Part shown: positions 1 to 64,000 of the stretch, one piece after another
Layout of the letters: every line of letters starts with the position of its first letter
How positions within the stretch are numbered: the stretch's first letter is position 1
Assembly (NCBI GenBank): GCA_030054135.1
Contig: JASGCN010000002.1
Span: forward strand, 21,484 to 85,483
Length of the DNA stretch: 64,000 nt
Direction: 5' to 3'
From: Alphaproteobacteria bacterium
GTDB taxonomy: Bacteria > Patescibacteriota > Minisyncoccia > Phycocordibacterales > JABAAK01
The notes under the pieces: model-generated
What the model saw: the letters and a program-made list of their open reading frames with translations, nothing else
Told to the model about the DNA's origin: nothing
The model's database searches: none
Made by a program: the position numbers and the translations under genes

Positions 1-11
1 AAGTAAGTTAC

Positions 12-41
12 GCACACCGAAAGGTGTGCGTTTTTTTGTAT
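12..41 (+). terminator. Rho-independent terminator hairpin (CGCACACC-GAAA-GGTGTGCG + T7); copy 1 of a repeated terminator module followed by GTATAATTTTAGACAATTTT
   Basis: Perfect 8-bp stem, GAAA loop, 7 T run; identical module recurs at 706-752. Confidence 0.6.
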
Positions 42-190
42 AATTTTAGACAATTTTCGATACATATACACAGTGGAAATCTTTATTTTTTATTGTGAAT
101 ACAAGCGTATAATTAAGATACACGTGTCCCGGTCTCTCCGTCTCTCTGCAGACAAGAAAGACTGGGCACATTTATTTTAAAATTTTTCTG

Positions 191-219
191 TTGCTATTTT
201 AAGTTTTATAGGTATACTA
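191..219 (+). promoter_or_regulatory. Putative sigma70-type promoter TTGCTA-N16-TATACT upstream of small SD-led ORF
   Basis: Hexamers read directly from sequence; spacing 16. Confidence 0.3.
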
Positions 220-250
220 ATTATTAAATAATAAAATAAAGGAGAAAAAT

Positions 251-343
251 ATGATTTATAATCATAGATCCATGATTATAAATCATGGATCTTTACTTCG
301 CCCCACCCTTTCTTGCAAATTTTTTCATAAAATATCATTTTAG
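251..343 (+). CDS. 30-aa ORF (MIYNHRSMIINHGSLLRPTLSCKFFHKISF) with AAGGAG Shine-Dalgarno 6 nt upstream; coding DNA is itself palindromic (ATGATTTATAATCAT / ATGATTATAAATCAT)
   Basis: SD AAGGAG at 239-244, ATG 251; too short for the ORF track; no homology recognised. Confidence 0.2.
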   Translation: MIYNHRSMIINHGSLLRPTLSCKFFHKISF

Positions 344-421
344 ACACAAGTAAAAGGGATGGGGCATTTTATTTGTCAAAATTTTAGATTTTCATTATAT
401 ACAGCATACAGGGTGTATACA

Positions 422-450
422 TTGACAATCATGAGTTTTTAGTTTATAAT
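422..450 (+). promoter_or_regulatory. Canonical sigma70 promoter TTGACA-N17-TATAAT
   Basis: TTGACA 422-427, 17-nt spacer, TATAAT 445-450; followed by SD-led ORF at 483. Confidence 0.55.
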
Positions 451-482
451 TAATTAAATACATTAAAAAAGGAGATAAAAAA

Positions 483-701
483 ATGGAAGAAGAAAAACAA
501 TTTGTTATTACACCAGAAAAACTAAAAAAGTATGGCAATAGTATAATACGCCCTGATGACCCCCCCAAGGAGAAAGAAGCGGTATCTTCATCAGATGAAA
601 ACCCTTTCAAAAGATTTCTCGATGAATTTGATAAATCACCGGGGGGTCTAAAAAATTTTTTTGAGTTTCTTTTGAAACTCTCCCCACCGGAAAAGAAGTA
701 A
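483..701 (+). CDS. Hypothetical 72-aa acidic/lysine-rich protein, SD-led (AAGGAG 8 nt upstream of ATG)
   Basis: ORF track 483..701; strong SD at 469-474; terminator immediately downstream; no family recognised. Confidence 0.5.
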   Translation: MEEEKQFVITPEKLKKYGNSIIRPDDPPKEKEAVSSSDENPFKRFLDEFDKSPGGLKNFFEFLLKLSPPEKK

Positions 702-705
702 ATAT

Positions 706-735
706 CGCACACCGAAAGGTGTGCGTTTTTTTGTA
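706..735 (+). terminator. Rho-independent terminator, copy 2 of the repeated module (identical hairpin to 12-41)
   Basis: CGCACACCGAAAGGTGTGCGTTTTTTT followed by GTATAATTTTAGGCAATTTT. Confidence 0.6.
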
Positions 736-813
736 TAATTTTAGGCAATTTTAATGATGTGTGTGTGGGGGTTGTCTTTTTTTAAAAATGTGGATATTTG
801 TGTATTTTTTGTA

Positions 814-840
814 TTGCAATTTTAAAAATAGGTGTATAAT
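814..840 (+). promoter_or_regulatory. Putative promoter TTGCAA-N15-TG-TATAAT driving a short transcript
   Basis: TTGCAA 814-819; TGTATAAT 833-840. Confidence 0.4.
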
Positions 841-846
841 AAAGTA

Positions 847-920
847 AATCAACAAACAAAAGGAGGTGATCCGTCTACCCCTCTCTCCAAATTGTTAACA
901 ATTTGGAGAGAGGGGTTTTT
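847..920 (+). ncRNA. Candidate small RNA (~70 nt): single-stranded AAAGGAGGUGAUCC followed by 15-bp-stem intrinsic terminator (CCCCTCTCTCCAAATT-GTTAAC-AATTTGGAGAGAGGGG + T5)
   Basis: Promoter-to-terminator unit with no plausible ORF (only GTG directly abutting the AGGAGG, 10 codons); terminator 878-920. Confidence 0.3.
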
Positions 921-1008
921 ATTTTCAAAGTGTTATACAAATATGTCAAGCATCGTTTTTTCTATACATAGTTATATTTCAGTACAATTTATATTGGTAT
1001 AATTAAAT

Positions 1009-1743
1009 ATGAGCAGAGAAACACGTAGGAGTGGGGGACAACAAAAAAAAGAGAAGTTTGCAAGACAAAAAATAGAAAACATAATCAACCAAATAAAAAA
1101 AATAAATAGTGAAAATGGAGAAAAAAAATTTATTATTGTGTTAAAAGATACGAACCTGAATGTGTTGATATGCAAACAATTGATTTCAAAAAAATTATTT
1201 TCTGAAAATCATATAAAAATATTTCTACTCAATAAAAATTATATAGAAAATTATAATGCCATAGAAGCATTAATTAGAAATGAAAATATTATTCCCAGTG
1301 ATGCATTGGATACACTCATTGCACATGTAAATACAATTTTTTCTATAAGAACACAGATTAATAATCAAGATACAGATATTATTTTTTCATTTACGAATGC
1401 ATATATTAAAGCTAAGGAAACTAACCAATTTCCTCCATGTAAGTATTTAACATACTTGGATCCAATATTTATTAATGAATTAAAAAAAATACTGAATCAT
1501 ATTCCAGTATCTAGAAGTTTTTTGCGTCATCTTAATACACGCTTTTCGTTCATAAGACAAATTGCACAATTGAAATATGCCAGTGGCATTTCTGTTATTC
1601 AACGCGGTCGCAAAGATGAAGTATTAAAAAAATATACTGCAACCACAGACAAAATATTGCAACAAAAATTGAAAAAATTATATCTATTGATACACGAAAA
1701 ATCTGTACAATTGCAACATGACATTATCACAAGAAATAAATAG
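1009..1743 (+). CDS. Hypothetical protein (244 aa); leaderless-type start (TGGTATAAT 5 nt upstream of ATG)
   Basis: ORF track; -10 box at 998-1003; no family recognised. Confidence 0.55.
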   Translation: MSRETRRSGGQQKKEKFARQKIENIINQIKKINSENGEKKFIIVLKDTNLNVLICKQLISKKLFSENHIKIFLLNKNYIENYNAIEALIRNENIIPSDALDTLIAHVNTIFSIRTQINNQDTDIIFSFTNAYIKAKETNQFPPCKYLTYLDPIFINELKKILNHIPVSRSFLRHLNTRFSFIRQIAQLKYASGISVIQRGRKDEVLKKYTATTDKILQQKLKKLYLLIHEKSVQLQHDIITRNK

Positions 1744-1747
1744 ATAA

Positions 1748-2296
1748 TTAATTTTTATTTATTTTTAAATTGGCAGTGGTGATGAATTGACTGAAAAATT
1801 CACACCATATCACAATGCTTAGTGTTTCTGAAACAACATAATCAGAGGGAAGGGTAAAAATTTGCATACCACTATATTGTTTCACATCTGCAACGCGGAT
1901 AGCGTTTTTCTTATTTGTATTGAATTTTTCTTCTGTGTCTATATTGTGTTTCGGCACAAGATAGAGTTTATAATCTGGACCATTGGTTACTTTGAATGAA
2001 TCTGAAAAAATAATGTGGTGTGTGTCGTGTTGTTTCACAAGTGATACCCCTCCCCATCCACGATGTAATGCATCTGATCCTTCAGCATTAGGATTAAACA
2101 TACCTGTTGCAATAATTTGTATATCGTTTGCTACTGCTGTGCGACCATTTTTTATTGCATTCATTGTATTTTGAAGAATTGTACTTTGTTCAGAAGTTAT
2201 TTTTTGTTTTTCTGACATGTGTAGGGAAGCAAACCACACACCACCAATACCAAGTAGTATTAGTGTAAATACAATAGTGGTATGTGTAGCGCTCAT
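1748..2296 (-). CDS. Membrane-anchored DM13-domain protein
   Basis: N-terminal TM helix; HRGWGGVSL...FKVTNGPDYKLYLV resembles DM13 domain signature (GxG...NGPDLxVYL). Confidence 0.5.
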   Translation of the reverse strand: MSATHTTIVFTLILLGIGGVWFASLHMSEKQKITSEQSTILQNTMNAIKNGRTAVANDIQIIATGMFNPNAEGSDALHRGWGGVSLVKQHDTHHIIFSDSFKVTNGPDYKLYLVPKHNIDTEEKFNTNKKNAIRVADVKQYSGMQIFTLPSDYVVSETLSIVIWCEFFSQFITTANLKINKN

Positions 2297-2307
2297 ACTC
2301 TATTAGT

Positions 2308-2667
2308 TTATTTCGTAAACGAGAAAATATCGTCATCTAATCTTTTTTTTTGATCTAATTCCTTAAGTGCCGCGATATGTGCATATTGTTCTGGGTTTTC
2401 GCGATTTTTGATTAATAAGGATAGGGTTTCTTCTACAGTTAAATTCTTATTCTTTGCGTATATAAGAACCAACATATCATCCTGGTCTTCTTTTATTTTA
2501 TATTCAGTGGCACCTATATTGAATGATGTTGGTTTGATTTCATCTGGGTTAATTTTATTTTTCAGCAGAGTTGTTACTAATAAAAAAGTTTTTGCCGCAA
2601 CAAGTTGGCCATAAAAAAAGCTCTCTACTGCTTCTTGTGTTGTTTGTATTTTTGGTGCTTTTTCCAT
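2308..2667 (-). CDS. Hypothetical protein (119 aa)
   Basis: ORF track; TATAATTAAAT directly upstream of ATG on minus strand. Confidence 0.45.
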   Translation of the reverse strand: MEKAPKIQTTQEAVESFFYGQLVAAKTFLLVTTLLKNKINPDEIKPTSFNIGATEYKIKEDQDDMLVLIYAKNKNLTVEETLSLLIKNRENPEQYAHIAALKELDQKKRLDDDIFSFTK

Positions 2668-2791
2668 ATTTAATTATACAACATATTTTTATATAAAAAT
2701 GTGTTGTGGGGTTAATGTAAGTTAATTATTGAAAAAAACAAATTACACGACCAACAATAAAGAGAGGGTATACCTTTTTTATAACAAGATT

Positions 2792-3529
2792 TTAATTTAT
2801 AATCTCTAAAATGTGTTTTTGTGTGTGAAAGTATAGATCGGCACCTTTTTTATGAGTAGAAAATATGTCTGCGTTAATGGGTATTGATATACAATAACGA
2901 GGTTCATGTATATTTTTTACTAATCGGCCATATCCGACACATGTGCCTGAAATTTCTAAAAATTTTTCATACGATTGAATTTCGATACCGTGGGGGTTTG
3001 CTCGTGACGCGTGAATTACCGTATCTTCTGTAAGGTACATACCAACATGGTCAATCCCTTCAGGTATTTTTGTTCCTGGAATATACTCAACGCTTTCGTA
3101 ATATATGTTTCCTTTACCAGTGTTGGTAAACACCATGTCTCCATACACACAATCGTTTTTATTTTTTGGTTGGGGGATATTTTTTAAATTTTTAACATAG
3201 AGATATTTGTCTATTGAAATTGAAGGTATGTATATACCACGATACAGATATGAAACAAGCGAAGAACAAGAAAAAAAATTGGGAGCATCAAGGCGCATAT
3301 TGCTTGGATTTTTGTATTGAGCATTCAATACTACTGGTATACGCTTTTGTATTTCATTATACGGAGAAATGAGTTGGGTAGGGTAGTGGGCGTTTAACTT
3401 TTTTAGAGTGTGTTCTGTGTGTGTGCATGTGGATGTGTCTATGGATATATCGTAATTCATAGTATGAGTGTATTGTAGAATACTAGTATATGCAACACAA
3501 TAATACAAAAAAAGAATGCAAAAAAACAA
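2792..3529 (-). CDS. NlpC/P60-like (papain-fold) cell-wall peptidase family protein
   Basis: Cys...His...His arrangement: FFSCSSLVSYLYR, NDCVYGDMVF, IDHVGMYLTEDTVIHAS resembles NlpC/P60/DUF1287 motifs. Confidence 0.5.
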   Translation of the reverse strand: MFFCILFLYYCVAYTSILQYTHTMNYDISIDTSTCTHTEHTLKKLNAHYPTQLISPYNEIQKRIPVVLNAQYKNPSNMRLDAPNFFSCSSLVSYLYRGIYIPSISIDKYLYVKNLKNIPQPKNKNDCVYGDMVFTNTGKGNIYYESVEYIPGTKIPEGIDHVGMYLTEDTVIHASRANPHGIEIQSYEKFLEISGTCVGYGRLVKNIHEPRYCISIPINADIFSTHKKGADLYFHTQKHILEIIN

Positions 3530-3531
3530 AT

Positions 3532-3768
3532 ATGTGTCAGATGTGTCTTATGCCTGAAGAAAAAGATACAGGTGTTCGTGAACGGGCTGATTTTTGTAGC
3601 TATTGTTTTAAACATGGGAAGATACTTTTTAAAGGCACTAGAAAAGAATTTCAAACAATGGTGTATAAACAAATGCGTACCGATGGTGTTTCTTGGATTA
3701 TGGCACATGTGTATGCGTGGATGATACGCTTTGCGCCATATTGGCGAGGCAAACAAACAATTGACTAG
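3532..3768 (+). CDS. Putative zinc-ribbon protein (Zn_ribbon_2-like: CQMC...FCSYC)
   Basis: MCQMCLMPEEKDTGVRERADFCSYCFKHGKILF pattern matches putative zinc ribbon family; start chosen at internal ATG so it is divergent from 2792..3529. Confidence 0.5.
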   Translation: MCQMCLMPEEKDTGVRERADFCSYCFKHGKILFKGTRKEFQTMVYKQMRTDGVSWIMAHVYAWMIRFAPYWRGKQTID

Positions 3769-3881
3769 CTATTGATGAGTGGATGCCTTATACTACAGTT
3801 GTAAGAGATAACTACATTGTTACAATGTTGACGGTGCAAGTGAGCTTACGTTATTATTATTGATTTTGATATTTGATATTT

Positions 3882-4310
3882 ATGAACAAAAAATTATATG
3901 TCGGTGGTCTTGCGTGGGCAACTACTGACGAGTCATTACAAGCTTACTTTGCATCAGCAGGAGAAGTTGCTTCTGCTCGTGTAATTCGTGAACATGGGAC
4001 TAATCGTTCACGAGGATTTGGTTTTGTGGAAATGGCCGATGAGGCTGGCGCACAAAAAGCAATTGACACACTTAACAACACAGAACTTGATGGGCGCGCT
4101 ATTTCAGTTAATGAAGCTCGTCCTGAAGATCCTAATCGATCACAAGGTGGTGGTGGAGGCGGATACCGAGGCGGTGGCGGAGGTGGATATCGAGGCGGTG
4201 GCGGAAGCTACGGCGGAGGTTCACGCGGAGGCTACGGCGGAGGTTCACGCGGAAGCTACGGCGGAGGTGGCAATCGTTACGAAAACAAATCATCTAACGG
4301 AGGGTACTAA
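3882..4310 (+). CDS. Glycine-rich RNA-binding protein with RRM domain
   Basis: KLYVGGLAW...RGFGFVEM RNP2/RNP1 motifs; C-terminal GGGGGYRGGGGG repeats. Confidence 0.85.
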   Translation: MNKKLYVGGLAWATTDESLQAYFASAGEVASARVIREHGTNRSRGFGFVEMADEAGAQKAIDTLNNTELDGRAISVNEARPEDPNRSQGGGGGGYRGGGGGGYRGGGGSYGGGSRGGYGGGSRGSYGGGGNRYENKSSNGGY

Positions 4311-4336
4311 TAATAGTATTTGTTAGAGGTTTAGAA

Positions 4337-4378
4337 AAACAAACGCGCGGAAAGAATCTATTCTTTTCCGCGCGTTTG
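4337..4378 (+). terminator. Rho-independent terminator (AAACGCGCGGAAAGAAT...ATTCTTTTCCGCGCGTTT)
   Basis: Long perfect inverted repeat downstream of RRM gene. Confidence 0.55.
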
Positions 4379-4392
4379 TGCTATCATGGCAT

Positions 4393-4848
4393 ATGAACGA
4401 TTGGAAACAATTTACTGAAGAACAAAAAAAACAAAAACTTGCAGAAATGGATTCAGACACAATTGATGTTACACAACACGCGGGAACAGAAGCTCCATAT
4501 TCTCACCCATTGGATTCACATTATGAAAAAGGTATTTATGTTGATATTATTTCAGGAGAACCTCTTTTTTCATCAACGGATAAATTTAATAGTGGGTGTG
4601 GATGGCCTGCGTTTTCAAAACCAATTAATAAGGCAATGGTAAAGGCTATTAATGATACATCACACGGTATGCGACGCATAGAAGTGCGAAGTTCTGTTGC
4701 TGGTTCTCATTTGGGGCATGTGTTTGAAGACGGCCCTGAAGAATCAGGAGGGCTTCGATATTGTATCAACGGAACATCTCTTCGTTTTGTAAAATTTGAA
4801 GATATGGAGAAAGAAGGATACGGAGAGTATAAACAATTCGTTTCATAA
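4393..4848 (+). CDS. msrB: Peptide-methionine (R)-S-oxide reductase MsrB
   Basis: [27 protein letters not shown] conserved SelR motifs. Confidence 0.85.
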
Positions 4849-4849
4849 T

Positions 4850-5407
4850 ATGACAGAAAAACTAATACTTGCAGGGGGTTGTTTTTGGTGTGTTGAAAGT
4901 GATCTAAAAAAAATTGATGGGGTTATGACTGTTACTAGTGGATACACTGGTGGAGATAAAAATCACGCAACCTATGAAGATGTATGCTCTCACAACACTA
5001 CTCACCGTGAAGCAGTGGAAGTGGTCTATGACAGTAGTAAAACATCTGCTAAACAAATTATTCAATTTTTTCTTGATCACATTGATCCAACAGACGGAGG
5101 AGGACAATTTGCAGATAGAGGACATCAATATGAGCCAGTGATTTATTACAAAGACGATGCAGAAAAACAAATTGCACACGAAGCACTGCAAGAACTTGAA
5201 GCAAGTGGTATTTATGAAAAACCTATCGCAGTGAAATTAGAAGAAGTAAAACCATTTTTTGAAGCCGAAGAATATCATCAAAATTATTCAGAAAAAAATA
5301 AAGGACACTATATGCTCTATCGCAAAGGAAGTGGAAGAGAAGATCAAGTGGCTCGAGTGTGTCAGATTCGTTTAGAAAAAGGAGTTGATTGGAAAGAGGT
5401 GAAGTAG
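4850..5407 (+). CDS. msrA: Peptide-methionine (S)-S-oxide reductase MsrA
   Basis: LAGGCFWCVE active-site motif; start set to MTEKL directly after msrB stop. Confidence 0.85.
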   Translation: MTEKLILAGGCFWCVESDLKKIDGVMTVTSGYTGGDKNHATYEDVCSHNTTHREAVEVVYDSSKTSAKQIIQFFLDHIDPTDGGGQFADRGHQYEPVIYYKDDAEKQIAHEALQELEASGIYEKPIAVKLEEVKPFFEAEEYHQNYSEKNKGHYMLYRKGSGREDQVARVCQIRLEKGVDWKEVK

Positions 5408-5429
5408 TTTTTAGTGGTATATTTTACAT

Positions 5430-6959
5430 ATGACAGAATATGTTTCACCACGAAGGCCCGTGCGTCCCAAACCAGAACCGGAGCCGCCTGCTCCTGTTGT
5501 ATTATCTGAACAAATACAAAGAATACCTGCGCCAGCATTTGAAAGTTCTAAGAAATTAAAAAGAAATAAAAACAGAAAACATAGATATTATTCTTTTGAA
5601 GATGAAAATAGATCGGTGAAATCTATTGATATTTTTCGCGGTATTATTGGAGAAAAAGAAGGCATTAATCAAGATGGATGGTTTTTTAATAAAAAATTTG
5701 GGATCTATGGAGTTTTTGATGGTGTATCAATAAGTTCTGGAGATCGTCCTAGTCAGGCACATGATTTAGTAAAAAAATTCTCTACATATATTAGTACAGA
5801 TACCACATTGGCAGAATGCGGATTTAAACCAGATGAAGAAACAATGACTGCAGATGAAGTTCGCAATGCATTTAATTTATTATATGAAAAATTTATTAGT
5901 TCTAATCAGAGTACATTTCTTCTTTCTCAAAAAAACCACTTTACCATATCATGTGTGCGAATTGGAGAACCGATAACAGCAATACATATGGGGGATTCGC
6001 AGGCGTATGTGCATTCACCGTCTTCAGATATTCATCCACTTAACGGGTATCGATATTTTCAAGCTCCACATACACCAGCACTGTTTAATACTTTACCACG
6101 AGATGTTGCATTTATTGATATTGAACGAGGTTCACAAGAAACTAAACAAAAAATAAAAGACATTATATCTGATTCGTATCTTCATATAAAACAGATTCCA
6201 AGAGATGATGTAGGTGGTATTGTTCTTACAACGGATGGCATAACAGATAATATAAAAAAAATTAACATGCAAGAATTTATCCAGGATTTCCAGCATTGGT
6301 TTGGAAACAGATATTTTTCGACGTCTTTTTTGATTGATAACAAAACAATTTCCAAAGAAGAAATAGAAGGTGTGGCAGATGAGTGGAAACATTTTTGGGG
6401 AGAAAGAAACAGAGAAGAGTCTGATTTTATGGGAAATATGATTTATGATATATGTGAAGAATTTAGTAAGCGATTCCATGCTATGCAAAAAGAAAATGAA
6501 AAAGGAGACTATGTAGATCTTTCTAATGAAATTTCAAATACCATGTATAGATATACCAACTTGCTTAAGGAAAAAAATATACCATTAGAGCATGGAAAGC
6601 TACATTTCATTAATTTATGTAGTACGGCATATGATTTTCTTGAGAAAAATCAAAATACATCTGTGGCTACTATAGTAGATGAATTTTTAGAAGAGCGATA
6701 TATGTATATGCCGACTAAGCATTCTAATATAAAATTTTTATTGAAAGAAGTGATGGCACCATTATTTTTGGTGTACTTTGGATTTGTGCATGAAACATTT
6801 ATACAACAAGAAAATGTTTTGAAGATATATGCTTCTAAAACAAAAGAGCTCCCCAAGAATGAAACAGTATGGAATAATTTTTTTAATGAATTAGAAAAGA
6901 ATCCACTAAAACCTGATGATGCAACATTGATGTATATTGGACTTAAATCTAAACAGTGA
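5430..6959 (+). CDS. PP2C/SpoIIE-like Ser/Thr phosphatase domain protein with Pro-rich N-terminus and ~230-aa C-terminal extension
   Basis: IYGVFDGVSISSGD, MGDSQAYV, LTTDGITDNI resemble PP2C motifs; N-term RRPVRPKPEPEPPAP. Confidence 0.45.
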   Translation: MTEYVSPRRPVRPKPEPEPPAPVVLSEQIQRIPAPAFESSKKLKRNKNRKHRYYSFEDENRSVKSIDIFRGIIGEKEGINQDGWFFNKKFGIYGVFDGVSISSGDRPSQAHDLVKKFSTYISTDTTLAECGFKPDEETMTADEVRNAFNLLYEKFISSNQSTFLLSQKNHFTISCVRIGEPITAIHMGDSQAYVHSPSSDIHPLNGYRYFQAPHTPALFNTLPRDVAFIDIERGSQETKQKIKDIISDSYLHIKQIPRDDVGGIVLTTDGITDNIKKINMQEFIQDFQHWFGNRYFSTSFLIDNKTISKEEIEGVADEWKHFWGERNREESDFMGNMIYDICEEFSKRFHAMQKENEKGDYVDLSNEISNTMYRYTNLLKEKNIPLEHGKLHFINLCSTAYDFLEKNQNTSVATIVDEFLEERYMYMPTKHSNIKFLLKEVMAPLFLVYFGFVHETFIQQENVLKIYASKTKELPKNETVWNNFFNELEKNPLKPDDATLMYIGLKSKQ

Positions 6960-7000
6960 TAGCATGTGTACGAAAAAGTATTTTACTGTTATAGTAGAGT

Positions 7001-8413
7001 ATGAAATACCATTTTATTGGTGTGGCAGGTTTAGGTATGAGTGGGGTTGCAAAACTTATTCTTGATGCAGGGCACACAGTGACAGGAAGTGATAGCGCAC
7101 ATGTATATCCACCAGCCTCAGATTATTTAGAGGAACATACTATATCATATGTATTTCCATACGCGAGAAAAAATATTCCTCATGATGTTGATTGTATCGT
7201 GATAGGTAAGTCAGCCGGTCTTGTTCCTGAAACAAATGATGAAGTGGCGTATGCGTATGAATTAAAAGAAAAAGGAGTCAATGTTTTTTCATTTCCTGAA
7301 GTGTTGAATATACTTACGAAAAATAAAACTGAAAGCATTGTCGTTGCAGGAAGTTTTGGTAAATCAACATGTTCTGCTCTCATTGCATGGTGTTTGCAAA
7401 GTTCTGGGGTCGATACGGGATATTTTATTGGAGCGTCAACAAAAACCCCAAAAGTGAATGTCGCTATTGGGAGCACTAATCATTTTGTCTTTGAAGGAGA
7501 TGAATATCCAACATCAAATTGGGATAATCGCCCAAAATTTTTACATTATCACCCACGCTATGTATTTCTCACAGCTCTTGCGCACGATCATATTAATATA
7601 TATCCAACACATGAAGAGTATATCGCACAATTTAAATCACTCATTGATATTCTTCCAGATGATGGTATGTGTTTTGTTTGTATTGATGATGAAACAAATA
7701 GAAAAACAACTTGGTTTACACATGCAGTTACTTATGGATTTTCCACAGATGCAGATTATGTTGGTTCCTATGTGTCACAAGGTGTAAAAAATATAATTAC
7801 TATTACACACAAAGGAGAAACACTTGGCACATTTGAAACTTCACTATTAGGTAAGCATAATGCCCAAAATATTATTGGGTGTGTCTCATTTCTTTTGCAT
7901 ACAAAAAAAATTACCATACAACAAGCACAGCATGCGGTTGCAACATTTGAAGCACTCACCAGACGATTGGATCTAAAAAGCAAAAAAACTCGTATTCCTA
8001 TATATGAAGGATTTGGCTCTTCGGATGAAAAAACTCGCTCTGCGGTGTATGCCATGAAAGAGCACTTTCCAGATAAAAAATTGTTTGTCGTGTTTGAACC
8101 GCATACTTTTTCTTGGCGGGATCCGAATGCGGTGCATTGGTATGACACTTCTTTTGAAGGTGCGCACGCTGTATATGTTTACACCGACCCAACACATCAC
8201 CTCACAGGACAAAAATTATCTCTTGAAGAGATTGTTCATCGTATACAAAAAACAAACATAATATCTTTTGGATTTAGAGAAACAGAACCAATGATCTCAA
8301 CGCTTACTCGAGAGATTGGGGATGATTCAGTTGTGTTGTTCCTTTCTTCTGGTGCATTGGGAGGATGCATACCACAGTGCGTTGCTATCATAGAAAAAAT
8401 GTTTCCTATATAA
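7001..8413 (+). CDS. Mur ligase family protein, MurC/Mpl-like (UDP-N-acetylmuramate ligase)
   Basis: N-term HFIGVAGLGMSGVA; P-loop GSFGKST; FEGDEYPTSNWDNRPKFLHYHPRYVFLTALAHDH resembles Mpl/MurC central motif. Confidence 0.7.
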   Translation: MKYHFIGVAGLGMSGVAKLILDAGHTVTGSDSAHVYPPASDYLEEHTISYVFPYARKNIPHDVDCIVIGKSAGLVPETNDEVAYAYELKEKGVNVFSFPEVLNILTKNKTESIVVAGSFGKSTCSALIAWCLQSSGVDTGYFIGASTKTPKVNVAIGSTNHFVFEGDEYPTSNWDNRPKFLHYHPRYVFLTALAHDHINIYPTHEEYIAQFKSLIDILPDDGMCFVCIDDETNRKTTWFTHAVTYGFSTDADYVGSYVSQGVKNIITITHKGETLGTFETSLLGKHNAQNIIGCVSFLLHTKKITIQQAQHAVATFEALTRRLDLKSKKTRIPIYEGFGSSDEKTRSAVYAMKEHFPDKKLFVVFEPHTFSWRDPNAVHWYDTSFEGAHAVYVYTDPTHHLTGQKLSLEEIVHRIQKTNIISFGFRETEPMISTLTREIGDDSVVLFLSSGALGGCIPQCVAIIEKMFPI

Positions 8414-8419
8414 TAAAAT

Positions 8420-9169
8420 ATGAAAAAATCAACATTTGAATTTGGACATTCGTATGAAACATATTCCTTTGCATATTGTTTGTATGTAGAAAAAGAAAAA
8501 AAAGATACACTGTCTGATATATATAACGCGGGATATTTGCCATTTACTGCCGCGAAAGGAATAAAAAATATTTTTTATATGGCACGCAGTGCACGATATC
8601 CAGTGCAACAGTGGAAAGAAACAAGTGAAAATAAAAGAGTATTTAAAAAATTTGACGATGTATTTGAAAAAGAAATTCTCTCTGTTGCAGATATACGACA
8701 TGATACACATTTTTTTGATGTATCACTTACATATTTTAAAAAAACACATGGGTTGGTTATGCCGCGTAAGCGTCTCGAATTGATATTGGATTTTGGCATT
8801 ATTAAAGAAGTGGTAGTATACAAAAAAGATGGGGTAGCACAGGCGTATATTCTTATCACTGGGGACGATGTGTGTTCGCACTATTGGTTTTCTTTTTATG
8901 ATGTAGAGTATCAAAAATCTTCTCTTGGCATGTGGCTTGCTCTTGATTATATTCGTTCCATGAAAAAGACAAAGCAAACATATTTTTATTTTGGTACATG
9001 TTATGCAGAAAAAGCATTATACAAAACAAATATTGAACCACTTGAATATTGGGATGGATCTGTATGGGTGAAAGACAAAAACTCACTTAAAACATTGTGT
9101 CGTACAGATACGACAAGAAAAATTTCAGGGCACAAGGATATGTATAAAAGCAATCTCGAACTGTTTTAA
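8420..9169 (+). CDS. Hypothetical protein; weak resemblance to Ate/Bpt aminoacyl-tRNA protein transferase C-terminal region
   Basis: YFYFGTCYAEKALYKTNIEPLEYW resembles the YLGYxIxxCxxMxYK motif of Bpt/ATE_C; otherwise unrecognised. Confidence 0.3.
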   Translation: MKKSTFEFGHSYETYSFAYCLYVEKEKKDTLSDIYNAGYLPFTAAKGIKNIFYMARSARYPVQQWKETSENKRVFKKFDDVFEKEILSVADIRHDTHFFDVSLTYFKKTHGLVMPRKRLELILDFGIIKEVVVYKKDGVAQAYILITGDDVCSHYWFSFYDVEYQKSSLGMWLALDYIRSMKKTKQTYFYFGTCYAEKALYKTNIEPLEYWDGSVWVKDKNSLKTLCRTDTTRKISGHKDMYKSNLELF

Positions 9170-9177
9170 AGTACTAG

Positions 9178-9918
9178 TTAATAATGTCCGACCACAAGTT
9201 TATTATTTCGTATTTCGTATGTTTTTGTGTATGCAATATGAGGTTCAGTGGAAAACGGTTCGTGAGGGTATCTATCTAAATAATTTACAATCACTTTTTT
9301 ATCTTTGATTTTTATATTTTTGATACGGATACGATCTCCCAGCGAATCTTGATACAGTGTGTTTGTATTTCCATCAACAATGAGAGCAGTAAAAAAAGTT
9401 CCAGTACCAGCAGAACGAAATATAAGTATTGAAGCATAATCGCGAATAGTATCTTCTGAAATATTTCCTGATACAACATTTTTTCGTTCTATGATGTACG
9501 ATCCATTTTCTTCTATCTCGAGATACCCATTCTCAAGAGTTATTGTCTCTTCATTTTCTGTTTCTATTGGAATTTGAATAGCACTAAATATATTAAATGC
9601 CTTTTGAGCTATGTGTGTTCGGTAGGTGTACCACCCGTAGCAAAGCACCGCTACCATCACCACGAGGATAAAACTTATTCGTTTGTTTGCCATTGTGTGT
9701 TTTATTATTTCACGCAGAAGTATGACAATTGAGAGTACTATTTTTTTTATAAATGATATGCGTGGTGCATGTGGTGTTGGTGTATACCTTTTTTTCTCTT
9801 CAGGAATATGCACAGGAAGAGTAGGCGATGTATGTGATTTCAATATGGGGGTGGAACGAGCTTTTTTTTCTTTTGGTTTTTCTTTTGTTATTTTTTTCTT
9901 GGATATTTTTTTAGGCAT
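9178..9918 (-). CDS. Hypothetical membrane protein with highly basic Lys/Pro-rich cytoplasmic N-terminus and one TM helix
   Basis: ORF track; MPKKISKKKITKEKPKEKK...; TM ISFILVVMVAVLCYGWY. Confidence 0.5.
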   Translation of the reverse strand: MPKKISKKKITKEKPKEKKARSTPILKSHTSPTLPVHIPEEKKRYTPTPHAPRISFIKKIVLSIVILLREIIKHTMANKRISFILVVMVAVLCYGWYTYRTHIAQKAFNIFSAIQIPIETENEETITLENGYLEIEENGSYIIERKNVVSGNISEDTIRDYASILIFRSAGTGTFFTALIVDGNTNTLYQDSLGDRIRIKNIKIKDKKVIVNYLDRYPHEPFSTEPHIAYTKTYEIRNNKLVVGHY

Positions 9919-9984
9919 AGTATTATTTTTCTATCATACTATATTTAAGTGTATACATGCTAGAGACACGATATGTATGTGCAA

Positions 9985-10557
9985 TTAGTACACGCGAGCA
10001 AATGCAATGCAAAGTACATGAGTGTGTCCTTTTCTTACAAGGGTTTCTCTTGCGGATACTATAGTTGCGTTAGTGGTGGTCACATCGTCAAGAATAATGA
10101 TGAGGTCTTCTTTTGGAGGTAGGGTATTACAATCAAATGCATTGATCATATTTTTTAGGCGATCTTTTTTATTCAATGTATGTTGTTCAGAAACATTTTT
10201 TTTGTATACAAACATTGGGCGTACGCGTATGTTGTATGTAGGAGTTAATGCGTTCACACAGAGGGTGGCTATATTTGTAAGATGATCTATGCCGTGCGTT
10301 TTAATACGAGTAGCGCTTGGCGGTATAGGAGCAATGTGTATTACACGAGAATGTTTTTGTGTGTGAAGTATCTCATCACTATCAATATCTAAAAGAATGT
10401 CGCTCAAGCCACGGGAGAGATATGTTGCAATCATCTGGGTTGCTTTTGTATCATTTTCATATTTACACGCAAGAAGAATAGATTTACTATCTGAGTATTT
10501 GGTGAGTGAGTATATGCCATTGTGATATGTGATACGCATGGGCATTGCGTGTTGCAT
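9985..10557 (-). CDS. comF: ComF-like phosphoribosyltransferase-fold competence protein (start uncertain; ORF extends to 10722 but that would overlap pilM)
   Basis: C-terminal PRTase motif IIILDDVTTTNATIV; 245-aa ORF, start trimmed to MQHAMPM to leave divergent intergenic space. Confidence 0.55.
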   Translation of the reverse strand: MQHAMPMRITYHNGIYSLTKYSDSKSILLACKYENDTKATQMIATYLSRGLSDILLDIDSDEILHTQKHSRVIHIAPIPPSATRIKTHGIDHLTNIATLCVNALTPTYNIRVRPMFVYKKNVSEQHTLNKKDRLKNMINAFDCNTLPPKEDLIIILDDVTTTNATIVSARETLVRKGHTHVLCIAFARVY

Positions 10558-10678
10558 ACTACGTATGTGTGTATATGTTCTTTTTGGAAAAATAACAGTG
10601 CTTATCACTCGGAAATATTTTTTAATAAACACAAAGAGATTCATAAGAACATGGTACACTGTCAGTATATTTGACATT

Positions 10679-11821
10679 ATGACTATTGTTGATTCTCTAA
10701 AAAATATTTTACATGTAGGCAAAAAAGAATCAGTTCTTGGAATTGATGTTGGAACCTCAGCTATAAAAATAGTTCAATTACATCAAAGTAGCGATGGGCC
10801 AGTTCTTGATACCTACGGGTCACTCGCCCTTGGCCCACAAGTAGAAGAAAAAAAAATTGCAATTGGTGAGTCAGTGCCAATTACTGTTTCACTTATAAAA
10901 AAATCTCTTTCGTATCTTATGCGTGAATCGAAAACCACAGCAACTGTTTTTGGTTTTTCACTTCCTTTTAGATCGAGTTATGTAAAACAAATTACAGTAC
11001 CACAAATGTCGGATGAAAGTTTGCGAGAAGTTATAGACATAGAAGCAAATAAACATATTCCTGTTCCATTGCAGGATGTAACATTTGAATGGTTTCCTGT
11101 GCCTGAATTGTTTAGTGATATTGAAGAGAACCAACTCACTACAGTCGGTGGAAGAGACACTCCACTCCTAGAGAAAAAAAATACTGATACTCGTACACTT
11201 GTACTTTCTGTGGTAGAAAATACTACTCTTAATTTATACAAATCAATTGCAAGTGAATTACAAATGCTTAACCCACGCTTCGAGATTGAAATATTTTCTG
11301 CGTTGCGGTCTACTACAAAAGAAACCCATGCACCAACACTCATTATAGATATTGGTGCTCGGACAACTAAATTTTATATTGTATTGCACAGTATTGTGTT
11401 TCGGTCATTTTTTATAGATCAAGGAGGGGAAACACTTACTCATGTGATTATGAATTCTGAAAAAATTGCATTTCAGGATGCTGAACTTAAAAAAAGAGAA
11501 TACGGACTTGAACATCCACATGAAGAGTTACGTGAAAGTATGAATGCAATTATTGATAATTTAATTAGTGAGATCAATATCAACATGCAAGATTTTGAGT
11601 CACACTATCATCATGCCATTGGGCGAGTTGTTCTTACTGGGGGAGGGAGTACTCTTGGGGGGCTGTATCAAAAAATTAAAGAGAATATACCTGTGGCGGT
11701 TGAATACGCGAATCCATTTCTCTATGTGGCTCATCAGAAAAATGTTAATGATATTTTACAAAAAGTGGGGCCTGAGTTTTCAGTTGCCATTGGCATAGCA
11801 ATGCGTATGTTACAAAAATAG
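10679..11821 (+). CDS. pilM: Type IV pilus assembly ATPase-fold protein PilM
   Basis: VLGIDVGTSAIKIVQL actin-like N-terminal motif; ~380 aa. Confidence 0.8.
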   Translation: MTIVDSLKNILHVGKKESVLGIDVGTSAIKIVQLHQSSDGPVLDTYGSLALGPQVEEKKIAIGESVPITVSLIKKSLSYLMRESKTTATVFGFSLPFRSSYVKQITVPQMSDESLREVIDIEANKHIPVPLQDVTFEWFPVPELFSDIEENQLTTVGGRDTPLLEKKNTDTRTLVLSVVENTTLNLYKSIASELQMLNPRFEIEIFSALRSTTKETHAPTLIIDIGARTTKFYIVLHSIVFRSFFIDQGGETLTHVIMNSEKIAFQDAELKKREYGLEHPHEELRESMNAIIDNLISEININMQDFESHYHHAIGRVVLTGGGSTLGGLYQKIKENIPVAVEYANPFLYVAHQKNVNDILQKVGPEFSVAIGIAMRMLQK

Positions 11822-11886
11822 AGTATACTTCATATACCGTGTCAACTAAAGTTGCATGGTTATAATAATTATTTTAATCATATTGT

Positions 11887-12561
11887 ATGAACACATATCT
11901 ATCCGGATTTAGTAATGTGCAGGATACTTTTTATGGTGTTCTTAATGTTATTCCTACTTTAATACTTGCGATTGTCATTTTTGTGGCTGCGTGGGTAATA
12001 GGATGGCTAGTAAAAGAATTTATCATGATTGTATTTAAGCAAGTTTCTATCATTGACGAAGCTCTAAAAAATCTTGGTCTTGAAGAAATCACCTCACGTA
12101 TGGGGATGAAAGTAAACGTTGGAAAATTTTTCGGCGTTATCATTCAAATATTTGTAATAGTACTTGGTTTAATGATCTCACTAGACGTGCTTGGTCTTAC
12201 CGCCATCACTGAGTATCTCAAAAATGATGTACTAGGATATATTCCTCGTGTAATTTCTGCTGGTATTATCATTGTTATCGGTTTACTAGTGGCTAACCTT
12301 CTTTCAGGAGTGGTGTCAGGAGCATCTCGTGGTGCTCATGTAAACGGTGCGATGGCTGCAACTACTGCTAAGTATGCGGTAATCATTTTCACAGTGATTA
12401 TTGCTCTTACTCAGCTTGGTATCGCTGCGGATATCCTCAGAACTGTTATTTTCGGTGCTATTGCTGCTGCGTCTCTTGCATTAGGCCTTTCATTTGGTCT
12501 TGGTGGACAAGATGCTGCTAGAGAATTCATTGAAAAAACAAAAAAAGAAATGCGTGAATAA
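11887..12561 (+). CDS. Membrane protein with repeated conserved-TM-helix motifs (MscS N-terminal-like)
   Basis: Four hydrophobic repeats of similar pattern (ILAIVIFVAAWVIGW..., IQIFVIVLGLMISL..., IIIVIGLLVANLLSG..., VIIFTVIIALTQLG...). Confidence 0.45.
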   Translation: MNTYLSGFSNVQDTFYGVLNVIPTLILAIVIFVAAWVIGWLVKEFIMIVFKQVSIIDEALKNLGLEEITSRMGMKVNVGKFFGVIIQIFVIVLGLMISLDVLGLTAITEYLKNDVLGYIPRVISAGIIIVIGLLVANLLSGVVSGASRGAHVNGAMAATTAKYAVIIFTVIIALTQLGIAADILRTVIFGAIAAASLALGLSFGLGGQDAAREFIEKTKKEMRE

Positions 12562-12590
12562 TCTATAGATTATTTAGGTTGTTTTTTAAC

Positions 12591-12624
12591 AAACCCGCCC
12601 TTTTAGGGCGGGTTTGTTTTTTTC
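12591..12624 (+). terminator. Rho-independent terminator (AAACCCGCCC-TTTTA-GGGCGGGTTT + T7)
   Basis: Perfect 10-bp GC-rich stem plus T run. Confidence 0.65.
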
Positions 12625-12633
12625 TCATTTTCC

Positions 12634-12663
12634 TTGACATAGTGTGTCGTACGAGGGTATAGT
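12634..12663 (+). promoter_or_regulatory. Putative 23S-5S rRNA promoter TTGACA-N17/18-TATAGT
   Basis: TTGACA 12634-12639; TATAGT 12658-12663; same architecture as the 16S promoter at 39127. Confidence 0.45.
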
Positions 12664-12980
12664 GAGTAAGTAATGTTAGAAGTGAGCCTTCACACTTTTA
12701 GCTTTCTTAATCACACATTGTATGACAATGTGGGAACATAAAAAAGATTTTTGCGTGGGCCCCTTATAGCTCTTGCACTTAAACCAGCGTATGACAATAC
12801 AATAGCAAAGGCAATTTTCATTGAATGCGAAAGCATTTAATAACATTGTATTTTTGAGCAATAACATAGTGGTTCGTTCACTATGTCGTTCACTAGAAGT
12901 AATTGTGGTGAGATCGTAAAGAGAGCAAAACAAAAAAAGAACCAAAATAAAAATAGACAAACATGTGTTCTTTCGTTTCC

Positions 12981-15923
<2,943 letters not shown>

Positions 15924-16044
15924 AAATGAAAGAACATAACACATGAAAGCAAATAACAACACAATTATTTTATAGATACAATGTGAAGAAAGTTGCCTTT
16001 GCTATTGAATTGTCATATACTGAAAGAGGATACTTAGTATTTAA

Positions 16045-16152
16045 CTTTGGTGATATACTCGTGGAGGTAACACCCGTTCCCATTCCGAATACGGCAGTGA
16101 AGGGCCACAGAGGTGATGATACTCGAAAGGGGAAAGTAGCTCGTCGCCAAAG
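16045..16152 (+). rRNA. rrf: 5S ribosomal RNA
   Basis: CACCCGTTCCCATTCCGAATACGG core; terminal helix CTTTGGTG...CGCCAAAG. Confidence 0.8.
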
Positions 16153-16186
16153 TTAAGTACTCAGTTGTGTTTGTTATTATCATACT

Positions 16187-16519
16187 ATGAATTTTTTATT
16201 TATCAAAAAAAATAGTTACCGTTTTTTTTTGATTTTTTGTTTCGTCATAGTGGGGAGTACTATAAGTATTGTCGGAATAGTGTTTACCATACATCCAGAT
16301 CGAATTACCATGCTACACACTGTCCCTACATTATTAGAGAGAGTGTATGCTGATAGTGATATATACATACAGAAAAAAGATTCATCACAAACTTCGGTAT
16401 TTCAAAAAACAACATTTACCTTTGCAAGTACTATACTCAATAGTCATGTAGCACTTATAAAAAAAATTGTAAGTATAACACTTGATCGGGTTGTTATAAA
16501 AGAAAAAGACACATTGTGA
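16187..16519 (+). CDS. Hypothetical small membrane protein (110 aa)
   Basis: ORF track; one TM segment. Confidence 0.4.
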   Translation: MNFLFIKKNSYRFFLIFCFVIVGSTISIVGIVFTIHPDRITMLHTVPTLLERVYADSDIYIQKKDSSQTSVFQKTTFTFASTILNSHVALIKKIVSITLDRVVIKEKDTL

Positions 16520-16526
16520 TGTATAT

Positions 16527-17267
16527 ATGAGTGGAACAAATGATTTTAGTATTGTTGCTTGTTTGCAATATGCGTGGAAAAGAAAATTTTATCACGATAG
16601 ATATAGTACTTTTTTTTCTACAACGCTTCTTGTTTCTACTGTGAGTAGTGTATACATGCAAATACAGGGAGAATTTTTATTAGCTCTTTTTTTAGATGCA
16701 GTTACATTTTTTTTTATGGTGGCACACTTTAACTTTTTTCTTCATATTGTAGAAAGAAAAACTATAAAAGCATCTTGGACTGCTCTTATTCCAACCCTCA
16801 AGGTATATACGCAAGTAGTAGTAAGTATTTTTTTGGTGATTGGGCATATTGCAAAAAAAATATTATCCGTTCTTGTGCCGTTACTTTTAGTGATTTTTTC
16901 TTTGGGGGTATTGGGTAGTCTGTTTGCCCAGTCGCCATATACTATTATTACTTTTGCAAAAACAATGCTTGACGCCCTTTCGTTGCCAGTGATTGTGGGG
17001 GGAGGGATTCTTTTGTATAGTATGTTGGTTCTCTATATTATTGAGTATTATTTCGTAATATGCGCATGTTTGGATGGGCATAGCTCACATGAGGCGATTA
17101 TAATAAGTAAACGCATTGCTCGAAAAGAAAGATTTCGTCTTATAGGCCTTTTTCATGTCTCTCTTTTTGTACTCATTGTAGGGTTTCTCTCTTTTTTTGT
17201 GGGGGCATACCTCACTATTCCTTTGTTTATGCTTATGCAGGTATACGCGTACAATAGTTTAAAATAA
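16527..17267 (+). CDS. Hypothetical polytopic membrane protein (246 aa)
   Basis: ORF track; 5-6 hydrophobic segments. Confidence 0.5.
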   Translation: MSGTNDFSIVACLQYAWKRKFYHDRYSTFFSTTLLVSTVSSVYMQIQGEFLLALFLDAVTFFFMVAHFNFFLHIVERKTIKASWTALIPTLKVYTQVVVSIFLVIGHIAKKILSVLVPLLLVIFSLGVLGSLFAQSPYTIITFAKTMLDALSLPVIVGGGILLYSMLVLYIIEYYFVICACLDGHSSHEAIIISKRIARKERFRLIGLFHVSLFVLIVGFLSFFVGAYLTIPLFMLMQVYAYNSLK

Positions 17268-17278
17268 TTTTTTCTTAT

Positions 17279-20089
17279 TTGATAGTATCATGGTTCTATA
17301 TGGTTAAATATCCTGAGGGAGGTAGTGGACCAGCACATAAAGAGGTTTATATCGAAAGAAATTTTATACCGTGGCATACTCTGGCACATTTGGAAAGGTA
17401 CGATGAAATTTCAGATTATTCAAATGACAATAAAAAATATTTGGTGAAAGATTTTAATTCTGATACACCAGGAGTTGTTAAATTGCATAATAAAACAGAT
17501 GATACATGGGGTAATTACAAAATTGCAAAAACAAACGACACATGGAAAGTATTTCCAATTGACCACATATTTCTTCAAAAAGACAATCATCCACGAATTC
17601 AAATAGATAATAAAAATTATTCCTTAATATATTCTAATGCTGGTAAAAAAAAACGGGTAAAAGTATATGAAGAAAAATTTGATCCTGAATCTGGAACATG
17701 GAAACATGAGGTGATATCACCAGATACAATATTACAAAATAAAATTAAACAAGAAATAGGTAAACAAAAAGAAACAGAAAAGCTATTACTAGAGTACTTG
17801 AAGTCTCAAGCACCTTCTTTAGATATATTTGATGTAATTCCATTTTATTCGGATGACAAAAAAACATATCGAGTGTTGAAGTTTGTCTCTGGTGAACCAG
17901 GAGTTGTTGAATTGTATAATCAAACAGATGATACATGGGGTAATTACAAAATTGCAAAAATAAACAACACATGGAGAGTATTTCCAATGGAGCATCATTT
18001 TATTCCACAAAAAAATGGTTATAAAATATTTTCAATGAAGAATAAAGTTTATCATTTAAAAAAAAATAGTGGTAAGAACTTTGAAGTGTGCGAGGAAATA
18101 TTTGATACCACACAAGGATCATGGAGGTTTAATGAGGTACAAGATAAAGTACTCAAACAAAAAATTGTAAGTGTTTTTCTCACACAAGGTAGAGGAAAAG
18201 ACGAGGGTAAGACAAAAGAAAACACCAACTGGTTCGATCTCCCCCGATTTGGTTTAAAAGCAAATGATAAAGTTCAATATGAAAAAAAAGATTGCGTAAT
18301 AAATGATTTTTTGTTTTATAAGCCTGGATGTATTACATTGAAAGACTACGGAGAAAAACAATTTAAAATTGCAAAAATAAATGGCACATGGGGGGCGTTC
18401 TCAATTGACCACACTTTTGCTCCCAAACCATATAAAAAAATTACAGCAGAGGGTAAAAATTATTTTATCAATTCGCATGAAAACAAAACACCATACACAC
18501 TATGGGAAGAAAGATTCATCTCACATGCAGGAACATGGAACCTTCATACAGCAACAATAAGTGAATCAATGAGAAAGAAAATTAAAGATGAACTTTGGTA
18601 TTTTGATATTCCTAAAGAAGTTCTCTTTAAAGGAAATGCCGCAAAAATTGAGCATTTCATAGAAAAAAAATTAGGATTTGTTACATTAAAAGGCGATGGG
18701 GATCAACAATTTAAAATTGCAAAAATAAATGGTAGGTGGGAGGCATTTATCTATAATTATAACTTTTTCAACAAAGAATATATACGGGTTGGTATAAATA
18801 ATAAAAATTATTTCGTAAAAAAAAATCTCGCTGAAGAAATAAAAATATATGAAGAAAAATTTAATCCTAATTCCGAAGAATGGGTACTTTCTGGTGTGGC
18901 CGTAGGTGATACATTGCGAAATATAATAATATCAAAAGGAAAGGAGATTCTTGCTGAACAAGTAAATAAAAAATCGTTTACACCAACCACACCATTAACT
19001 ACAAGTACACCTGGGTATGCTGGAGAAGCTTGGGGTATTCATCCTGGTGGTTGGGGGGGTACTGAGGGTATACCAAAAAAATCTGAATCAAATTCCTATA
19101 AACCCACTATTTCAAAAATTGAACCACAAACATTGCAAGATCTGATAGCGCAGGAACGTACCATGGAATCGGACATGCAAACATCAAAGCAGACAATGAA
19201 TACATTACAAACAAAAGATGAACAAATATATTCGAAGAATCGATTTTTAATAGAAACAGATCCAGAAAAATTAACTCCTAAAGAAAAAGAAAAATTAGCC
19301 TCCATTCTTTTGAAAAGACTTGCTCTTAAACTAGAAATAGAACATTTTAAAAATGAAAAAAATGGTAACGAAAGTAGGCTATACATAAGACAATTATTGA
19401 AAGATAAACCAATACAAAAAAATCAAATACCAATCATGGGGGAGGAGACTTTGCGAGGTCTTGTGGAAAGCCCCAGCAATACTTCAAATCCAGATAAGAC
19501 AACAATTCAACCCATTGGTAGTGACCAAACAATAATTCAACCAACAGCCTCATCTACTGGTACATTTCCTACTGAAGATGTGACTCATAAGAACATACAA
19601 GGTACACAACAAATATTTACACAAGCGGTGCGTTTTTTAAAAGATATTACACATAATAATAAACCAAATAAAAAAGCATTAGCTTATTTTGCGGCCTTCC
19701 TTATTGCGCTTGGATTGCCAAAGGGGGTAAAGGATGACTCAGATACTTCTTTCCAGCTACAAAAAAATTCAAACATATTGGAGTACCAAAAGCAAGAAAA
19801 TAAAAAAAACAACAATATAGTATCATCGGAATCAAAAATTTCCATACCTGAGAGCAAAGAAACACCTACAATATCTGACATATATGTAGTAAAAAAAGGA
19901 GACAGATTAATGAAAATTTTAAGAGAAAAGGGGTACACACCTGCTGATGTTATGAACGCAATAATGGATAGATCAGGATTCATAGAAGAGTTGGCACATC
20001 AAGGTATAACTGACCCGAATAAAATTTATCCTGGAAATGAAATAAACATTTCTAAGCTTGCGCCATACTTAAATAAATCAAGAGTATAA
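17279..20089 (+). CDS. Giant repeat protein (936 aa) with four ~35-aa GVVxLxNxTDDTWGNYKIAKxNxTWxVF repeats and C-terminal LysM domain
   Basis: Repeats read directly; C-term YVVKKGDRLMKILREKGYT...IYPGNEINI is a LysM fold motif; leaderless-type start. Confidence 0.6.
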   Translation: MIVSWFYMVKYPEGGSGPAHKEVYIERNFIPWHTLAHLERYDEISDYSNDNKKYLVKDFNSDTPGVVKLHNKTDDTWGNYKIAKTNDTWKVFPIDHIFLQKDNHPRIQIDNKNYSLIYSNAGKKKRVKVYEEKFDPESGTWKHEVISPDTILQNKIKQEIGKQKETEKLLLEYLKSQAPSLDIFDVIPFYSDDKKTYRVLKFVSGEPGVVELYNQTDDTWGNYKIAKINNTWRVFPMEHHFIPQKNGYKIFSMKNKVYHLKKNSGKNFEVCEEIFDTTQGSWRFNEVQDKVLKQKIVSVFLTQGRGKDEGKTKENTNWFDLPRFGLKANDKVQYEKKDCVINDFLFYKPGCITLKDYGEKQFKIAKINGTWGAFSIDHTFAPKPYKKITAEGKNYFINSHENKTPYTLWEERFISHAGTWNLHTATISESMRKKIKDELWYFDIPKEVLFKGNAAKIEHFIEKKLGFVTLKGDGDQQFKIAKINGRWEAFIYNYNFFNKEYIRVGINNKNYFVKKNLAEEIKIYEEKFNPNSEEWVLSGVAVGDTLRNIIISKGKEILAEQVNKKSFTPTTPLTTSTPGYAGEAWGIHPGGWGGTEGIPKKSESNSYKPTISKIEPQTLQDLIAQERTMESDMQTSKQTMNTLQTKDEQIYSKNRFLIETDPEKLTPKEKEKLASILLKRLALKLEIEHFKNEKNGNESRLYIRQLLKDKPIQKNQIPIMGEETLRGLVESPSNTSNPDKTTIQPIGSDQTIIQPTASSTGTFPTEDVTHKNIQGTQQIFTQAVRFLKDITHNNKPNKKALAYFAAFLIALGLPKGVKDDSDTSFQLQKNSNILEYQKQENKKNNNIVSSESKISIPESKETPTISDIYVVKKGDRLMKILREKGYTPADVMNAIMDRSGFIEELAHQGITDPNKIYPGNEINISKLAPYLNKSRV

Positions 20090-20096
20090 TGAATAC

Positions 20097-20804
20097 ATGA
20101 TAGAACAACATTCTAACATTGAAAAAATACCCTATAGTGATACGAGCGTTCTACAATCATTTAAAAATATTTTTATAGATGGTACATTAAAAAAAATTGA
20201 TAAAACAGAGCCAGTCCCAGATGAGTGCGCGATGGAATTTTCTTCTGCTGATGTTTCTATATTGAAGGAGCTGGATGAATCAAAAGACATTTTTTATTTC
20301 TTTTGTATGGCTGAACACGCATATACCTATGTACCGTGGAGTATGGAAACATGGGCTTTGTATTTAAGTAAAAAAACTCCTATAAACATATCGGCGGATT
20401 ATAGATGTACTACTTATATACAATCTAATAAAAATTTAAATAATATACAAGAAATATCTTTTTTTAATCAACCGCAAGCCGACATTCAAAAACATTGGGA
20501 GTGGCACTGTGGTGAAAATGGTTACGCACTTTTTAGAAAAAATTCAGCGCCTGAAGGCATTGCTCATGTACCAATTTCCACTGAGAAAAAAACGCAATCA
20601 GTTGTTGCATTTGAGCGAGCAAAGAAGACATTTAATGAGACCGTATTATATATTCTTACTGAACCATTGAAACAAGAATTTACTGAGCTTATCAAAAATG
20701 AAAAATTTTCAAAAGATCATTTATTAAGTTTTATTATGAAATGTGTTCCACACCCATATGGGTTAATGTCTACAATTCTTCAAAATCTTCAAAAAGAGAA
20801 TTAA
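20097..20804 (+). CDS. Hypothetical protein (235 aa)
   Basis: ORF track. Confidence 0.45.
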   Translation: MIEQHSNIEKIPYSDTSVLQSFKNIFIDGTLKKIDKTEPVPDECAMEFSSADVSILKELDESKDIFYFFCMAEHAYTYVPWSMETWALYLSKKTPINISADYRCTTYIQSNKNLNNIQEISFFNQPQADIQKHWEWHCGENGYALFRKNSAPEGIAHVPISTEKKTQSVVAFERAKKTFNETVLYILTEPLKQEFTELIKNEKFSKDHLLSFIMKCVPHPYGLMSTILQNLQKEN

Positions 20805-20824
20805 ATGCGTGCTATTCTGTGAGT

Positions 20825-23272
20825 ATGAGTATATTTAAAGGTAATGGTTCACCTATTAGTCGGTATGTAGATCCTATTGGGACTCCACAGGAGGATTTGA
20901 ATGAATATAGAAACAACAAACCATTAGATTGGAATGAGTTCGATACCACTATTCGTCGGTATGTAGATCCTATTGAGACTCGACAGAATGATAGAAACAA
21001 AAAACCATTAGATTGGAGTAAGTTCGATACCACTATAGGCACAGACTCTTCTATAAAAGAAAATGCCATTGAGAAAGATAATAAATTTGAAACACAAAAT
21101 GAAAACATTATAAAAGGTATTAAAGAAACAGATCAAGATGCAGAAAAAAGAGGATTAAAAAAAATTTTTGAATCATTAAAAAAACAATGGGATGCAACGC
21201 CTTCGTGGATGAAAATCACTCTCTCGGGGCTAGTTACTGTTGGGGGGTTAACAGGGGTTTCTTTAGCAATCCCTTCTGCTATAGCTGTTACAAGAATAGT
21301 GGGGACTGCTTTATCCGTAATCAGTATTACAGATATTTTGTCAAAAATTAAAGGCTATAATAAAAAAGATGGTTTGACAAGTGATGTTTTTCTTGGGGCG
21401 GGGAGTATTATTTCAGCGGTGGCGTCTCTTGCTACAGTTGGAGTTTCAGTAATTAACCCGAGTCTTGATATAAGAAAATATCAATCGTTTGCATATAGTT
21501 GGGGGGCAATAATGGGTATGGCGAATGTTTATTTTGCAAAAACAACATTGGGGAAGGGGCTCGGTGTATCAGCAGCACTTATTTCTTTATTTGGGCTTGG
21601 GTCGATGCCCACAGAACAACACAATGAACAGGCATATAATTCAAATCCACCATCAACTCCACCCACACCGCCATCAAATATTTATTCAGATGGACCGTCA
21701 TTCCCACCTACACCAACTTCTACATCTCCACTAACTCCAACCCCAACACCACCAAATATTTATTTAGATGGAGCATTATTTCCACATAATGCAGAATTTT
21801 ATAATAACGAACATGTAGTACAGTATGAATCATCTGCATCTATTAGTGATTTGGAATATATTGTTACTGCCAAAGATGGGGATACGGTTACTTCTATAAT
21901 AAAGAGGGCAATAGAGGATCGAGCGCTTGATGATCCAGCCGTAGCCTCTGCGCTTGAACAGTTTAAAGTATCTGGTGGATACGACCAGCGCATGGAAAAT
22001 ATTGTTCAAAACATTCTTTTTACAAAGCTTGGAGAGGGCTCTACCATAACCATAGGAAACGATTCATTATTAGATATCATAAACGAATGCAAAAGAGAAC
22101 ATATATTGGTAGGGGATGAAATATGTATAAAAATTCCAAAAGATGACTTAGGAGTAATTCTTGCACGAGCTTTACATCTTGAACCTAAAGATATTGCAAA
22201 CATACAAGAAGGATCAAGAGTCTACCAAGAAGCACTCACACATGGTGAAGAGCATCTACGCATACCTCGTTGTGACTCAACAATACTATCTGAAGTGAAT
22301 GGCGTATATACTCAAACAAAAGTTGAAGGTACGCAAGATCAAATCGCTAAAAATACACAATGGGTATACGTTGATGATCAACCACACTCTCAAGAAGAAA
22401 AACATGTACCATACAGAATAGAAGGCCCGAAGGGAATAGCACATACTGCGTGGCGTATGGAACTTATTACTCTTCCATATACAGGAACTGATCCAGAAAT
22501 TCTTGCACAGACTAAAAAATCAATAGCAGGATTTGAAACTATAGTTCCACCACCACCTATTATTTCAACTGATGAACAATATATTATCAACGAAAACATT
22601 TCAGAGTCTCAATTTAAAGAAGGATTGTCGGATGACAATACTACCAACAATGTAAGTGCTCAGCGTTCTGAAAGTACATACACCCCTCTATCTGCTGCGT
22701 CTCTTGGAACCAATGCATTGCCAAACACCACCATAGAGGATTATCTTCATGAGACTCCAGTACAATTATCACACACACAAATAGTAGAAGCACTCGCACC
22801 AACCCAAAGCAGTGTGTTAAGTAATTTTTTTAGTGCGTTAACATTTGGAATATTTGATTCGAAGTCATCTTCAATTGATGTGTTAAGTAATAATAATTTT
22901 AATTATCTTCCAGAGGATAAATCCTCTGGGTATCAAATTCTTTATGATGACACACCTCCTCACAAAAATATCACTGTTACAAATATTCCTATTAGTCTTC
23001 AAAATATATATTCAGACAGTTCATATACAAAACTATTAGATACCCCTGCAGTTGAATTTATTAACACACCAGCAACCACAGATTCTGAAAAAATACTCTT
23101 AGGAAATATTGCTCGTGAATCACGAGAAGCTTTAGGGTATTATAAGCCAGCTGTTAATGAAATTGGGTATGTAAATATTGGCCCATTGGGGTCTCCAAGA
23201 TCTGGAGAAACAGTAAAAGAATATTTAACTTTTTTAACAACACATAATATTGTAGTCCGTAATACACTTTAG
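20825..23272 (+). CDS. Large hypothetical membrane/surface protein (~815 aa): N-terminal RYVDPIxTxQxD...KPLDW repeats, multi-TM segment, Pro/Thr linker, large C-terminal domain
   Basis: ORF track 20741..23272, start trimmed to MSIFKG; PPSTPPTPPSNIY...TPTPTPPNIY linker. Confidence 0.5.
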   Translation: MSIFKGNGSPISRYVDPIGTPQEDLNEYRNNKPLDWNEFDTTIRRYVDPIETRQNDRNKKPLDWSKFDTTIGTDSSIKENAIEKDNKFETQNENIIKGIKETDQDAEKRGLKKIFESLKKQWDATPSWMKITLSGLVTVGGLTGVSLAIPSAIAVTRIVGTALSVISITDILSKIKGYNKKDGLTSDVFLGAGSIISAVASLATVGVSVINPSLDIRKYQSFAYSWGAIMGMANVYFAKTTLGKGLGVSAALISLFGLGSMPTEQHNEQAYNSNPPSTPPTPPSNIYSDGPSFPPTPTSTSPLTPTPTPPNIYLDGALFPHNAEFYNNEHVVQYESSASISDLEYIVTAKDGDTVTSIIKRAIEDRALDDPAVASALEQFKVSGGYDQRMENIVQNILFTKLGEGSTITIGNDSLLDIINECKREHILVGDEICIKIPKDDLGVILARALHLEPKDIANIQEGSRVYQEALTHGEEHLRIPRCDSTILSEVNGVYTQTKVEGTQDQIAKNTQWVYVDDQPHSQEEKHVPYRIEGPKGIAHTAWRMELITLPYTGTDPEILAQTKKSIAGFETIVPPPPIISTDEQYIINENISESQFKEGLSDDNTTNNVSAQRSESTYTPLSAASLGTNALPNTTIEDYLHETPVQLSHTQIVEALAPTQSSVLSNFFSALTFGIFDSKSSSIDVLSNNNFNYLPEDKSSGYQILYDDTPPHKNITVTNIPISLQNIYSDSSYTKLLDTPAVEFINTPATTDSEKILLGNIARESREALGYYKPAVNEIGYVNIGPLGSPRSGETVKEYLTFLTTHNIVVRNTL

Positions 23273-23330
23273 ATTTTATGTACAATATGCCTATAGCGTA
23301 AAAAGCACGTCTCGTGGTATATTTGAATAT

Positions 23331-23633
23331 ATGGTAGCTATTTCTTCTCTTGCGTTGGTACCAAAAGATCTTATTAATTTTCTTGGTATGAGTAAATATT
23401 CAGACGAACAACAAACAGTTATTCTTGAAAATTTAGGATTACTTATTATGAAAAAATATATTCTTGAAATTGATAAAATGCTTCTTCCTACGCAGCGAGC
23501 AGAATTTCATTTACTCATTGAAAAAAATGATCAACAAGCGATTATGAATTTTCTTGCAACTCGTGTTCCTAATCCTCAAGGATTACTCATGGCAATAGCT
23601 CAACGAGTGGTATACCAGTATCGTGGTAACTAA
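23331..23633 (+). CDS. Hypothetical protein (100 aa)
   Basis: ORF track. Confidence 0.4.
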   Translation: MVAISSLALVPKDLINFLGMSKYSDEQQTVILENLGLLIMKKYILEIDKMLLPTQRAEFHLLIEKNDQQAIMNFLATRVPNPQGLLMAIAQRVVYQYRGN

Positions 23634-23647
23634 GTGTACACTAGAGT

Positions 23648-24496
23648 ATGTCTCGCTGGTCTTCTGAAAGAAAGTCTCTGATCTTGTATGCCTGTGTAGC
23701 AATAACTCTTGTTGTGGTGGCGCTGATATTTTTTTCATATTTTTATAAATTGCCAAGTTGTACAGACGGCATGTTAAATCAAAATGAAGAAGAAATAGAT
23801 TGTGGGGGGGTGTGTGCATTAAAAGAAAATGGAGGACGCGCGTGTGTGATAGCACCGTTTCTTATGTCAGTGGTATGGCAAAGATCATTCCTTCTTACAC
23901 TTCCTAACGATGAAGAAACTATTTATGCACTTGGAGCAATGATACAAAATCAAAATAAAAACATTGCCGCACAGAAAGTGCCGTATACCTTTACCGCAGT
24001 AGATGAAAAGGGAAATATTCTTGCAGAAGTACGAGGTGTTGTAAATATACAACCATCTGGATTTACTCCTGTGTTTGTCCGTGCGGTGGATACAAAAAGA
24101 AAAAAAATAGCACAAACAATATTTGCATTAGATGATGCACGCAACTATTATCAAGAAGTACAAGAACCACCACAGGTGCGATTCTCTCAGTATGTGCTTG
24201 ATGTTGAAGGAGAGAATCCAAATGCGGAAGTAACGGTTCATAATGAATCTACCAAAAATATTTTTGATATGTCGGTATTGATAGTGGTGTATGACTCAGA
24301 AGGAAGCGCGGTATCGATGTCGCGAACATTGGTGGACACACTTTCTCCTAGTGCATCAAAAAAACTTTACTTTACGTGGCCAAACAAAATACAAAGCAAT
24401 AAAAAGCCATTATGCGATGCATTGGTTGATCAATTTACTCCAGAATTATGTTATTATCCTATAACTCATTTTGAAGCGTATGATATCTATCAATAA
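23648..24496 (+). CDS. Hypothetical membrane-anchored protein (282 aa)
   Basis: ORF track; N-terminal TM then soluble domain. Confidence 0.45.
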   Translation: MSRWSSERKSLILYACVAITLVVVALIFFSYFYKLPSCTDGMLNQNEEEIDCGGVCALKENGGRACVIAPFLMSVVWQRSFLLTLPNDEETIYALGAMIQNQNKNIAAQKVPYTFTAVDEKGNILAEVRGVVNIQPSGFTPVFVRAVDTKRKKIAQTIFALDDARNYYQEVQEPPQVRFSQYVLDVEGENPNAEVTVHNESTKNIFDMSVLIVVYDSEGSAVSMSRTLVDTLSPSASKKLYFTWPNKIQSNKKPLCDALVDQFTPELCYYPITHFEAYDIYQ

Positions 24497-25646
24497 ATAT
24501 ATATTATTATTAAAACAATATGCTGTTGTTCCTAGTGCCATTGTTGGACTCATCTATAATTTTTTAAAAGAGTATTTCGATGGAGTACTTTTTCTTTCTG
24601 CAGTAACATTATTTTTATTTGGTTTTATTACTAATAGCACACTTTTTTTTACTGACAGTTCAACCCTTGTTATCAAACACGGTGTCTTTTTTTTCGTATT
24701 TTTATTAACAATTATGTTGGGGAGAGTATTTCCGCATAATATATTTAGACAATCTAATTTGGTGAGCCCGCTTGCGTATACGCTTGCGTGTGTTGCACTC
24801 GTGTCTCTTTTATTTTTTGCGACTCCATTAAATGGTGCGCGAGGATGGTTCGTGCTAGGGCCCATTGCGATACAGCCAATAGACATGGTGGCATTAACAT
24901 TGATATTTGTGTTGGCACGATATTTTATGTTACGTCATGTGTACATAAAAAGAATACAAGTACTTATCCCGCCTTTGTGTATGTCATTATTTTTAGTATT
25001 GTTAGTCTTATTACAACCTGACTTAGGAGGAGCGGTAGTACTTTTGGGAATTGCAATTATTGTAATTATATATTCAGGAGTGTCGTTAAAACATTTTTTC
25101 TCTCTTGTGTCCATTGGCATAGTGACAGCGGTTATTTTGTGGCACACTGGACTTCCAGCATATCAAAAAGAACGACTGGTCGCATTTCTCGATCCGTATA
25201 CCTACATTGATAGCACAGGGTATAATACGTATCAATCTCTTATTGCGATTGGGAGTGGGGGATTGTTTGGAAAGGGAATTGGAGAAGGAGATCAATCAAA
25301 ATTAGGATTTTTACCTTTTCATGAGTCAGATTTTATTTTTGCTTCTTTTTCTGAAGAATGGGGCTTCATCGGAGTTTTACTATGTCTTTCATTGTTTTTT
25401 ATATTTTTATTACGCTTAGGAATTATTGTATACAAAAGTAGCAATACATACGATGCATTGATTTTGATTGGTATATGGGCGTATTTTTTTATGCACATTT
25501 TTATTCACATCGGGGTAAATATTGGTTGGCTTCCTGTGACAGGTATTACACTTCCATTTATGAGTTATGGGGGATCGCATATAGTAGTAGAAGGAATTGC
25601 TATAGGGATAGCTACTAGAATTGCAAAAAGCGAACGATTAATTTGA
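24471..25646 (+). CDS. ftsW: SEDS-family peptidoglycan glycosyltransferase FtsW/RodA
   Basis: ...LPFHESDFIFASFSEEWGFIG... and LPVTGITLPFMSYGGSHIV C-terminal SEDS motif. Confidence 0.85.
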   Translation: MKRMISINKYILLLKQYAVVPSAIVGLIYNFLKEYFDGVLFLSAVTLFLFGFITNSTLFFTDSSTLVIKHGVFFFVFLLTIMLGRVFPHNIFRQSNLVSPLAYTLACVALVSLLFFATPLNGARGWFVLGPIAIQPIDMVALTLIFVLARYFMLRHVYIKRIQVLIPPLCMSLFLVLLVLLQPDLGGAVVLLGIAIIVIIYSGVSLKHFFSLVSIGIVTAVILWHTGLPAYQKERLVAFLDPYTYIDSTGYNTYQSLIAIGSGGLFGKGIGEGDQSKLGFLPFHESDFIFASFSEEWGFIGVLLCLSLFFIFLLRLGIIVYKSSNTYDALILIGIWAYFFMHIFIHIGVNIGWLPVTGITLPFMSYGGSHIVVEGIAIGIATRIAKSERLI

Positions 25647-25679
25647 TGTTGCATGCAATTGTAAAGAAAGATACTATAG

Positions 25680-27026
25680 ATGTACACTACACTCATGAAA
25701 CTTATGTCAATACATCGCATTGTTGTATCCTTTGCTAAGACAATGGGTCGTTTTCTGCGTTCTTTTGGAGTTCTTATTGTAGTACTCGGGGCAGTTGCAT
25801 ATAGTTTTTATACACTGTATCCAAATAAAATTGCTTTTGAAAATTCTTTTATACGGGGGCTTGATATTGCTGGAGGAGTACAATTTACCTATCATATTAA
25901 CACTAAAGATGTTGCGCGAAGTGATGTGGACGCTCGATTAGATTCATTAAAGGTTGTTATTGAAAGAAGAGTGAATGGATTAGGAGTAAGTGAGCCACAA
26001 ATATTTATTGCGTCAGGAGGAATTGGAAATAATGATACGCATAAACTTGTTGTTGAATTGCCTGGAGTGACTGACGTAGCGAAAGCAGTTGAACATTTAG
26101 GAAAAACCCCTCACTTGCAATTTAAAGTATACTCTGACGCAAAAAAAGATTTCGTGGACACTGCTCTTGATGGAACACGAGTTGAACATGCACAAATGCA
26201 ATTTTTACAAGGACACGTTGGTTCTCTTACAAATACTCCGGTAGTCGCATTAACATTTGATTCAAAAGGAAGAGATCTTTTTGCAAAACTAACAAAAGAC
26301 AATATTGGAAAACAATTGGGTATTTATCTTGATGGTGCACTTATTTCAGCGCCTGTTATACAAGAAGCAATTCCAGGCGGAACCACTCAAATAACTGGAA
26401 GTTTTACCATTACTCAAGCACAACAACTCGCACAAGATCTTTCACTGGGGGCGCTCCCACTTCAAATTGCTCTGGAATCTACAAAAACAGTGGATGCAAC
26501 ACTTGGGAACGAAACATTGACATTAAGTGTTCGCACTGGGCTTGTGTCTATTCTTGCAATCTCTATTTTTATGCTTGTGGTGTACCGTGGAATTGGTTTA
26601 CTTGGTGTTGTTGCACTCGGCATATACACATTGATGACATTGTTATTATTCAAACATATTCCCGTAGTGCTTTCAGCATCATCTCTTGCTGCGTTTATTA
26701 TGTCTGTGGGGCTTGCGGTTGACGCAAATGTGCTTATCTTTGAACGAATCAGAGAAGAATTACAGTCTGGTAAAATATTTAAAGAAGCTGTTGAAATTGG
26801 TTTTAATCGAGCATGGACATCGATACGGGACTCTCACATATCAGCTGTGCTTATTGCGATATTGTTATTCTGGTTTGGAGTGTCTGCAGTTAAAGGATTT
26901 GCGTTTACTTTTATACTTGGTGTGGGTATTAATCTTATATCGTCTTTCATTATTTCAAGAATATTCTTGCGTGCGCTCGCAAAGATAATTCGTGGTGGCG
27001 GAAATGCATTACTTATAGCAAAATAA
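25680..27026 (+). CDS. secD: Protein translocase subunit SecD
   Basis: GLDIAGGVQFTY..., C-terminal LIFERIREE and 6-TM domain. Confidence 0.9.
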   Translation: MYTTLMKLMSIHRIVVSFAKTMGRFLRSFGVLIVVLGAVAYSFYTLYPNKIAFENSFIRGLDIAGGVQFTYHINTKDVARSDVDARLDSLKVVIERRVNGLGVSEPQIFIASGGIGNNDTHKLVVELPGVTDVAKAVEHLGKTPHLQFKVYSDAKKDFVDTALDGTRVEHAQMQFLQGHVGSLTNTPVVALTFDSKGRDLFAKLTKDNIGKQLGIYLDGALISAPVIQEAIPGGTTQITGSFTITQAQQLAQDLSLGALPLQIALESTKTVDATLGNETLTLSVRTGLVSILAISIFMLVVYRGIGLLGVVALGIYTLMTLLLFKHIPVVLSASSLAAFIMSVGLAVDANVLIFERIREELQSGKIFKEAVEIGFNRAWTSIRDSHISAVLIAILLFWFGVSAVKGFAFTFILGVGINLISSFIISRIFLRALAKIIRGGGNALLIAK

Positions 27027-27030
27027 TTTT

Positions 27031-27996
27031 ATGATAAGCAAACATGCTCCAGCGTACGTATTAATAAGTATTGTCATCGCTTTGGTCTGTGTGGGGGCGT
27101 GGAGTGTGTTTGGGTTTAAATTATCTCCTGAGTTTGCTGGTACCTCAGTAACTCGTATACAATCACCAGATCTCCTCACAGAAGAACACATAGCGCCTTT
27201 GTTGTCAAAAAATATTTCTATTATTTCTTTTAAAAAAGAGGGGAATGTGTATATTCTTACCGCCCCTCCAATACATACAGAAGAGTATGCTTCTTTTTCT
27301 CAGGCATTGATTAAAAAATATCCAACTGCGCGTGTTGTTCAATTTGAATCAGTTGGGCCAGCATTAAGTGTAGAACTCATCAAAAAATCTTTTCTTGCGG
27401 TGGGTGTTGCGGGGCTCCTTGTTTTAATTTTTATTGCATTTGCATTTCGCAAAGTGTCTCGTCCAGTTTCTTCATGGAAGTATGGTTTCACTGCGATGCT
27501 TACTCTTATTCACGATATTACCATTCCTGTGGGTGTATTTGCATTGGCTGGGTATGTGAGTGACGCATCAGTTGATACACTATTTGTGACTGCAATGTTA
27601 GCAGTGTTGGGGTACTCTATAAGTGACACAATCGTTATTTTTGATCGTATTCGTGAACGATTACTACACAATGAGGAAAAAAATAAAAAAGAATCTTTTG
27701 ATATTACTGTTGATATGGGGGTACGACAAACATTGCGTCGATCACTCTTTACTTCAATAACAACACTCATTCCGCTTGCTGTTTTGTTTTTATATGTCCC
27801 AGTTACAAAATGGTTTGCTCTTGCTTTGTTTTCAGGTATTTTAGCAGGAACATATTCATCTATATTTTTTGCAACAAGTGTGCTTGTGCTTATGAATAGA
27901 TATTGGCCTGAAAAACACAAAGAAGAAAGTGCAGAGGGGGATCTTGAACTTGCTGAAATGGAAATGAGAAAGAAATTTACAGGGGAATTGATATAA
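27031..27996 (+). CDS. secF: Protein translocase subunit SecF
   Basis: IVIFDRIRE motif; 6-TM; immediately downstream of secD. Confidence 0.9.
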   Translation: MISKHAPAYVLISIVIALVCVGAWSVFGFKLSPEFAGTSVTRIQSPDLLTEEHIAPLLSKNISIISFKKEGNVYILTAPPIHTEEYASFSQALIKKYPTARVVQFESVGPALSVELIKKSFLAVGVAGLLVLIFIAFAFRKVSRPVSSWKYGFTAMLTLIHDITIPVGVFALAGYVSDASVDTLFVTAMLAVLGYSISDTIVIFDRIRERLLHNEEKNKKESFDITVDMGVRQTLRRSLFTSITTLIPLAVLFLYVPVTKWFALALFSGILAGTYSSIFFATSVLVLMNRYWPEKHKEESAEGDLELAEMEMRKKFTGELI

Positions 27997-27997
27997 T

Positions 27998-29278
27998 ATG
28001 GGAAACCCAGATACAAAATTACAAACACTTTCAAATGGAGTTAGATGTGTTTCTACATATGTCCCAAACAGCTCACTAATAAAAATACAGGTAGGCGTTT
28101 GTATTGGTTCTAATCATGAAGAAAATGGAGAAGAAGGACTCGCACATTTTTTTGAGCACATGTGTTTTAAAGGAACTGAAATGTTCAAAACACCACAAGC
28201 ACTTATATCGCATATGGAAAATAATGGAATAATTGCAAATGCCTATACCAGTCTTGAAGCAACGACATATTATCTTGAAGGACTTGTAGAAAAAAAAGAG
28301 ATTATCTTTTCGACATCTGCAGATATTTTACTTAATAGTACTTTTCCAGAAGAAGAAGTAAAAAAAGAAGCACAAGTGGTGATACAGGAATTAAAAATGT
28401 ATGAAGATGAACCATCTTCTTATATTGGGCAGAAAGTTTTAGAAGAAATATTTGCTGACACTCCTCTTCGACATCCTATTGGAAAAAAAGAAGTGATAGA
28501 AACAATGACTCGTGAAAAATTTTTGAATTTTTATAAAAAACATTACCATGCGGGGAATATTATTTGTTCTGTATCGGGTGGGCTTTCTCATGATGAATCT
28601 TTTGCATTGTGTGAAAAACATTTTTCAATTCTATCAAAAACACTTACAACACCACTGCCCACTATTTTTCCAATGGTACCAAAAAAAAAATTTGTTACTA
28701 AACAAAGAACAGACATACAGCAAGATGTGATAGATATTAGTATGCGTGCGTATGGAGATGCCGATGATCGTAGGTATGCTCTTACTGTTGCTACCCATAT
28801 ATTGGGGGGAGGAATGAGCGCACGTTTATTTTCTGAAATAAGAGAAAATCTTGCTGCGTGTTATTCTATCAAAAGTGATTTTGATCCATTTAGTCATTTT
28901 GGTATTTTTGGTATTACTACACAAATAGATCCGAGTAAACGCCATCTAGTGCTCAATACTATTGCATTGATTATTTCTGAATTAAAAAAAAATGGGCCAA
29001 CACAAGAAGAACTTGATCGGGTAACAACTCAACTAGTATCACGCTTTATTCGTCGAAGTGAATTAAGTACAGTATACGCAAATTCAAATTTCATTTCTCT
29101 GGTAAAAAATATACCAATCATTTCTCCTGAAGAATACATCACTCATATTTCAAAAGTTACCGCTATACAAGTACAAGAAGTATTGCACGATGTAGTGAAA
29201 GGGGAATATATTGTACTTGGTATTTGTTCTCCTGATATAGTGACAGAAGAGGTGGGAAATGCTTTGTACACATTATAA
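27998..29278 (+). CDS. M16-family (pitrilysin/insulinase-like) zinc peptidase
   Basis: Inverted zinc motif HFFEHMCFKGT (HxxEH). Confidence 0.8.
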   Translation: MGNPDTKLQTLSNGVRCVSTYVPNSSLIKIQVGVCIGSNHEENGEEGLAHFFEHMCFKGTEMFKTPQALISHMENNGIIANAYTSLEATTYYLEGLVEKKEIIFSTSADILLNSTFPEEEVKKEAQVVIQELKMYEDEPSSYIGQKVLEEIFADTPLRHPIGKKEVIETMTREKFLNFYKKHYHAGNIICSVSGGLSHDESFALCEKHFSILSKTLTTPLPTIFPMVPKKKFVTKQRTDIQQDVIDISMRAYGDADDRRYALTVATHILGGGMSARLFSEIRENLAACYSIKSDFDPFSHFGIFGITTQIDPSKRHLVLNTIALIISELKKNGPTQEELDRVTTQLVSRFIRRSELSTVYANSNFISLVKNIPIISPEEYITHISKVTAIQVQEVLHDVVKGEYIVLGICSPDIVTEEVGNALYTL

Positions 29279-29301
29279 AAGTTGTGGTATACTACTACAG
29301 T

Positions 29302-29742
29302 ATGGAAAAAATTACATTTAGTCTTGTTGTTGAATATTTTTTTAGTTTAATATTCTTTGGGCAAGCATTGTTTATTATTATTTTTAATATTATTAATCTT
29401 TCAATACTTTCTGTATTGTTAGGGCTTTTTCTTTTAGTAATCGCTTTCTTTGTATATCCATGGCATGTAACTAAAGCGCCAAAAACAAATTTTTTTGCAC
29501 GATTGCATAGCATTGGTTCAGGATTTGATAATCAAGTAACCATTGGGGGAAAAGTAGCACTCACGTTAGTTGCACTTTTTGTATTTTTATTATTTTCTGA
29601 GGCATTTTTAGCTCTTGAAAGTGGAAGACATGAAAGACATTATGGAAAAGATCAAGCAGGTTATCCATTTGAAAAAAAAAGAAGTTTAAATAAAGACTCA
29701 CAAGATGAATTTGATTTTATTTACGACCGAATAAATAAATAA
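29302..29742 (+). CDS. Hypothetical membrane protein
   Basis: ORF track 29284..; start moved to ATG 8 nt after TATACT. Confidence 0.45.
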   Translation: MEKITFSLVVEYFFSLIFFGQALFIIIFNIINLSILSVLLGLFLLVIAFFVYPWHVTKAPKTNFFARLHSIGSGFDNQVTIGGKVALTLVALFVFLLFSEAFLALESGRHERHYGKDQAGYPFEKKRSLNKDSQDEFDFIYDRINK

Positions 29743-29746
29743 TGAT

Positions 29747-30172
29747 TTGGTAGTTACACCTATGCGACATATATCAATTTTTTTCACTCTTTGTATATTA
29801 CTTGGTGGACTCAATGTCGGCATTATTGGTGTTACTTCAATTGTTGGCCCGCAACGATTTGATGTCATTCAGTACATTTCCGTCATGGTGCTACAAACTC
29901 CAATAGTTGCTTCAATCGTTTATATTATCATTGGTGTATCAGCGGTTTCTCTTTTGTTTTTTTCTAGTTTTTTTAAATGTCTTGTTTGTATTTGTGATGA
30001 TACAGATTTTTCTGTACCATCTACCACTCATGTTCATGACACTCACACCATGAAACATCGACACATTAAAAACAAAAAAAGTCAATCACAACAAACTGAA
30101 AGCGCCCCCACTGAACAAACTACTAACACAAATGAAACAGTATCCTCTTCTATTGAAGTAGAAAACCAGTAA
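29747..30172 (+). CDS. Hypothetical membrane protein (141 aa) with Cys-rich segment and Thr/Gln-rich tail
   Basis: ORF track. Confidence 0.45.
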   Translation: MVVTPMRHISIFFTLCILLGGLNVGIIGVTSIVGPQRFDVIQYISVMVLQTPIVASIVYIIIGVSAVSLLFFSSFFKCLVCICDDTDFSVPSTTHVHDTHTMKHRHIKNKKSQSQQTESAPTEQTTNTNETVSSSIEVENQ

Positions 30173-30178
30173 GAAAAA

Positions 30179-30213
30179 ACTTGACATGATATAACAGCGT
30201 TAGTATACTTGTA
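30179..30213 (+). promoter_or_regulatory. groESL promoter TTGACA-N17-TATACT; no CIRCE operator detected
   Basis: CTTGACATGATATAACAGCGTTAGTATACT read directly. Confidence 0.55.
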
Positions 30214-30227
30214 TTGCATAACTAACT

Positions 30228-30521
30228 ATGAAACATATACTTCCTCTTAATGATAAAATACTTATACAAAAGGCCGAAGGAAAGGAACGAGAGCGATCTG
30301 GTATTATTCTTACAGAACAAAAAGATGGGCAAACAAATCGTGGTATTATTGTGGCAGTAGGACAAGGACGAATGGATAAAGATGGAAAACTTGTGTCAAT
30401 AGATGCTCGTTTAGTAAAAGGAACGGAAGTTGTATTTAGTTGGGGGGATAAAGTTGAAATAGATGGGGAGGAATATTTTCTTGTAGGATCGGACTCCGTT
30501 CTTGCAATTATTACACAATAA
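30228..30521 (+). CDS. groES: Co-chaperonin GroES
   Basis: ~97 aa, LKPLxDKILI-type N-terminus, mobile loop. Confidence 0.95.
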   Translation: MKHILPLNDKILIQKAEGKERERSGIILTEQKDGQTNRGIIVAVGQGRMDKDGKLVSIDARLVKGTEVVFSWGDKVEIDGEEYFLVGSDSVLAIITQ

Positions 30522-30522
30522 T

Positions 30523-32169
30523 ATGGCTAAAAAAGTTTTATTTTCAACAGATGCACGAGATAAAATAAAAAAAGGAATGGATATACTTGCTCGCGCTGTG
30601 CGGGTAACCATTGGCCCATTTGGAAGAAATGTTGCGCTTGCAAAAAGTTATGGGGGGCCAACCATTACCAACGATGGAGTTTCTATTGCAAAAGAAATAA
30701 CACTTGAAGACCAGTTCGAAAATATGGGCGTTGAAATACTAAAAGAAGTTGCATCAAAAACCAATGATATTGCAGGGGACGGGACCAGTACTTCAATTGT
30801 GCTTGCGCATGCGCTCATCGATAAAGGTATGGATCATTTAGGAAAAGGAATAAACGCCATTGCTTTGCGGGCGGGGATTGAACGTGCAACAAAAGAAGTT
30901 GAACATGGGCTTGATCTTGCAAAACGAGATGTTCAAACAGATGAAGAAATTCAACAAGTTGCAACCATCTCTGCAGAGAACAAAGATATAGGAAAAATTA
31001 TTGCAGACACTGTTAAAAAAGTTGGCAAAGATGGTGTAGTTACCGTTGAGGAATCACAAACATTTGGTATTACATCAGACATTGCAGAAGGAATGGAATT
31101 TGATAAAGGATTTATTTCTCCATACATGATGACAAACCCTGAACGCCTTGAAGCTGAATATAAAAATGTTCCAGTGATTATCACAGATAAAAAAATATCT
31201 GCAATTAAAGAAATTCTTCCTCTTCTTGAAAAACTTGCACAAACGGGTAAAAAAGATGTTGTGATTATTGCTGATGATGTTGATGGAGAAGCACTTGCTA
31301 CTCTTGTATTAAATAAATTGCGAGGAACATTTAATGTGCTTGCAATTAAAGCCCCTGGGTATGGAGAGCGTAAAAAAGAACTTCTTGAAGATATTGCGGT
31401 TACGCTGGGTGGGAAAGTGATTGCCTCTGATTTGAATATGAGTTTTGATAAAGTAGAAATAGCAATGCTTGGGGTTGCGTCAAAAGTTGTTGCCACAAAA
31501 GATAAAACCGTTGTCGTAGGAAAAGACACCAATAAAAAAGAAATAGAAGCACGCGTAGTAATGCTTAAAAATCATGCAGAAGAAAGTACTAGCAAATATG
31601 AAAAAGAAAAAATATATGAACGGATAGCAAAGCTCACAGGGGGTGTGGCGGTTGTATATGTTGGTGCAGCAACAGAACTTGAAATGAAATATTTAAAACT
31701 TAAAATTGAAGATGCAGTAAATGCAACAAAAGCTGCAATTGCAGAAGGTATCGTTGCAGGAGGTGGAGTTACTCTTGCAAAAATTGCTCACAAATTAAAA
31801 GATCGTTTGCCCGCGAAAGACACAAATGATGAGATGACAGGAGAGCGATTGGTGTATGATGCGCTTTTTGAACCATTGTATCAAATTGTTGAAAATGTAT
31901 ATGGAGAAAAAAAACAAGCTCAAGCAATAGTAAAAAAAGTACTTGCACACACAAGTACTGATGCAGGATTTAATGCACTCACAAAAGAAGAAGTGAAGGA
32001 TATGTTTGTGGCTGGAATTATTGATCCAGTGAAAGTAACTCGCTCTGCTTTAAAAAATGCAACTTCAATTGCGTCTACTTTTCTCACAACTGAGGCAGCT
32101 GTGGTTGATATTCCTGAACCAAAAACACAAACATCTGATGGCAGGGGTGGGGGTATGGACATGTACTAG
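30523..32169 (+). CDS. groEL: Chaperonin GroEL
   Basis: MAKKVLFSTDAR..., GDGTSTS..., C-terminal GGGMDMY. Confidence 0.95.
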   Translation: MAKKVLFSTDARDKIKKGMDILARAVRVTIGPFGRNVALAKSYGGPTITNDGVSIAKEITLEDQFENMGVEILKEVASKTNDIAGDGTSTSIVLAHALIDKGMDHLGKGINAIALRAGIERATKEVEHGLDLAKRDVQTDEEIQQVATISAENKDIGKIIADTVKKVGKDGVVTVEESQTFGITSDIAEGMEFDKGFISPYMMTNPERLEAEYKNVPVIITDKKISAIKEILPLLEKLAQTGKKDVVIIADDVDGEALATLVLNKLRGTFNVLAIKAPGYGERKKELLEDIAVTLGGKVIASDLNMSFDKVEIAMLGVASKVVATKDKTVVVGKDTNKKEIEARVVMLKNHAEESTSKYEKEKIYERIAKLTGGVAVVYVGAATELEMKYLKLKIEDAVNATKAAIAEGIVAGGGVTLAKIAHKLKDRLPAKDTNDEMTGERLVYDALFEPLYQIVENVYGEKKQAQAIVKKVLAHTSTDAGFNALTKEEVKDMFVAGIIDPVKVTRSALKNATSIASTFLTTEAAVVDIPEPKTQTSDGRGGGMDMY

Positions 32170-32189
32170 TAAAGTGGTACAATAGAAAT

Positions 32190-32744
32190 ATGAATATACT
32201 ATATATTGTAATTATAATATTTGTACTATTAGTGTTATATGTGATTTTTGCTTTCAACTCTCTTGTTGCAGCACGCAATAGAAAAGAAAACGCGTGGTCA
32301 GATATTGATGTGCAAATGAAAAGAAGATATGATCTCATTCCTAATCTTATAGAAACAGTAAAGGGATTTGCAAAACAAGAAAAATCAGTTTTTGAGGAAG
32401 TAACAAAAGCACGCAGTCAAGCAATGCAAGCAGGGTCTCTACAAGAGCACGCACAAGCAGAAAATATGCTTACTGGTGCGCTTAAATCTCTTTTTGCGGT
32501 GAGTGAAGCGTATCCTGATCTTAAAAGTAATCAAAATTTTCTTCACTTACAACAAGAGCTTGTAGATACAGAAGATAAAATACAAGCGGCTCGTCGATTT
32601 TTCAATTCTGCCGTGCAAGATCTTAATGACAAAATACAAATGTTTCCTGGAAACATTATTGCTACTATTTTTTCATTTAAAGAAGAAGAGTTCTTTACAT
32701 TGGAAGAACAAGGTGCTCGTCAGCCAGTGAAGGTATCATTTTAA
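32190..32744 (+). CDS. lemA: LemA family membrane protein
   Basis: N-terminal TM then NSLVAARNRKENAWSDIDVQMKRRYDLIPNL LemA signature. Confidence 0.85.
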   Translation: MNILYIVIIIFVLLVLYVIFAFNSLVAARNRKENAWSDIDVQMKRRYDLIPNLIETVKGFAKQEKSVFEEVTKARSQAMQAGSLQEHAQAENMLTGALKSLFAVSEAYPDLKSNQNFLHLQQELVDTEDKIQAARRFFNSAVQDLNDKIQMFPGNIIATIFSFKEEEFFTLEEQGARQPVKVSF

Positions 32745-32752
32745 ACACAATT

Positions 32753-33661
32753 ATGGCATCTCTCTTTACACAAAAAAGTGGAAACATTTGGCGAACATAT
32801 ATATTGATGGCGGTGTATATAGGAGTGGTGCTTGCTATTGGTGTTTTTGTGAGTTTGTATACAAAAAGTAGTGCTGCACTCTACATCGCACTTGCGTTTG
32901 CGTTACTCATGAATATTTCTTCTTTTTGGTTTGCAAATACTATTGTGATGAAAATGCAAGGCGCACAAAAGGCAAACAGAAAAGAACACTATGAAGCTTG
33001 GAATGCACTTGAAAATATTTGTATTAGTATAGGGCAACCAATGCCAGAACTCTACATTATTAACGATCCATCTCCTAATGCGTTTGCAACTGGGAGATCT
33101 CCAGAACATTCAGCGATTGCTGTAACTACTGGGTTACTTGATATATTAAATAAAAAAGAACTTGAAGGAGTAATCGCGCATGAATTGGCTCACATTCAAA
33201 ATAGAGATACACTTCTTATGGTCACAACTTCTGTACTGATGAGTGTGGTTACTATTTTACTTGATATGTTGTTGCATGCAAGTGGGTTTATGCAATCAAG
33301 AGAGGGGAGAGGAAATATCATTTTTATAATCATTGGAATTATTGCAGCATATATTTTGCTTCCTCTTATTATGACAATTATTCAAATGGCAATCTCTCGT
33401 AAAAGAGAGTTTTTGGCAGATGCAACGGGCGCTATATACACTCGCTATCCAGAAGGGCTAGCATCTGCTCTTGAAAAAATATCAGGAATGGCGCGACCAA
33501 TGAAAGTTCAACATGCATCCACGGCACACTTGTTTATTGCAGATCCAACAGCTCAAGACACAGGCAAAAAAATTATAAAAAAAGAAGGGAACTTTTTCAC
33601 TCGCGTTCTATCCACTCACCCACCAGTTGCTGAACGTATCAAGCGCCTTCGTAATGCATAA
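32753..33661 (+). CDS. htpX: HtpX-like M48 zinc metalloprotease
   Basis: HELAHIQNRD (HExxH) within TM protein; classic lemA-htpX pairing. Confidence 0.85.
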   Translation: MASLFTQKSGNIWRTYILMAVYIGVVLAIGVFVSLYTKSSAALYIALAFALLMNISSFWFANTIVMKMQGAQKANRKEHYEAWNALENICISIGQPMPELYIINDPSPNAFATGRSPEHSAIAVTTGLLDILNKKELEGVIAHELAHIQNRDTLLMVTTSVLMSVVTILLDMLLHASGFMQSREGRGNIIFIIIGIIAAYILLPLIMTIIQMAISRKREFLADATGAIYTRYPEGLASALEKISGMARPMKVQHASTAHLFIADPTAQDTGKKIIKKEGNFFTRVLSTHPPVAERIKRLRNA

Positions 33662-33783
33662 AATTTTTGTGTTATACTTATATTAGAAAACAACAATAGG
33701 AGATTTAAATGGAAGAAAAAAAAAATCAAAATAGTACATACATATGTACGATTGAGGGCACTATTGTGTCTGAGCCAGAAAAA

Positions 33784-33813
33784 CCCGACAACGAATAGTT
33801 GTTGGGTTTTTTT
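33784..33813 (+). terminator. Rho-independent terminator (CCCGACAAC-GAATA-GTTGTTGGG + T7)
   Basis: Hairpin plus T run downstream of htpX. Confidence 0.6.
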
Positions 33814-34050
33814 ATATACATATGTGTTAGTAAAATCAATGGCTTACAAAATACCTTGTGATTTTAATTCCGAACAAAGCGAGCATGGTGTAGTTGGCAT
33901 TTCCTTCGTTTGAGCAGCGAACGAAGCATTCGGTTTATATTATAAAATTGCAACTGTCTGAACGAAGTGAGTTTTGCAATTTTAAATATAAGAGAATGCG
34001 GAGTGAGCGAATAGCGAAAACGGGAAGTGACAAGTATACCTGCGAGCGAG

Positions 34051-34122
34051 TGACCCTACCGGGGATCGAACCCGGGTTAACAGATTGAAAACCTGCTGTC
34101 CTAACCGCTAGACGATAGGGCC
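34051..34122 (-). tRNA. tRNA-Glu (anticodon UUC)
   Basis: Cloverleaf folded by hand: acceptor GGCCCTA/TAGGGTC, T-arm CCGGG-TTCGATC-CCCGG, anticodon loop TTTTCAA. Confidence 0.8.
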
Positions 34123-34167
34123 GTACATATACGATACTATACATGGTACCTTTTTTCAAAGTGAATA

Positions 34168-34238
34168 TGTCGGATCGTCTAATGGTAGGACATCGCCCTC
34201 TGGAGGCGAGTATCTTGGTTCGAGTCCAAGTCCGACAA
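34168..34238 (+). tRNA. tRNA-Gln (anticodon CUG)
   Basis: Acceptor TGTCGGA/TCCGACA, T-arm CTTGG-TTCGAGT-CCAAG, anticodon stem TCGCC/GGCGA with loop CTCTGGA. Confidence 0.75.
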
Positions 34239-34273
34239 CTATGTATGCATAAAAAATGTAGTATTATATAACT

Positions 34274-34780
34274 ATGAAAATATTAGAAATAGGAAAAGTT
34301 GTATTGAAAACAATAACCGTGATTATTATTATTTTAGGCGTGTGGGTCATTTATAGACTAGGTTTTAGTGGCCCAATTCCGGCACTTGCTTTTGTAGATT
34401 TTCCTGCAGAAGTTAAAGAAATAAAAATAAACTCTATTGACTGGAACAATGCAAAAAATAAAAAATTTACAACCTATCAAACAGCAATAAACGAAGCAGT
34501 AAAAACACAAAAAATTAATCTTGCTGGCAAATACACTGCAGTAGTGGTTGGATGTGGAACAGCATGTAGCCACGCATATTTTGTGAACAGAGAAACTGGA
34601 ACAATAACAGATTCAAAAATAACTGCCACTAATGGATTTGAATACAGAAAAGATAGTACTTTATTTGTAATGAATCCAGTTGATCAAGTATATAAAACAT
34701 ATGGAGACCAAGTTCCTGAAGATGTTTTGACACAATATTATGTACTAGAGGACGGTGTTCTAAAAATACTTAATCCGTAA
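34274..34780 (+). CDS. Hypothetical secreted/membrane-anchored protein (168 aa)
   Basis: ORF track; N-terminal signal anchor. Confidence 0.45.
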   Translation: MKILEIGKVVLKTITVIIIILGVWVIYRLGFSGPIPALAFVDFPAEVKEIKINSIDWNNAKNKKFTTYQTAINEAVKTQKINLAGKYTAVVVGCGTACSHAYFVNRETGTITDSKITATNGFEYRKDSTLFVMNPVDQVYKTYGDQVPEDVLTQYYVLEDGVLKILNP

Positions 34781-34835
34781 TAGTTTTGTTCGTGTTTTGA
34801 AATAAAAAAGATCAATTTGATATTTTTTGTGTATA

Positions 34836-35684
34836 ATGAATAATATGGTGTTTAAGGAAATTAATATCATTGAAGAAAAACCATTCAATCAAGAAACTTA
34901 TAATAAATACATGGCAGAGGGGGTTAAGTTATTCGAATCAAAATCTTTTTTTAAAGCAATACAATATTTTGAAGAAGCAAAAAAGCTAGATCCAGTAAAT
35001 TATCTGCCATATTTTTATCTAGGGAATATATATCTGCAATTAGGAAAGCCTTTATGGGAGAAATTAGATCTAGAAAATATTGATCGTGAGACAATAGAAA
35101 AACTTTTGAAAGCAAAGGTTTTTTTTAATAAAGCGATAGTAAATTATATTAGTTTGATACAATATATTGAAGTAAAAAATGATATCAAAATGGATACTCT
35201 CATTAATGTATTTATTTACTGTGGGTACACATATCATCAATTAGGATTAATTACAAAAATAATTCTTCGTCATGAGCCAATCGCAATACAACTCCTCGGA
35301 TCAGAAAAAATTAATAAATTAGAATATGTTTCTTACTATACTCAAGTAAAAAAATATTATACTAAAGTAATGGAATATTTCAATGATCTAAATCCAGATC
35401 AAAAAAATCTTATTTTTGATATATATATAGATTATGCAGAGGTGTGTTTTGAATTAGGAGAAATTTCAAAAAAAATAGGAAATGACACCATCGCAATAAA
35501 GAATTATGTTGAGGCAGAAAAACATTATTCAGAAGCAAAAGATAATTTTAGCGAAGCAAAAAAGGCTTATGGAGAAGTATTAAAATTAAACCAATCACAT
35601 GCTTCTGCGGATATTAATCTTTCAGAAACAAACAGAATGATAGAAGAAATACCAACACAATTATCAAGTACAAAAATACAGTAA
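34836..35684 (+). CDS. TPR-like repeat protein
   Basis: AIQYFEEAKKLDPVNYLPYFYLGNIYLQLGK TPR-like helices; start uncertain (34827 TTG / 34836 / 34845 ATG). Confidence 0.5.
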   Translation: MNNMVFKEINIIEEKPFNQETYNKYMAEGVKLFESKSFFKAIQYFEEAKKLDPVNYLPYFYLGNIYLQLGKPLWEKLDLENIDRETIEKLLKAKVFFNKAIVNYISLIQYIEVKNDIKMDTLINVFIYCGYTYHQLGLITKIILRHEPIAIQLLGSEKINKLEYVSYYTQVKKYYTKVMEYFNDLNPDQKNLIFDIYIDYAEVCFELGEISKKIGNDTIAIKNYVEAEKHYSEAKDNFSEAKKAYGEVLKLNQSHASADINLSETNRMIEEIPTQLSSTKIQ

Positions 35685-35777
35685 GATGCACTCATGGTAA
35701 GCAATGGGTAGGGTGGGAACCAACATTAAGAAAAAAAATCAGAATAGTTTTTCCACATGTAGTATACTATAGATAGT

Positions 35778-38378
35778 ATGCATGATGGTATGAAGAATTC
35801 TAATACTATGCCATCAAAAAATATAACCAAAGAAGATATACGAAAGGAATTTATTTTTTTGCCAGAAGAATATAGAAACAAACAATACAGAAAATTTGTA
35901 GAAACTGAAATGAAAAGGGGTATCAAAACTTGTCTTTCCTGTAGAAAACAAAAAAATTATCAAATGACACTGCATCATGTGCTTCCACTTGGAGTGTTTG
36001 GAAGTAAAGAATCAGACACTCTCGCTCCATTGTGTATTGATTGTCACAAGGCAGTTACGTATCGGGTAAAACTTCATACCACACAAAGAGAAGAATGGAT
36101 CGATGCAACTGCAAATGAAATTGTACGTATGCAAAAAATTCTTGCAGACATTGAATCAAAACGAGTGTACACGCACAGTACATTTGAAAAATTTCCAGAA
36201 AAACCTTTTAATGCGCGCGATCTTCCTATTTCTGAAAAAGCAGCAGACATTATGCAACTTGTTGATATGTATGGCATTGTCATAGTATCTGCAAGCACTG
36301 GCTCAGGAAAAACAATGTTAATTCCTGAGCTTTTGCAACGATCAATTGGTGGAAAAGTATTTTGTACTCAACCAAGACGCATTGCTGCTCGTTCGGCATT
36401 TGAAACAGTTGCCCTCACTACTAGCGAGGGTACACATATCCCAGGCAAACTTCCAACCAATGAATATGTGGGGTATCGTACACGACACAAAGATCATACC
36501 GTTTCATCTACTAAAGTCATTTATGGAACAGCTGGTATTTTGCGCAGACAACTGGAACATGATCCACTGTTGAGCGAGTATCGCACTATTTGTATTGATG
36601 AACAGCATGAACGCTCAATTGATATTGATCTTATTACCGCACTTGTGTATGAGGCATACACAAAAAGAAAGGGAACAACAAACCCGCTTTCAATTGTTAT
36701 TATGTCAGCAACTCTTTCGGTAGAGTATTTGCAAAAAAAATACACCATTGATCCACAAGCCCTCATTGAAGTTACGTCTCGCAGATTTCCAGTCGATCTT
36801 CATTTTCTTGATGAAACACCGCACCCAAGTGATACATCAGATGCGGGAGCACATGTTGTGGAAGATATATTAAAAAATACGAAATATGGTGATGTATTGG
36901 TGTTTATGCCAGGTAAATATGAAGTGGAACAAACAATTGTAAAATTAAAGGAAAAATTAGGAGAGCGTGCTCCATATATATTTGTACCTGTGCATGCAGA
37001 TTTATCTGCAGATGAACAGCAATTGATATATACAGTGGCTGAAGAAGGTACCAGAAAAATAATCGTCGCGACAAACATTGCTGAAACTTCTCTTACTATT
37101 CCAAATATTGCATATGTTGTTGATAGTGGATTAAAGCGAGAAAATTATTTCAATACCGAGCATGCAATTAATGAGCTTCGTATGCAATATATTTCTCTTG
37201 ATGAACAAACGCAACGCACTGGTCGTGTGGGGAGACAATACCCAGGAGCATACTACGCATTGTATTCGCCCGAAACTACTCTTTCGTTTAAAAAACAACG
37301 AGATCCAGAAATACTTCGTGCCAGCATTAGTAGAGCGATTCTCACACTTGCAAGTGTTGGAGTAAGAGATTTCAAAAAATTTCCATTTGTTACCGCGCCA
37401 AAAGAAACAGTTCTTGAAAAAACTGCAAACAAACTCACCATCTTAGGTGCATTGCGAATAGATGAACAAGGTAGGTATTTTATTACCGATGAAGGACGTG
37501 TGCTGATTGACTTACCTCTTGAGCCACACATTGGTAAAATATTGATACATGCATGTGCGAGTGACGCATTATGGGTTGCAACCCCTGTGCTTTCTCTTAT
37601 GTCAGAGCGGTCGCCATTTATAAAATCAACTGACGAAGACGAAAGAGAAGACGCCACTGTGGCACACAAAAAATATATATATCCGTATTCAGATTTTTTT
37701 ACTATGCTTAAAATATGGGCAGGGTATGTGTCTGCACGAACACAGTACGAAATATTTGTTGATTTAGAAGCATGGGCAAAAAAAGAATACCTGCGTCTCG
37801 AAGTGCTTGAACGCGCTGAGGAAAATTTGAACCAGTTGTATGAAGTATTGGCAGATAATAAAGAGTTTATCGCAACGATCACATCAAAACATGTGCAAGA
37901 CATAGCAAATACCATTAACTCTCACCAAGCAAAAAAATTAAATCATACCAATGAAAAAATAAGCACAGACACTTTGGAAGTGCTTAATGGCGTGATTTGT
38001 TCTTCTCTTGCATGGAATGTATTTATTTTAATAGAAATAAATAGAAAAAACCCCAAAAAAGTATATGGGGTGTATGAATCACACAATGGTGCAGTGAAAA
38101 AAATACAAGCACGCGTGTATGCTGTGGGGCAGTCCACGTTACCAGAGGCTTTTGTTTGTGGTGGGGTGTTTACGCTTACACATTTTGATGACAAAACATT
38201 AGTACACGAACATGAAAAAATAAAAACTCTTACACAACTGCATCCAACAGAACGTCCACAAGGAGCGAAAAATTTTTCTAGGAATATCTTTTCAGAAAAA
38301 AGCTTATACCCCAGAAATAACAAACAGCACGGCAAACACAAAAAAACATTCCAAAGACGAGGTGGAAAAAGATATTAG
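35778..38378 (+). CDS. HNH-endonuclease domain fused to DEAH/RHA (HrpA/HrpB-like) helicase, 866 aa
   Basis: N-term CLSCRK...LHHVLPLGVFGSKESDTLAPLCIDCHKAV (HNH); helicase motifs SASTGSGKT (I), CIDEQHERS (II), MSATL (III), TNIAETSLTIP, QRTGRVGR (VI). Confidence 0.7.
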   Translation: MHDGMKNSNTMPSKNITKEDIRKEFIFLPEEYRNKQYRKFVETEMKRGIKTCLSCRKQKNYQMTLHHVLPLGVFGSKESDTLAPLCIDCHKAVTYRVKLHTTQREEWIDATANEIVRMQKILADIESKRVYTHSTFEKFPEKPFNARDLPISEKAADIMQLVDMYGIVIVSASTGSGKTMLIPELLQRSIGGKVFCTQPRRIAARSAFETVALTTSEGTHIPGKLPTNEYVGYRTRHKDHTVSSTKVIYGTAGILRRQLEHDPLLSEYRTICIDEQHERSIDIDLITALVYEAYTKRKGTTNPLSIVIMSATLSVEYLQKKYTIDPQALIEVTSRRFPVDLHFLDETPHPSDTSDAGAHVVEDILKNTKYGDVLVFMPGKYEVEQTIVKLKEKLGERAPYIFVPVHADLSADEQQLIYTVAEEGTRKIIVATNIAETSLTIPNIAYVVDSGLKRENYFNTEHAINELRMQYISLDEQTQRTGRVGRQYPGAYYALYSPETTLSFKKQRDPEILRASISRAILTLASVGVRDFKKFPFVTAPKETVLEKTANKLTILGALRIDEQGRYFITDEGRVLIDLPLEPHIGKILIHACASDALWVATPVLSLMSERSPFIKSTDEDEREDATVAHKKYIYPYSDFFTMLKIWAGYVSARTQYEIFVDLEAWAKKEYLRLEVLERAEENLNQLYEVLADNKEFIATITSKHVQDIANTINSHQAKKLNHTNEKISTDTLEVLNGVICSSLAWNVFILIEINRKNPKKVYGVYESHNGAVKKIQARVYAVGQSTLPEAFVCGGVFTLTHFDDKTLVHEHEKIKTLTQLHPTERPQGAKNFSRNIFSEKSLYPRNNKQHGKHKKTFQRRGGKRY

Positions 38379-38413
38379 TAGCACAATGTATCAAATTGTG
38401 GTATTGTTTTTGT

Positions 38414-39115
38414 ATGATTGATATACAAACGATATTCAACACTACCAATAAAATATTATTTGTTATTTCTGTTGTAATTCTTATAACGATAAGCATCGTG
38501 TATATTGGTTCTCGCAATTTTTCTGATAACTTGTATTATGTTGAAGTAAAAGGAGTGGCAGAAAAAATAGTAAAAGCTGATATCGCAATATGGTCGATTA
38601 GTTTTGAAGTAAAGAGCAATGATGTGCGTCAGTTGTATGCAGAAATTGAACGCAATATAAAAAGCACTCAAACATTTCTTACAAAATCAGGATTCATTGA
38701 ATCTGAAATTAATCTTGCTCCAATTGATGTGTATCAAGACACGTACGAGCAAGCAAAGTTTCGTTACAATGCTCATATAAATATTTCTGTATATACAAAC
38801 AAAATAGACCAAGTAAAAAAAGTATCACAAAATATTCTCCCGCTCATCCAACAAGGAATTATCGTAAGCGGAGGATACGGTAAGGGAGTCACCTATGAAT
38901 TTAGTGATCTTAATAGTATAAAGCCCGAAATGCTAAACGAAAGTGTGAAAAATGCCAAGAAAAGTGCTGAGCAATTTGCTACAAGCTCTGGCGCATCTCT
39001 TGGGCGCATTGCAGGAGCAACTCAAGGTATTTTTAGTATAGAAAACAAAGATCCAGGATCACCAGAATATAAAAAAGTAAGGGTGGTGAGTACTTTTAAA
39101 TTTTTAATTAAATAG
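38414..39115 (+). CDS. SIMPL-domain (DUF541) protein, membrane-anchored
   Basis: C-terminal ...NAKKSAEQFATSSGASLGRIAGATQG... resembles SIMPL family; N-terminal TM. Confidence 0.55.
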   Translation: MIDIQTIFNTTNKILFVISVVILITISIVYIGSRNFSDNLYYVEVKGVAEKIVKADIAIWSISFEVKSNDVRQLYAEIERNIKSTQTFLTKSGFIESEINLAPIDVYQDTYEQAKFRYNAHINISVYTNKIDQVKKVSQNILPLIQQGIIVSGGYGKGVTYEFSDLNSIKPEMLNESVKNAKKSAEQFATSSGASLGRIAGATQGIFSIENKDPGSPEYKKVRVVSTFKFLIK

Positions 39116-39126
39116 TGATATATCTA

Positions 39127-39155
39127 TTGACATACTGTGAAAGGATGTATATAGT
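39127..39155 (+). promoter_or_regulatory. Putative 16S rRNA promoter TTGACA-N17-TATAGT
   Basis: TTGACA 39127-39132, TATAGT 39150-39155; same architecture as 23S promoter. Confidence 0.5.
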
Positions 39156-39370
39156 GTATCTACTACAAGGGTACTCGCACCCAGTTAGTGTATGCACTAA
39201 TTAAAACCTTTTTTAAGGGCGAAATTCACTTGTATTTGCTCTTTAACCAGTATTGATAGAATAATAATCTACAAGAAAAAAAGAAAGTGGTAATCGTATA
39301 TTTACTTTTACCCCGATCTTTCCTTTTGATTTGAAATTAAAGTGATTTGATGATAACAAAAAAAATATAT

Positions 39371-40828
<1,458 letters not shown>

Positions 40829-41023
40829 CTTTTGAGCAATCTGTAATAAGATTGTTTGGTCAAATGTCTTTACTTTATGTAAAGACAAGATAATAACACA
40901 ACATCTCTAAAGAGTGTTCGGTATAGCCCATACACGATAGGGTAGGAAAGAACGGGGTAAAAGTAAGTAGACGATATCATAGATTATTTTTTCTATACAA
41001 TATTGGATAACGCGAAACAAAAA

Positions 41024-41050
41024 ATAACCGCAATATTGCGGTTATTTTTT
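41024..41050 (+). terminator. Rho-independent terminator downstream of 16S (ATAACCGCAATATTGCGGTTAT + T6)
   Basis: Hairpin plus T run. Confidence 0.55.
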
Positions 41051-41063
41051 GTTTCAACACATT

Positions 41064-41216
41064 TTTTATCAAAAAAACAGAGAAGTTGTTATTTCTCTAT
41101 TTTTATGTTTTAATATAATCAGAGCTATATATAAAAAGTAAAAAAAAGAATAGACAATAGTGTCTCTTTCTTGTTTTTTTATTTTGGTCATCAACGATCA
41201 CATATAGTTAGGATCT
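41064..41216 (+). repeat. Conserved ~150-bp leader element copy 1 (promoter TTTTAATATAATCAGAGCTATATA + short terminator-like hairpin + T run) upstream of small membrane-protein gene
   Basis: Near-identical to 41860-42004; partially conserved at 54897-54999. Confidence 0.6.
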
Positions 41217-41789
41217 ATGTCAAAAATATTGTTTTTTTTGTTCGGGTTAATTTTTATTAGTATACTGTTTACGGTATACGCCAACTTTGATAAGATAATA
41301 AATAGCGGAAATCCAGGTGTAAATTTATTAATTTACATGATTATTGGAATAATTGCATGGGTATTCACTTATTTGTTTTTCAAATTTGCTTTTAAAAGTA
41401 AACAGTCCAATGAAGACTCTGAATCAACATTTTTCTTCGAATTAGGAAAAATGTTAAATTCAAGTGAGGGAGAATGCAACGGCACCTCTTTTGTTTTTGC
41501 TTTACTGTTTATATCAATTTCTGTCATATTTTATTATGACTTAACAGAAGATTGGATAGAAATTTACAAAACGAGTTTTTGGGGAGTGTATGTTGTTATA
41601 TTACTCATAACCGTTACGCTCTCAATTGTTTATTTAAATGTAGGTTATAAAAGGTCTACATTTAAAAAAGAATTTTTTGAAATGTTTTTTGGAACAAATC
41701 ATCAAAAAACAACAATTGCAAATGGTGGTATTCTATCATCTATTAAAAAATTAATAGAGTACATTGATTCATTTGCAAAATATTTATAA
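41217..41789 (+). CDS. Hypothetical polytopic membrane protein (190 aa)
   Basis: ORF track. Confidence 0.5.
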   Translation: MSKILFFLFGLIFISILFTVYANFDKIINSGNPGVNLLIYMIIGIIAWVFTYLFFKFAFKSKQSNEDSESTFFFELGKMLNSSEGECNGTSFVFALLFISISVIFYYDLTEDWIEIYKTSFWGVYVVILLITVTLSIVYLNVGYKRSTFKKEFFEMFFGTNHQKTTIANGGILSSIKKLIEYIDSFAKYL

Positions 41790-41796
41790 TGTAAAA

Positions 41797-41826
41797 AACC
41801 AGAACAGTGTGTTCTGGTTTTTTTTA
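41797..41826 (+). terminator. Rho-independent terminator (AACCAGAACA-GTGT-GTTCTGGTT + T8)
   Basis: Hairpin plus T run. Confidence 0.6.
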
Positions 41827-41859
41827 GTTTCAAACCAAATTTTTATAAATTGCGTTCTT

Positions 41860-42004
41860 TTTTATCAAAAAAACAGAGAAGTTGTTATTTTTCTATTTTT
41901 ATGTTTTAATATAATCAGAGCTATATATAAAAAGTAAAAAAAAAGAATAGACAATGGTGTCTCTTTCTTGTTTTTTTATTTGGCCACCAAGGGCTTATAT
42001 AGAT
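41860..42004 (+). repeat. Conserved leader element copy 2, ending in GGCCACCAAGGGCT box
   Basis: ~95% identical to copy 1 over ~130 bp. Confidence 0.6.
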
Positions 42005-42523
42005 ATGAAAATGAAAAAATTCCTTTATATAGTATTTTTTGTAACCACAGTATATCTCGCATTTTCTTTAATAGTTAACTGGTTGGATAATACGGGTACA
42101 ATATTATTTGATATAGGAGTATTGATAGTGTCTGCAATACTCACCAGAATTTTGTATGCAGCAACTATTGTTGCAAGCATTCAAGATTCAATATCAAATA
42201 TGATATTTATTAATATCATAAAAATATTAAAAACACCGCAATTTAAAGAATCTGTTTTTTGGACATACACAGATGAACAAAAAAAAATAATCTGCAACAA
42301 TATAGGAGAACTTGTGCATAAAAAAACAATTCTTGTAATTGATGATATGTTACAAAATTCTAAAGAAATGAAAGAAAAATTTCGTTCACTCATTGAAAAA
42401 AATGATGATAAAAAAATTCTTCATTTTTTTCAAAATGATATGTTGGATTTTTCAAAAGGGTCTTTCATATTCGATAATTTTTTAGAAGAATTAATTACAA
42501 ATACTATTTCAAAGTATTTGTAA
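42005..42523 (+). CDS. Hypothetical membrane protein (start at MKMKKF)
   Basis: ORF track 41954..42523, upstream part overlaps conserved leader so start trimmed. Confidence 0.45.
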   Translation: MKMKKFLYIVFFVTTVYLAFSLIVNWLDNTGTILFDIGVLIVSAILTRILYAATIVASIQDSISNMIFINIIKILKTPQFKESVFWTYTDEQKKIICNNIGELVHKKTILVIDDMLQNSKEMKEKFRSLIEKNDDKKILHFFQNDMLDFSKGSFIFDNFLEELITNTISKYL

Positions 42524-42532
42524 CAAAGACCA

Positions 42533-42568
42533 AACAACCAGAAAAACATATTTTCTGGTTGTTTTTTT
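42533..42568 (+). terminator. Rho-independent terminator (AAACAACCAGAAAA-CATA-TTTTCTGGTTGTTT + T)
   Basis: Hairpin plus T run. Confidence 0.6.
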
Positions 42569-42618
42569 GTGTCAAAAGTAATATTGTGTACACAACAATA
42601 TAGAAACAAATCAAGTGC

Positions 42619-42647
42619 TTGACATCATTTTTTATTCTCTGTAGTAT
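42619..42647 (+). promoter_or_regulatory. Promoter TTGACA-N17-TAGTAT placed 5 nt upstream of ATG (leaderless mRNA)
   Basis: Read directly; ATG at 42653. Confidence 0.5.
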
Positions 42648-42652
42648 TAGGT

Positions 42653-43300
42653 ATGTTTCGTGCTATACATATCGCGCTGGTAGTAATTATTATCTCATCG
42701 TTTGTTTTGTTTCTTTTCATAAAAAGGGCAGAATCTCCAACACCAGTTTCAATAACAACAGAAAATGCAGGAAATACAGTAGAATTAAACACGCAAGAGG
42801 AAAGTAGTTTTGTTGATCTTATTCCAAAAAACTATCCTTCTCAGAAAAATATAACAACCACAAACTATGTAGGACTACCAAAAATTTCAAACGAAAAAAA
42901 TCTTACCATCTCAACAAATGCTCAGACAACACAACAGGTAACACCAACCACTGCATCACCAGTACCTTCTATAACAAAAAAAATGAGCGGGTATTTTACA
43001 TATACAAAAGAACTACTGTCATTAGCTGAAGACACAAGTGCAGTTGTTATTTTTTTTCACGCAACATGGTGCCCAACATGTAGATCATTAGATAGAAACA
43101 TCCGTGAAAATATTAAAAACATACCAGCACATGTTACAATTCTTGATCTTGATTATGATTCACAAGAAGGGAAAGAACTTAGAAAAAAATATGGAGTAAC
43201 ATATCAGCATACATTTGTGCAAGTACACAGTGACGGCAGCCAAATTACAAAATGGTCTGGTTCACCCACACTTGAAAGTCTGCTAAAAAATATAAAATAA
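42653..43300 (+). CDS. Membrane-anchored thioredoxin-fold protein (WCPTC active site) with Thr-rich linker
   Basis: VIFFHATWCPTCRSLD thioredoxin-like CxxC motif. Confidence 0.75.
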   Translation: MFRAIHIALVVIIISSFVLFLFIKRAESPTPVSITTENAGNTVELNTQEESSFVDLIPKNYPSQKNITTTNYVGLPKISNEKNLTISTNAQTTQQVTPTTASPVPSITKKMSGYFTYTKELLSLAEDTSAVVIFFHATWCPTCRSLDRNIRENIKNIPAHVTILDLDYDSQEGKELRKKYGVTYQHTFVQVHSDGSQITKWSGSPTLESLLKNIK

Positions 43301-43301
43301 C

Positions 43302-43523
43302 ATGCACACCAAAAATAATAGTATGCGATTAACTGTTATTATAGATGGGGTTCAGCATGTTTTTGTTATTCCTCAAGGAGTAGACGTTACATTTGAATTT
43401 AAAAACTCACCGAACAATCCAATGATACCTGCACGACGTATGGCTTATATTGAAAAAAGAGAAAAAGCAATTAATACATTTCTTGATCAAGTGACAAAAC
43501 AAATGAAGAGAAAGAAAAAATAA
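43302..43523 (+). CDS. Hypothetical small protein (73 aa)
   Basis: ORF track; tightly packed between trx-like and rsmI. Confidence 0.4.
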   Translation: MHTKNNSMRLTVIIDGVQHVFVIPQGVDVTFEFKNSPNNPMIPARRMAYIEKREKAINTFLDQVTKQMKRKKK

Positions 43524-43524
43524 T

Positions 43525-44217
43525 ATGGGCATACTATACATAGTAGCTACACCAATTGGTAATTTATCAGACATCACTTTTCGAGCAGTGGATATATTAA
43601 AAAAAGTATCTGCCATATATTGTGAAAATCCTCGTGTCACTAAAAAACTTACCACCCACTATTCAATGTCTGCAAAATTATATACGTACAACGCACATTC
43701 TTCTTCACGTGTTCTTAACTATGCGATTAAACTTCTTGAAAGCGGGGAAGATGTAGCTTTAGTTAGTGATGCAGGAACACCAACTATTTCAGATCCAGGA
43801 GTTCGTTTTGTGCGAGGTATTCGGGCAGAACTTCCAGATGTGTCTATCATTGCAATTCCGGGCCCTTCAGCTTTAGTGAGTGCACTTTCTATTTCTGGGG
43901 CACCGGCGAGCGAATTTATTTTTTATGGGTTTTTACCACAAAAAAAAGGTCGTTCTGCTTTGATAAAAGAAATTGCAGAACAAAGTCGCACTTCTGTGTT
44001 ATACGAAGGGCCACACAGATTGCTGAAAACACTAGAAGCATTTTCAGAGTGTCTTGATCCATTGCGAGAGGTTGCAGTCGCTCGCGAACTTACAAAAATA
44101 CACGAAGAATGTATTGTTGGAAATATCGCGTATGTACTTTCGTACTATACAGCCAATCCAGATCGCGTGCGTGGAGAATGTGTCATTATTATTTCTTCAT
44201 TGTATACACGAGTGTAA
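43525..44217 (+). CDS. rsmI: 16S rRNA (cytidine1402-2'-O)-methyltransferase RsmI (tetrapyrrole-methylase fold)
   Basis: MGILYIVATPIGNLSDITFRAVDIL...IYCE N-terminal signature. Confidence 0.8.
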   Translation: MGILYIVATPIGNLSDITFRAVDILKKVSAIYCENPRVTKKLTTHYSMSAKLYTYNAHSSSRVLNYAIKLLESGEDVALVSDAGTPTISDPGVRFVRGIRAELPDVSIIAIPGPSALVSALSISGAPASEFIFYGFLPQKKGRSALIKEIAEQSRTSVLYEGPHRLLKTLEAFSECLDPLREVAVARELTKIHEECIVGNIAYVLSYYTANPDRVRGECVIIISSLYTRV

Positions 44218-44269
44218 CCAGGGGTGCCATTAATCGCTACATAATATTTCTGTGTGATATACTGTGTAT

Positions 44270-44416
44270 ATGTATACTCGACAAATAGCCTACATGGGTG
44301 TGTTTTATATTATTCTTGCGTATTTATTTTTGCCATATCTATGGGTGCGTGTTCTTATGGCATTGGGTGGGGTTCTGCTTCTATATATTGCCTACAAACA
44401 ATACAAAAAAAAGTAA
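44270..44416 (+). CDS. Possible 48-aa two-TM membrane peptide (MYTRQIAYMGVFYIILAYLFLPYLWVRVLMALGGVLLLYIAYKQYKKK)
   Basis: Hand-translated; below ORF-track size cutoff; hydrophobic with basic C-tail. Confidence 0.25.
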   Translation: MYTRQIAYMGVFYIILAYLFLPYLWVRVLMALGGVLLLYIAYKQYKKK

Positions 44417-44476
44417 ATACAACATGTGCAGAGTAAACACGCTATACTACAAGTGATACAAGATTGATGTAGATAT

Positions 44477-44788
44477 ATGAAAGATATTACCTATTTAGGA
44501 GAAAGCAATGCACGTGGAGAACGTATTCGTTTTGGCATAAAAGAAGAAGATCGTGCACGACACATGTATATTATTGGGCAAACTGGTACAGGTAAATCAA
44601 CGCTCATCGAAAACATGGTGATACAAGATATCGTTAATGGAAAAGGATGCATTTGTCAAAAAAATTCTTCTTATCGATCTTTCAAAAGGGACCATAGGGG
44701 AAACAAATGCAAAAATGTTAGGAGTATTGTTTACCACGAAAGTGTATCTTGCTGCACTTTCTCGTGCAGATGTATCTACCAAGAATAA
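44477..44788 (+). pseudogene. Internally deleted, 3'-truncated duplicate of the P-loop ATPase gene at 46826 (first ~180 coding nt identical, then junction to a segment ~47518-47640 with 1-bp indel)
   Basis: 44436-44656 identical to 46785-47005 (including 40 bp upstream of ATG); 44657-44782 ~95% identical to 47518-47640. Confidence 0.7.
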
Positions 44789-44836
44789 CAACTGATTCTA
44801 AAAAACATAAATTTTTGTGATATACTTCTCTATAAT

Positions 44837-45352
44837 ATGAAAAAATATATATTTTATATATTGTCTATAATAATTATATTAATTATATTCTCTCTTTGGG
44901 GGGAAAAATCTCAAAATAATAATTATTTTTTTATGAAATTATTACTCAATCAGTCACCAGAATATGTTGAAAAAATACTTGGCCACCCGGATACAGTGAT
45001 AAAACTAACTGATGATTGTTTTGACTTGAAAATACCACTTTGCGCAACAACTACCTACCAAAACAAAAAATTTGAAGTTGATTATTATGATGGTTTATTA
45101 AAAACCATAGTAATAAATGGGCTTGACGATCAAGCATACAATAGCTCTTTTATTGAAAAAATAGATTTTTCTGGTAAACCATTAATAAACAACTTTTATA
45201 ATATTCGCTGGGACACTACCACACTTCTTGAGGCAGGAATAAAGGAAATTGTGATTTTTCCAAAAAAAGACGACGCTTATTTTATAAGATACGCGATGAT
45301 ATTTGTCGACAAAGAATATAACAAACCATTTCTCTTAATGGAAAAAAAATAA
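44837..45352 (+). CDS. Hypothetical protein with N-terminal signal anchor (171 aa)
   Basis: ORF track; very AT-rich; convergent with SIR2-like gene. Confidence 0.45.
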   Translation: MKKYIFYILSIIIILIIFSLWGEKSQNNNYFFMKLLLNQSPEYVEKILGHPDTVIKLTDDCFDLKIPLCATTTYQNKKFEVDYYDGLLKTIVINGLDDQAYNSSFIEKIDFSGKPLINNFYNIRWDTTTLLEAGIKEIVIFPKKDDAYFIRYAMIFVDKEYNKPFLLMEKK

Positions 45353-45369
45353 GGTTCTATAGGAGTTAT

Positions 45370-46575
45370 CTATCTTGGTATATAAAAATTCTTGTTATCA
45401 AATGGTGCATACACAATCTGTGGTCTATTTTTGTCACCAACATCATACTTAATTGAAATTGAAGAATCTATATAGTCGTTTACATATTTTTTATATTTCG
45501 CATAATCTTCTAGAGGACACTGGATATGAAATTTTAACTGTTGCAATTGTGAACTACTATGCAACAATATACCAATAATGTCTTGATCTACATCTTTATT
45601 TGAAAAAGGAAACGAATATCCTATAATAACAACATCGGTGTATTGACTAGATTGTGCTGCAGTAAGATTTTTGGCATCTTTTCCAGACCATAAGAATTTA
45701 CTCAATTTTGTATTCCTGTTTTTTGAAGAATTTTCCCATGCAAAATTAATAAGTGATATGGTCCCACGTGGGTTCAAAAGCATATTAGTCCATTCTTTAA
45801 TAAATGTATCTAGTGATAATGAATTAAATCTTAACGGATATAGCTCAGTTACATTGCCATTTATTTTATAATGTTGCTTGTTATATATAAGTGATCTAGT
45901 GAGAGTTAGTGGTTTTGGATAAATAATAGGATCATTTTGTAATTTATTAAAAGCAATTTCTAATTGACCATCATAATTCCAACTGATAATTTTAATATTT
46001 TTTGGAAATTTTGGTTTCATTTCTTTATTCCCGCAAATATCAAGTAAAAAATTAATATACCGCTGGTCTTGGCTGGTTTTATTTGGGATATTTTTTTCAT
46101 TATTTTTTTGATATGCACTATAAAAGCGACACAAAATTTCAATCACTTTAAGTTTTTCTTTATCTTGTTCTGGTTTTAAAACATTTACTAGATAATTTTG
46201 TAAATCAAAGCAATTCGATTTTTTCTCCCGTACACCCTCAAAATGATTAAAAATGTCTTTGTCGGAGCATGATTCTTCAAAATAAAAAAATAATGCAAGA
46301 ATTAATTTATATTTGCGATATATATCTGAATTATTTGTAAAATATAAAAATTTAAAATAAGTATCGACTGTTTTATGTTCTTTTATTTCATTGATAAAAG
46401 CAAGATAATCAGATAAAAAATCATTAATATCTTGAGATGTTTGTTCATTATGATGCAGCTCGAATTTCAAAAATGCCCACAATAACTCTAATCGCTCTAC
46501 CATCTCATTAACACAAGGAATTGCATTAGCACTTGCCCCAGCACCAAGCCAATATAATATATTTTTATTTGCCAT
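45370..46575 (-). CDS. SIR2-like (SIR2_2 / DHS-like NAD-binding fold) domain protein, 401 aa
   Basis: N-terminal ILYWLGAGASANAIP (GAGxS), central KIISWNYDGQLE (NYD motif), C-terminal VVIIGYSFPFSNKDVDQDI (GYSFxD-like) match the SIR2_2 family pattern. Confidence 0.55.
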   Translation of the reverse strand: MANKNILYWLGAGASANAIPCVNEMVERLELLWAFLKFELHHNEQTSQDINDFLSDYLAFINEIKEHKTVDTYFKFLYFTNNSDIYRKYKLILALFFYFEESCSDKDIFNHFEGVREKKSNCFDLQNYLVNVLKPEQDKEKLKVIEILCRFYSAYQKNNEKNIPNKTSQDQRYINFLLDICGNKEMKPKFPKNIKIISWNYDGQLEIAFNKLQNDPIIYPKPLTLTRSLIYNKQHYKINGNVTELYPLRFNSLSLDTFIKEWTNMLLNPRGTISLINFAWENSSKNRNTKLSKFLWSGKDAKNLTAAQSSQYTDVVIIGYSFPFSNKDVDQDIIGILLHSSSQLQQLKFHIQCPLEDYAKYKKYVNDYIDSSISIKYDVGDKNRPQIVYAPFDNKNFYIPR

Positions 46576-46825
46576 ATATGGTGTAGTATATCATTCTCAC
46601 AAAATGTGGGTGCATTGAGTGCGGAACAAAAAAATAACAATTAAGCAACTATCATGACTTACATATTATAATGATATTGGAATTTCTTCTGTCGCACCAC
46701 CACAACGCATATAGTAGTGTTACCCCGTGCGAGTGTTTAGACACTTTCAGCGATATAAGTAGATTTTATAGATAATAATGATACAACACGCTATACTACA
46801 AGTGATACAAGATTGATGTAGATAT

Positions 46826-48790
46826 ATGAAAGATATTACCTATTTAGGAGAAAGCAATGCACGTGGAGAACGTATTCGTTTTGGCATAAAAGAAGAAGAT
46901 CGTGCACGACACATGTATATTATTGGGCAAACTGGTACAGGTAAATCAACGCTCATCGAAAACATGGTGATACAAGATATCGTTAATGGAAAAGGATGCA
47001 TTTGTATGGATCCACACGGACAAACAGTGGAACAGATTCTTGAATATATTCCAGAGTATCGCTTGAAAGATGTTATTTATTTTGCTCCACACGATCAATC
47101 ATTTCCTATTGGACTCAATATCATGGAAGATGTTGGGTACGATAAACGGCACTTAGTAGTGAGTAGCTTACTTTCTGCATTTGCAAAAATATGGGGAGAA
47201 AATTCATGGTCTGATAGAATGGAAAATATTCTTTCAAATACATTATTAGCGTTGCTTGAATTCCCAAACACAACACTTCTTGATGTTGGGCGTATGTATT
47301 CAAGTAAACAATTTAGAAAAGAAGTGGTAGATAACATAAAAGATCCACAGGTGAAACAATTTTGGACAGAAGAATTTGCAGCGTATACCGAACGATATGC
47401 AGCTGAAGCAACTCCCGCTATTCAAAACAAATTAGGACAGTTCACATCAAACCCAATTATTAGAAACATTGTTGGCCAAGTAGACAGCGCTTTTAATTTT
47501 AGACAAGTGATGGATGATAAAAAAATTCTTCTTATCAATCTTTCAAAGGGAACTATAGGGGAAACAAATGCAAAAATGTTAGGAGTATTGTTTACCACAA
47601 AAGTGTATCTTGCTGCACTTTCTCGTGCAGATGTATCTACTCAAGAGCTTGCAGCACTTCCTCCATGTACCTTTTATGTTGACGAATTTCAATCATTTGC
47701 GAGTTCAACATTTGCAGGTATTTTGTCTGAAGCTCGTAAGTATAAACTACATTTAGTAATTGCACACCAATACATTGATCAACTTGAAGAAGAAGTACGC
47801 AATGCAGTGTTTGGAAACATTCCTACCATTATTGCATTTCGGTTAGGGCCACTTGATGGTGAGTTTATGGAAAGAATATTTTCTCCAGTGTTTGAAGAAA
47901 AAGATATCATAACATTGCCACGATATTCTATGTATTTAACACTCTGCATCGATGGGGCAGGATCGAGACCGTTTTCCGCTCGATCGTTGCCGCCTCCACC
48001 TCTGCCTGTACGCTCTATTCGAAATGAAGTACTATCGTACTCTCGAGAACAGTACACAACACCTCGTGAAGAAGTAGAGGAACGTATTAATGCTCGCCTT
48101 ACGCAATATGCAAAAAATGTACCCCCTCCTCAAAGACCAGTAGCACAAAATAATTTTAATAACCCCACTAATGAAAGAAATTATGGTGTGCACAACAATC
48201 AAAGATCATACATGCAAGCCTCTTCTTCGTATGAATCTAATACTCCTCCCCAAATGCGACAGGTTCCTCCCATGCCCCAACACACTGGGGTTTCAGCCAC
48301 TGTGGGTACAGTCGAATCAGATGCTAACAAAACTATTATGATTCGTTCAAAAGTAGCAAGGCGCGCTACTCGTGTTGGTACTGGTAGACGAGTAGAAGAT
48401 ACAACAGGTGTGAATATAAAAAAAACAACTAGAACACCTCCATTGTCGGATATCCCTCGTGCCACACTGCTTAAAAAAACTACAACTGTTAAAAAGAAGG
48501 AAGTTGCCAAAGCAGAAACCAAAGTATTGGATAATGGTATTGAAACAGTATCGCAAAAAAAACCAATACAAAAGAATATAGTAAAATCACGGGTTAAAAA
48601 AGTATCACCATCAGTGGATATCTCTCCGGTATCTCCCGTACAAGATAAAATATTAACGGAAGTATTAAAAAAATTACAATCTCATCCAGAACATCTAAAA
48701 AAGTCTACGCCATTGTTTGCGCCACCAACAGGGAGAGAAGAAGGATGGGTCTCTCTTAGTGATGTGTTAAAAAAAGAAAACGAACTATAG
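46826..48790 (+). CDS. FtsK/HerA/TraD-superfamily P-loop ATPase (TrwB/VirD4-like nucleotide-binding domain), soluble, with ~250-aa Pro-rich disordered C-terminal tail
   Basis: Walker A IIGQTGTGKST at residue ~35 followed by DPHGQ; Walker B-like CTFYVDEFQSFAS; KYKLHLVIAHQ; low-complexity tail. Confidence 0.5.
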   Translation: MKDITYLGESNARGERIRFGIKEEDRARHMYIIGQTGTGKSTLIENMVIQDIVNGKGCICMDPHGQTVEQILEYIPEYRLKDVIYFAPHDQSFPIGLNIMEDVGYDKRHLVVSSLLSAFAKIWGENSWSDRMENILSNTLLALLEFPNTTLLDVGRMYSSKQFRKEVVDNIKDPQVKQFWTEEFAAYTERYAAEATPAIQNKLGQFTSNPIIRNIVGQVDSAFNFRQVMDDKKILLINLSKGTIGETNAKMLGVLFTTKVYLAALSRADVSTQELAALPPCTFYVDEFQSFASSTFAGILSEARKYKLHLVIAHQYIDQLEEEVRNAVFGNIPTIIAFRLGPLDGEFMERIFSPVFEEKDIITLPRYSMYLTLCIDGAGSRPFSARSLPPPPLPVRSIRNEVLSYSREQYTTPREEVEERINARLTQYAKNVPPPQRPVAQNNFNNPTNERNYGVHNNQRSYMQASSSYESNTPPQMRQVPPMPQHTGVSATVGTVESDANKTIMIRSKVARRATRVGTGRRVEDTTGVNIKKTTRTPPLSDIPRATLLKKTTTVKKKEVAKAETKVLDNGIETVSQKKPIQKNIVKSRVKKVSPSVDISPVSPVQDKILTEVLKKLQSHPEHLKKSTPLFAPPTGREEGWVSLSDVLKKENEL

Positions 48791-48804
48791 ATGATTCAAT
48801 TATT

Positions 48805-49770
48805 TTAATCTAAGTATTTCCACAAATGTATAAATTGTATTGGGTCAATTGAAAGTCCACGCACTTTGATACTGAGATGTAGATGTGGGGCAAAAGAATA
48901 TCCTGTGTTTCCAGAGAAGCCAATGACATCCCCTTTTTTCACTTTTGTGTGTACAGGAGTTTTGATTGAGGATAAATGTAAGTATAAACTTTGCACACCT
49001 CCTCCGTGGTCTACCACAACGGTAGTGCCGTAATTTCTAAATGTACCAGTGTAGATAACTGTGCCATGGTGAATGCTCACTATTGGGGTTCCAATTCGTG
49101 CACGAAAATCCACTCCTTTGTGTGAAAGTACTTGCCCAACAATATTTCGTCCATACCCAAATGTGTCCGTAATAATAGGAACATCTGTGGGGTATCTAAA
49201 TGCATCTTTCCAGTACGGAGATGGATTGCTCGGAAGTGTGCTTAATAGTAGGTTGTCTTTTGCGAGTGTAGTGATGAGAGTATTTTTTGCTTGTACAGTA
49301 TTACCACCGAGGGTTGTAGGGATATTAAAGTGATACACGGGTTTGTATCTTGCTGCTAGTGTGAAAGAAACGTGTGTTTCTTTCCTATTCCAAAATGTTG
49401 CGTGGAGTATGCGTGTGCCGGGGGTTTCGTTTAAATCAAATGGAATAAGAATTGCAGGGCGTTTGTGTATAGTAATAACACGAAGAGGAGTGCTTTTTTC
49501 ATTAAACGTTAGTGTTACTTTTGCGATATGATTTATACGAACAGTGTCATCAAAACGCACGAGTAGAGTTTCTCCTTGATTGGGGGTGAGAGAGGAGAGA
49601 ATAATGTGAGGGGACTGTTGAGAAATATTTTTTTTTAATACATCTAACAGTGTTATAGTGTGTGCGGTGTATATATGTGTAAAAAAAATAATAAGAAACA
49701 CTGCACATAGCAATCCTAGTTTAGAGTACAAAGTCATACTGCATAATATCAGTTTTTCAATGGGGTACAA
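48805..49770 (-). CDS. M23 (LytM-type) peptidase family protein
   Basis: HKGVDFRARIGTPIVSIHHGTV...VDHGGG...GNTGYSFAPHLHLSI M23 motifs. Confidence 0.85.
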   Translation of the reverse strand: MYPIEKLILCSMTLYSKLGLLCAVFLIIFFTHIYTAHTITLLDVLKKNISQQSPHIILSSLTPNQGETLLVRFDDTVRINHIAKVTLTFNEKSTPLRVITIHKRPAILIPFDLNETPGTRILHATFWNRKETHVSFTLAARYKPVYHFNIPTTLGGNTVQAKNTLITTLAKDNLLLSTLPSNPSPYWKDAFRYPTDVPIITDTFGYGRNIVGQVLSHKGVDFRARIGTPIVSIHHGTVIYTGTFRNYGTTVVVDHGGGVQSLYLHLSSIKTPVHTKVKKGDVIGFSGNTGYSFAPHLHLSIKVRGLSIDPIQFIHLWKYLD

Positions 49771-49772
49771 AA

Positions 49773-49799
49773 AAGTCTCCCGTAGGGGAGACTTTTTTG
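49773..49799. terminator. Bidirectional intrinsic terminator (A6-GTCTCCCC-TACG-GGGAGAC-T6)
   Basis: Hairpin flanked by A-run and T-run; lies downstream of minus-strand gene 49840-50547. Confidence 0.55.
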
Positions 49800-49839
49800 T
49801 TCTGCACCTCTCTATTCTATATAAGCGTCCTTATATATG

Positions 49840-50547
49840 TTATTGAGTTCGTACAGGAGCTTCTTTTCTTTTTTCTCTCTCAACAGATTTGATCACTTGT
49901 TGAGGTTTTTTATTTTCGTATATTTTTGGATTTTCTTTTACTTTTGCAGCATATATAGCAAACTCTTCTTGAGTCAGTACTTTTTTATTTGTACCTTTTA
50001 TTGCTTCAGTATACGCGGCGTAGTTATTTGCATTGATAGCTGCAAATAGCTTATCTCCAGTTTCTTTTTTTGTTGCTTTAGATATTGCTAGAGCATCAAA
50101 TTCAGATTGAGTAAGTATGTTTCTGTTTGTACCTTTTGTGGCCTCAAGATATGCAGTGTAGTCTTTCGCCATAACTGCAGCGTGTATTTTATCACCATCT
50201 GTTCTTTTAGTAACAAAGGCTTTAAAATCAGTTTCACTGATCGGCTTAAGACCAGCAGCAGTTGCTGTAGAAACATAAAGAGCATAATCATTTTTAGCAA
50301 ATGCAGCCTCTATATTTTTTGCTGTACTAGCAGAAACAGTATTTTGTACCGTTTTTCTAACAATTGTGTCGTCTTTTTTATTTCCAGCAAAAAAGTTTTT
50401 TGCACTGGCCATAAAAGATTTTTTTTCTGTTCCGTCAGTCTTTTTTTCAACCTGAGCGTGCACATGAGTAGATGTAAATAACATAGACCCTGCGATAAGC
50501 ACACATGTGCTTACAATAAGAGATGTATGTTTATATGTAGTTGTCAT
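49840..50547 (-). CDS. Secreted repeat protein (three ~45-aa repeats ...AAINANNYAAYTEAIKGTNKKVLTQEEF...)
   Basis: Signal peptide; internal repeats read directly. Confidence 0.5.
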   Translation of the reverse strand: MTTTYKHTSLIVSTCVLIAGSMLFTSTHVHAQVEKKTDGTEKKSFMASAKNFFAGNKKDDTIVRKTVQNTVSASTAKNIEAAFAKNDYALYVSTATAAGLKPISETDFKAFVTKRTDGDKIHAAVMAKDYTAYLEATKGTNRNILTQSEFDALAISKATKKETGDKLFAAINANNYAAYTEAIKGTNKKVLTQEEFAIYAAKVKENPKIYENKKPQQVIKSVEREKRKEAPVRTQ

Positions 50548-50642
50548 AAATGTATTGTATGTGTATGGAATTATAAGTAATAATCATAGAGAGTTTGACT
50601 CCCCACACCTATACATACGCAGTGTAGGTGATTATCTTACAG

Positions 50643-51413
50643 TTACTTGCAGTATGGATTGCGTGTTGCAGATCGCTCAATAAAAGCATTTCTTTTTGCT
50701 TTCGTATCAGCACGATGCATTGGTTTTTCTTCAAAAGCACGAGAAAGAGCAGGGGAGATATCACAAGCAAGAAACACTCCTTCATTTATTTTTTCTCCAA
50801 ACACTCGCACAGGAAGATGTTGCACAAGACTAATAGTATCAATTATGTCTAATGCTTCAAAACGCACCGTCCATTGTCTTCCTAGTCTATCGTGTAACAC
50901 AATATACTCTTCAGCTATGGTATCTATTTCTCCCACAAGAGTTCCTCGTTCAGGATTATTAAGCGCTCGTTCAATGTGTGCTTCTGGACGCTCCCAATGT
51001 TTTTGAAAAAGAATCTTTTCACGAACAGTGGGGAACACATATCCAACAAGTGCCAGTATGACGCATATAATGAGTGTACTTCCTATTATTGTATACAATG
51101 TTGGGCGGTATCCTTTGTTGGTGTATCTAAAGGCAATGTATATGCATACACACAGTGCTATGTATATAAGTATCCACCATACAGGAAATATACGAAAGAA
51201 ATATTCAATACTGGTAACATCACTTAACCGAATATCGTACCATCCGCCATCTATTGCTATAGTAAAAGACAATGACAGGTACAGTCCTGCGTATAGTGTT
51301 GTGATCGCGAGGACTCCCCATATGAACACATTGCGTGCTATAAACAATGCACGAGGAATGCGCTTCACAGAAGCGAGAGCATTAACTAATTTTTTTGGGG
51401 GGTTTTTTGTCAT
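50643..51413 (-). CDS. Polytopic membrane protein, putative anti-sigma factor (translationally coupled downstream of ECF sigma gene)
   Basis: Start overlaps sigma gene stop; multiple TM helices; C-terminal soluble domain. Confidence 0.4.
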   Translation of the reverse strand: MTKNPPKKLVNALASVKRIPRALFIARNVFIWGVLAITTLYAGLYLSLSFTIAIDGGWYDIRLSDVTSIEYFFRIFPVWWILIYIALCVCIYIAFRYTNKGYRPTLYTIIGSTLIICVILALVGYVFPTVREKILFQKHWERPEAHIERALNNPERGTLVGEIDTIAEEYIVLHDRLGRQWTVRFEALDIIDTISLVQHLPVRVFGEKINEGVFLACDISPALSRAFEEKPMHRADTKAKRNAFIERSATRNPYCK

Positions 51414-51415
51414 AC

Positions 51416-52051
51416 TTATAAAGTAGTATAAGGGTACTTATGTGTTTGTTCAAGTAACATGCGAATGTGTTTGCGTGCTCGAGTAAGTGTTGTGCCAACT
51501 GCACTTGTGCTTATTTCAAGGGTGTCAGATATATCTGTATAGTTTTTGTGTTCAAAGTAATATAAATATAGGACATCGGCATATAGTGGGTGCGTTTCAG
51601 ATACGAGTGACAATATAGAACTGATGGTAGTAGAGAGTTCTTGGTGTAATGCGTTCTGTGCAGTATCATCTTTTTCACTTAAAAAAGAAATAAGTTCATC
51701 ACTATTTTTCAGTGTGTACCCTTCTGGACGGACGCTTTTTTTTCTGTGGGCGCTAATACATTCATTTCGTGCAATACGAAATAACCACGCAGAAAAAGAA
51801 AGAGAGGTGTCAAAGCTTTCTAAATATTTGTACGCTTTTATAAAAATATCTTGCACAATGTTTTCAAGCTCTGCGTTGCTTACTGATGTGCGATAGCGTA
51901 CCATGTGAGCAATGTGTGTGTGGTATCGTTCGTAGATGTGTAAAAATGCATCTGGAAATGCAAGAGTGTCTGTAACAAGTTCAATATCTGTTTTTTCTTC
52001 TTTGCTTTTGTGTTCTGGTGTGTGTTGAGGGGACTGCTTTTTTTTATTCAT
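51416..52051 (-). CDS. ECF-type sigma-70 family RNA polymerase sigma factor
   Basis: Region 2 (IFIKAYKYLESFD...SAWLFRIARN) and region 4 HTH (NYTDISDTLEISTSAVGTTLTRARKHI); start trimmed to MNKKKQ because upstream ORF codons are the tRNA-Ile gene. Confidence 0.75.
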   Translation of the reverse strand: MNKKKQSPQHTPEHKSKEEKTDIELVTDTLAFPDAFLHIYERYHTHIAHMVRYRTSVSNAELENIVQDIFIKAYKYLESFDTSLSFSAWLFRIARNECISAHRKKSVRPEGYTLKNSDELISFLSEKDDTAQNALHQELSTTISSILSLVSETHPLYADVLYLYYFEHKNYTDISDTLEISTSAVGTTLTRARKHIRMLLEQTHKYPYTTL

Positions 52052-52053
52052 AT

Positions 52054-52131
52054 CTGGTGCGAATGGGAGGACTCGAACCTCCGACCTCTCCATTATCAGT
52101 GGAGTGCTCTAACCACCTGAGCTACATTCGC
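52054..52131 (-). tRNA. tRNA-Ile (anticodon GAU), CCA encoded
   Basis: RC reads TGCGAATGTAGCTCAGGTGGTTAGAGCAC TCCAC-TGATAAT-GGAGA GGTCGGAGGTTCGAGTCCTCCCATTCGCACCA. Confidence 0.8.
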
Positions 52132-52139
52132 ATTATTAT

Positions 52140-52400
52140 CTATCTGATCAATTTGTTTTTTTACGCGGTACTAGTAATTGAATTCTATACCACAACCACA
52201 ACGGTGGTTAGAGCACTTGTGCTCTCTGTATTTCAGTTCGGGATACCCTCACAACGACCTGAGCTACATTCGCATTTTCAATTTGTTTTTTTACGCGGTA
52301 CTAGTAATTGAATTCTATACCACAACCACAACGGTGGTTAGAGCACTTGTGCTCTCTGTATTTCAGTTCGGGATACCCTCACAACGACCTGAGCCACATC
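52140..52400. repeat. Tandem direct repeat, 2 x ~130 bp, each unit containing tRNA-Ile-derived fragments (GGTGGTTAGAGCAC + inverted GTGCTCT forming a 16-bp palindrome, and ACCTGAGCTACATTCGCA = tRNA 5' end)
   Basis: Unit 52149-52278 repeats at 52279-~52400 (second copy diverges at its end). Confidence 0.75.
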
Positions 52401-52546
52401 ATTGCTATTATTCAAGTATACTAACTTTTTCAAATAAAGTCATTAAAATAATTAAACGCTATACACAGTACCCCCTATTCATCATTCATGTGTATATCTC
52501 AATAGCACTCACAATTCATAAGGCATAGTAGCACTATATACACACT

Positions 52547-54856
52547 ATGCATTTTCCTTCTACAAACATAAAAGGGTTTACTTTTATAGAAGTGCTCATC
52601 GCCATAAGTATTGTTGGCGCGTTAAGTGGCGCAGTCATTTCAGGGCTACAAGTATCTCAAGACAAAGCAGAAGAGAAAAAAAGCAAAGTAGAGCTTTCAC
52701 AAATTATTGCTTCAGCTGAAAATTACTATACCACCTATAGTACCTACACTGGTTTATGTAGCGCAGGCACACTCACAGAAAAATTAAACACAGATATACT
52801 CACACAAGGATATGTATGTTCTGTTTCAAATAATGGGGAAACATTACGGGTGCACACTGTTGCGACACACAATTCAAATATTGTCTGGTGTGCTGATACT
52901 ACAGGGGTGCTCACCAATAAAGATGCTGTTCCTACCACTGCTGGTTGTAACGACACTATTGCAAGTGCTACTCCTGCTATCAGTACAGCAACACATTCAG
53001 CAAATCTTTCTTCTCGTTCATTCATTCGAGGCATTGGTGATTATCTTACAAACTATCTTCCAGGTGGATCGTTTCAACCATCAACAATAGTATCATTAAA
53101 ACCAGTAGTGGCTCTTGTTGAAGACACTGGAGAATCATCAACTGATGGCATTACAAACAATAGCACAGTACAAGTGAGAAATCAAAATCCTGCGTACACA
53201 CTATCGTGGGGAACAGGCAGCACAACTATTTTCCCAACTACATGGGCACCTACCATACCTTCCATCACAACAGATGGAACCCACACAGTGTATGCTCGCT
53301 ACACAAACACAGAAGGAGCAGAATACATTAGCAACCCACTCACATTCATAGTAGACACCACAAGCCCCACGCTTGTTGCTGCCAATCCACTCCAGTATAT
53401 TCAATCTTCAAGTGGAAATGTATCTAGTGTTTCTACTACCTACACACAAGCGGGTACTCCAGAAACTCTTTCTGTGGTGAACACAACACCATTATTTACT
53501 CGCATTGCACACACAATTAAAAGTGCAGTAAGTGATGAAGTTTTTGCGTCTTCACACACACAACTTCCAACTGTATCATTTCCATCAACATCTATTCCAG
53601 TAGCAAAAGCCACCATTACTGCAACAGGAAATGTATCTATTGCTGTTGAAAATGGAGGATCTCAATTTAACGGAACAGTTTCTCTTGTGGGGTTGTGTAC
53701 ACCAGAAAATACATTAGGTACAATCACTAAAAACGCAAGTGGAGCAATCACTTCAATAACATTCCCCAACACCGTTACTTGTGCAGCCACTCCAACAGTT
53801 GTATTTAGCCCCTCAATAGTTGCGTCAAGCAATGCATGCCCCATTACTGATATAGCAGGCAACTGTGCAGTGTATGGAAAAATGGTAAACAATACATTTA
53901 CTCAAACTTCCGCAGCCCCAATCGTTAAACTCAATGCAGTGGATAAAACAGGATGGGTTGATGTTGACGAAGATGGATTAATAGAAGTTGCAAATGCAAA
54001 CGAATTCATCAATATGAAGTTTGCACCAGCAGGAGATAAAAAATATACATCAGCAAACAGCTTTTCTTCTCTTGGGTGTCCATCTGCAATTGGGTTAGTC
54101 GGAGGTCTATCTAGTGGTAAGTGGCACTTTGTGTATGTAACTGATTCAACTAAAAACTTGTACTTCACTAATTTCACCGAACTGCGTGATGCAGGAGTTT
54201 CAGAATCAGAATTAACTAACATACAAAATAAAAATGGGTGGGTCTCTACTTATGCATGTGTAGGGTATGAACAAACAGCAAACACTATTGATGTATCTGC
54301 CACACCTTCATCAGATTTTTATACAGGTACCCAAGAATTGGATTATAATGGAAATAATAATCTAATTTTGGCAAATAGCGTTGACCCATTAGAAAATTCC
54401 TTTATTGAAAAAAAAGATATTCTTATCAGAGCTTATCAGTATAATTTTGATGGTACGGGGTGGAGTGGCGATTGGGGTAACCCTACAGCTAATGAACTTA
54501 TTAATAGCAACGCTATTATTATATACAATAGTGCAGGTACAATTATACCGCTATATTCTTTTATAAAAGAACGGAGAACTGGTAGAACTGGATCTTATGA
54601 TTATTATTTTCCCGCAGCTGATGTTTTTAATTCGCTAAATACTAGTTTGGCAAGTTCAATGTATAGAATTCAAAGTACAGGAGGGTATGTATTTTCAAGA
54701 TGTGTATATGATGGTACTCCTGCTAACAATGGAATACGAAGTAGATATTCACGGTATTCTGTTTCCAATGGTGTGTGGACGTTACCAAATGTATTTATTT
54801 ATATACTTGAAGAAAGAGACACACGGTGCACGGTGTGGCGGGGGCCGGGGTTTTAA
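52547..54856 (+). CDS. Giant type IV pilin-like protein (769 aa): class III signal peptide / N-methylation motif then Thr/Ser-rich extracellular domain
   Basis: N-term ...NIKGFTFIEVLIAISIVGALSGAV = prepilin cleavage/G-F-T-x-I-E motif plus hydrophobic helix; leaderless-type start (TATATA 6 nt upstream). Confidence 0.65.
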   Translation: MHFPSTNIKGFTFIEVLIAISIVGALSGAVISGLQVSQDKAEEKKSKVELSQIIASAENYYTTYSTYTGLCSAGTLTEKLNTDILTQGYVCSVSNNGETLRVHTVATHNSNIVWCADTTGVLTNKDAVPTTAGCNDTIASATPAISTATHSANLSSRSFIRGIGDYLTNYLPGGSFQPSTIVSLKPVVALVEDTGESSTDGITNNSTVQVRNQNPAYTLSWGTGSTTIFPTTWAPTIPSITTDGTHTVYARYTNTEGAEYISNPLTFIVDTTSPTLVAANPLQYIQSSSGNVSSVSTTYTQAGTPETLSVVNTTPLFTRIAHTIKSAVSDEVFASSHTQLPTVSFPSTSIPVAKATITATGNVSIAVENGGSQFNGTVSLVGLCTPENTLGTITKNASGAITSITFPNTVTCAATPTVVFSPSIVASSNACPITDIAGNCAVYGKMVNNTFTQTSAAPIVKLNAVDKTGWVDVDEDGLIEVANANEFINMKFAPAGDKKYTSANSFSSLGCPSAIGLVGGLSSGKWHFVYVTDSTKNLYFTNFTELRDAGVSESELTNIQNKNGWVSTYACVGYEQTANTIDVSATPSSDFYTGTQELDYNGNNNLILANSVDPLENSFIEKKDILIRAYQYNFDGTGWSGDWGNPTANELINSNAIIIYNSAGTIIPLYSFIKERRTGRTGSYDYYFPAADVFNSLNTSLASSMYRIQSTGGYVFSRCVYDGTPANNGIRSRYSRYSVSNGVWTLPNVFIYILEERDTRCTVWRGPGF

Positions 54857-54896
54857 CTGAGCATATACAGGATTTGACATTTTAAATATTGTGTGG

Positions 54897-54999
54897 TTTA
54901 ATATAACTAGAGCTATACAAAAGAAATAAAAAAATAAAAAGGCAATAATGCCTTTTTATTGATTTTTTATTTGGCCACCAAGGGCTGTATAGCGTTGAT
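54897..54999 (+). repeat. Conserved leader element copy 3 (TTAATATAACTAGAGCTATACA promoter-like box, AAAAAGGCAATAATGCCTTTTT hairpin, GGCCACCAAGGGCT box)
   Basis: Shared boxes with copies at 41064 and 41860. Confidence 0.5.
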
Positions 55000-55629
55000 A
55001 TGAAATTTCTTAGTGTATTATTTATTTTATTTTTAAGCCCAACATGGGCTAATAATTTTTCAGTATCCTTGAAAGAGGATATCTCAGATGCAACCCGGGT
55101 GCCCGGTTTGCAAAAGATAACATTTACAAATGGCATGGTTGCACCATGCCATATAAATGGGTTTGCGCGGTGTTACCCAGCGATTTCGCTGAGTGACAAT
55201 GTGTTAATCGAAAAATTTAGAAAATATGGCACAGGCTCCACCAACGCCGCTGAGTATTACTCAGCCTTGATTGGGGGAACCCCACTCAATGCAGCCGGCC
55301 TTGCTGGTTGCGTTGAGACAAGGGGCGAGGTCTCGGCTTGGGACAACTCTCTCATTGAGACATTGTACAATTCAACCCGGTTAAAAATAACATGCCCTGT
55401 AGAGGCATCTGCGCCTCTACAAAAACCCAAAAAGAAAAAAAAATCTTTTTGGGTTCAAAACAGGGATTGGCTAGTGCCGGTAGCGGCACTCTCCATCGGG
55501 TTAGGAGTTGGGCTCACCGCTAAGGTGAGTTCAACCGAAATTTCGCTTGAGGTCCAGGATGGACCTGAAGCGATTAAAGTCAGCGCAGGGAGCGCTGATC
55601 TTACAATTGACTATTCGGTAGATTTTTAA
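55000..55629 (+). CDS. Hypothetical secreted protein (209 aa) with signal peptide
   Basis: ORF track; N-term MKFLSVLFILFLSPTWA. Confidence 0.5.
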   Translation: MKFLSVLFILFLSPTWANNFSVSLKEDISDATRVPGLQKITFTNGMVAPCHINGFARCYPAISLSDNVLIEKFRKYGTGSTNAAEYYSALIGGTPLNAAGLAGCVETRGEVSAWDNSLIETLYNSTRLKITCPVEASAPLQKPKKKKKSFWVQNRDWLVPVAALSIGLGVGLTAKVSSTEISLEVQDGPEAIKVSAGSADLTIDYSVDF

Positions 55630-55647
55630 ATCTACCAAATAATACAA

Positions 55648-55682
55648 CGACTAGAGACATGAAGTCTCTGGTCGTTTTTTTT
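55648..55682 (+). terminator. Rho-independent terminator (CGACTAGAGAC-ATGAA-GTCTCTGGTCG + T8)
   Basis: Hairpin plus T run. Confidence 0.6.
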
Positions 55683-55688
55683 GTGCGT

Positions 55689-55788
55689 TTGACAAAATGC
55701 ACAAGAATTAGTATTATCAAATATCTACCAAGGGCTACCCTCCTGCCCTTGGTAGAGGCCAAGAATTAATAGTTCTTGGCCTTTTTTT
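55689..55788 (+). ncRNA. Candidate small RNA: TTGACA-type promoter, then 11-bp-stem hairpin with loop UACCCUCCU, then terminator hairpin AGGCCAAGAA-TTAATA-GTTCTTGGCC + T7
   Basis: Promoter-hairpin-terminator unit with no ORF; hairpin CTACCAAGGGC/GCCCTTGGTAG perfect. Confidence 0.3.
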
Positions 55789-55838
55789 GTGTCATATTCA
55801 ACTTGACACACATAAGTTGAATGGATATATTAGATTTA

Positions 55839-55870
55839 GAAATATCAATGGAGCGCTCCATTGATATTTC
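55839..55870. promoter_or_regulatory. Perfect 32-bp palindrome GAAATATCAATGGAGC|GCTCCATTGATATTTC followed by C8 tract
   Basis: Read directly; 16-bp arms with no mismatch. Confidence 0.5.
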
Positions 55871-55942
55871 CCCCCCCGACCGTTTAAATCTATATATACA
55901 GAAAAAGTACAAAAAAAAATGTGATCGGGGACTAAATTTATT

Positions 55943-55986
55943 GATCCTCAATTCGAAAAGAATTGAGGATTTTTTATGTCCCATTT
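55943..55986 (+). terminator. Rho-independent terminator-like hairpin (GATCCTCAATTC-GAAAA-GAATTGAGGAT + T5)
   Basis: 11-12 bp stem plus T run, ~25 nt upstream of tgt. Confidence 0.5.
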
Positions 55987-56010
55987 TTAATATATGTGTT
56001 ATAACAGGAT

Positions 56011-57264
56011 ATGAAAAGCTCTATTCAGGGAAATGAAAATCCTTTTTTTACAATACATACAAGAAGTAATACATATCCGCTAATGAGGGCTGGGACAATA
56101 CACACTCCTCATGGTGCTATCAACACACCTGCATTTATTCCAGTAGGGACAAAAGGAACGGTCAAAGCTCTAACAGTAGATCAACTTATATCAATTTCTG
56201 CACAAGCTGTTCTTGCAAACACTTATCATTTGTATTTACAACCCGGAGAGAACATTGTCTGTAAACACGGAGGGGTTGGTAGTATGATGAAATGGGATGG
56301 GCCTACTATGACAGACTCTGGTGGGTTTCAAGTTTTCTCACTTGGGCAGGCAATGGGGCATGGAGTGAGTAAAATTGCAACCAATAAAGAAATAAGCGAA
56401 CACGAATCGCGTATGACAGATGAAGCAAGTGTGCATACTACTCGTAAAGCAAAAATTGACGATGATGGGGTAACGTTTCAATCTGTGATAGATGGATCAA
56501 CACATCGGTTTACACCAGAGAGTAGTATTCAAATACAACACGATATAGGTGCAGATATTATTGTTGCATTTGATGAATGTACTTCACCTCTTGCTCCAGA
56601 GAAATATCAAAAAGAAGCATTACACAGAACACACTCTTGGGCAGAGCGTTGTGTACATGAACACAAAAGATTGGGGCTATCTGCTGCCACTGATTGCAAA
56701 CAAGCATTATATGGAGTAGTACAGGGTGGTGTGTATCCACACTTACGAAAAGAGAGCGCCTTATTTTTGAGCAAACTTGATTTTGATGGTTTTGCAATTG
56801 GTGGCTCTTTCACAAAAGAAGACATGCACATAACTCTCACTGAAAGTGTAAAACATCTCCCAGAAAATAAACCAAGACATTTTTTGGGCATTGGTGGGGT
56901 TGAGGATTTTTTTATTGGTATTGAAAACGGAATGGATACATTTGATTGTGTTGCGGCAACTCGTGTTGCAAGAAATGGATCAATCTATACAAAAAATGGA
57001 AGCATAAACATAACAAATGCCACATACAGAGACGATGTATCTTTGATAGACACAGACCAAAATAATCCTAGCTCAATATATACAAAAAGCTATCTGCACC
57101 ATCTTTTTAAAGCAAAAGAGATATTGGGCTACACCATAGCCACAATGAACAATTTGTATTTTATTATTAATTTGGTTGCAGGTATACGCAACGCAATTAT
57201 ATCAAATACATATGATGAGTATAAAACATATATTCTATCTAATTGGGAACGAGATAGTAAGTAG
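56011..57264 (+). CDS. tgt: Queuine tRNA-ribosyltransferase (tRNA-guanine transglycosylase) homolog lacking the canonical CxCxxC...H zinc site
   Basis: PAFIPVGTKGTV, DSGGFQVFSL, DECT, FDCVAATRVARNG, YLHHLFKAKE conserved; Cys of zinc motif replaced. Confidence 0.85.
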   Translation: MKSSIQGNENPFFTIHTRSNTYPLMRAGTIHTPHGAINTPAFIPVGTKGTVKALTVDQLISISAQAVLANTYHLYLQPGENIVCKHGGVGSMMKWDGPTMTDSGGFQVFSLGQAMGHGVSKIATNKEISEHESRMTDEASVHTTRKAKIDDDGVTFQSVIDGSTHRFTPESSIQIQHDIGADIIVAFDECTSPLAPEKYQKEALHRTHSWAERCVHEHKRLGLSAATDCKQALYGVVQGGVYPHLRKESALFLSKLDFDGFAIGGSFTKEDMHITLTESVKHLPENKPRHFLGIGGVEDFFIGIENGMDTFDCVAATRVARNGSIYTKNGSINITNATYRDDVSLIDTDQNNPSSIYTKSYLHHLFKAKEILGYTIATMNNLYFIINLVAGIRNAIISNTYDEYKTYILSNWERDSK

Positions 57265-57278
57265 CGTATACTGATACT

Positions 57279-58808
57279 ATGCAAGAAAGTGGAAATGATG
57301 AACGATCAATGCGATTGCAAAAAATACAAGCACTGAAAGCTGAAGGAATTATTCCGTATGTTGGATTATTCAAAAAAACACACTATGCAGATGACATTGC
57401 GAGTATGGACAACTCACTTTTTAGAAGTGCAGAAGATGTACTTGCAAACCCAAAACAGCCGATACATTTTGCGGGACGCGTGATGACACTCCGCGACCAT
57501 GGGGGGATTATATTTATTGATGTACAAGATATGACAGGAAATGTACAAGTTGCTCTCACAGAGAATACTATTAAAGAAAAAGGAATGGCTTTTGTGCGGT
57601 CATATATTGATGTAGGAGATTTTATCGGTGTAACAGGAGAGCCGTTTCTCACAAAACAAAATAAACTAGCTCTTCACAGTACCACACCAACACTTCTTTC
57701 AAAAACTCTCCGCCCAATACCTAGTAAACATTTTGGGATTGAAGACACTGAGCTTACATATAGAAGAAGATATTTAGAAACGATTACAGACGAAAAAGCA
57801 AAAAAAAGGTTTGAAATTCGTTCGGCTTTTGTTCAGGGAATGCGTGAGTGGCTTTTGTCAAACAAGTTTACAGAAGTAACAACAAGAACACTTCAGCCAA
57901 TTGCCGGGGGAACAATGGCAGAAAAGTTTAGCACTCACCACAATGCGTTTAAGCACGATTTTTATTTGCGTATTTCAAATGAGCTTGATTTGAAACGAGC
58001 AGTGGTTGGCGGATTTGATCGTGTGTTTGAATTTGCGATTGATTTTCGTAACGAAGGAATAGACCCTTCACACCTGCAGGAGTTTCAAATGCTTGAATGG
58101 TATTGTGCGTATGATAACTATATATCTGGAATGCACATGACAGAACAATTGCTTCGTCACGCAATACAAAAATCTCTTGGAGGACTCACCGCAATTATGT
58201 ATGACAAAACAGGAGAAGCACACAATGTTGATTTTGCAAAAGAAATACCACGAACTACATTTAATGAGTTGCTCTTACAAGAGGGTATAAACATACACAG
58301 CACACTTGAGGAATTGCAAAAAAAAGCTCGTTTGATTGGTATAGAAGAATCACAAGTGAATACTCGCTCTCGTGCAAATTTACTTGATGATATCTATAAA
58401 AAAACAGCTCGTCCAAAAATAATTAAGCCTACTTTTGTTATTGATTACCCAGCAGATCTTTTGCCACTCGCTCGTAAAAAAGATGACGACAATTCGGTAG
58501 CAGAGTCGTATCAACTAGTAGTTGCTGGATGGGAAGTTGTGAAAGGATACTCTGAGCTTGTAGACCCACACGCACAATATCAAGCATTTCTTGATCAAGA
58601 AAAAGCAAAACAAAAAGGGGACTCAGAAGCAATGAGTTTTGATGATGATTATATTATCGCAATGGAATATGGAATGCCACCATTAAGTGGGTGCGGTATT
58701 GGCATTGAGAGAATGGTAGCTCTTCTTACAGGTCAGAGTAATGTTCGTGATGTTGTTTTATTTCCACTTCTTTTGCCAAAAGATGAGAGTGACTCCATCA
58801 TATATTAA
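57279..58808 (+). CDS. lysS: Lysine--tRNA ligase (class II)
   Basis: OB-fold N-domain GRVMTLRDHGGIIFIDVQD; motif 2 FRNEG; motif 3 GCGIGIERMVALLTG. Confidence 0.9.
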   Translation: MQESGNDERSMRLQKIQALKAEGIIPYVGLFKKTHYADDIASMDNSLFRSAEDVLANPKQPIHFAGRVMTLRDHGGIIFIDVQDMTGNVQVALTENTIKEKGMAFVRSYIDVGDFIGVTGEPFLTKQNKLALHSTTPTLLSKTLRPIPSKHFGIEDTELTYRRRYLETITDEKAKKRFEIRSAFVQGMREWLLSNKFTEVTTRTLQPIAGGTMAEKFSTHHNAFKHDFYLRISNELDLKRAVVGGFDRVFEFAIDFRNEGIDPSHLQEFQMLEWYCAYDNYISGMHMTEQLLRHAIQKSLGGLTAIMYDKTGEAHNVDFAKEIPRTTFNELLLQEGINIHSTLEELQKKARLIGIEESQVNTRSRANLLDDIYKKTARPKIIKPTFVIDYPADLLPLARKKDDDNSVAESYQLVVAGWEVVKGYSELVDPHAQYQAFLDQEKAKQKGDSEAMSFDDDYIIAMEYGMPPLSGCGIGIERMVALLTGQSNVRDVVLFPLLLPKDESDSIIY

Positions 58809-58932
58809 TGGTGCTTTGCATATACATTGACTTCGCTAAATTGAGAAAATACAAAAAAATTAAAGTGAAAGTGCATGCATATCTTCTCCTTTTTTATTTT
58901 TCAATATAAGTGAGTAGTGGTATAATGCTCGT

Positions 58933-59793
58933 ATGTCGGCAAAGTGGTTAATTTTATTATTTATATTGTGTTTTGTGGGGGTGGTGTATTATCAGCAAAG
59001 TATAAAAACAGTTAATAAAGAATCAGTGCAGAGTAGCTCCACAAAGCCATTAACAGAAATAACTTTCGGTAAGTACAATAAAGATTTCCCCACAACGACA
59101 TCAGTAGCATCAGTGTCTTCTACTGAAGAAACCTCAATGCCAACTCCATCTCAAAATACCTCAAACCCTGAAATTGAAAGTGTAAAAAAAACTCTTGAGA
59201 AATGGAGCACTAATCTTACAGGAAAACTTGCCAATGTATTTACAAGTGATATATCGGACGCACCTTCTTCAAAAGATGCTCAATCTTTTAAAGAGACATC
59301 TCAAAATTCAACAACTTCAAATGATCAAAAAATAAATACAATCCCACAAGTTCCTGAACCAGCCCCCGCTCCTACTCCTACCCCTGCACCATCTAATTCA
59401 CTTGGATCTGTTGTAAATACACAAGGGTGCAGAATATCAAGTGAACAAGAAATAGGTAATTTATTTGTGCAATGGAATTACACTATAGGGAAAAAAGATG
59501 TGTTTCGTGTGCTTGATTTGTATGCTTCTCGTTCAGTTATACTTCCTACACGATCGGTTGCTCCACTTGAAACTCTTGTAGAGAAAAAATCATATCTACA
59601 AGAATATATCAATACTTCTCCTGATGCAGATGTAGCAAAAAGTTTTGTATCTATTGGGTGCAATACCGCAGTGCATAGTGGTGTATTCACTCTTACTACT
59701 ACTCAAGGTACATCAAAAGTAAAATTTACTTTTGTATACCAGTGGAGTGGTACGCAATGGCTCATTACTTCTCAACAAACTTCTTTGATATAA
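58933..59793 (+). CDS. Hypothetical secreted protein with Ser/Thr/Pro-rich linker and C-terminal globular (possibly NTF2/SnoaL-like) domain
   Basis: ORF track; leaderless-type start (TGGTATAAT 6 nt upstream). Confidence 0.45.
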   Translation: MSAKWLILLFILCFVGVVYYQQSIKTVNKESVQSSSTKPLTEITFGKYNKDFPTTTSVASVSSTEETSMPTPSQNTSNPEIESVKKTLEKWSTNLTGKLANVFTSDISDAPSSKDAQSFKETSQNSTTSNDQKINTIPQVPEPAPAPTPTPAPSNSLGSVVNTQGCRISSEQEIGNLFVQWNYTIGKKDVFRVLDLYASRSVILPTRSVAPLETLVEKKSYLQEYINTSPDADVAKSFVSIGCNTAVHSGVFTLTTTQGTSKVKFTFVYQWSGTQWLITSQQTSLI

Positions 59794-59800
59794 TACAGAT

Positions 59801-60199
59801 ATGATACACACAGATAATTTTAAAGACGAAGCATTGAACAATACATATTTTCGTAAGGTACTTCACACAGGTAAAAAAAGTCAGATTACAGTTATGCATA
59901 TTGCTGAGAATGAAGATGTAGGAGCAGAAACGCATCCTTGTGTTGAGCAAATTTTAATGATTGTACAGGGGCGATGTGTGGCAATTCTTGATGGAAAAGA
60001 AATACAACTTGAAGAAGGATCGACTATTGTTGTGCCTCCAGGTGTACATCATAATTTTACTAACAATGGCACTATTCCTCTTAAAATATATACTTCATAC
60101 GCACCCCCTAATCATATTGATGGGCGCATACACAAAACAAAGAAAGATGCCGAATTAGACCTAGAAGACGAACATTTTCCAGATATATACACTTCCTAA
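59801..60199 (+). CDS. Cupin-domain protein
   Basis: HPCVEQILMIVQGRCV...GSTIVVPPGVHHNFTN cupin_2 motifs. Confidence 0.65.
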   Translation: MIHTDNFKDEALNNTYFRKVLHTGKKSQITVMHIAENEDVGAETHPCVEQILMIVQGRCVAILDGKEIQLEEGSTIVVPPGVHHNFTNNGTIPLKIYTSYAPPNHIDGRIHKTKKDAELDLEDEHFPDIYTS

Positions 60200-60229
60200 T
60201 ATATTAATTTTTATGTATACTAACACTAT

Positions 60230-60754
60230 ATGACATACACAAGAAATGAAATTATCGGTATAGTGGTTGGGGTTATATTTTTTTCATCTTTTTTGTTTGG
60301 TGGAATTTTTAATCAATTACCATTGTTATCTTTTGTAAAACATTTACACGCTGGCTATATTTCTAGTTTTAAAAATGCAACAAGAGAAACACCGGTATCA
60401 TTATACAACGGTGGAGTGATATATGTTGATGATGTTATTGGCGAAGGAAAAGAAGTGAAAGTTGGTGACGCTGCTCACATTCTTTACGAAGGGAAATATA
60501 TACATACTACAACTCACGAAGAAGTTGTATTTTTCAATTCAAAAGATCAAAAAGAGCCAGTTATCATACCAGTAGGGGATAAAAATATAATTCCAGGACT
60601 TTCTATTGCACTTATCGGCATGCGTGAAGGTGGAGTTCGTATTGTACAAATAGATCCTACATTTGCATATGGCTCTGAAGGAAACACAAGAATTAATATT
60701 CCAGGGAACACACCTCTTATATTTCAGATTTATTTATTAAAAATAAGTAAGTAG
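60230..60754 (+). CDS. Membrane-anchored FKBP-type peptidyl-prolyl cis-trans isomerase
   Basis: VKVGDAAHILYEGK...IIPGLSIALIGMREGGVRIVQIDPTFAYG FKBP signature. Confidence 0.75.
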   Translation: MTYTRNEIIGIVVGVIFFSSFLFGGIFNQLPLLSFVKHLHAGYISSFKNATRETPVSLYNGGVIYVDDVIGEGKEVKVGDAAHILYEGKYIHTTTHEEVVFFNSKDQKEPVIIPVGDKNIIPGLSIALIGMREGGVRIVQIDPTFAYGSEGNTRINIPGNTPLIFQIYLLKISK

Positions 60755-60803
60755 TTATTTTTTTATCTATTGCACTTGTGTGCATATATGTCATACTGTA
60801 TGC

Positions 60804-62864
60804 ATGTCTCAATTTAAGATCCAGAGCACTAAAACTCCTTCAGGGAGCCAGCCTACTGCTATTAAAAAATTAGTACAAGGAATTAAAACAGGGCACACAT
60901 ATCAAACTCTTCTTGGAGTTACTGGTTCTGGAAAAACATACACAATTGCTCACGTCATTGAGCAAATTCAAAAACCAACTCTCATACTTGCGCATAATAA
61001 AACACTCGCCGCACAATTAGCACAAGAGTATCGAGAACTATTTCCAAACAATGCTGTGCATTATTTTGTTTCATACTATGATTACTATCAACCAGAGGCG
61101 TATGTTGCTTCAAGTGATACTTACATTGAAAAAGAAGCAATGATCAATCAAGAAATAGAACGATTGCGTCACGCAACAACACAGTCTCTTCTTTCAAGAA
61201 AAGATGTTATCGTTGTTGCGTCTGTTTCTGCAATATATGGGTTAGGAAATCCAATTGAATACGCCAAAGGAAATATTTCACTGAAAGTTGGTATGAAATT
61301 GCAAAAAGAAGCAGTAATGCGATCTTTAATCGGAGCTTTTTTTGAAAGAACAAATATGGATCTACTCTCAGGCACATTTCGTGTTATTGGATCATATCTT
61401 GAAATAATGCCGACCAACGAGGAAATGATTTATCGGTTAAGTTTTTCTGGGGGAATATTACAGCAAATTACTCAAATTCATGCAACGACCAGAGAAATTA
61501 TTAAAGAAAATCTAACATCGTATCTATTGTTTCCCGCAAAACACTTTGTCACCAGTAAGGAAGAGCGAGAACGAGCAGTGCAAGATATAAAACAAGAACT
61601 TAAAGAAAGAATTAAAATGCTAGAAGCCTACGGCGAAAGTAAAGCTATTGAACGAGAGCGATTAAAAAGAAGAACAAAACAAGATATTGCTTTAATTCAA
61701 GAAATTGGTTATTGCAATGGCATAGAAAACTATTCAAGACATTTTGAACATAGAAAAGCAGGTGAGCCGCCACATACACTTCTTTCTTATTTTCCAAAAA
61801 ATAAAAAAGGTGAACCTGATTTTTTAACTGTGATTGATGAATCACACATCACTATTCCACAACTTGGAGGCATGTACGCAGGGGATAGATCTAGAAAAGA
61901 AACTCTTGTGGAGTACGGATTTCGTTTGCCTTCTGCGATCGACAATCGCCCCCTCACTTTTGATGAATTTAATGCGCGTGTGGGGATGTTGGTGTATGTA
62001 TCAGCAACACCCGGAACATACGAGCTAGAGAAAAGTGGGAAAAATAATATTGTTGAACAAATTATTAGACCAACTGGATTAGTTGACCCTGTGGTAGATG
62101 TATACCCAGTGACTGCGGATAAAACAAAAAAATACGAAGGGCAAGTAAAACATTTTATTACAGAAGCAAAAAAAGAAATTACAAAAAAAGGACGAGTGCT
62201 AGTCACTACGCTCACAAAAAAATCAGCAGAGGATTTATCTGCATATATAAAAGAAGCGGGGCTTGAAACAACATATTTGCACAGTGATATAAAAACAATA
62301 GAACGAATAGAAATATTGACGAATTTTCGTAGAGGAACATTTGATGTATTAGTGGGGGTTAATTTATTACGAGAGGGACTTGATTTGCCTGAAGTAACAC
62401 TTGTTGCTATTCTTGATGGGGATAAAGAAGGATTTTTACGCAATGAACGATCACTCATACAGACAATTGGACGCGCAGCGCGTAATGTTGATGGACGAGT
62501 GATTATATATGCAGACATAGAAACTGAATCATTGCGTAAAGCAATACATGAAACTTCTCGAAGAAGAGCGTTGCAAATTGAATACAACGAAAAACACAAT
62601 ATTACTCCCACCACCATCATTAAAAATATAGAAGATATTACCGATCAACTGCAAAAAAAACACACTTCTACTTTACACACACTCCTCAAAACAGACGCTG
62701 AACGATTTGCACAAGATCCAAAAGCTCTCCTTAAGGAAAAGCGAGAAGAAATGGAAGAAGCGGTAGCGCGTATGGATTTTGAAACTGCGGCTCTTATTCG
62801 AGATGAATTATATGCACTTGAAGGAACTCCAAAGAAAAAGAAAATGAAAAAACGATTTCGTTGA
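60804..62864 (+). CDS. uvrB: Excinuclease ABC subunit B
   Basis: PSGSQPTAIKKL, LLGVTGSGKTYT, YFVSYYDYYQPEAY, C-terminal UVR domain. Confidence 0.95.
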   Translation: MSQFKIQSTKTPSGSQPTAIKKLVQGIKTGHTYQTLLGVTGSGKTYTIAHVIEQIQKPTLILAHNKTLAAQLAQEYRELFPNNAVHYFVSYYDYYQPEAYVASSDTYIEKEAMINQEIERLRHATTQSLLSRKDVIVVASVSAIYGLGNPIEYAKGNISLKVGMKLQKEAVMRSLIGAFFERTNMDLLSGTFRVIGSYLEIMPTNEEMIYRLSFSGGILQQITQIHATTREIIKENLTSYLLFPAKHFVTSKEERERAVQDIKQELKERIKMLEAYGESKAIERERLKRRTKQDIALIQEIGYCNGIENYSRHFEHRKAGEPPHTLLSYFPKNKKGEPDFLTVIDESHITIPQLGGMYAGDRSRKETLVEYGFRLPSAIDNRPLTFDEFNARVGMLVYVSATPGTYELEKSGKNNIVEQIIRPTGLVDPVVDVYPVTADKTKKYEGQVKHFITEAKKEITKKGRVLVTTLTKKSAEDLSAYIKEAGLETTYLHSDIKTIERIEILTNFRRGTFDVLVGVNLLREGLDLPEVTLVAILDGDKEGFLRNERSLIQTIGRAARNVDGRVIIYADIETESLRKAIHETSRRRALQIEYNEKHNITPTTIIKNIEDITDQLQKKHTSTLHTLLKTDAERFAQDPKALLKEKREEMEEAVARMDFETAALIRDELYALEGTPKKKKMKKRFR

Positions 62865-62887
62865 TACTGTATTGCTATACTGTATCT

Positions 62888-63340
62888 ATGGACGAATATC
62901 GCATATATACAGATGGGGCGTGTTTAGGAAACCCAGGGCGGGGAGGTATTGGAGTTGTGGTGTATTTACAAGACAGAGAAATTGAAAGCATTGGTATGGG
63001 ATACACATATACAACCAACAACAGAATGGAATTACGCGCATGTATTGTCGCATTAGAAAAGTATGGATTTAAAAGTGAAGTAACTCTTATCACTGATAGT
63101 CAATATGTAAAAAATGGAATTGAAAAATGGATCATCAATTGGAAAAAAAATAACTGGCGTACTGCAAATAAAAAACCAGTGCTTAATAAAGATTTGTGGT
63201 TACAACTTGATGCGCTTACTACTAATCTTGTCCATTGGGAGTGGGTGCGAGGACACACAGGAGATATTGGTAATGAGCGGGCAGATTTTCTTGCAGAGAC
63301 TGCAGCACATCACGGGCCGTATCTCACTGACGAACAATAA
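62888..63340 (+). CDS. rnhA: Ribonuclease HI
   Basis: IYTDGACLGNPGRGG...TDSQYV...HWEWVRGHTGDIGNERAD. Confidence 0.9.
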   Translation: MDEYRIYTDGACLGNPGRGGIGVVVYLQDREIESIGMGYTYTTNNRMELRACIVALEKYGFKSEVTLITDSQYVKNGIEKWIINWKKNNWRTANKKPVLNKDLWLQLDALTTNLVHWEWVRGHTGDIGNERADFLAETAAHHGPYLTDEQ

Positions 63341-63352
63341 TTGGTATTAGTT

Positions 63353-63763
63353 TTATTTTTCCACTTGATTAATTTCTATTGCGCGTACATCAAGGTAGTC
63401 GGGGCCTCCTTCAATAGGATATCCAGGGATTTTTTTTGCTGTGAGTATAACATCTTTCCCAATGTATGCATTTAATTCTTCAGTATTTCCTTTAAGCGCA
63501 TAGATATTTTTTATTGTATGTTGTGCTTTATCTATTGCTATTCCAGTGAGTGTGTGTGTTCCATATTGGTATGTCGTTATTCCAGTTTTTGCAATTGTGC
63601 CGGTATAAAAATTATAATCAAGAGCGAGAGATGTTTCTGTATTGTTTTTTTGATATGTATGTTGTGCTTCCCATGAACGATAATATACACCTCCTACAGT
63701 AATGACAAGTATTGCGAGAATAATAATATATATTATTTTTTTATTCATATATGTATAATACAT
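63353..63763 (-). CDS. Hypothetical secreted/membrane-anchored protein (136 aa)
   Basis: ORF track; N-terminal TM. Confidence 0.45.
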   Translation of the reverse strand: MYYTYMNKKIIYIIILAILVITVGGVYYRSWEAQHTYQKNNTETSLALDYNFYTGTIAKTGITTYQYGTHTLTGIAIDKAQHTIKNIYALKGNTEELNAYIGKDVILTAKKIPGYPIEGGPDYLDVRAIEINQVEK

Positions 63764-63999
63764 TAACTAATAAAAAAAGCTAAGAATATTGTGCTCACCC
63801 ATGATAGTACTGATACACCCCCAGAAATAAAAAGTGACATCCTTTCTTGTTTGGTGGTGCGGGCGAATGTCTTTTCTGTGACTATACGCATAAGACGCCC
63901 AATTACAAATGAATTAATAATAAGACATAACACAAAAAACATTTTTAATAAAAATAAAGGGTTAAGAAAAAAATACAAAGGAGAAATATTCCATACCAT
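63763..63999 (-). CDS. Hypothetical small membrane protein (possibly longer, start at window edge)
   Basis: ORF track; window ends at 64000. Confidence 0.3.
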   Translation of the reverse strand: MVWNISPLYFFLNPLFLLKMFFVLCLIINSFVIGRLMRIVTEKTFARTTKQERMSLFISGGVSVLSWVSTIFLAFFIS

Positions 64000-64000
64000 T

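Follow-up and report, generated by a model that had tools for sequence, protein, structure and literature searches.

Why should a row of tiny genes carry AAGGAG at SD spacing in a genome whose 16S rRNA has nothing to pair with it? The question is raised by the first 920 bp of a window of 64,000 nucleotides (the window being the whole stretch of DNA that was analysed). A first-pass annotation of the sequence had set this block apart from its surroundings as foreign-looking in its translation signals, perhaps phage- or plasmid-derived or recently acquired from an SD-using donor. Three issues have to be dealt with in turn: how the genome starts translation, what the array is made of and where it came from, and what the purine motif may be doing there.

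The resident 16S rRNA gene (39365–40829) ends in ...GCTCGTGGAATGTAATTAAC, with the tail GGAAUGUAAUUAAC, and its last nucleotides form the following feature.

40815–40829, + strand: 3′ tail of the resident 16S rRNA, GGAATGTAATTAAC, without an anti-SD

Neither the gene nor the 170 nt after it contains CCTCC, CTCCT or TCTCC (39365–41000 scanned), which confirms the earlier reading that the anti-SD is missing: the rRNA has no CUCCU, CCUCC or UCUCC anywhere. GGAG or GAGG is found at −20 to −3 in none of the 55 ORFs of at least 90 aa. A TAnnnT box lies 4–9 nt before the ATG in 31 of these ORFs and T occupies position −1 in 47, so that most of the larger genes are taken to be leaderless. The closest matches of UvrB are patescibacterial (∼62% identity), and the MAG, labelled Alphaproteobacteria, looks like a Patescibacterium of the Parcubacteria-like kind. 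According to one report (PMC9297842), about half of Parcubacteria no longer have the anti-SD motif, and surveys find that genomes without an anti-SD are also without SD motifs (PMC6107228). The contrast drawn by the first-pass annotation, between the array and a leaderless genome free of SD and anti-SD sequences, is supported. Its further statement that no other SD occurs in the 64 kb is true of the 55 larger ORFs but fails for a third small ORF (33709–33798), which is preceded by AGGAG-6-ATG. The small genes thus have the purine motif of SD-dependent initiation, within the usual range of 5–10 nt before the start, and the resident 16S lacks the complementary CCUCC; it is this lack that makes the AGGAG motifs orphans.

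Five or six tiny stand-alone units make up the array, each with a short body between a predicted sigma-70-type promoter and an intrinsic terminator. Its features are as follows.

1–6, + strand: AAGTAA, stop context of a gene off the left edge of the window, probably QM526_01305; aligns with the AAGTAA at 696–701 that ends the 72-aa gene
10–58, + strand: first copy of the repeated module, a terminator (stem 10–31, T-run 31–37) followed by the box GTATAATTTTAGACAATTTT; 93% identical to 696–752
108–178, + strand: unit B, TATAAT (108–113), CU-rich hairpin (124–169) and TTTATTTT; ORF-less, sRNA-like or a remnant
191–218, + strand: promoter, TTGCTA (191–196)-16-TATACT (213–218)
239–244, + strand: SD motif AAGGAG, 6 nt before ATG 251 (30 aa)
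191–393, + strand: unit C, with the promoter and AAGGAG above, ATG 251 and a 30-codon ORF to 343
422–450, + strand: promoter, TTGACA (422–427)-17-TATAAT (445–450), 12/12 consensus
469–474, + strand: SD motif AAGGAG, 8 nt before ATG 483 (72 aa)
422–752, + strand: unit D, with the promoter above, a leader and the 72-aa gene (483–701, QM526_01310)
814–840, + strand: promoter, TTGCAA (814–819)-15-TATAAT (835–840), with TG at 833–834
814–925, + strand: unit F, TTGCAA-15-TATAAT, leader AAUCAACAAACAAA, AAGGAGGTGATCC (860–872), hairpin and TTTTTATTTT

The three promoters, both small ORFs behind AAGGAG and the repeated terminator module lie where the first-pass annotation had placed them. The two module copies (1–57 and 696–752) are 93% identical over their whole length, and their hairpin, CGCACACCGAAAGGTGTGCG, is the same in both and absent from the rest of the 64-kb window. 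The box of the first copy contains an extended −10, TGTATAAT, at 37–44. With two hairpin copies in 64 kb, both at this locus, and a diverged copy at 363–393, the module does not have the distribution of a REP-like repeat. Further terminator hairpins lie at 124–169 and 300–365. Terminator-like sites number 10 in 1–3000, compared with 1.2 ± 1.1 in shuffles, and the GC-rich stem-loops with their U-runs, folding at z = −4.5 to −6.9, have the properties of intrinsic terminators at a frequency above chance.

In unit D, the A-rich leader of ∼25 nt and the AUG are unpaired in the centroid fold; its terminator (706–725) and T-run are followed by the box at 733–752. Unit C is probably a decayed family member. 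A palindrome (251–286) buries its start codon inside a 16-bp stem, the codon score of its ORF is an ambiguous 0.08, and the AAGTAA at 349–354 is out of frame with ATG 251. The terminator hairpin at 300–365 has a U-run, and the diverged post-terminator box at 363–393 aligns with 722–758 and 27–58 (score 27, compared with 14.6 ± 2.4). In unit B, no ORF with a start signal was found, and its hairpin region (120–182) folds at −21.8 kcal/mol (z = −4.5). On the opposite strand, a 117-aa ORF (395–748) is without start signals, has an ambiguous codon score of 0.085 and is unannotated; it was set aside as a shadow of the 72-aa gene. Searches with Rfam 15 gave a best score of 27.4 bits against a gathering score of 67 in 1–1100, only rRNAs and tRNAs above the gathering score in the whole window, and no match in 55620–56020.

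How much of this anatomy could arise by chance? If it were largely coincidence, AT-rich intergenic DNA would have produced the promoter-like hexamers and the occasional AGGAG, only the 72-aa gene and the terminators would be real, and the SD-like motifs would be meaningless. Promoter-like matches indeed stay at the shuffle level (15 against 18.9 in 1–3000, 29 against 28.6 window-wide), so the predicted sigma-70-type promoters, although they resemble the rRNA promoters and include one 12/12 match, belong to a class of matches that overall occurs at chance frequency. AAGGAG is only mildly enriched in the window (32 copies, compared with 21.7 ± 4.8 expected), four of the 32 lying within the first 920 bp, and by estimate ∼10% of AAGGAG sites would have an ATG at SD spacing by chance. 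Against this, the + strand of 1–920 holds four AGGAG where base composition leads one to expect ∼0.4, and the motif keeps a constant distance from the −10 box and from the ATG in three homologous cassettes, which resemble one another far more than shuffles do. The leaders of these cassettes, as read from the sequence, have almost no G outside AGGAG, and a 13-nt match to the canonical 16S tail, described below for unit F, should turn up by chance ∼1e-3 times in the window (an estimate from composition). Coincidence is thus an improbable explanation of the array.

The homology that carries this argument is that of the promoter–leader–AGGAG–ATG segment, a diverged repeated cassette with two copies in 1–920 and a third at 33662–33717. 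Comparison of the 5′ cassettes of units C and D gives a score of 44 (21.5 ± 2.9 in shuffles; nhmmer E = 1.4e-5), that of unit D with 33656–33815 a score of 46 (20.8 ± 3.0 in shuffles; nhmmer E = 4.8e-8), and an nhmmer profile of the cassette finds exactly three copies, units C and D and the 33.7-kb unit, at E ≤ ∼1e-5. Similarity does not rise above shuffles between the ORF bodies of units C and D, or between 58–190 and 753–930. The dispersed copy has the following layout.

33670–33813, + strand: third cassette, TG-T-TATACT (33670–33678), AGGAG (33698–33702) and ATG 33709

Here AGGAG stands 6 nt before the ATG of a 29-aa ORF (MEEKK..., 33709–33798), whose stop codon (33796–33798) falls within a terminator (33784–33806) followed by a T-run. 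The unit folds at z = −6.3, the ORF has a codon score of 0.22 and is also called in Logan assemblies, and the whole lies between native genes, with a convergent tRNA as the next feature, an arrangement that does not suit a leader attenuator. Nor does the array look like a leader peptide or attenuator, as the downstream gene at 1009 is preceded by a −10 box that suits leaderless initiation of its own. Near-identical intergenic or 5′ modules are duplicated elsewhere in the window (41062–41184 and 41858–41981; 44436–44651 and 46785–47000), so local module duplication is a habit of this genome.

The product of unit D has a single homologue. Among 1.8 billion representative proteins, QM526_01310 (72 aa) matches only QM526_01295 (74 aa), which is also the only family match among 5.8e9 clusters; the two share 40–47% identity (pairwise BLASTP E = 2e-15), a divergence that makes the family old. 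Both genes are on one contig of 97,848 bp, where QM526_01295 comes three locus tags before QM526_01310 and hence lies left of the window. As the small ORFs in 1–482 are unannotated at NCBI, QM526_01300 and QM526_01305 probably lie there as well. The first-pass annotation had proposed that a tandem array goes on leftward, and the 74-aa paralogue bears this out. The 72-aa ORF has a codon score of 0.216; native chunks score 0.31 ± 0.11 when read in frame, −0.17 when read off-frame and −0.30 on the antisense strand. The sequences and an AF2 model point to hydrophilic, highly charged products of 72 and 29 aa, without a membrane-spanning segment. The model of the 72-aa protein, in which the N-terminal half is disordered and two helices lie towards the C terminus, is too weak (pLDDT 72, pTM 0.29) to serve in a fold search. 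The small proteins have no match in Pfam, PHROGs, NCBIfam, PADLOC or the PDB. They also make poor type I toxin–antitoxin candidates: the products are hydrophilic, and neither a convincing antisense promoter nor a convincing antisense terminator accompanies them.

Unit F is the odd member of the array. It has an extended −10, TGTATAAT (833–840), and a perfect hairpin of 20 bp (877–916, a 40-nt perfect palindrome). Between them, ∼13 nt from the predicted 5′ end, lies AAGGAGGTGATCC (860–872), which is complementary to the canonical 16S tail at all 13 positions and is not followed by a start codon; the first-pass annotation does not mention this match. The unit folds at −36 kcal/mol (z = −6.9), leaving the 5′ 14 nt unpaired and the segment from AAGGAGG to the stem weakly paired, and against the canonical tail GGAUCACCUCCUUA it forms the strongest duplex in the window (−25.7 kcal/mol). 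Its leader AACAAACAAAAGGAG resembles AACAACAATAGGAG (33688–33702) at 13 of 14 positions, with an overall alignment score not above shuffles. Since it has the cassette layout without an ORF, unit F is predicted to be a small RNA of ∼75 nt or a gene remnant. A role as attenuator of a chorismate-mutase-like gene was rejected, the candidate antiterminator (−6 kcal/mol) being no better than shuffles. The palindrome also accounts for the start of a Logan contig at 887, which had been considered as an element boundary: this is the first 31-mer to leave the palindrome (k = 31 assumed), and we infer that the palindrome caused the break.

Is the array, then, imported? On such a reading, an SD-using donor, which may have been a phage, a plasmid or a Firmicutes-like neighbour or host, supplied the cassette family, amplification followed later, and the donor's translation signals survive as the AGGAG motifs and the 13-nt super-SD. 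The confinement of SD-like motifs to the cassette family, beside 0 of 55 SD-led genes, would be explained in this way, as would the perfect 13-nt match of unit F, and the proteins are ORFans, typical of mobile DNA. The 15-mer AAAAGGAGGTGATCC is common in viral contigs, and about a quarter of its matches have an ATG within 0–3 nt; from this it follows that sequences of this kind occur in SD-using systems, but not where the copy in unit F came from. Composition gives a divided answer: GC content (0.31 in the array, 0.32 in other intergenic DNA) and codon score are native-like, whereas the dinucleotides are ambiguously unusual, with a GG/CC excess in 483–920 and a delta* of 0.22 for 1–920 against 0.075–0.10 in other intergenic chunks, all of them short segments in which the raised value fits small-sample noise as well as foreign origin.

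The remaining evidence goes against an import. No DNA or protein similarity was found in phage, plasmid, IMG/VR or JGI metagenome collections, the comparison of the 72-aa protein and the terminator module with phage and plasmid databases included, and genome, metagenome and viral contigs gave no match when scanned with the neighbour protein, the terminator module or the family alignment. The promoters match the native type: a perfect TTGACA promoter likewise stands before the 23S (12634), the 16S (39127), the genes at 30181 and 42619 and the sRNA-like units at 55689 and 55803, and the leaderless genes normally have the extended −10 TGnTAnAAT. The codon scores of the 72-aa and 29-aa ORFs (0.22) are inside the native in-frame range and far above off-frame and antisense values. 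No mobility genes are visible beside the array on the right side of the window. Finally, with an identity of only ∼40% between the paralogues and a dispersed copy among native genes and tRNAs, any import would be ancient, and unused SDs should have decayed since. Foreign origin is therefore unlikely, and the idea of a phage- or plasmid-derived or recently acquired block is not supported: promoters and codons are native in type, and no relatives were found in the phage, plasmid and metagenome collections.

A different way to give the motifs a purpose is to place the canonical anti-SD elsewhere, in a second, specialised 16S and ribosome population or in the ribosomes of another organism, such as the host of an epibiotic patescibacterium. 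Unit F might then be a small RNA that clamps the 16S tail GGAUCACCUCCUU, or its minus strand might yield an anti-SD look-alike RNA that masks the AGGAG leaders. The 13/13 complementarity and the −25.7 kcal/mol duplex, the strongest in the window, suit such a role, and unit F, which has a promoter of its own and ends at a strong terminator, is laid out like a free-standing sRNA. The organism's own anti-SD-less, leaderless translation would be immune, and the window also contains VirD4/TraG-like coupling protein and pilin-like genes. For the minus strand there is a promoter-like site, TTGACA-17-GAAAAT, at 949–921, but its −10 is weak and no terminator goes with it. The scheme lacks evidence of RNA export, of a second 16S and of minus-strand transcription; Patescibacteria usually have a single rRNA set. 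Unit F occurs once, has no homologues and is more simply an ORF-less copy of the cassette. We regard this scheme as very improbable.

The explanation that we favour is that 1–920 is part of a native small-gene family, restricted to its lineage, that has grown and decayed by local duplication; on balance, we think this is probably correct. The host would be a patescibacterium (Parcubacteria-like) with leaderless ordinary genes and a 16S from which the anti-SD has been lost. In the ancestral unit, a sigma-70 promoter with an extended −10 would have been followed by an A-rich leader of ∼25 nt, in which AGGAG had a fixed position ∼20 nt downstream of the −10 box. After 6–8 nt would come the ATG and a short ORF, then an intrinsic terminator a few bases from the stop codon or spanning it, and at the end the post-terminator box GTATAATTTTAG(A/G)CAATTTT. 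Intact copies would be the 72-aa gene of unit D and the 74-aa paralogue left of the window, shortened or decaying copies unit C and the 29-aa unit at 33.7 kb, and ORF-less copies units B and F, which may be made as short hairpin RNAs. Each unit would be transcribed separately from the + strand, and the 72-aa and 74-aa ORFs would be translated from leadered mRNA through an open, A-rich initiation region.

What remains to be explained is the motif itself. AGGAG stays at one position in three or four copies whose divergence is ∼40%, in leaders with almost no other G, and we infer from this that it is kept by selection; a rough, informal estimate puts its survival by chance at p ∼ 0.01 or less. 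The family is known from one MAG, and its conservation rests on these three or four paralogous copies within one genome. Since SD:anti-SD pairing is impossible here, AGGAG is most likely the binding site of another factor that controls the family, or an rRNA-independent contact, and not the mark of a recent import. No pairing partner emerged, and two candidates were rejected. An sRNA candidate with a CCUCC loop (55724–55790) pairs with AGGAG at −7.9 to −10.7 kcal/mol, which is matched by 7–20% of random windows, and the altered 16S tail forms duplexes of −1 to −4 kcal/mol with the leaders, which is weaker than the window median. The model does not account for the 13-nt match of unit F, and can at most call it an inherited or extended version of the AGGAG motif.

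The array itself is thus ordinary, and the orphan SD motif is a modest puzzle. The locus is a small, well-defined exception, a family of tiny genes with AGGAG at SD spacing and an ORF-less unit with a 13-nt super-SD, and calling 1–920 a foreign island is not justified. That AGGAG persists in diverged copies suggests selection; if there is selection, the locus offers a natural test of what an SD-like sequence can do without mRNA–rRNA pairing, and if AGGAG is only a slowly decaying relic, this is an ordinary ORFan gene family. A gene caller that is tuned to SDs or to leaderless starts will mishandle mixed genomes of this kind.

In their layout, the units resemble the SD-led monocistronic small genes of the Firmicutes style, with a promoter, a short A-rich leader, AAGGAG 6–8 nt before the ATG and a terminator after the stop. 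Unlike those genes (extended −10, AAGGAGG, 6–9 nt, ATG), they are found with a resident 16S that has no CCUCC or CUCCU, so the defining mRNA–rRNA pairing cannot occur, and the larger genes around them are SD-free and mostly leaderless. A parallel in usage is rpsU (bS21) of the Flavobacteriales, which carries an extended SD, rare in an SD-blind lineage and used for autoregulation (PMC9976891, PMC7797042, PMC13000453). In both cases, very few genes keep a strong SD in an otherwise SD-avoiding genome, which points to a specialised regulatory use and not to general initiation. The Bacteroidia differ in that they retain the anti-SD, sequestered by bS21, bS18 and bS6, whereas here it is absent from the rRNA; the array proteins, moreover, are not ribosomal, are not basic and have no Pfam, NCBIfam or PHROG match.

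The genome as a whole agrees with the anti-SD-less Parcubacteria (PMC9297842) and other such taxa (PMC6107228) in its 16S tail without CCUCC, its SD-free ordinary genes and the affinity of its UvrB. In contrast with the anti-SD-less taxa reported to be without SD motifs, it has this one exception, confined to one small paralogous family. Unit F can be compared with the STAB-SD of cryIIIA, a 5′ mRNA stabiliser whose SD-like sequence lies close to the 5′ end and plays no part in initiation (reviewed in PMC4113751). Unit F likewise has a very strong SD-like sequence near its predicted 5′ end and no start codon behind it. The STAB-SD differs in binding the anti-SD of the 30S subunit, which is missing here, and in protecting a long downstream mRNA, while the unit F transcript is predicted to end ∼50 nt later at a strong terminator. 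The array as a whole resembles the tandem families of ORFan small proteins that gain and lose copies, with two intact paralogues, shortened and ORF-less copies and regulatory modules in common; it is not unusual as a kind and is new as a family, restricted to one MAG in the databases searched.

The first 920 bp hold consecutive small plus-strand units, here called B, C, D and F, each of which would be a separate transcript:

Features of positions 1-920
10-58, plus strand: module 1 (a module being a terminator and its downstream box), the terminator of an off-window gene plus box
108-178, plus strand: unit B, TATAAT, CU-rich hairpin, U-run, no ORF
191-393, plus strand: unit C, promoter, AAGGAG, 30-codon ORF, terminator, diverged box
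422-752, plus strand: unit D, consensus promoter, AAGGAG, 72-aa gene, terminator, box
732-790, plus strand: weak, poorly supported unit, extended -10 and T-run
814-925, plus strand: unit F, promoter, AAGGAGGTGATCC, 20-bp perfect hairpin, U-run, no ORF

All three promoter-like sites of the first-pass annotation are present: TTGCTA-16-TATACT in unit C (191-218), TTGACA-17-TATAAT in unit D (422-450; 12/12 consensus positions) and, in unit F (814-840), TTGCAA (814-819) followed by the extended -10 TGTATAAT (833-840). AAGGAG does precede the two small ORFs, at spacings of 6 nt (ATG 251, 30 codons) and 8 nt (ATG 483, 72 codons), and four of the 32 window copies of this hexamer fall within these 920 bp. 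The reported terminator module is likewise repeated, with 93% identity between 1-57 and 696-752; both copies comprise AAGTAA at the start, the hairpin CGCACACCGAAAGGTGTGCG, a T-run and GTATAATTTTAG(A/G)CAATTTT, and the hairpin has no further copy within the 64-kb window. Additional terminator hairpins lie at 124-169 and 300-365. Terminator-like sites in 1-3000 are well above expectation (10 vs 1.2 +/- 1.1 by chance); for promoter-like matches in general there is no such excess (15 vs 18.9 expected).

Pairing of a Shine-Dalgarno (SD) motif with the resident 16S rRNA is impossible. The tail reads ...GCUCGUGGAAUGUAAUUAAC (E. coli equivalent, GGAUCACCUCCUUA), and CCTCC, CTCCT and TCTCC are absent from the gene and the next 170 nt, as had been claimed for the anti-SD; SD-dependent initiation is rejected because there is no anti-SD to support it. 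Rfam places this 16S at 39365-40829, unlinked to a 23S-5S pair (12982-16152) that lies 23 kb upstream on the same strand; each has its own TTGACA-17/18-TATAGT promoter (12634, 39127), and the rRNAs are short (16S 1465 nt, 5S 107 nt). None of the 55 ORFs of at least 90 codons in the window has GGAG or GAGG at -20 to -3. Of these ORFs, 31 carry a TAnnnT box 4-9 nt ahead of the ATG, 15 with an upstream TG, and 47 have T at -1; judged from these starts, the genome is mostly leaderless. Examples are the genes at 1009, 2667-, 5430, 23331, 29302 and 58933, where the box is often TGnTAnAAT; operon-internal genes start through stop-start overlap, with no SD. An RRM-domain (PF00076) protein of 142 aa (3882-4310) has an apparent leader without SD, and the seven GGAGG repeats in the 3' part of its gene (about 4155-4303) are consistent with a glycine-rich tail.

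The metagenome-assembled genome (MAG; locus tags QM526_) carries the NCBI label "Alphaproteobacteria bacterium", which is probably wrong, because the best UvrB matches (about 62% identity) are from Campbellbacteria, Parcubacteria and Paceibacterota and the rRNA features are in keeping with Patescibacteria. Similar -10-then-ATG starts are seen in uvrB of the nearest Patescibacteria; a literature search found nothing on leaderless genes in Parcubacteria. The anti-SD motif is reported to be lost in roughly half of Parcubacteria (PMC9297842), and taxa without it are reported to lack SDs too (PMC6107228), so the genomic background is known biology. The locus is of some interest as an exception to that rule.

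By its codon score and its homologue, the 72-aa ORF (QM526_01310) is a real gene. The score is 0.216, against native values of 0.31 +/- 0.11 in-frame, -0.17 off-frame and -0.30 antisense. When 1.8 billion representatives were searched exhaustively with HMMER, a single homologue emerged (E = 9e-6), a 74-aa protein (pairwise E = 2e-15, 40-47% identity) encoded by QM526_01295 on the same 97,848-bp contig, three locus tags earlier; a profile search with the family added no members. In the databases searched, the family is new and confined to this MAG. NCBI calls none of the small ORFs in 1-482, so QM526_01300 and QM526_01305 presumably lie to the left of the window too; together with the paralogue, they bear out the leftward extension of the array. 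The C7 (559-565) and G6 (642-647) runs inside the 72-aa gene are mutually paired in the predicted mRNA fold; these runs, like G5 at 768-772 and C8 at 55870-55877, may be prone to slippage or error in this genome, whose GC content is about 31-36%.

The segment from promoter through A-rich leader and AGGAG to ATG is a repeated cassette. Units C (196-258) and D (428-492) align with a score of 44 (shuffles 21.5 +/- 2.9), and unit D aligns with 33662-33717 with a score of 46 (20.8 +/- 3.0); these three sites, and no others, are recovered from the window by an nhmmer profile at E = 1e-5 to 5e-8. The copy at 33.7 kb, flanked by a native gene and two tRNA genes, runs TG-T-TATACT, AGGAG, 6 nt, ATG, a 29-codon ORF and a terminator containing the stop codon, and its ORF begins MEEKK, exactly as the 74-aa paralogue does. 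On sequence grounds the cassette thus extends beyond one island, and the earlier statement that no other gene in the window is SD-led stands for the 55 longer ORFs and fails for this 29-codon one. Between it and tRNA-Glu lie about 240 nt of non-coding DNA (33810-34050) with several inverted repeats, e.g. GAACGAAGCATTCGG and TTGCAACTGTCTGAACGAAGTGAGTTTTGCAA. A weak minus-strand nhmmer match to the cassette (58874-58911, E = 6.7), antisense to the 58808/58933 intergenic region, has AAGGAG with ATG 5 and 9 nt downstream; it is probably chance, because its 23-codon ORF has no terminator.

The suggestion that 1-920 is foreign or recently acquired is not supported. DNA similarity in phage and plasmid records is limited to AT-rich stretches of 66-80 nt, tblastn of the proteins gave no significant match among phages, where the best E was 0.04, and no plasmid match, and IMG/VR and JGI metagenomes contain no copy of the module, unit F or the protein family. 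Perfect TTGACA promoters precede the 23S (12634), the 16S (39127), two mRNAs and two sRNA-like units and are therefore of native type, TGnTAnAAT is the standard box of leaderless genes in the window, and the codon score of the 72-aa ORF falls within the native in-frame distribution. These results speak against recent import, and ancient import is unlikely. GC is 0.31 in the array and 0.32 in other intergenic DNA. Dinucleotide delta*, which points neither way, is 0.22, vs 0.075-0.10 for other intergenic chunks, with other 380-bp intergenic pieces reaching 0.13-0.19; the rise comes from a GG/CC excess in 483-920, and 1-482 is normal (0.105). An independent Logan assembly breaks at position 887, which was rejected as an element boundary: the first 31-mer leaves a 40-nt perfect palindrome exactly there, and we take the break to be an assembly effect. 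Nor does the region, within this window and the databases searched, qualify as a phage/plasmid island, a REP-like element, a type I toxin-antitoxin module or an attenuator.

Near-identical intergenic or 5' modules are duplicated elsewhere in the window (41062-41184 vs 41858-41981; 44436-44651 vs 46785-47000), so this genome habitually duplicates modules locally. The first pair is a promoter/leader module of about 123 nt (92-99% identity) preceding two genes of about 190 aa (41217, 41954) whose proteins have no detectable similarity (BLASTP E = 0.1). The second is 100% identical over at least 216 nt, in a scan that ended at 47000, and takes in the upstream region plus the opening ~58 codons of two reading frames, a 103-aa ORF and a 654-aa VirD4/TraG-like coupling protein; it represents a truncated duplicate or else an assembly repeat. 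The array itself is of an ordinary kind: tandemly arranged ORFan small genes of one family, which carry their own promoters and terminators and of which some copies have decayed to ORF-less hairpin units. That it is a native duplicated family whose AGGAG is selected but unexplained is the favoured reading, held with a little more than even confidence.

The 72-aa and 74-aa proteins would be translated from leadered mRNAs, and the A-rich initiation region of unit D is unpaired in the centroid fold. AGGAG starts 19-21 nt past the -10 box in all cassette copies, and the leaders have almost no G outside it. It is probably under selection, since three or four copies differing at about 40% of their other leader positions all keep it unchanged in the same place; chance survival is put at 0.01 or less by a rough, informal estimate. 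Coincidence is a very unlikely explanation. To our knowledge, all known roles of SD-like motifs require an anti-SD, so AGGAG here would most plausibly be a binding site for another factor acting on the family, or make an rRNA-independent contact.

No partner for AGGAG was found. One candidate, the sRNA-like unit at 55724-55790, was rejected, since 16-20% of random windows pair with it as well as the leaders do. This unit (55689-55790; no Rfam family) has a TTGACA-17-TATTAT promoter and a predicted 69-nt transcript that folds into a pair of hairpins (-38 kcal/mol, z = -7.2). The first exposes UACCCUCCU, with an anti-SD-like CCUCC, in its 9-nt loop; the second is a terminator. A neighbouring sRNA-like unit (55803-55978; no Rfam match) has a TTGACA-17-TATATT promoter, a 14-bp perfect palindromic hairpin, an eight-C run and a strong terminator (z = -6.8).

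Unit C has the look of a decayed copy: a 16-bp palindromic stem encloses its ATG, the codon score of 0.08 is ambiguous, and it retains an out-of-frame AAGTAA plus a diverged terminator-and-box (363-393; box alignment score 27 vs 14.6 +/- 2.4). Unit F is possibly a cassette copy that lacks the ORF, sharing the cassette layout with no start codon downstream; its leader, AACAAACAAAAGGAG, matches AACAACAATAGGAG in the 33.7-kb copy at 13/14 positions, with an overall alignment score not above shuffles. A minus-strand reading, in which a hairpin and then GGAUCACCUCCUU follow a weak promoter-like site, carries little weight. With the canonical 16S tail, AAGGAGGUGAUCC of unit F forms the strongest pairing in the window (-25.7 kcal/mol), a 13/13 match roughly estimated at about 1e-3 by chance over the whole window; the organism's own tail pairs with the leaders worse than the window median. 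That the motifs are directed at a canonical anti-SD elsewhere, on a second ribosome type or in another organism, is highly improbable. Unit F is the oddest part of the locus, and its unexplained 13-nt super-SD is also of some interest. Unit F is similar in form to the STAB-SD stabiliser (PMC4113751), and rpsU in Flavobacteriales (PMC9976891) offers a similar idea, a rare SD kept for specialised regulation, but both of those systems need an anti-SD.

Follow-up and report, generated by a model that had tools for sequence, protein, structure and literature searches.

The short unit that runs from a promoter to a terminator near the start of the 64,000-nt stretch of DNA analyzed here (the window) is best filed as the ORF-less terminal copy of a leader cassette, i.e. 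as a candidate leader-derived small RNA. Tentatively, and with less than even confidence, we take it to be the last copy of a duplicated small-gene cassette, which has no ORF and whose AAAGGAG box may be read by a factor other than the 16S tail, the unit now being either a decoy for that factor or a remnant. What this analysis adds is that the unit is not isolated. As judged from sequence alignment, its promoter and leader are paralogous to those of two neighbors, a kinship missed by the earlier note on this DNA, which treated the unit as an element on its own although two small-gene leaders nearby share AAAGGAG. This paralogy changes the question, because the core of the motif would be inherited and only a 7-nt extension would be special.

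Anatomy of the unit

The unit and the reading frame that overlaps it consist of the following elements.

814-819, plus strand: -35-like hexamer TTGCAA, read from the sequence (4/6 match) and separated by 15 nt from the -10 box
833-840, plus strand: TGTATAAT, containing a perfect -10 box TATAAT at 835-840 with TG directly before it
846-876, plus strand: predicted 5' segment of the transcript, AAAUCAACAAACAAAAGGAGGUGAUCCGUCU, from a putative start and essentially unpaired in the fold
866-898, plus strand: 10-codon mini-ORF from GTG to TAA (VIRLPLSPNC, then stop), judged non-functional
877-916, plus strand: terminator hairpin, a perfect 40-nt palindrome with an 18-bp stem, 9 G-C pairs and a TTAA loop
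917-925, plus strand only: T-run TTTTTATTT, directly 3' of the hairpin

The motif that drew attention to the unit, AAAGGAGGTGATCC, has one exact copy in the window, at 859-872 on the plus strand, beginning 18 nt past the TATAAT box. As the earlier note had it, this copy is a 14/14 complement of the canonical 16S tail, GGAUCACCUCCUUU, which can be seen directly in the Patescibacteria relatives L028 and L071. The match corresponds exactly to the free single-stranded tail of a canonical 16S rRNA and ends at both borders of that tail. From base composition, 2.8e-4 exact copies of AAAGGAGGTGATCC are expected per window.

The TATAAT box was found where it had been described, at 835-840, and the -35-like TTGCAA aligns with the TTGCTA of a neighboring module (C3, below) as homologous in local alignment. 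The promoter of the unit is absent from the list produced by our promoter consensus scan because the scan required spacers of 16-18 nt and its spacer measures 15 nt; the homologous C3 promoter is itself on that list. Since a 15-nt spacer is suboptimal, independent transcription of the unit is uncertain. A start at about 846-848 is predicted because the -10 boxes of leaderless genes in the window most often end 5-6 nt before the ATG. If transcribed from there, the unit would yield an RNA of ∼75-80 nt, made up of leader and terminator, so that the short transcript proposed earlier is kept and its predicted length of ∼70 nt is revised upward. As assessed by folding, the unstructured A-rich 5' segment is also confirmed: a stretch of 79 nt has a folding energy of -36 kcal/mol (z = -6.9), its first 30 nt being essentially unpaired, and the motif lies in this region, ∼13 nt from the predicted transcript start.

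The hairpin has the makings of an intrinsic terminator, being G+C-rich and followed directly by TTTTTATTTT. It is stronger than had been described: its stem, previously given as 15 bp, has 18 bp within the perfect palindrome. Of 21 terminators detected in the window, it has the longest stem and is the strongest. It is one-directional, since on the minus strand the stem runs into TAGACGG and no T-run.

The conclusion that no ORF can use the motif stands as well. The sole start-like codon past the core is the GTG at 866-868, which lies inside the motif and overlaps its GGAGG core, and the 10-codon frame that it opens terminates in the hairpin loop. No start codon that opens an ORF was found behind the motif at Shine-Dalgarno (SD) spacing (∼4-12 nt). 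A 56-codon ORF (832-1002) begins upstream of the predicted transcription start and continues through the hairpin, and a hydrophobic 23-codon ORF at 754-825 is of a kind that T/G-rich DNA yields by default and has no homologs found. Paired with the minus-strand promoter-like site at 921-949 (below), this ORF may recall a type I toxin-antitoxin locus, in which an antisense RNA overlaps a small hydrophobic ORF. Comparison of the small ORFs with PHROGs and Pfam gave no matches. The next gene, 1009-1743, encodes a CM_2 domain (chorismate-mutase-like) and is preceded by a separate TATAAT, which ends 5 nt from its ATG; the unit is therefore not the leader of that gene, again in line with the first reading of the locus. 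We also rejected a leader-peptide attenuator of the chorismate-mutase-like gene, given the lack of a usable start in the mini-ORF and the TATAAT that the gene has of its own. The sole alternative pairing available to such an attenuator has 5 bp, against 18 bp in the terminator.

The small-gene array and its ribosomal setting

Upstream of the unit lie two modules of similar build, a small gene and two copies of a repeat.

1-57 and 696-752, plus strand: two copies (93% identity) of a 57-nt repeat comprising a stop codon, an 8-bp terminator and TGTATAAT
191-250, plus strand: paralogous module C3, with TTGCTA-16-TATACT, AAAGGAG at 238-244 and an ATG at 251 (6 nt past the box)
422-482, plus strand: paralogous module C4, with TTGACA-17-TATAAT (12/12), AAAGGAG at 468-474 and an ATG at 483 (8 nt past the box)
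483-701, plus strand: 72-aa small gene QM526_01310, opened by the C4 ATG

Local alignment connects these modules to the unit, which we call C5 where the three are compared. C3 (180-262) and C5 (800-880) align with a score of 37, and C3 and C4 (410-494) with a score of 44, neither of which was reached by any of 300 shuffles, and C4 and C5 align with a score of 28 (p ∼0.003). In the alignments with C5, the likeness spans the -35 region to GGAG and ends exactly there. AAAGGAG occurs 13 times in the window (11 on the plus and 2 on the minus strand), three of these occurrences being at 238, 468 and 859. It is identical in C3, C4 and C5, the leaders being otherwise ∼60-70% alike, and its distance from the -10 box is 17, 18 and 19 nt across the three copies. 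The C4 leader is unstructured. The unit thus has the promoter, the leader and the AAAGGAG of the leader family and lacks the family ORF of 72-74 aa. The leaders of array members further upstream fall outside the window, and the family as used here comprises the C3, C4 and C5 leaders.

Among 1.84 billion representative sequences, the sole homolog of the 72-aa protein is the 74-aa product of QM526_01295 (40-46% identical), whose gene shares the 97.8-kb contig with QM526_01310 and lies upstream of it by three locus tags. The GC content of the 72-aa ORF (0.36, against a gene mean of 0.35) points to native composition. The 30-codon ORF of C3 is doubtful, because two 15-nt palindromes and a long, strongly folded hairpin follow downstream. 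TGTATAAT recurs at 37-44 and 731-738, within both copies of the 57-nt repeat, and the repeat marks the cassette boundaries of a tandem array. Taken together, the paralogous leaders, the repeat and the 74-aa paralog identify the region as a tandem array of lineage-specific small-gene cassettes.

Searches for relatives beyond this contig returned little. The CM_2-like gene has no relative in GTDB species genomes or among 5.8 billion proteins, and DM13-domain homologs (33-53% identity) occur in five other contigs, in unrelated contexts and with no synteny. Among the viral contigs scanned, the motif plus 5 nt gave three unrelated matches and the hairpin none, and a scan of JGI metagenomes for the unit gave four unrelated matches only. 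BLAST of positions 1-1010 against phages and plasmids returned AT-rich noise, and Rfam held nothing at threshold, the best score being 27 bits against a required 67 and driven by the hairpin. An assembly chimera at the hairpin was considered and rejected. An independent Logan contig starts inside the palindrome, as a k=31 graph does on meeting a perfect 40-nt palindrome, and such a break is for that reason not evidence of a false join. Positions 1-886 rest on one assembly, with no second behind it.

The motif must be seen against the ribosome encoded in the same window.

40817-40829, plus strand: 3' tail of the genome's own 16S rRNA, GAAUGUAAUUAAC / GAATGTAATTAAC, with no CCUCC

The sole 16S gene in the window (39365-40829) is unlinked from the 23S-5S pair; its helix 45 is normal, has a GGAA loop and leads into GAATGTAATTAAC. 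CCTCC is absent from its tail and from the next 200 nt. None of the 56 genes in the window has GGAGG or another SD sequence at its start, and in 24 of the 56 the ATG is preceded, at a distance of 5-9 nt (mode 5-6), by the end of a -10-like hexamer, several more showing near-variants. This gene-start pattern is the signature of leaderless mRNAs. Because the 16S rRNA has no anti-SD tail and the genes are leaderless, the motif is unusable as a Shine-Dalgarno sequence by the ribosome of this window. Two other links to the own 16S rRNA were considered and set aside. An alternative anti-SD in the own 16S tail would form at most CAAAAG:CUUUUG (6 bp) with the leader of the unit and fewer pairs with the sister leaders. 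The likeness of the motif to AAGGAGTGATCCG in the own 16S gene (40561-40573, 13/14 with one gap) was judged coincidental, since that stretch is part of a structural helix in the 3' major domain.

The 16S gene also carries a compensated change in the 530 loop, GTGCCAGCAGGAGCGGTAATAC at 39831-39852, which was found in >120 species genomes, nearly all of them named Paceibacterota, Parcubacteria, Nomura-, Kaiser-, Adler- or Zambryskibacteria. By this sequence signature the genome belongs to the Paceibacteria (Parcubacteria), and the NCBI label of the MAG, 'Alphaproteobacteria bacterium', is probably wrong. The best 16S match to this genome is 84% identical. Across ∼70 related species the 16S tail reads GGA(A/U)NAAUUC(A/C)A..., without CCUCC, and a canonical or near-canonical tail was found in 5 relatives only. 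With the tail absent in ∼70 relatives, the loss of the anti-SD is clade-wide and not special to this genome. The missing tail reported in the earlier note is real, and what falls away is its presentation as a peculiarity of this one organism. For Wolfebacteria and Campbellbacteria, among others, a missing CCUCC and scarcity of SD sequences are already documented in the literature (PMC10783764). In the tail-less relatives examined here, GGAG or GAGG stands 4-10 nt before the first ATG in 41 cases, against a background of 27, a weak excess that would correspond to SD use in a few percent of genes at most.

Since AAAGGAG is constant in three otherwise diverged leaders of a lineage that became tail-less long ago, we infer a reader, RNA or protein, besides the 16S tail. 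The sole candidate for this reader in the window did no better than chance. According to the explanation that we favor, each cassette would run from a sigma-70-type promoter through an A-rich unstructured leader, beginning near a conserved TAAAT, to AAAGGAG, a small ORF and a terminator. The AAAGGAG core of the unit would have been passed on by duplication, and its leader would pass straight into the very strong one-directional terminator at the array end, which may also insulate the CM_2-like gene at 1009-1743 from the array. Transcription, either through the weakened promoter of the unit or by read-through from the TGTATAAT at 731-738, would produce the predicted RNA, which would be non-coding. 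Such an ORF-less copy would at most compete, as a decoy, for the reader of AAAGGAG, and would otherwise be an inert remnant.

Competing explanations for the 14-base match

The extension GTGATCC beyond AAAGGAG is present only in the unit copy, and C3 and C4 share none of it. Because of this absence, family descent fails to explain it and covers 7 of the 14 bases. The explanation that we favor thus gives no reason why the unit copy alone matches all 14 bases, and this full-length match to a tail that the clade has lost is the one truly odd feature of the unit.

One possibility, which we regard as unlikely, is coincidence. The family would have AAAGGAG for its own reasons, and the next seven bases would merely happen to be GTGATCC. 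Consistent with this, the window shows no clear enrichment of sites that resemble the motif with up to 3 mismatches (10 against an expected 3.7, with 1 of 100 shuffles reaching 10), nor are near-matches enriched in ∼0.9 Mb of related Paceibacteria DNA outside the 16S genes. In that sample, which lies around 16S genes and represents ∼1% of each genome, the motif, at most 1 mismatch being allowed, is confined to genuine 16S tails in the few tail-keeping lineages. Moreover, the motif was singled out post hoc among many scanned windows. Against coincidence stand the small number of exact copies expected, both per window (given above) and per AAAGGAG box (3.2e-5, so that the chance of the extension is ∼3e-5 per box), and the fact that the match coincides with the free canonical 16S tail and stops at both of its ends.

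No likelier than coincidence is a relic Shine-Dalgarno sequence, whereby a cassette, or one copy of it, would have come by horizontal transfer from a donor that uses SD sequences and would have lost its ORF later. Full-length SD sequences do occur naturally: L128 has an ATG immediately after the 14-mer, and the Kuenenbacteria locus L028 carries the 12-mer AAAGGAGGTGATAT followed by cATG. The ATGs of C3 and C4 stand at ideal SD spacing, and scattered SD-like leaders occur in other tail-less Paceibacteria (L017, L047 and L002). However, no donor homolog of the 72-aa protein was found in either 5.8 billion or 1.84 billion sequences, and the composition is native. The 40-46% identity of the paralogs marks the family as old, and the loss of the anti-SD in its lineage is clade-wide; a neutral 14-mer would be expected to decay, which is what befell the extension in C3 and C4. 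A search of the unit for a start codon or a remnant of the ORF found none.

A trans-acting sRNA, in which the single-stranded 5' segment would act as a seed for a partner RNA in the same cell that contains CCUCC, for instance the one at 55724-55790, seems less likely again. The architecture of seed plus terminator fits, and the proposed partner makes a convincing candidate sRNA of two hairpins; it has an 11/12 promoter, a 9-nt C-rich loop (UACCCUCCU, 55736-55744) on an 11-bp stem and a terminator of its own. Yet the pairing with this loop that had been put forward earlier amounts to 6 bp (AGGAGG:CCUCCU, -12.4 kcal/mol), which 5% of random 30-nt stretches of this DNA equal. The search for complementary targets that had been suggested alongside it, carried out within the 64 kb, yielded no convincing trans target, the best non-self duplexes lying on non-transcribed strands or within coding sequences. 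Moreover, no Rfam family matches the unit.

It is improbable that the functional RNA is read from the opposite strand, where the 18-bp hairpin would come first and leave GGAUCACCUCCUUUU exposed behind it; such an RNA would regulate the AAAGGAG leaders in the array, by antisense pairing or in the manner of an anti-SD. A candidate promoter lies at a fitting distance, from which antisense transcription would begin at the hairpin.

921-949, minus strand: promoter-like site TTGACA-17-GAAAAT (10/12 match)

Its -35 hexamer is perfect, the predicted RNA fold leaves the motif unpaired behind the 5' hairpin, and 7-8 bp are possible with the C3 and C4 leaders. The -10 hexamer GAAAAT is weak, however, the hairpin has no T-run on this strand, and the downstream minus-strand terminator is poor. 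Reading the minus strand as a relic of a 16S 3' end was rejected, the likeness being confined to the 14 bases and the adjacent hairpin having no helix-45 features.

The last explanation, an RNA that sequesters the 16S tail of an SD-using host or competitor, the tail-less ribosomes of the producer being immune, we consider very improbable. The 14/14 match spans exactly the free canonical tail, the producer has no such tail and uses leaderless mRNAs, and the array is the only site in the window where generic -35/-10 promoters and SD-spaced ATGs precede ORFs. Patescibacteria are generally regarded as host-dependent. In its fullest form, which we hold to be just as far-fetched, the array (1-925) would be built for an SD-using partner cell and its last unit would be a ∼75-nt RNA that traps the canonical 16S tail. 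To our knowledge there is no mechanism for delivering RNA between bacteria, and no export signal or machinery was found linked to the locus. The unit is also single-copy with a weakened promoter, and no counterpart was found in the other genomes scanned.

Relation to known systems and significance

If transcribed, the unit would have parallels among leader-derived and decoy RNAs. Short terminated riboswitch leaders such as Listeria SreA act in trans, and the chb mRNA trap for ChiX is a sponge RNA, one that mimics the binding site of a target. Like these, the unit duplicates an mRNA leader, has a terminator and no ORF, and carries the recognition box of its sisters; unlike them, it is known from sequence alone and may be a dead copy. 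With sRNAs composed of a seed and a terminator it shares a ∼30-nt single-stranded 5' segment, a Rho-independent terminator and the predicted length, but no target was found for it in the 64 kb, and it has no Rfam match. The truncated terminal repeat of a gene array is another fitting model, in view of the position at the downstream array end, the shared promoter and leader and the missing ORF, although truncation alone predicts no 14-base match to a 16S tail.

Compared with a Shine-Dalgarno site, the unit has the full complement of the 16S tail, an unstructured A-rich 5' region and sister leaders with an ATG, whereas it lacks a start codon, the genome's own 16S has no anti-SD and the other genes are SD-less. 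Finally, in classical experiments synthetic oligonucleotides complementary to the 16S 3' end inhibit bacterial initiation. The unit resembles these in its full complementarity to the free tail and in having no start codon, but they are man-made reagents, whereas the unit is a genomic element read from its sequence. We know of no natural RNA that acts like them.

Should the unit be just a truncated cassette, it would matter little beyond annotation. For a 14-base match in a tail-less genome, chance, at ∼1e-4, is the sole comfortable ordinary explanation, and recurrence of the motif in other tail-less Patescibacteria would indicate an RNA directed at foreign ribosomes. A decoy of this kind, if true, would be a natural RNA-based inhibitor of translation with built-in self-immunity, blocking initiation in a host or competitor. 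Under the explanation that we favor, a constant AAAGGAG in a tail-less lineage would imply a reader of purine boxes besides the 16S tail, and such a reader would bear on how mostly leaderless bacteria handle their rare leadered mRNAs.

Source of the sequence and assembly support

The NCBI MAG from which the window originates (locus tags QM526_...) is recorded as 'Alphaproteobacteria bacterium'. Its 16S and its gene content, which includes PilM, a type IV pilin and unlinked rRNA genes, place it in all likelihood within Patescibacteria/Paceibacteria. In an independent assembly of SRR23378605 (Logan), a break lies exactly within the 40-nt palindrome that forms the terminator of the short ORF-less unit (window 887, corresponding to the first position of Logan contig L001). 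The NCBI assembly is therefore the sole support for window 1-886, including the unit's 14-mer that matches the canonical anti-SD tail.

Other short elements in the window

Inspection of the array of tandem small-gene cassettes at the start of the window, of the neighborhood of the ORF-less unit and of a distal region revealed the following elements.

105-180, short promoter-to-terminator unit within the array: a GCGTATAAT box, then a hairpin, then a T-run
251-292, 15-nt palindrome pair, ATGATTTATAATCAT and ATGATTATAAATCAT, with a 6-nt gap
3873-4310, RNA-binding protein with an RRM domain and a long tail rich in Gly and Arg, 3 kb from the ORF-less unit
55689-55790, orphan unit: promoter TTGACA-17-TATTAT (11/12), 11-bp hairpin and its own terminator
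55803-55975, second orphan unit, adjoining the first: TTGACA-17-TATATT (11/12), then a hairpin with seven consecutive C after it, and a terminator at 55943-55971

The hairpin of the 105-180 unit is 46 nt long and pyrimidine-rich, with GUCUCUCCGUCUCUCU within it, and the predicted fold has an energy of -21.8 kcal/mol (z = -4.6). The palindrome pair begins at the start codon (ATG) of array module C3's 30-codon ORF, and this stretch has the look of paired operators or of a hairpin in RNA, not of a coding region. Neither orphan unit matched any family in Rfam. The first folds at -38 kcal/mol (z = -7.2) and its hairpin has a 9-nt loop, UACCCUCCU, making it a good candidate for an sRNA exposing a C-rich loop.

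The 16S rRNA and its 3' end

In approximately 70 Paceibacteria species (loci L004-L123), the 16S tail 3' of helix 45 reads GGA(A/U)NAAUUC(A/C)A..., which replaces GAUCACCUCCUU. Variants of this tail among Paceibacteria (TTCAATTTGAA, TCCAATTGGA, CTCAAATTGAG and TCCAATCGGA) have the appearance of a short hairpin that compensatory changes have maintained; in that case, a small stem-loop at the terminus would have taken the place of the anti-SD tail. The tail of the window's own 16S, GAAUGUAAUUAAC (40817-40829), deviates from this ∼70-species consensus.

The window's 16S reads GTGCCAGCAGGAGCGGTAATAC in its 530 loop (39831-39852), with CUC in place of GGC upstream, which amounts to a compensated swap in the 505-507/524-526 pseudoknot. 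The swap is common to >120 Paceibacteria species genomes and creates a mismatch to the universal 515F primer site. In several relatives, the distance from the 530 loop to the 16S 3' end is 1.1-2.3 kb, versus about 955 nt otherwise (L049, about position 1928; L099, about 837; L100, about 2669; also L024, L043, L054, L083 and L113). These relatives have a conserved GGGCUGGGAGGAAGGAGAGGAUGACGCCAGG segment in common, and the pattern suggests insertions or introns within their 16S. Such 16S insertions/introns are known for this radiation. Separately, a helix of the 3' major domain in the organism's own 16S (40561-40573) contains AAGGAGTGATCCG, i.e. AAGGAGGTGATCCG of the ORF-less unit minus one G, a likeness that we judged coincidental.

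Gene starts and translation

Other Paceibacteria whose 16S is without the anti-SD tail contain a small number of leadered genes that carry correctly spaced boxes of textbook SD-like form.

L017:1632-1668, SD-like leader, for example with box TGGTATAATAAAAAAGGAGGTCATCAGATG
L047:1401-1440 and about 4560-4600, SD-like leaders
L002 near 15582-15640, minus strand, SD-like leader

Overall, GGAG/GAGG at a spacing of 4-10 was counted 41 times in relatives lacking the tail, versus 27 in the background.

Throughout the window, nearly every gene, including those within apparent operons, is preceded by a -10 box of its own, of the TGnTAnAAT type, whose end lies 5-9 nt upstream of the ATG, and no SD is present at these gene starts. 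Three examples are listed.

999-1004, -10 box; ATG at 1009
32174-32182, -10 box; ATG at 32190
58918-58926, -10 box; ATG at 58933

A matching pattern is seen in relative L002, a 491-kb ENA contig. As judged from the gene starts in the window, leaderless mRNAs appear to be the almost exclusive translation templates in the genome it comes from.

Follow-up and report, generated by a model that had tools for sequence, protein, structure and literature searches.

What is the repeated sequence that precedes three small genes in this DNA, and does it act as an attenuator or riboswitch-like leader, as an initial annotation proposed? The window considered here, that is, the whole stretch of 64,000 nucleotides that was analyzed, belongs to a metagenome-assembled genome deposited at NCBI under the label "Alphaproteobacteria bacterium" (QM526_ tags). 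The same genome is also present in the Logan assemblies of SRR23378604/5, where its contigs are fragmented and hold ~3 kb of extra sequence. We found that the repeat is best explained as a portable cassette of promoter and structured 5′-UTR that was copied before three lineage-specific envelope-protein genes, a reading in which we place about as much trust as doubt.

An Upstream Repeat in Three Copies

The three leader copies were confirmed at the positions where they had first been noticed. They lie on the + strand at 41062-41216 (copy A, upstream of gene A), 41858-42004 (copy B, upstream of gene B), and 54874-54999 (copy C, upstream of gene C), which makes three modules per 64 kb, each directly upstream of an ATG and all on the same strand. 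Copies A and B had been described as ~95% identical over 41064-41216 and 41860-42004, a figure that has to be revised in both directions: over their whole length the two upstream segments are 89% identical (A-C 61%, B-C 66%), while 98-99% identity is confined to the first ~125 nt (41062-41187 vs. 41858-41984). Within this near-identical tract, the two copies differ by one C/T, one A/G in the hairpin loop, and an A8 versus an A9. Identity collapses directly 3′ of the T-run, and the last ~30 nt before the ATGs are loosely similar. The inverted repeat AGAGAA...TTCTCT, listed as a common feature, is intact in A alone; its second half is TTTTCT in B, and C is without it. Copy C retains three blocks: TTTAATATAA(CT)AGAGCTATA, a hairpin flanked by an A-tract and a T-tract, and finally TTTTTTATTTGGCCACCAAGGGCT. 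The last of these is an exact match of 24 nt between B and C that spans the U-tract and the box; elsewhere the module is ~66% identical. The layout common to A, B, and C consists of a promoter-like -10 cluster, a helix of A-tract, hairpin, and U-tract, a box, and the ATG.

The repeat is real, with counts far above the shuffled expectation. When the window was compared with shuffled sequence, TTAATATAAYNAGAGCTATA had 3 exact matches versus 0.11 expected (up to three mismatches allowed) and the degenerate box 3 matches versus 0.30; for ACCAAGGGCT, the 10-mer of the box, 3 exact matches were found in the window versus 0.09 expected. The covariance model of the leader scored 95.4 bits for A, 104.8 bits for B, and 103.7 bits for C, and the next match in the window reached 29.5 bits. 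This candidate for a fourth copy, at 4324-4402, was rejected, as it is an ordinary terminator followed by TGcTATCAT, the leaderless promoter of msrB. The region upstream of msrB (4308-4393) has the typical intergenic layout, with a stop codon, a strong hairpin terminator (4339-4376), and, 5 nt ahead of the ATG at 4393, the extended -10 TGcTATCAT.

The upstream neighbors of the copies are the 16S rRNA gene (A), gene A (B), and a pilin-like gene (C). Copy A starts 230 nt past the 16S gene, just after a strong terminator (41014-41055), and copy C recurs identically in a contig of a second sample (L016). The repeat does not fit the MITE or REP type, neither terminal inverted repeats nor flanking duplications being found at the A/B borders.

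The Downstream Genes

Gene A (41217-41789, + strand) encodes an orphan multi-pass membrane protein of 190 aa and is closed by a terminator at 41793-41823. Gene B (42005-42523, + strand) encodes an orphan membrane protein of 172 aa, for which the NCBI annotation gives the same length and the same ATG at 42005, and its terminator lies at 42532-42564. The product of gene C (55000-55629, + strand) is an orphan of 209 aa with a signal-like N-terminal segment and a C-terminal transmembrane segment. The expectation of small secreted or membrane products was borne out, all three having hydrophobic N-termini or transmembrane segments. No Pfam family was found for any of them. In homology searches, B and C matched only themselves among 5.8 billion proteins, and A matched only itself among 1.84 billion representative (cluster) proteins. 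Because their GC contents (26.5% for A, 24.3% for B, and 44.9% for C) depart from that of the window (35.9%), the genes look accessory, or else fast-evolving.

Compared with each other, the coding DNAs of A, B, and C gave no blastn match at E ≤ 1e-4, and the proteins gave no significant blastp match (E at least 0.099). A segmental duplication that included the genes themselves, the outcome against which the initial annotation had weighed its proposal, is not borne out by these unalignable coding sequences, at least for C versus A and B. The 3′ ends of A and B (41745-41835 and 42478-42575) can be aligned up to ..KYL and the stop codon, the proteins being otherwise unalignable, and the terminators of the two genes are similar (AACCAGAA and TTCTGGTT). 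A and B may be very old tandem paralogues, and given this possibility, reuse before an unrelated gene rests mainly on C versus A and B.

Promoter-Like Elements in a Leaderless-Type Host

The 3′ tail of the 16S rRNA after helix 45 is GAAUGUAAUUAAC (40817-40829), and a CCUCC anti-Shine-Dalgarno sequence was absent from this tail and from the following 200 nt. The 16S gene is short (1465 nt), and the rRNA genes are unlinked, the 23S-5S pair (12982-16152) sitting 23 kb upstream of 16S (39365-40829) on the same strand. A TAnnnT hexamer, often as TGnTATAAT, was found in 29 of 37 genes, ending mostly 5-6 nt upstream of the ATG, and the -35 region of those gene starts holds no information. A leaderless-transcription signature of this kind has been reported for "group C" genomes (PMC6028130). 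Most genes thus appear leaderless, and the genome looks almost fully so. Relatives at 62-64% TGT identity mix Shine-Dalgarno-led genes (AAGGAG and GGAGG sites) with leaderless ones.

Each copy of the repeat carries a distal -10 cluster of overlapping TTTAAT, TAATAT, and TATAAT hexamers (TATAAC in C) with TGn in front, and 17 nt upstream of TTTAAT stands TTGACA in C and TTGTTA in A and B. In copy A (promoter 41062-41119, + strand, 99% identical to that of B and with an A/T-tract block upstream), TTGTTA at 41086-41091 is followed after 17 nt by TGt-TTTAATATAAT, the overlapping hexamers covering 41106-41119; TAATAT and TATAAT satisfy the TAnnnT rule of the genome. In copy B (41858-41915, + strand), TTGTTA occupies 41882-41887 and the overlapping -10 hexamers 41902-41915; in copy C (54874-54907, + strand), TTGACA occupies 54874-54879 and is followed after 17 nt by TGg-TTTAATATAAC at 54894-54907. 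Applying the genome's own spacing from -10 to start, we infer a 5′ end at (A)GAGCUAUA.

Close to the start codons of genes B and C, no hexamer has both of the informative -10 positions, A2 and T6, so these genes probably depend on the distal promoter and their mRNAs probably carry the leader, which would be unusual in this organism. Gene A has TATAGT (the 3′ strand of P1, see below) 8 nt from its ATG, an acceptable -10 box from which it could be transcribed leaderless.

Predicted Fold of the Leader and the Conserved Box

Counted from the putative 5′ end up to the last nucleotide ahead of the ATG, the leaders span 41121-41216 (A), 41917-42004 (B), and 54909-54999 (C), all on the + strand. Their predicted folding energies are -20.8 kcal/mol (z = -2.9) for A, -23.1 kcal/mol (z = -3.9) for B, and -30.3 kcal/mol (z = -5.6) for C. 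The three individual folds are alike, and the same helices P1, P2, and P3 were recovered by RNAalifold on a hand-corrected alignment.

P2, a helix of ~21 bp built from the A-tract, a G+C tip, and the U-tract, occupies 41136-41184 in A (core 41146-41172, U7 41174-41180), 41932-41981 in B (core 41943-41969, U7 41971-41977), and 54924-54972 in C (12-bp core 54933-54960, U6 54963-54968). It contains the short hairpin AGACA-ATAG-TGTCT that had been described for A and B, but the loop ATAG belongs to A alone (ATGG in B, ATAA in C), and the stem is extended to ~21 bp by A- and T-tracts, the former being A8 in A, A9 in B, and A7 in C. In P1, a 5′-terminal GCUAUAY is paired with RUAUAGN, which lies 3-9 nt upstream of the AUG (41124-41130/41202-41208 in A, 41921-41927/41996-42002 in B, 54912-54918/54987-54993 in C), and P3 is a 4-bp mini-hairpin within the box. 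As to the box itself, said to precede each ATG, it is exact in B (GGCCACCAAGGGCT, 41982-41995) and C (54973-54986), whereas the homologous site in A, at 41186-41199, is the degenerate GGTCATCAACGATC, likewise at P3. The sequence of the box is partly dyad-symmetric (TTGG-N3-CCAA and GCC-N6-GGC).

Covariation across copies or relatives had been suggested as a check. Each of the three helices has one double compensatory change, and P2 of copy C, in a shifted register, is nevertheless perfectly paired. Moreover, four G.U positions pair on the + strand only, as an RNA of the opposite strand would have C.A mismatches there. This covariation rests on two independent comparisons, since the three copies lie in one metagenome-assembled genome, and no copies were found in relatives. 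Against shuffles, P1 stands out in C (p = 0.0025) but not in A (p = 0.13) or B (p = 0.20). In the box of A, most of the changes are C>T and G>A transitions, and decay could explain them as well as covariation in P3 does. Considering the few comparisons, the P1 values of A and B, and these transitions, we regard P2 as solid and P1 and P3 as tentative.

At 41954, an A>G change in the hairpin loop of B makes an ATG in frame with gene B and leads to a 189-aa ORF-finder call. A leader peptide was rejected, this ATG coming from that single loop change; the leaders contain no leader ORF.

Attenuator or Riboswitch?

The order of promoter, hairpin with U-tract, and ORF on one strand is indeed that of attenuator and riboswitch leaders, and it was on this likeness that such a mechanism had been suggested. 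Nevertheless, the analysis does not support a classical mechanism of either kind. For the P2 core, -6.3 kcal/mol was calculated in both A and B, and -12.0 kcal/mol in C, versus -15.4 to -24.6 kcal/mol for seven gene-end terminators in the window; among the copies, C alone passed the terminator scan, and it was flagged as terminator-like on both strands. The RNA 5′ of the hairpin amounts to merely ~25 nt and is A-rich, which leaves no sensor domain, and no antiterminator or competing helix appeared in the minimum-free-energy or centroid folds of the leaders. Since the box, which is more conserved than any other element of the leader, lies 3′ of the U-tract, it can take no part in a termination decision. 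No leader matched a family of Rfam 15 at the gathering score, and at E ≤ 10 there were chance-level matches far below the thresholds. Partial termination at P2 is plausible, because the U6-U7 tract begins within 1-2 nt of the stem. A self-cleaving ribozyme or a tRNA-like gene was also considered and dropped, neither Rfam nor ARAGORN making a call. The complement of the box was not found in 16S or 23S rRNA at one mismatch or fewer; 16S holds the same-sense AACAAGGGCT alone.

Small-RNA-Like Units beside Gene C

A small-RNA-like unit is located at 55689-55790 (+ strand), with TTGACA-17-TATTAT, a hairpin at 55725-55755, and a strong terminator at 55756-55782 followed by U7. Its predicted fold has -38 kcal/mol (z = -7.8), and no Rfam match to it was found. 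The hairpin has 11 bp, is G+C-rich, and carries the loop UACCCUCCU, which contains CCUCC. The statement that the box motif recurs in this hairpin proved correct, the third exact ACCAAGGGCT lying in its 5′ arm. Its 3′ arm and the following GGCC are complementary to GGCC-ACCAAGGGC. An antisense action of this RNA (55724-55790) on the box is not supported, since both partners keep their own hairpins in the cofold and the gain is 1-2 kcal/mol from unrelated A/U pairing; the leader was not a top-ranked duplex target of the 55724-55790 unit within the window. The 10-mer common to hairpin and box may mark a site for the same protein in both, or may have arisen by chance (p roughly 0.05-0.1).

Directly 3′ of this unit there is a second one (55803-55975), with TTGACA-17-TATATT, a C8 stretch, and its own terminator (55943-55971). 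It has a perfect hairpin of 14 bp (55839-55870) and a fold with z = -7.2, and the Logan contigs break at this palindrome.

A Proposed Portable Promoter and Leader

We propose that the module was spread by duplication or gene conversion, the A/B tract being recent. RNA polymerase would start ~6-7 nt downstream of the TTTAATATAAT cluster, transcribe a leader of 85-95 nt, and continue into the gene. The leader would fold round P2, the long A-tract/U-tract helix with its small G+C tip, which probably serves as a weak, leaky intrinsic terminator and/or as a stabilizing 5′ structure. The whole structure is perhaps closed by the weak P1, which joins the 5′ end to 7 nt upstream of the start codon, and by the 4-bp P3. 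The invariant box GGCCACCAAGGGCU, between P2 and the start codon, is most likely bound by a trans-acting factor (a protein or an RNA), which would set the translation or stability of the read-through mRNA. In this way, three accessory genes that otherwise have no promoter would obtain a common start and a common control in a host that lacks an anti-Shine-Dalgarno sequence and is mostly leaderless. Of all this, the sequence shows the repeat itself, its promoter-like motifs, the compensatory changes in P2, the unrelated orphan genes, and the leaderless context, while the start site, read-through, P1, P3, the binding of a factor, and its regulatory effect are predictions. Our confidence in each of these steps is lower than in the leader reading as a whole.

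Other explanations need to be weighed against it. The module could act at the level of DNA, with P2 as a terminator or insulator, a leaderless start from a weak proximal -10 (TATAGT, TATATA, TATAGC; 3-8 nt before the ATG), and the box, then in the spacer/-35 zone, as the operator of a DNA-binding regulator. A terminator hairpin, a -10, 5-6 nt, and the ATG are the usual intergenic order of this genome (msrB, 4339-4393), P2 is the sole terminator candidate after the pilin-like gene upstream of copy C, and both the partial dyad symmetry of the box and the legitimate TATAGT hexamer of copy A agree with such a design. But the hexamers of B and C violate A2 and T6, the most informative -10 positions, and a second terminator would be redundant for A and B because the strong terminators at 41014-41055 and 41793-41823 already precede them. 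Nor would such a design account for a distal promoter that is well formed and conserved, or for the AGAGCTATA block, and the G.U-only pairs favor an RNA of the + strand. We consider this explanation unlikely. That the copies are three paralogous small-RNA genes, each producing from the distal promoter an A-rich RNA of ~55-60 nt ended by P2 and the U-tract, with the downstream gene incidental, seems quite improbable to us. Promoter, A-rich stretch, hairpin, and U-tail are the standard layout of a small RNA, the A/B identity tract stops right after the T-run, and two more such units with 5′-terminal hairpins lie nearby (55689-55790 and 55803-55975). Yet the terminator is weak, the B/C conservation runs unbroken from the U-tract into the box, each copy ends 3-9 nt before a same-strand start codon, and genes B and C would be left promoterless.

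A neutral origin is conceivable as well: an ordinary promoter duplicated with the old tandem paralogues A and B, homogenized by gene conversion, and on one occasion transferred to C as well, would carry a hairpin and a box without any specific role. In its favor are the alignable 3′ ends of A and B with their similar terminators and the sharply bordered stretch of 98% identity, as is typical of gene conversion; moreover, bacteria commonly have families of putative mobile promoters (PMC3488235). On the other hand, copy C is old (61-66%) and still keeps its hairpin by compensatory changes and its box exactly, and the box 10-mer recurs in the nearby small-RNA-like hairpin; we find a neutral by-product rather improbable. 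The cassette reading, for its part, does not explain by what means ribosomes would translate a leadered mRNA in the absence of Shine-Dalgarno pairing. The leader might itself be a device for expressing leadered mRNAs without an anti-Shine-Dalgarno sequence, an idea to which we give very little credence. Either P1/P3 would be a processing signal, the stack of 7 + 4 bp (like the acceptor and T-arm of a tRNA) being cut to yield a near-leaderless mRNA, or GGCCACCAAGGGCU would recruit the ribosome or a regulator, and the small-RNA-like hairpin with the same 10-mer would be a decoy of the box. If true, either version would represent a novel way of controlling translation initiation.

If the cassette reading holds, a genome-reduced, uncultured bacterium without Shine-Dalgarno initiation pastes a ready-made promoter and leader before new or acquired surface-protein genes. 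It would offer a candidate for a new cis-regulatory RNA together with a small set of co-regulated envelope genes, in a lineage whose gene regulation is almost unknown. At present, it is a three-copy motif of a single genome.

Comparison with Known Systems

The closest parallel is the propagation of putative mobile promoters (Matus-Garcia, Nijveen and van Passel 2012; PMC3488235), which are recognized by upstream fragments (-150 to -50) that align over >50 nt at ≥80%, with downstream and upstream coding sequences that cannot be aligned. These fragments are 97.8% identical over 92 nt for A/B, 79.6% over 54 nt for C/A, and 82.9% over 41 nt for C/B; by this definition the A/B pair qualifies, C/A is borderline, and C/B is too short. 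The coding sequences of A, B, and C do not align, A and B having similar 3′ ends. As in mobile promoters, strongly similar upstream regions stand before unalignable coding sequences in one genome; in contrast, the unit copied here comprises a promoter and a structured leader of ~90 nt with a conserved box, and the host is a leaderless-type bacterium without an anti-Shine-Dalgarno sequence. From attenuator and riboswitch leaders, the module differs in its weak hairpin, in the box that follows the terminator, and in having neither a sensor domain, a leader peptide, an antiterminator, nor an Rfam family.

Stem-loops at the 5′ end stabilize certain mRNAs, as in the ompA 5′ UTR of Escherichia coli and the aprE or ermC leaders of Bacillus subtilis. 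Here too, a helix would lie 0-3 nt from the putative 5′ end of mRNAs for envelope proteins; but the start is placed by prediction, P1 is a weak helix in two of the copies (A and B), and the sequences are unrelated. The phase-variable surface-protein families vlp and vsa of Mycoplasma have conserved 5′ regions with homopolymeric tracts. They resemble our module in that a conserved upstream region with A-/T-tracts (A8, A9, and A7 here) precedes divergent surface-protein genes. Unlike theirs, the tracts here would be in a transcribed leader and paired with each other rather than in the promoter spacer, and the signal peptides are not conserved.

Search for Relatives

The cassette looks lineage-specific, but it has been seen in a single genome. 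A scan of 185,579 species genomes with the exact pattern gave 13 single matches in unrelated taxa, which were judged to be chance; the one match in Patescibacteria was discarded, as it lies inside a lysyl-tRNA synthetase gene. Among JGI metagenomes, ATTTGGCCACCAAGGGCT had 34 matches, all in coding DNA (e.g., dnaJ) of G+C-richer contigs, and viral contigs gave 0 matches in one scan and 31 chance matches in another. The covariance model found nothing in the loci matched by the scans or in the loci of relatives. The nearest relatives by TGT, 62-64% identical and with partly conserved synteny, are without genes A-C, so orthologous leaders could not be located by synteny.

The "Alphaproteobacteria" label of the genome may be wrong. 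Its closest TGT relatives (loci L017 and L019), the tgt-uvrB-uvrA synteny, and the gene content, with pilin-like and T4SS pilin genes and, in the relatives, a split transketolase, look Patescibacteria/CPR-like. The window also contains a direct repeat of 221 nt with 100% identity (44436-44656 and 46785-47005), which duplicates the promoter and the first ~180 nt of a type IV secretion coupling-protein gene. It brackets ~2.1 kb with two genes and may stem from an insertion that produced a long duplication, or from an error of assembly.

Follow-up and report, generated by a model that had tools for sequence, protein, structure and literature searches.

In the window, i.e., the whole stretch of 64,000 nucleotides analysed here, an rsmI-like methyltransferase gene (TP_methylase; 43525–44217, + strand; Pfam PF00590, E 6e-31) is followed by an ORF of 50 amino acids with two hydrophobic segments (44264–44416, +) and by a dead fragment of an ATPase gene (44477–44788, +). 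Further downstream lie ORF171 (44837–45352, +), the gene of a stand-alone SIR2-fold protein of 401 amino acids (45370–46575, −), a divergent intergenic region of 250 nt (46576–46825) and an intact gene, recognized by Pfam, for a VirD4/TraD-like (T4CP-type) P-loop ATPase of 654 amino acids (46826–48790, +). The gene content listed in a preliminary description of this DNA (ORF171, the motifs of the 401-aa ORF, the 250-nt spacer and the Walker A motif of the 654-aa ATPase) was found to be present as described.

The ATPase gene is partly duplicated. Positions 44436–44656 and 46785–47005 form a direct repeat of 221 nt with 100% identity and a spacing of 2,349 nt; no third copy was found within the 64-kb window, and a repeat of this kind cannot be due to chance. 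The first copy consists of 41 nt of the ATPase leader, which includes a −10-like element (TATACT), and of codons 1–60. In the dead fragment these codons are joined through one extra base (44657) to codons 232–273 out of frame, which amounts to a net deletion of 512 nt with a frameshift, and the ORF at 44477–44788 terminates out of frame. Both the perfect repeats and a frameshifted fragment with a deletion of about 510 bp had been noticed earlier, and both are confirmed. The second block of the fragment, 44658–44779, matches the internal segment 47519–47640 (+, codons 232–272) of the intact gene with 96% identity and 5 mismatches, and the match reaches 44784 once one gap is allowed. Four of the five differences are synonymous (p = 0.016), and the remaining one, N to D, belongs to the fragment (N is found in both the intact gene and the relative L006). 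The fragment is thus a mosaic, with 0/221 mismatches in one block and 5/122 in the other (Fisher p = 0.005).

Between the two copies lies inserted low-GC cargo (44785–46784), made up of ORF171, the SIR2-like gene and 209 nt of unique upstream DNA. The GC content of the cassette, taken as 44780–46784, is 28.1%, while segments of the same size have 35.5 ± 2.6%, which places it in the lowest 0.8%. No integrase or recombinase gene was found in the 2-kb cargo. ORF171, whose product has an N-terminal hydrophobic anchor, is an ORFan: it had no match in Pfam, PADLOC, NCBIfam or PHROG, and among 5.8 billion proteins its sole match was itself. The intergenic spacer is a chimera of cargo DNA (46576–46784) and the duplicated ATPase leader (46785–46825), and a promoter-like sequence, TAGATA-17-TATACT at 46769–46797 (a match to the consensus only), straddles the boundary between the two.

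The intact ATPase scores above the Pfam cut-offs for TrwB_AAD_bind, T4SS-DNA_transf, DUF87 and TraG-D_C. Its Walker A motif, GQTGTGKS, occupies residues 34–41, and the tail past approximately residue 430 is Pro/Lys-rich and variable. VirD4-type T4CP homologs of Patescibacteria are encoded by a conserved chromosomal gene in thousands of genomes (PMC12102498), and the window ATPase resembles them, with 60–70% identity to thousands of patescibacterial homologs across residues 1–430. It is thus a widespread Patescibacteria VirD4-like homolog, differing from the others only by a lineage-specific C-terminal tail and by the cassette inserted upstream. As for most of these homologs, no virB4 or relaxase gene is evident beside it, and the N-terminal membrane domain of canonical T4CPs is missing. 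In 38 of 61 informative relatives the ATPase gene is preceded by rsmI in the same orientation; rsmI is the conserved upstream neighbour and marks the ancestral locus. A small hydrophobic ORF immediately precedes the ATPase in 22/74 loci, and the 50-aa ORF of the window matches the position of the small membrane ORF that relatives carry between rsmI and the ATPase (L004:6816–6968, L005:6846–6995, L006:6818–6997), with weak sequence similarity. The next gene after rsmI and the small ORF is the intact ATPase in those three relatives; in the window this place is taken by the dead fragment. Therefore, the cassette is best read as having been inserted at a resident ATPase locus, one of the two readings that the preliminary description had offered.

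The same description had proposed that the SIR2-like gene and the divergent ATPase form a variant defence pair of the SIR2 plus HerA/TraD-like type, that is, a two-gene system akin to SIR2-HerA (Nezha) with a TraD-like ATPase replacing HerA. Here, reciprocal examination of the loci revealed no linkage: an ATPase relative was present within ±10 kb of the SIR2-like gene in 0/80 loci, and a SIR2-like gene in 0/83 ATPase loci. Relatives of ORF171 were likewise absent from both sets (n = 80 and n = 83), so that neither cargo gene had a relative in any of the 83 ATPase loci. No neighbour is conserved in the SIR2-like family, where even the best gene cluster occurs in just 8/79 loci. Moreover, matches of the HerA model to the ATPase are limited to the P-loop (residues 27–66), the ATPase gene is conserved in the chromosome and has a synteny of its own, with rsmI, and the spacer shared by the two genes is itself chimeric. 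The same layout (ATPase 5' fragment, cargo, intact ATPase) recurs, with a cargo that is not SIR2, in the unrelated metagenome contig L121. In L121 the ATPase 5' copy is identical over 65 nt starting at the ATG, and the cargo, a 425-aa opposite-strand gene unrelated to the cargo of the window, has a GC content of 37–41% versus 50–53% in the flanks. A two-gene system is thus extremely improbable. The two genes are adjacent through an accident of insertion, with the ATPase as the integration target and not a partner, and we hold with high confidence that the cassette is an insertion and the ATPase no functional partner of the SIR2-like gene.

How the cassette arrived can be proposed from the arrangement of the blocks. 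The ancestral order would have been rsmI, small membrane ORF and VirD4-like ATPase, as in other Patescibacteria, and a foreign low-GC cargo of about 2 kb (the ORFan and the SIR2-like gene) would have integrated at the ATPase 5' end, presumably because the incoming DNA bore an ATPase 5' fragment that recombined homologously with the resident gene. A single crossover, i.e., a Campbell-type insertion-duplication in which the 221-nt repeat served as the active homology block, would leave at the old site a dead copy truncated at its 3' end, then the cargo, and then a complete gene behind a duplicated leader. The observed order fits such an event because these are its products; it is roughly a toss-up, however, whether the mechanism was specifically of this type. 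The mostly synonymous divergence of about 4% in the 122-nt block may reflect the functional allele of a related donor, or only the long block may have been homogenised by gene conversion. A perfect 221-nt block beside a 4%-diverged one requires an extra assumption under the Campbell reading (gene conversion, or several rounds of excision and reintegration), and the layout is known from two instances among 84 ATPase loci, with a cargo devoid of a recombinase. Recombination between the repeats would excise a circle of 2,349 bp and restore the ancestral locus exactly, in agreement with the loss of the cassette predicted earlier.

The mosaic could also have originated in situ with no circular intermediate: the 5' region of the ATPase gene would have been duplicated locally in tandem, the upstream copy would have decayed by internal deletion and truncation, and the cargo would have been gained separately between the copies, while gene conversion kept the longest block identical. 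Conversion between close direct repeats would account for the contrast of 0/221 and 5/122 mismatches, its tracts being limited by the deletion junction, and the sole non-synonymous difference does lie in the fragment, the intact gene and L006 retaining N. This course of events is nonetheless unlikely: it requires more independent events, leaves unexplained why two unrelated lineages both have cargo precisely between the copies, and the predominance of synonymous differences is odd for a neutrally decaying fragment. Less probable still is an origin in assembly, with an unintegrated 2,349-bp circle sharing the 221 nt threaded into the contig, or two strain variants joined at the repeat. A perfect repeat of 221 nt does exceed typical assembly k-mers and read lengths, its spacing delimits a closed 2,349-bp unit, and the mosaic identity pattern is compatible with mixed strains. 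However, the deletion junction and the five substitutions are real sequence and not a collapse, the right-hand junction of cargo and repeat must exist in some molecule, the independently assembled L121 has the same architecture, and a 2.3-kb circle without a replication gene is unlikely to persist. Even then, the underlying process would remain one in which an ATPase fragment on the cargo recombined with the resident gene.

The 401-aa protein stands alone and belongs to a large, as yet unnamed branch of the SIR2 superfamily; in structure it comes closest to the defence-type SIR2 NADases. At E <= 1e-30 the branch numbers about 1,935 clusters, whose members are all 320–450 amino acids long. The SIR2/DHS-like fold proposed in the preliminary description is supported by a profile search against the PDB, in which NYD aligns with NYD; the protein itself falls below threshold for Pfam SIR2_2 and for all PADLOC SIR2 models, and family members give weak SIR2_2 and PADLOC SIR2 matches in 8/45 and 6/45 cases, respectively. 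Its motifs are ILYWLGAGAS, IISWNYDGQLE, YKINGN and IIGYSFPFSNKDVDQD, and the invariant positions of the family are GAGAS (11–15), D71, R172, N200-Y-D202, N239-G240 and G319-Y-S-x-P...N326...D330. N239-G240 corresponds to the position of the catalytic His, and the family Asn aligns with residue 146 of KomC(H146N), a His-to-Asn variant deposited in the PDB. Asn occupies this position in 199/200 members, and the Asn of NxD is kept in 200/200; the replacement of the catalytic His (KINGN) pointed out earlier is therefore a family-wide trait and not a one-off loss.

With its NAD-binding GAGxS loop and NxD Asn retained, the protein is predicted to bind NAD+. That it turns NAD+ over is possible, although we would lean against it; the chemistry would likely be independent of His, the options being transfer of ADP-ribose, as by the Gln-bearing SirTM, and NAD+ cleavage in which another residue serves as base. 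His-to-Ala mutants of canonical SIR2 NADases are inactive and, since a His-to-Asn KomC was also deposited, a non-catalytic ligand-binding role is a serious alternative. The protein would then be neither enzyme nor defence effector; it might bind NAD+/ADP-ribose as a sensor, sponge or regulator, or belong to the housekeeping metabolism of Bacteroidota and be transferred occasionally. The near-universal lack of the canonical His agrees with this, as do the small-genome homolog loci L001, L003 and L007, where the gene is flanked by housekeeping genes, and a Paceibacterota homolog that adjoins NUDIX and nucleoside deoxyribosyltransferase-like genes. We consider such a role somewhat unlikely. About ten further invariant polar residues (D71, R172, N200, D202, Q204, E281, S321, N326, D330) suggest a working active site, this single-domain protein has neither an effector to regulate nor a conserved partner, and SirTM demonstrates that catalysis can proceed with an amide residue at this position.

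The genomic contexts of the family also speak against the non-catalytic or housekeeping reading. Its distribution is patchy and multi-copy, integrases and XRE regulators recur near the homologs, and some members reside in phage contigs. Type I or MmeI-type restriction-modification genes occur within 6 kb in 15/80 loci (19%; a raw count based on only three gene clusters), where the SIR2-like gene is usually co-directional and at the 3' end of the operon. Because of this share of restriction-modification loci, the gene is probably defence-related, and we slightly favour a conflict or defence role in which the protein acts alone. The combined reading, insertion at the ATPase 5' end of a stand-alone SIR2-like conflict or defence cargo, is in our judgment reasonably probable.

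The SIR2 domains of known defence-type NADases, such as ThsA (Thoeris), SIR2-HerA/Nezha, KomC (Kongming), Avs5 and PsSIR2, form the 'SIRim' branch (10.1101/2024.09.18.613514). The window family differs from them in the Asn that replaces the catalytic His, and in the absence of any fused or neighbouring sensor or partner, such as SLOG, HerA, KomB, STAND or pAgo. SirTM, of the class M sirtuins, is a protein ADP-ribosyltransferase with a conserved Gln in place of the catalytic His, partnered by Arg192, and is encoded in an operon with a macrodomain protein, GcvH-L and LplA2 (PMC4518038). In contrast, the window family carries Asn and not Gln and lacks that operon and any conserved neighbour, and similarity of its sequence to SirTM was not detected by HMM. 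FAM118A/B are filament-forming, non-canonical sirtuins of vertebrates, and FAM118B activity requires H206 and N163 (PMC12700824), whereas the window family has Asn at the position of that His.

As for the insertion itself, the proposed event resembles Campbell-type insertion-duplication and also the integration of elements, e.g., SXT/R391 in prfC, that enter a conserved gene at its 5' end and bring along a new 5' end for it. As in those cases, the target in the window is intact downstream, a truncated copy remains at the opposite end of the insert, and the cargo lies between direct repeats. Unlike such elements, the cargo carries no integrase or recombinase, and its repeat, in place of a short att core, is a 221-nt piece of the gene; this speaks for homologous recombination over a site-specific mechanism.

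The 221-nt direct repeat is perfect (44436-44656 and 46785-47005, spacing 2,349 nt), and no further copies of it occur within the 64-kb window. Each copy consists of 41 nt of the ATPase leader followed by the first 60 ATPase codons. The downstream copy opens the intact 654-aa gene (46826-48790, + strand), while in the upstream copy an extra base comes after codon 60 and leads into ATPase codons 232-273, a block with 96% identity to the intact gene (5 mismatches/122 nt); with one gap permitted, the match of this second block reaches 44784. The net effect is the loss of 512 nt with a shift of the reading frame, and the upstream ATPase copy (44477-44788) is therefore dead. This fragment is a mosaic, as its first block shows 0/221 mismatches and its second 5/122 (Fisher p = 0.005). 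Synonymous third-position changes account for four of the five differences (p = 0.016); at the remaining one the fragment has D, where both the intact gene and that of L006, one of its relatives, have N.

Two genes lie between the repeats, namely ORF171, a 171-aa ORF (44837-45352, + strand), and the 401-aa SIR2-like ORF (45370-46575, - strand) with its GAGAS, NYD, KING and GYSFP motifs. The region thus holds exactly the repeat, the dead fragment and the cassette genes that the preliminary description had listed. The GC content of the cassette is 28.1%, in comparison to 35.5 +/- 2.6% in equal-sized windows, which places it among the lowest 0.8%. ORF171 is an ORFan, for which the homology search yields no relatives. 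Terminator and sigma-70 promoter scans performed no better than shuffles. The 9-mer TGATATACT, similar to an extended -10 element, is present at 44255-44263, 44818-44826 and 46585-46593 (- strand), in each case 0-10 nt before the start codon, of a small ORF, ORF171 and the SIR2-like gene, respectively; this placement hints at leaderless or very short-leader transcripts.

In order to reconstruct the ancestral locus we compared the window with the three closest relatives of the ATPase examined (L004, L005 and L006, each with an intact gene). All three show the order rsmI, small membrane ORF, ATPase, and the ATPase starts within a few tens of nt of the small ORF. More broadly, of 61 informative loci, 38 have rsmI upstream of the ATPase and in the same orientation. 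The window keeps the beginning of this order, with rsmI (43525-44217) followed by a 50-aa two-helix hydrophobic ORF (44264-44416; equivalents at L004:6816-6968, L005:6846-6995 and L006:6818-6997) and then by the dead fragment, and the intact ATPase is found 2.35 kb beyond the fragment. Since the fragment comes directly after rsmI and the small ORF, it marks the ancestral ATPase position; the cargo was therefore inserted at the 5' end of the gene, and that end was duplicated. This supports the earlier proposal that a SIR2 cassette entered a resident ATPase locus.

The rsmI-ATPase gap ranges from 190 to 4,272 nt. We considered whether this interval is a hypervariable insertion hotspot and rejected the idea, as most of the large gaps hold two conserved genes, encoding a DUF4015-like protein (18 loci) and a membrane protein (14 loci). 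The small hydrophobic ORFs are about 50-120 aa long and share a recurring G-x-L...P-F/L-x-G-x-P pattern.

The mostly synonymous nature of the differences indicates that the second block diverged under purifying selection. It could come from another functional allele, e.g., that of a donor, or the changes could have arisen in the intact copy; whichever its origin, crossover or gene conversion has preserved the identity of the 221-nt block. We infer a Campbell-type integration, in which a DNA circle bearing an ATPase 5' fragment would integrate at the resident gene by a single crossover. Such an event would yield the observed order of a 3'-truncated copy, the cargo and a complete gene with a duplicated leader, and recombination between the repeats would be its exact reversal. 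Site-specific integrative elements differ from this arrangement, as they combine an integrase with a short att core, whereas the repeat here consists of 221 nt from within a gene and its leader. There is no recombinase or integrase in the cargo, and neither ORF171 nor the SIR2-like protein has a recombinase match.

A self-similarity screen of 83 ATPase loci revealed one further case, L121, a metagenomic locus of about 51% GC (JGI contig Ga0075158_10005551, 3150-6692). There, the 5' end of that genome's own ATPase gene occurs a second time (about 3202-3301), some 1.4 kb upstream of the intact ATPase (4659-6692); starting at the ATG, 65 nt are identical, and the leader is similar in part. The cargo gene between them (3320-4597, opposite strand) encodes a protein of 425 aa with a TAT-like signal, an HExxH motif and no Pfam domain, and the cargo GC is 37-41% in comparison to 50-53% in the flanks. 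The insertion architecture is thus rare, being seen in 2 of 84 ATPase loci. Because L121 differs in its low-GC cargo, its lineage and its assembly, a one-off artefact of assembly becomes less likely, and the view of the ATPase 5' end as an integration target gains support. As a secondary reading, small cargo cassettes of Patescibacteria may spread by bearing part of the 5' end of a highly conserved gene as a homology anchor for RecA-mediated integration.

The ATPase itself passes the Pfam cut-offs of TrwB_AAD_bind (34.9 bits; cut-off 20.5), T4SS-DNA_transf (32.5; 20.1) and TraG-D_C (25.4; 22), and also that of DUF87. It is thus of the T4CP type (VirD4/TraD/TrwB), both its nucleotide-binding and all-alpha domains being recognised by T4CP profiles. 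However, the canonical T4CP transmembrane anchor is absent, as the protein starts with MKDITYLGESNARGE and reaches Walker A at residues 34-41 without a hydrophobic segment. The small ORF could be a membrane partner of this anchor-less ATPase; the linkage is partial, with a small hydrophobic ORF directly upstream of the ATPase in 22 of 74 loci and just after rsmI elsewhere. For the same reason we do not press the idea that the two-TM ORF is a split-off ATPase anchor. No relaxase or VirB4 genes are found among the immediate neighbours of the ATPase. Its N-terminal 430 residues share 60-70% identity with thousands of proteins, the nearest relative reaching only 70%, and the named homologs belong to Parcubacteria, Paceibacteria, Kaiserbacteria or Adlerbacteria. 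A survey of 2,918 Patescibacteria genomes reported 5,713 VirD4-type homologs, 148 of which lie near virB4, and its authors proposed that the gene may be exapted for other functions (PMC12102498). The ATPase core (46826-48115) also strongly matches phrog_5156 (E 3e-59, function unknown) and PADLOC mad8 (E 3e-16), thus ATPase relatives occur in phage/prophage sets and in a candidate defence model. A second ATPase paralog is present within 8 kb in two loci, L005 and L156.

The preliminary description had paired the SIR2-like gene with the HerA/TraD-like ATPase as a variant defence system. If so, the two genes would be expected to occur together elsewhere; however, an ATPase relative was found near SIR2-like genes in 0 of 80 loci (+/-10 kb), and a SIR2-like gene or ORF171 near the ATPase in 0 of 83 loci (+/-8 kb). 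The HerA-model matches of the ATPase cover the P-loop only (residues 27-66). Nor does the SIR2-like family have any conserved neighbour, the commonest cluster, whose position varies, being found in 8 of 79 loci. The ATPase is thus not supported as a functional partner of the SIR2-like gene, and the proposed pairing does not hold.

The SIR2/DHS-like fold proposed for the 401-aa protein is, in turn, supported. Structure comparison of the predicted model recognises a Rossmann-type SIR2 fold in which the GAGxS NAD-binding loop (GAGAS, residues 11-15) comes after a strand at residues 6-10, and this loop is kept in at least 198 of 200 family members. Of the NxD motif, N200 is present in 200/200 and D202 in 199/200 members; N200 is equivalent to FAM118B N163, and in a profile-to-PDB search the family NYD aligns with the NYD of KomC. 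The same search pairs the family "lNG" with "FNG" in the deposited variant KomC(H146N), at residue 146. The alignment confirms that the catalytic His (xxHG, after beta-strand 3/4) is replaced, as had been noted from KINGN, since N239 occupies this position and is Asn in 199 of 200 members; thus, the substitution is a fixed family trait and not decay of the copy in the window. Essentially invariant over the 200 members are GAGAS, D71, R172, N200-Y-D202, G319-Y-S-x-P, N326 and D330. At the extreme C-terminus (residues 397-401; 45370-45384) a nearly invariant F-x-x-P is found (90% or more of the members keep F397 and P400), which is a candidate oligomerisation or active-site-insertion tail.

Searches of Pfam, PADLOC, NCBIfam and PHROGs returned no match to the window protein even at E 0.1, including Pfam SIR2_2 (PF13289), and the only match of a single-sequence phmmer search against the PDB, to a GST, was spurious. 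Its homologs number in the hundreds; every one is annotated as hypothetical, and none has a precomputed Pfam domain. A family profile built from 45 homologs and searched against clusters at 50% identity retrieved ~1,935 clusters at E <= 1e-30 and 3,272 at E <= 1e-3, and the matches listed are all single-domain proteins of ~320-450 aa. Among the 45 homologs, 8 match SIR2_2 weakly (best E 8e-5), and a minority of members show weak matches to defence-type SIR2 models. The family is found mostly in Bacteroidota, with some members in Patescibacteria, Alphaproteobacteria and phages. The same MAG encodes a second SIR2-like paralog of 29% identity (P0014, QM526_00570, on a 206,783-nt contig), and two copies are likewise present in several genomes of Bacteroidota (L018/L071, L044/L046 and L067/L070).

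A type I (HsdR/HsdM) or MmeI-type restriction-modification gene is located within 6 kb in 15 of 80 SIR2-like loci (19%), and the usual arrangement there, with the SIR2-like gene co-directional at the 3' end of the operon, suggests its co-expression with the restriction-modification genes. It is often the last co-directional gene of such an operon, as in L026, L050, L031, L072, L041, L044, L070 and others; in L091 its neighbours are type III Mod and Res genes. Other recurrent neighbours are tyrosine integrases (6 loci) and XRE regulators (7 loci). Members occur on ten IMG/VR contigs and adjoin phage genes in at least two of these; L089 (large terminase and RusA-like protein) and L087 (head-morphogenesis-like genes) are apparent phage genomes. 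The neighbours in the window and in the homolog loci of small genomes are housekeeping genes, and the signal of a defence context therefore comes mainly from Bacteroidota. Among the named homologs from Patescibacteria, the closest (L001/L010:7450-8364, Paceibacterota JAIPIA010000001.1) is, in a single instance, convergent with genes for a NUDIX hydrolase and a nucleoside 2-deoxyribosyltransferase-like protein, enzymes of nucleotide/ADP-ribose metabolism.

On the circumstantial grounds of genomic context, phage occurrence, weak defence-model matches and invariant polar residues, we favour the reading that the SIR2-like protein is active on its own as a conflict effector and uses NAD+ by a non-canonical chemistry. 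The catalytic His is required in KomC, FAM118B (PMC12700824) and ThsA-type enzymes, and a non-catalytic NAD/ADPR binder is a serious rival to the active effector. We would give a rather small chance to the broadest version, according to which the family would form a widespread class of stand-alone SIR2-fold immune enzymes with Asn for His, acting independently of His (e.g., by ADP-ribosylation of a target in the phage or host, like the Gln-bearing SirTM class, instead of simple NAD+ depletion) and often appended to restriction-modification operons as a second defence line.

The MAG is labelled "Alphaproteobacteria bacterium" at NCBI (QM526 locus tags, among them QM526_01555 and QM526_01560). 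Several traits nevertheless look Patescibacteria-like, namely the ATPase family, the rsmI-ATPase synteny with contigs of 0.5-0.7 Mb and the abundance of large ORFs in which no Pfam domain is found, and the name may be a taxonomic mislabel of a Parcubacteria/Paceibacteria-like organism. The rRNA genes are unlinked, with 23S-5S (12982-16152) and 16S (39365-40829) ~23 kb apart on the same strand and without adjoining tRNA spacer genes, and unlinked 16S and 23S-5S are consistent with Patescibacteria. The rest of the window carries ordinary chromosomal genes, including those for Mur ligase, SecD, GroEL, an aminoacyl-tRNA synthetase and UvrB. The locus offers a clean, reversible example of gene gain in an ultra-small Patescibacteria genome, apparently by homologous insertion-duplication, and it bears on how these recombination-dependent, mobile-element-poor bacteria acquire accessory genes. 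That the SIR2-ATPase defence architecture does not hold spares follow-up effort; what remains is a so far uncharacterised SIR2 branch in which Asn invariably replaces the His, and an insertion-duplication seen twice at a conserved Patescibacteria gene.

This SIR2-like branch is large and un-annotated, and no current Pfam, NCBIfam, PADLOC or PHROG model catches it. It differs from Thoeris, in which ThsA is a SIR2-SLOG fusion accompanied by the TIR-domain ThsB, as the SIR2-like protein is single-domain, neither it nor its neighbours match SLOG or TIR, and no neighbour is conserved across 79 loci. In comparison to SIR2-HerA/Nezha, the position of Walker A in the ATPase leaves no room for a HAS-barrel, the absence of which had been noted beforehand and is confirmed. 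Phrase searches of the searchable literature library found no SIR2 clade devoid of the catalytic His beyond the class M sirtuins (SirTM). In these ADP-ribosyltransferases the His is replaced by an invariant Gln, and a Gln to His change abolishes activity (PMC4518038). The SirTM operon (macrodomain, GcvH-L, LplA2) has no equivalent here, as the 79 SIR2-like loci share no conserved neighbour cluster and the window gene is flanked by ORF171 and the ATPase. The family has an invariant Asn in place of the His and an invariant R172, which might correspond to the conserved Arg that acts together with the Gln in SirTM. If active, the branch would widen the known chemistry of immune sirtuins, and if inactive, it would represent a conserved NAD-binding pseudo-enzyme of conflict systems.
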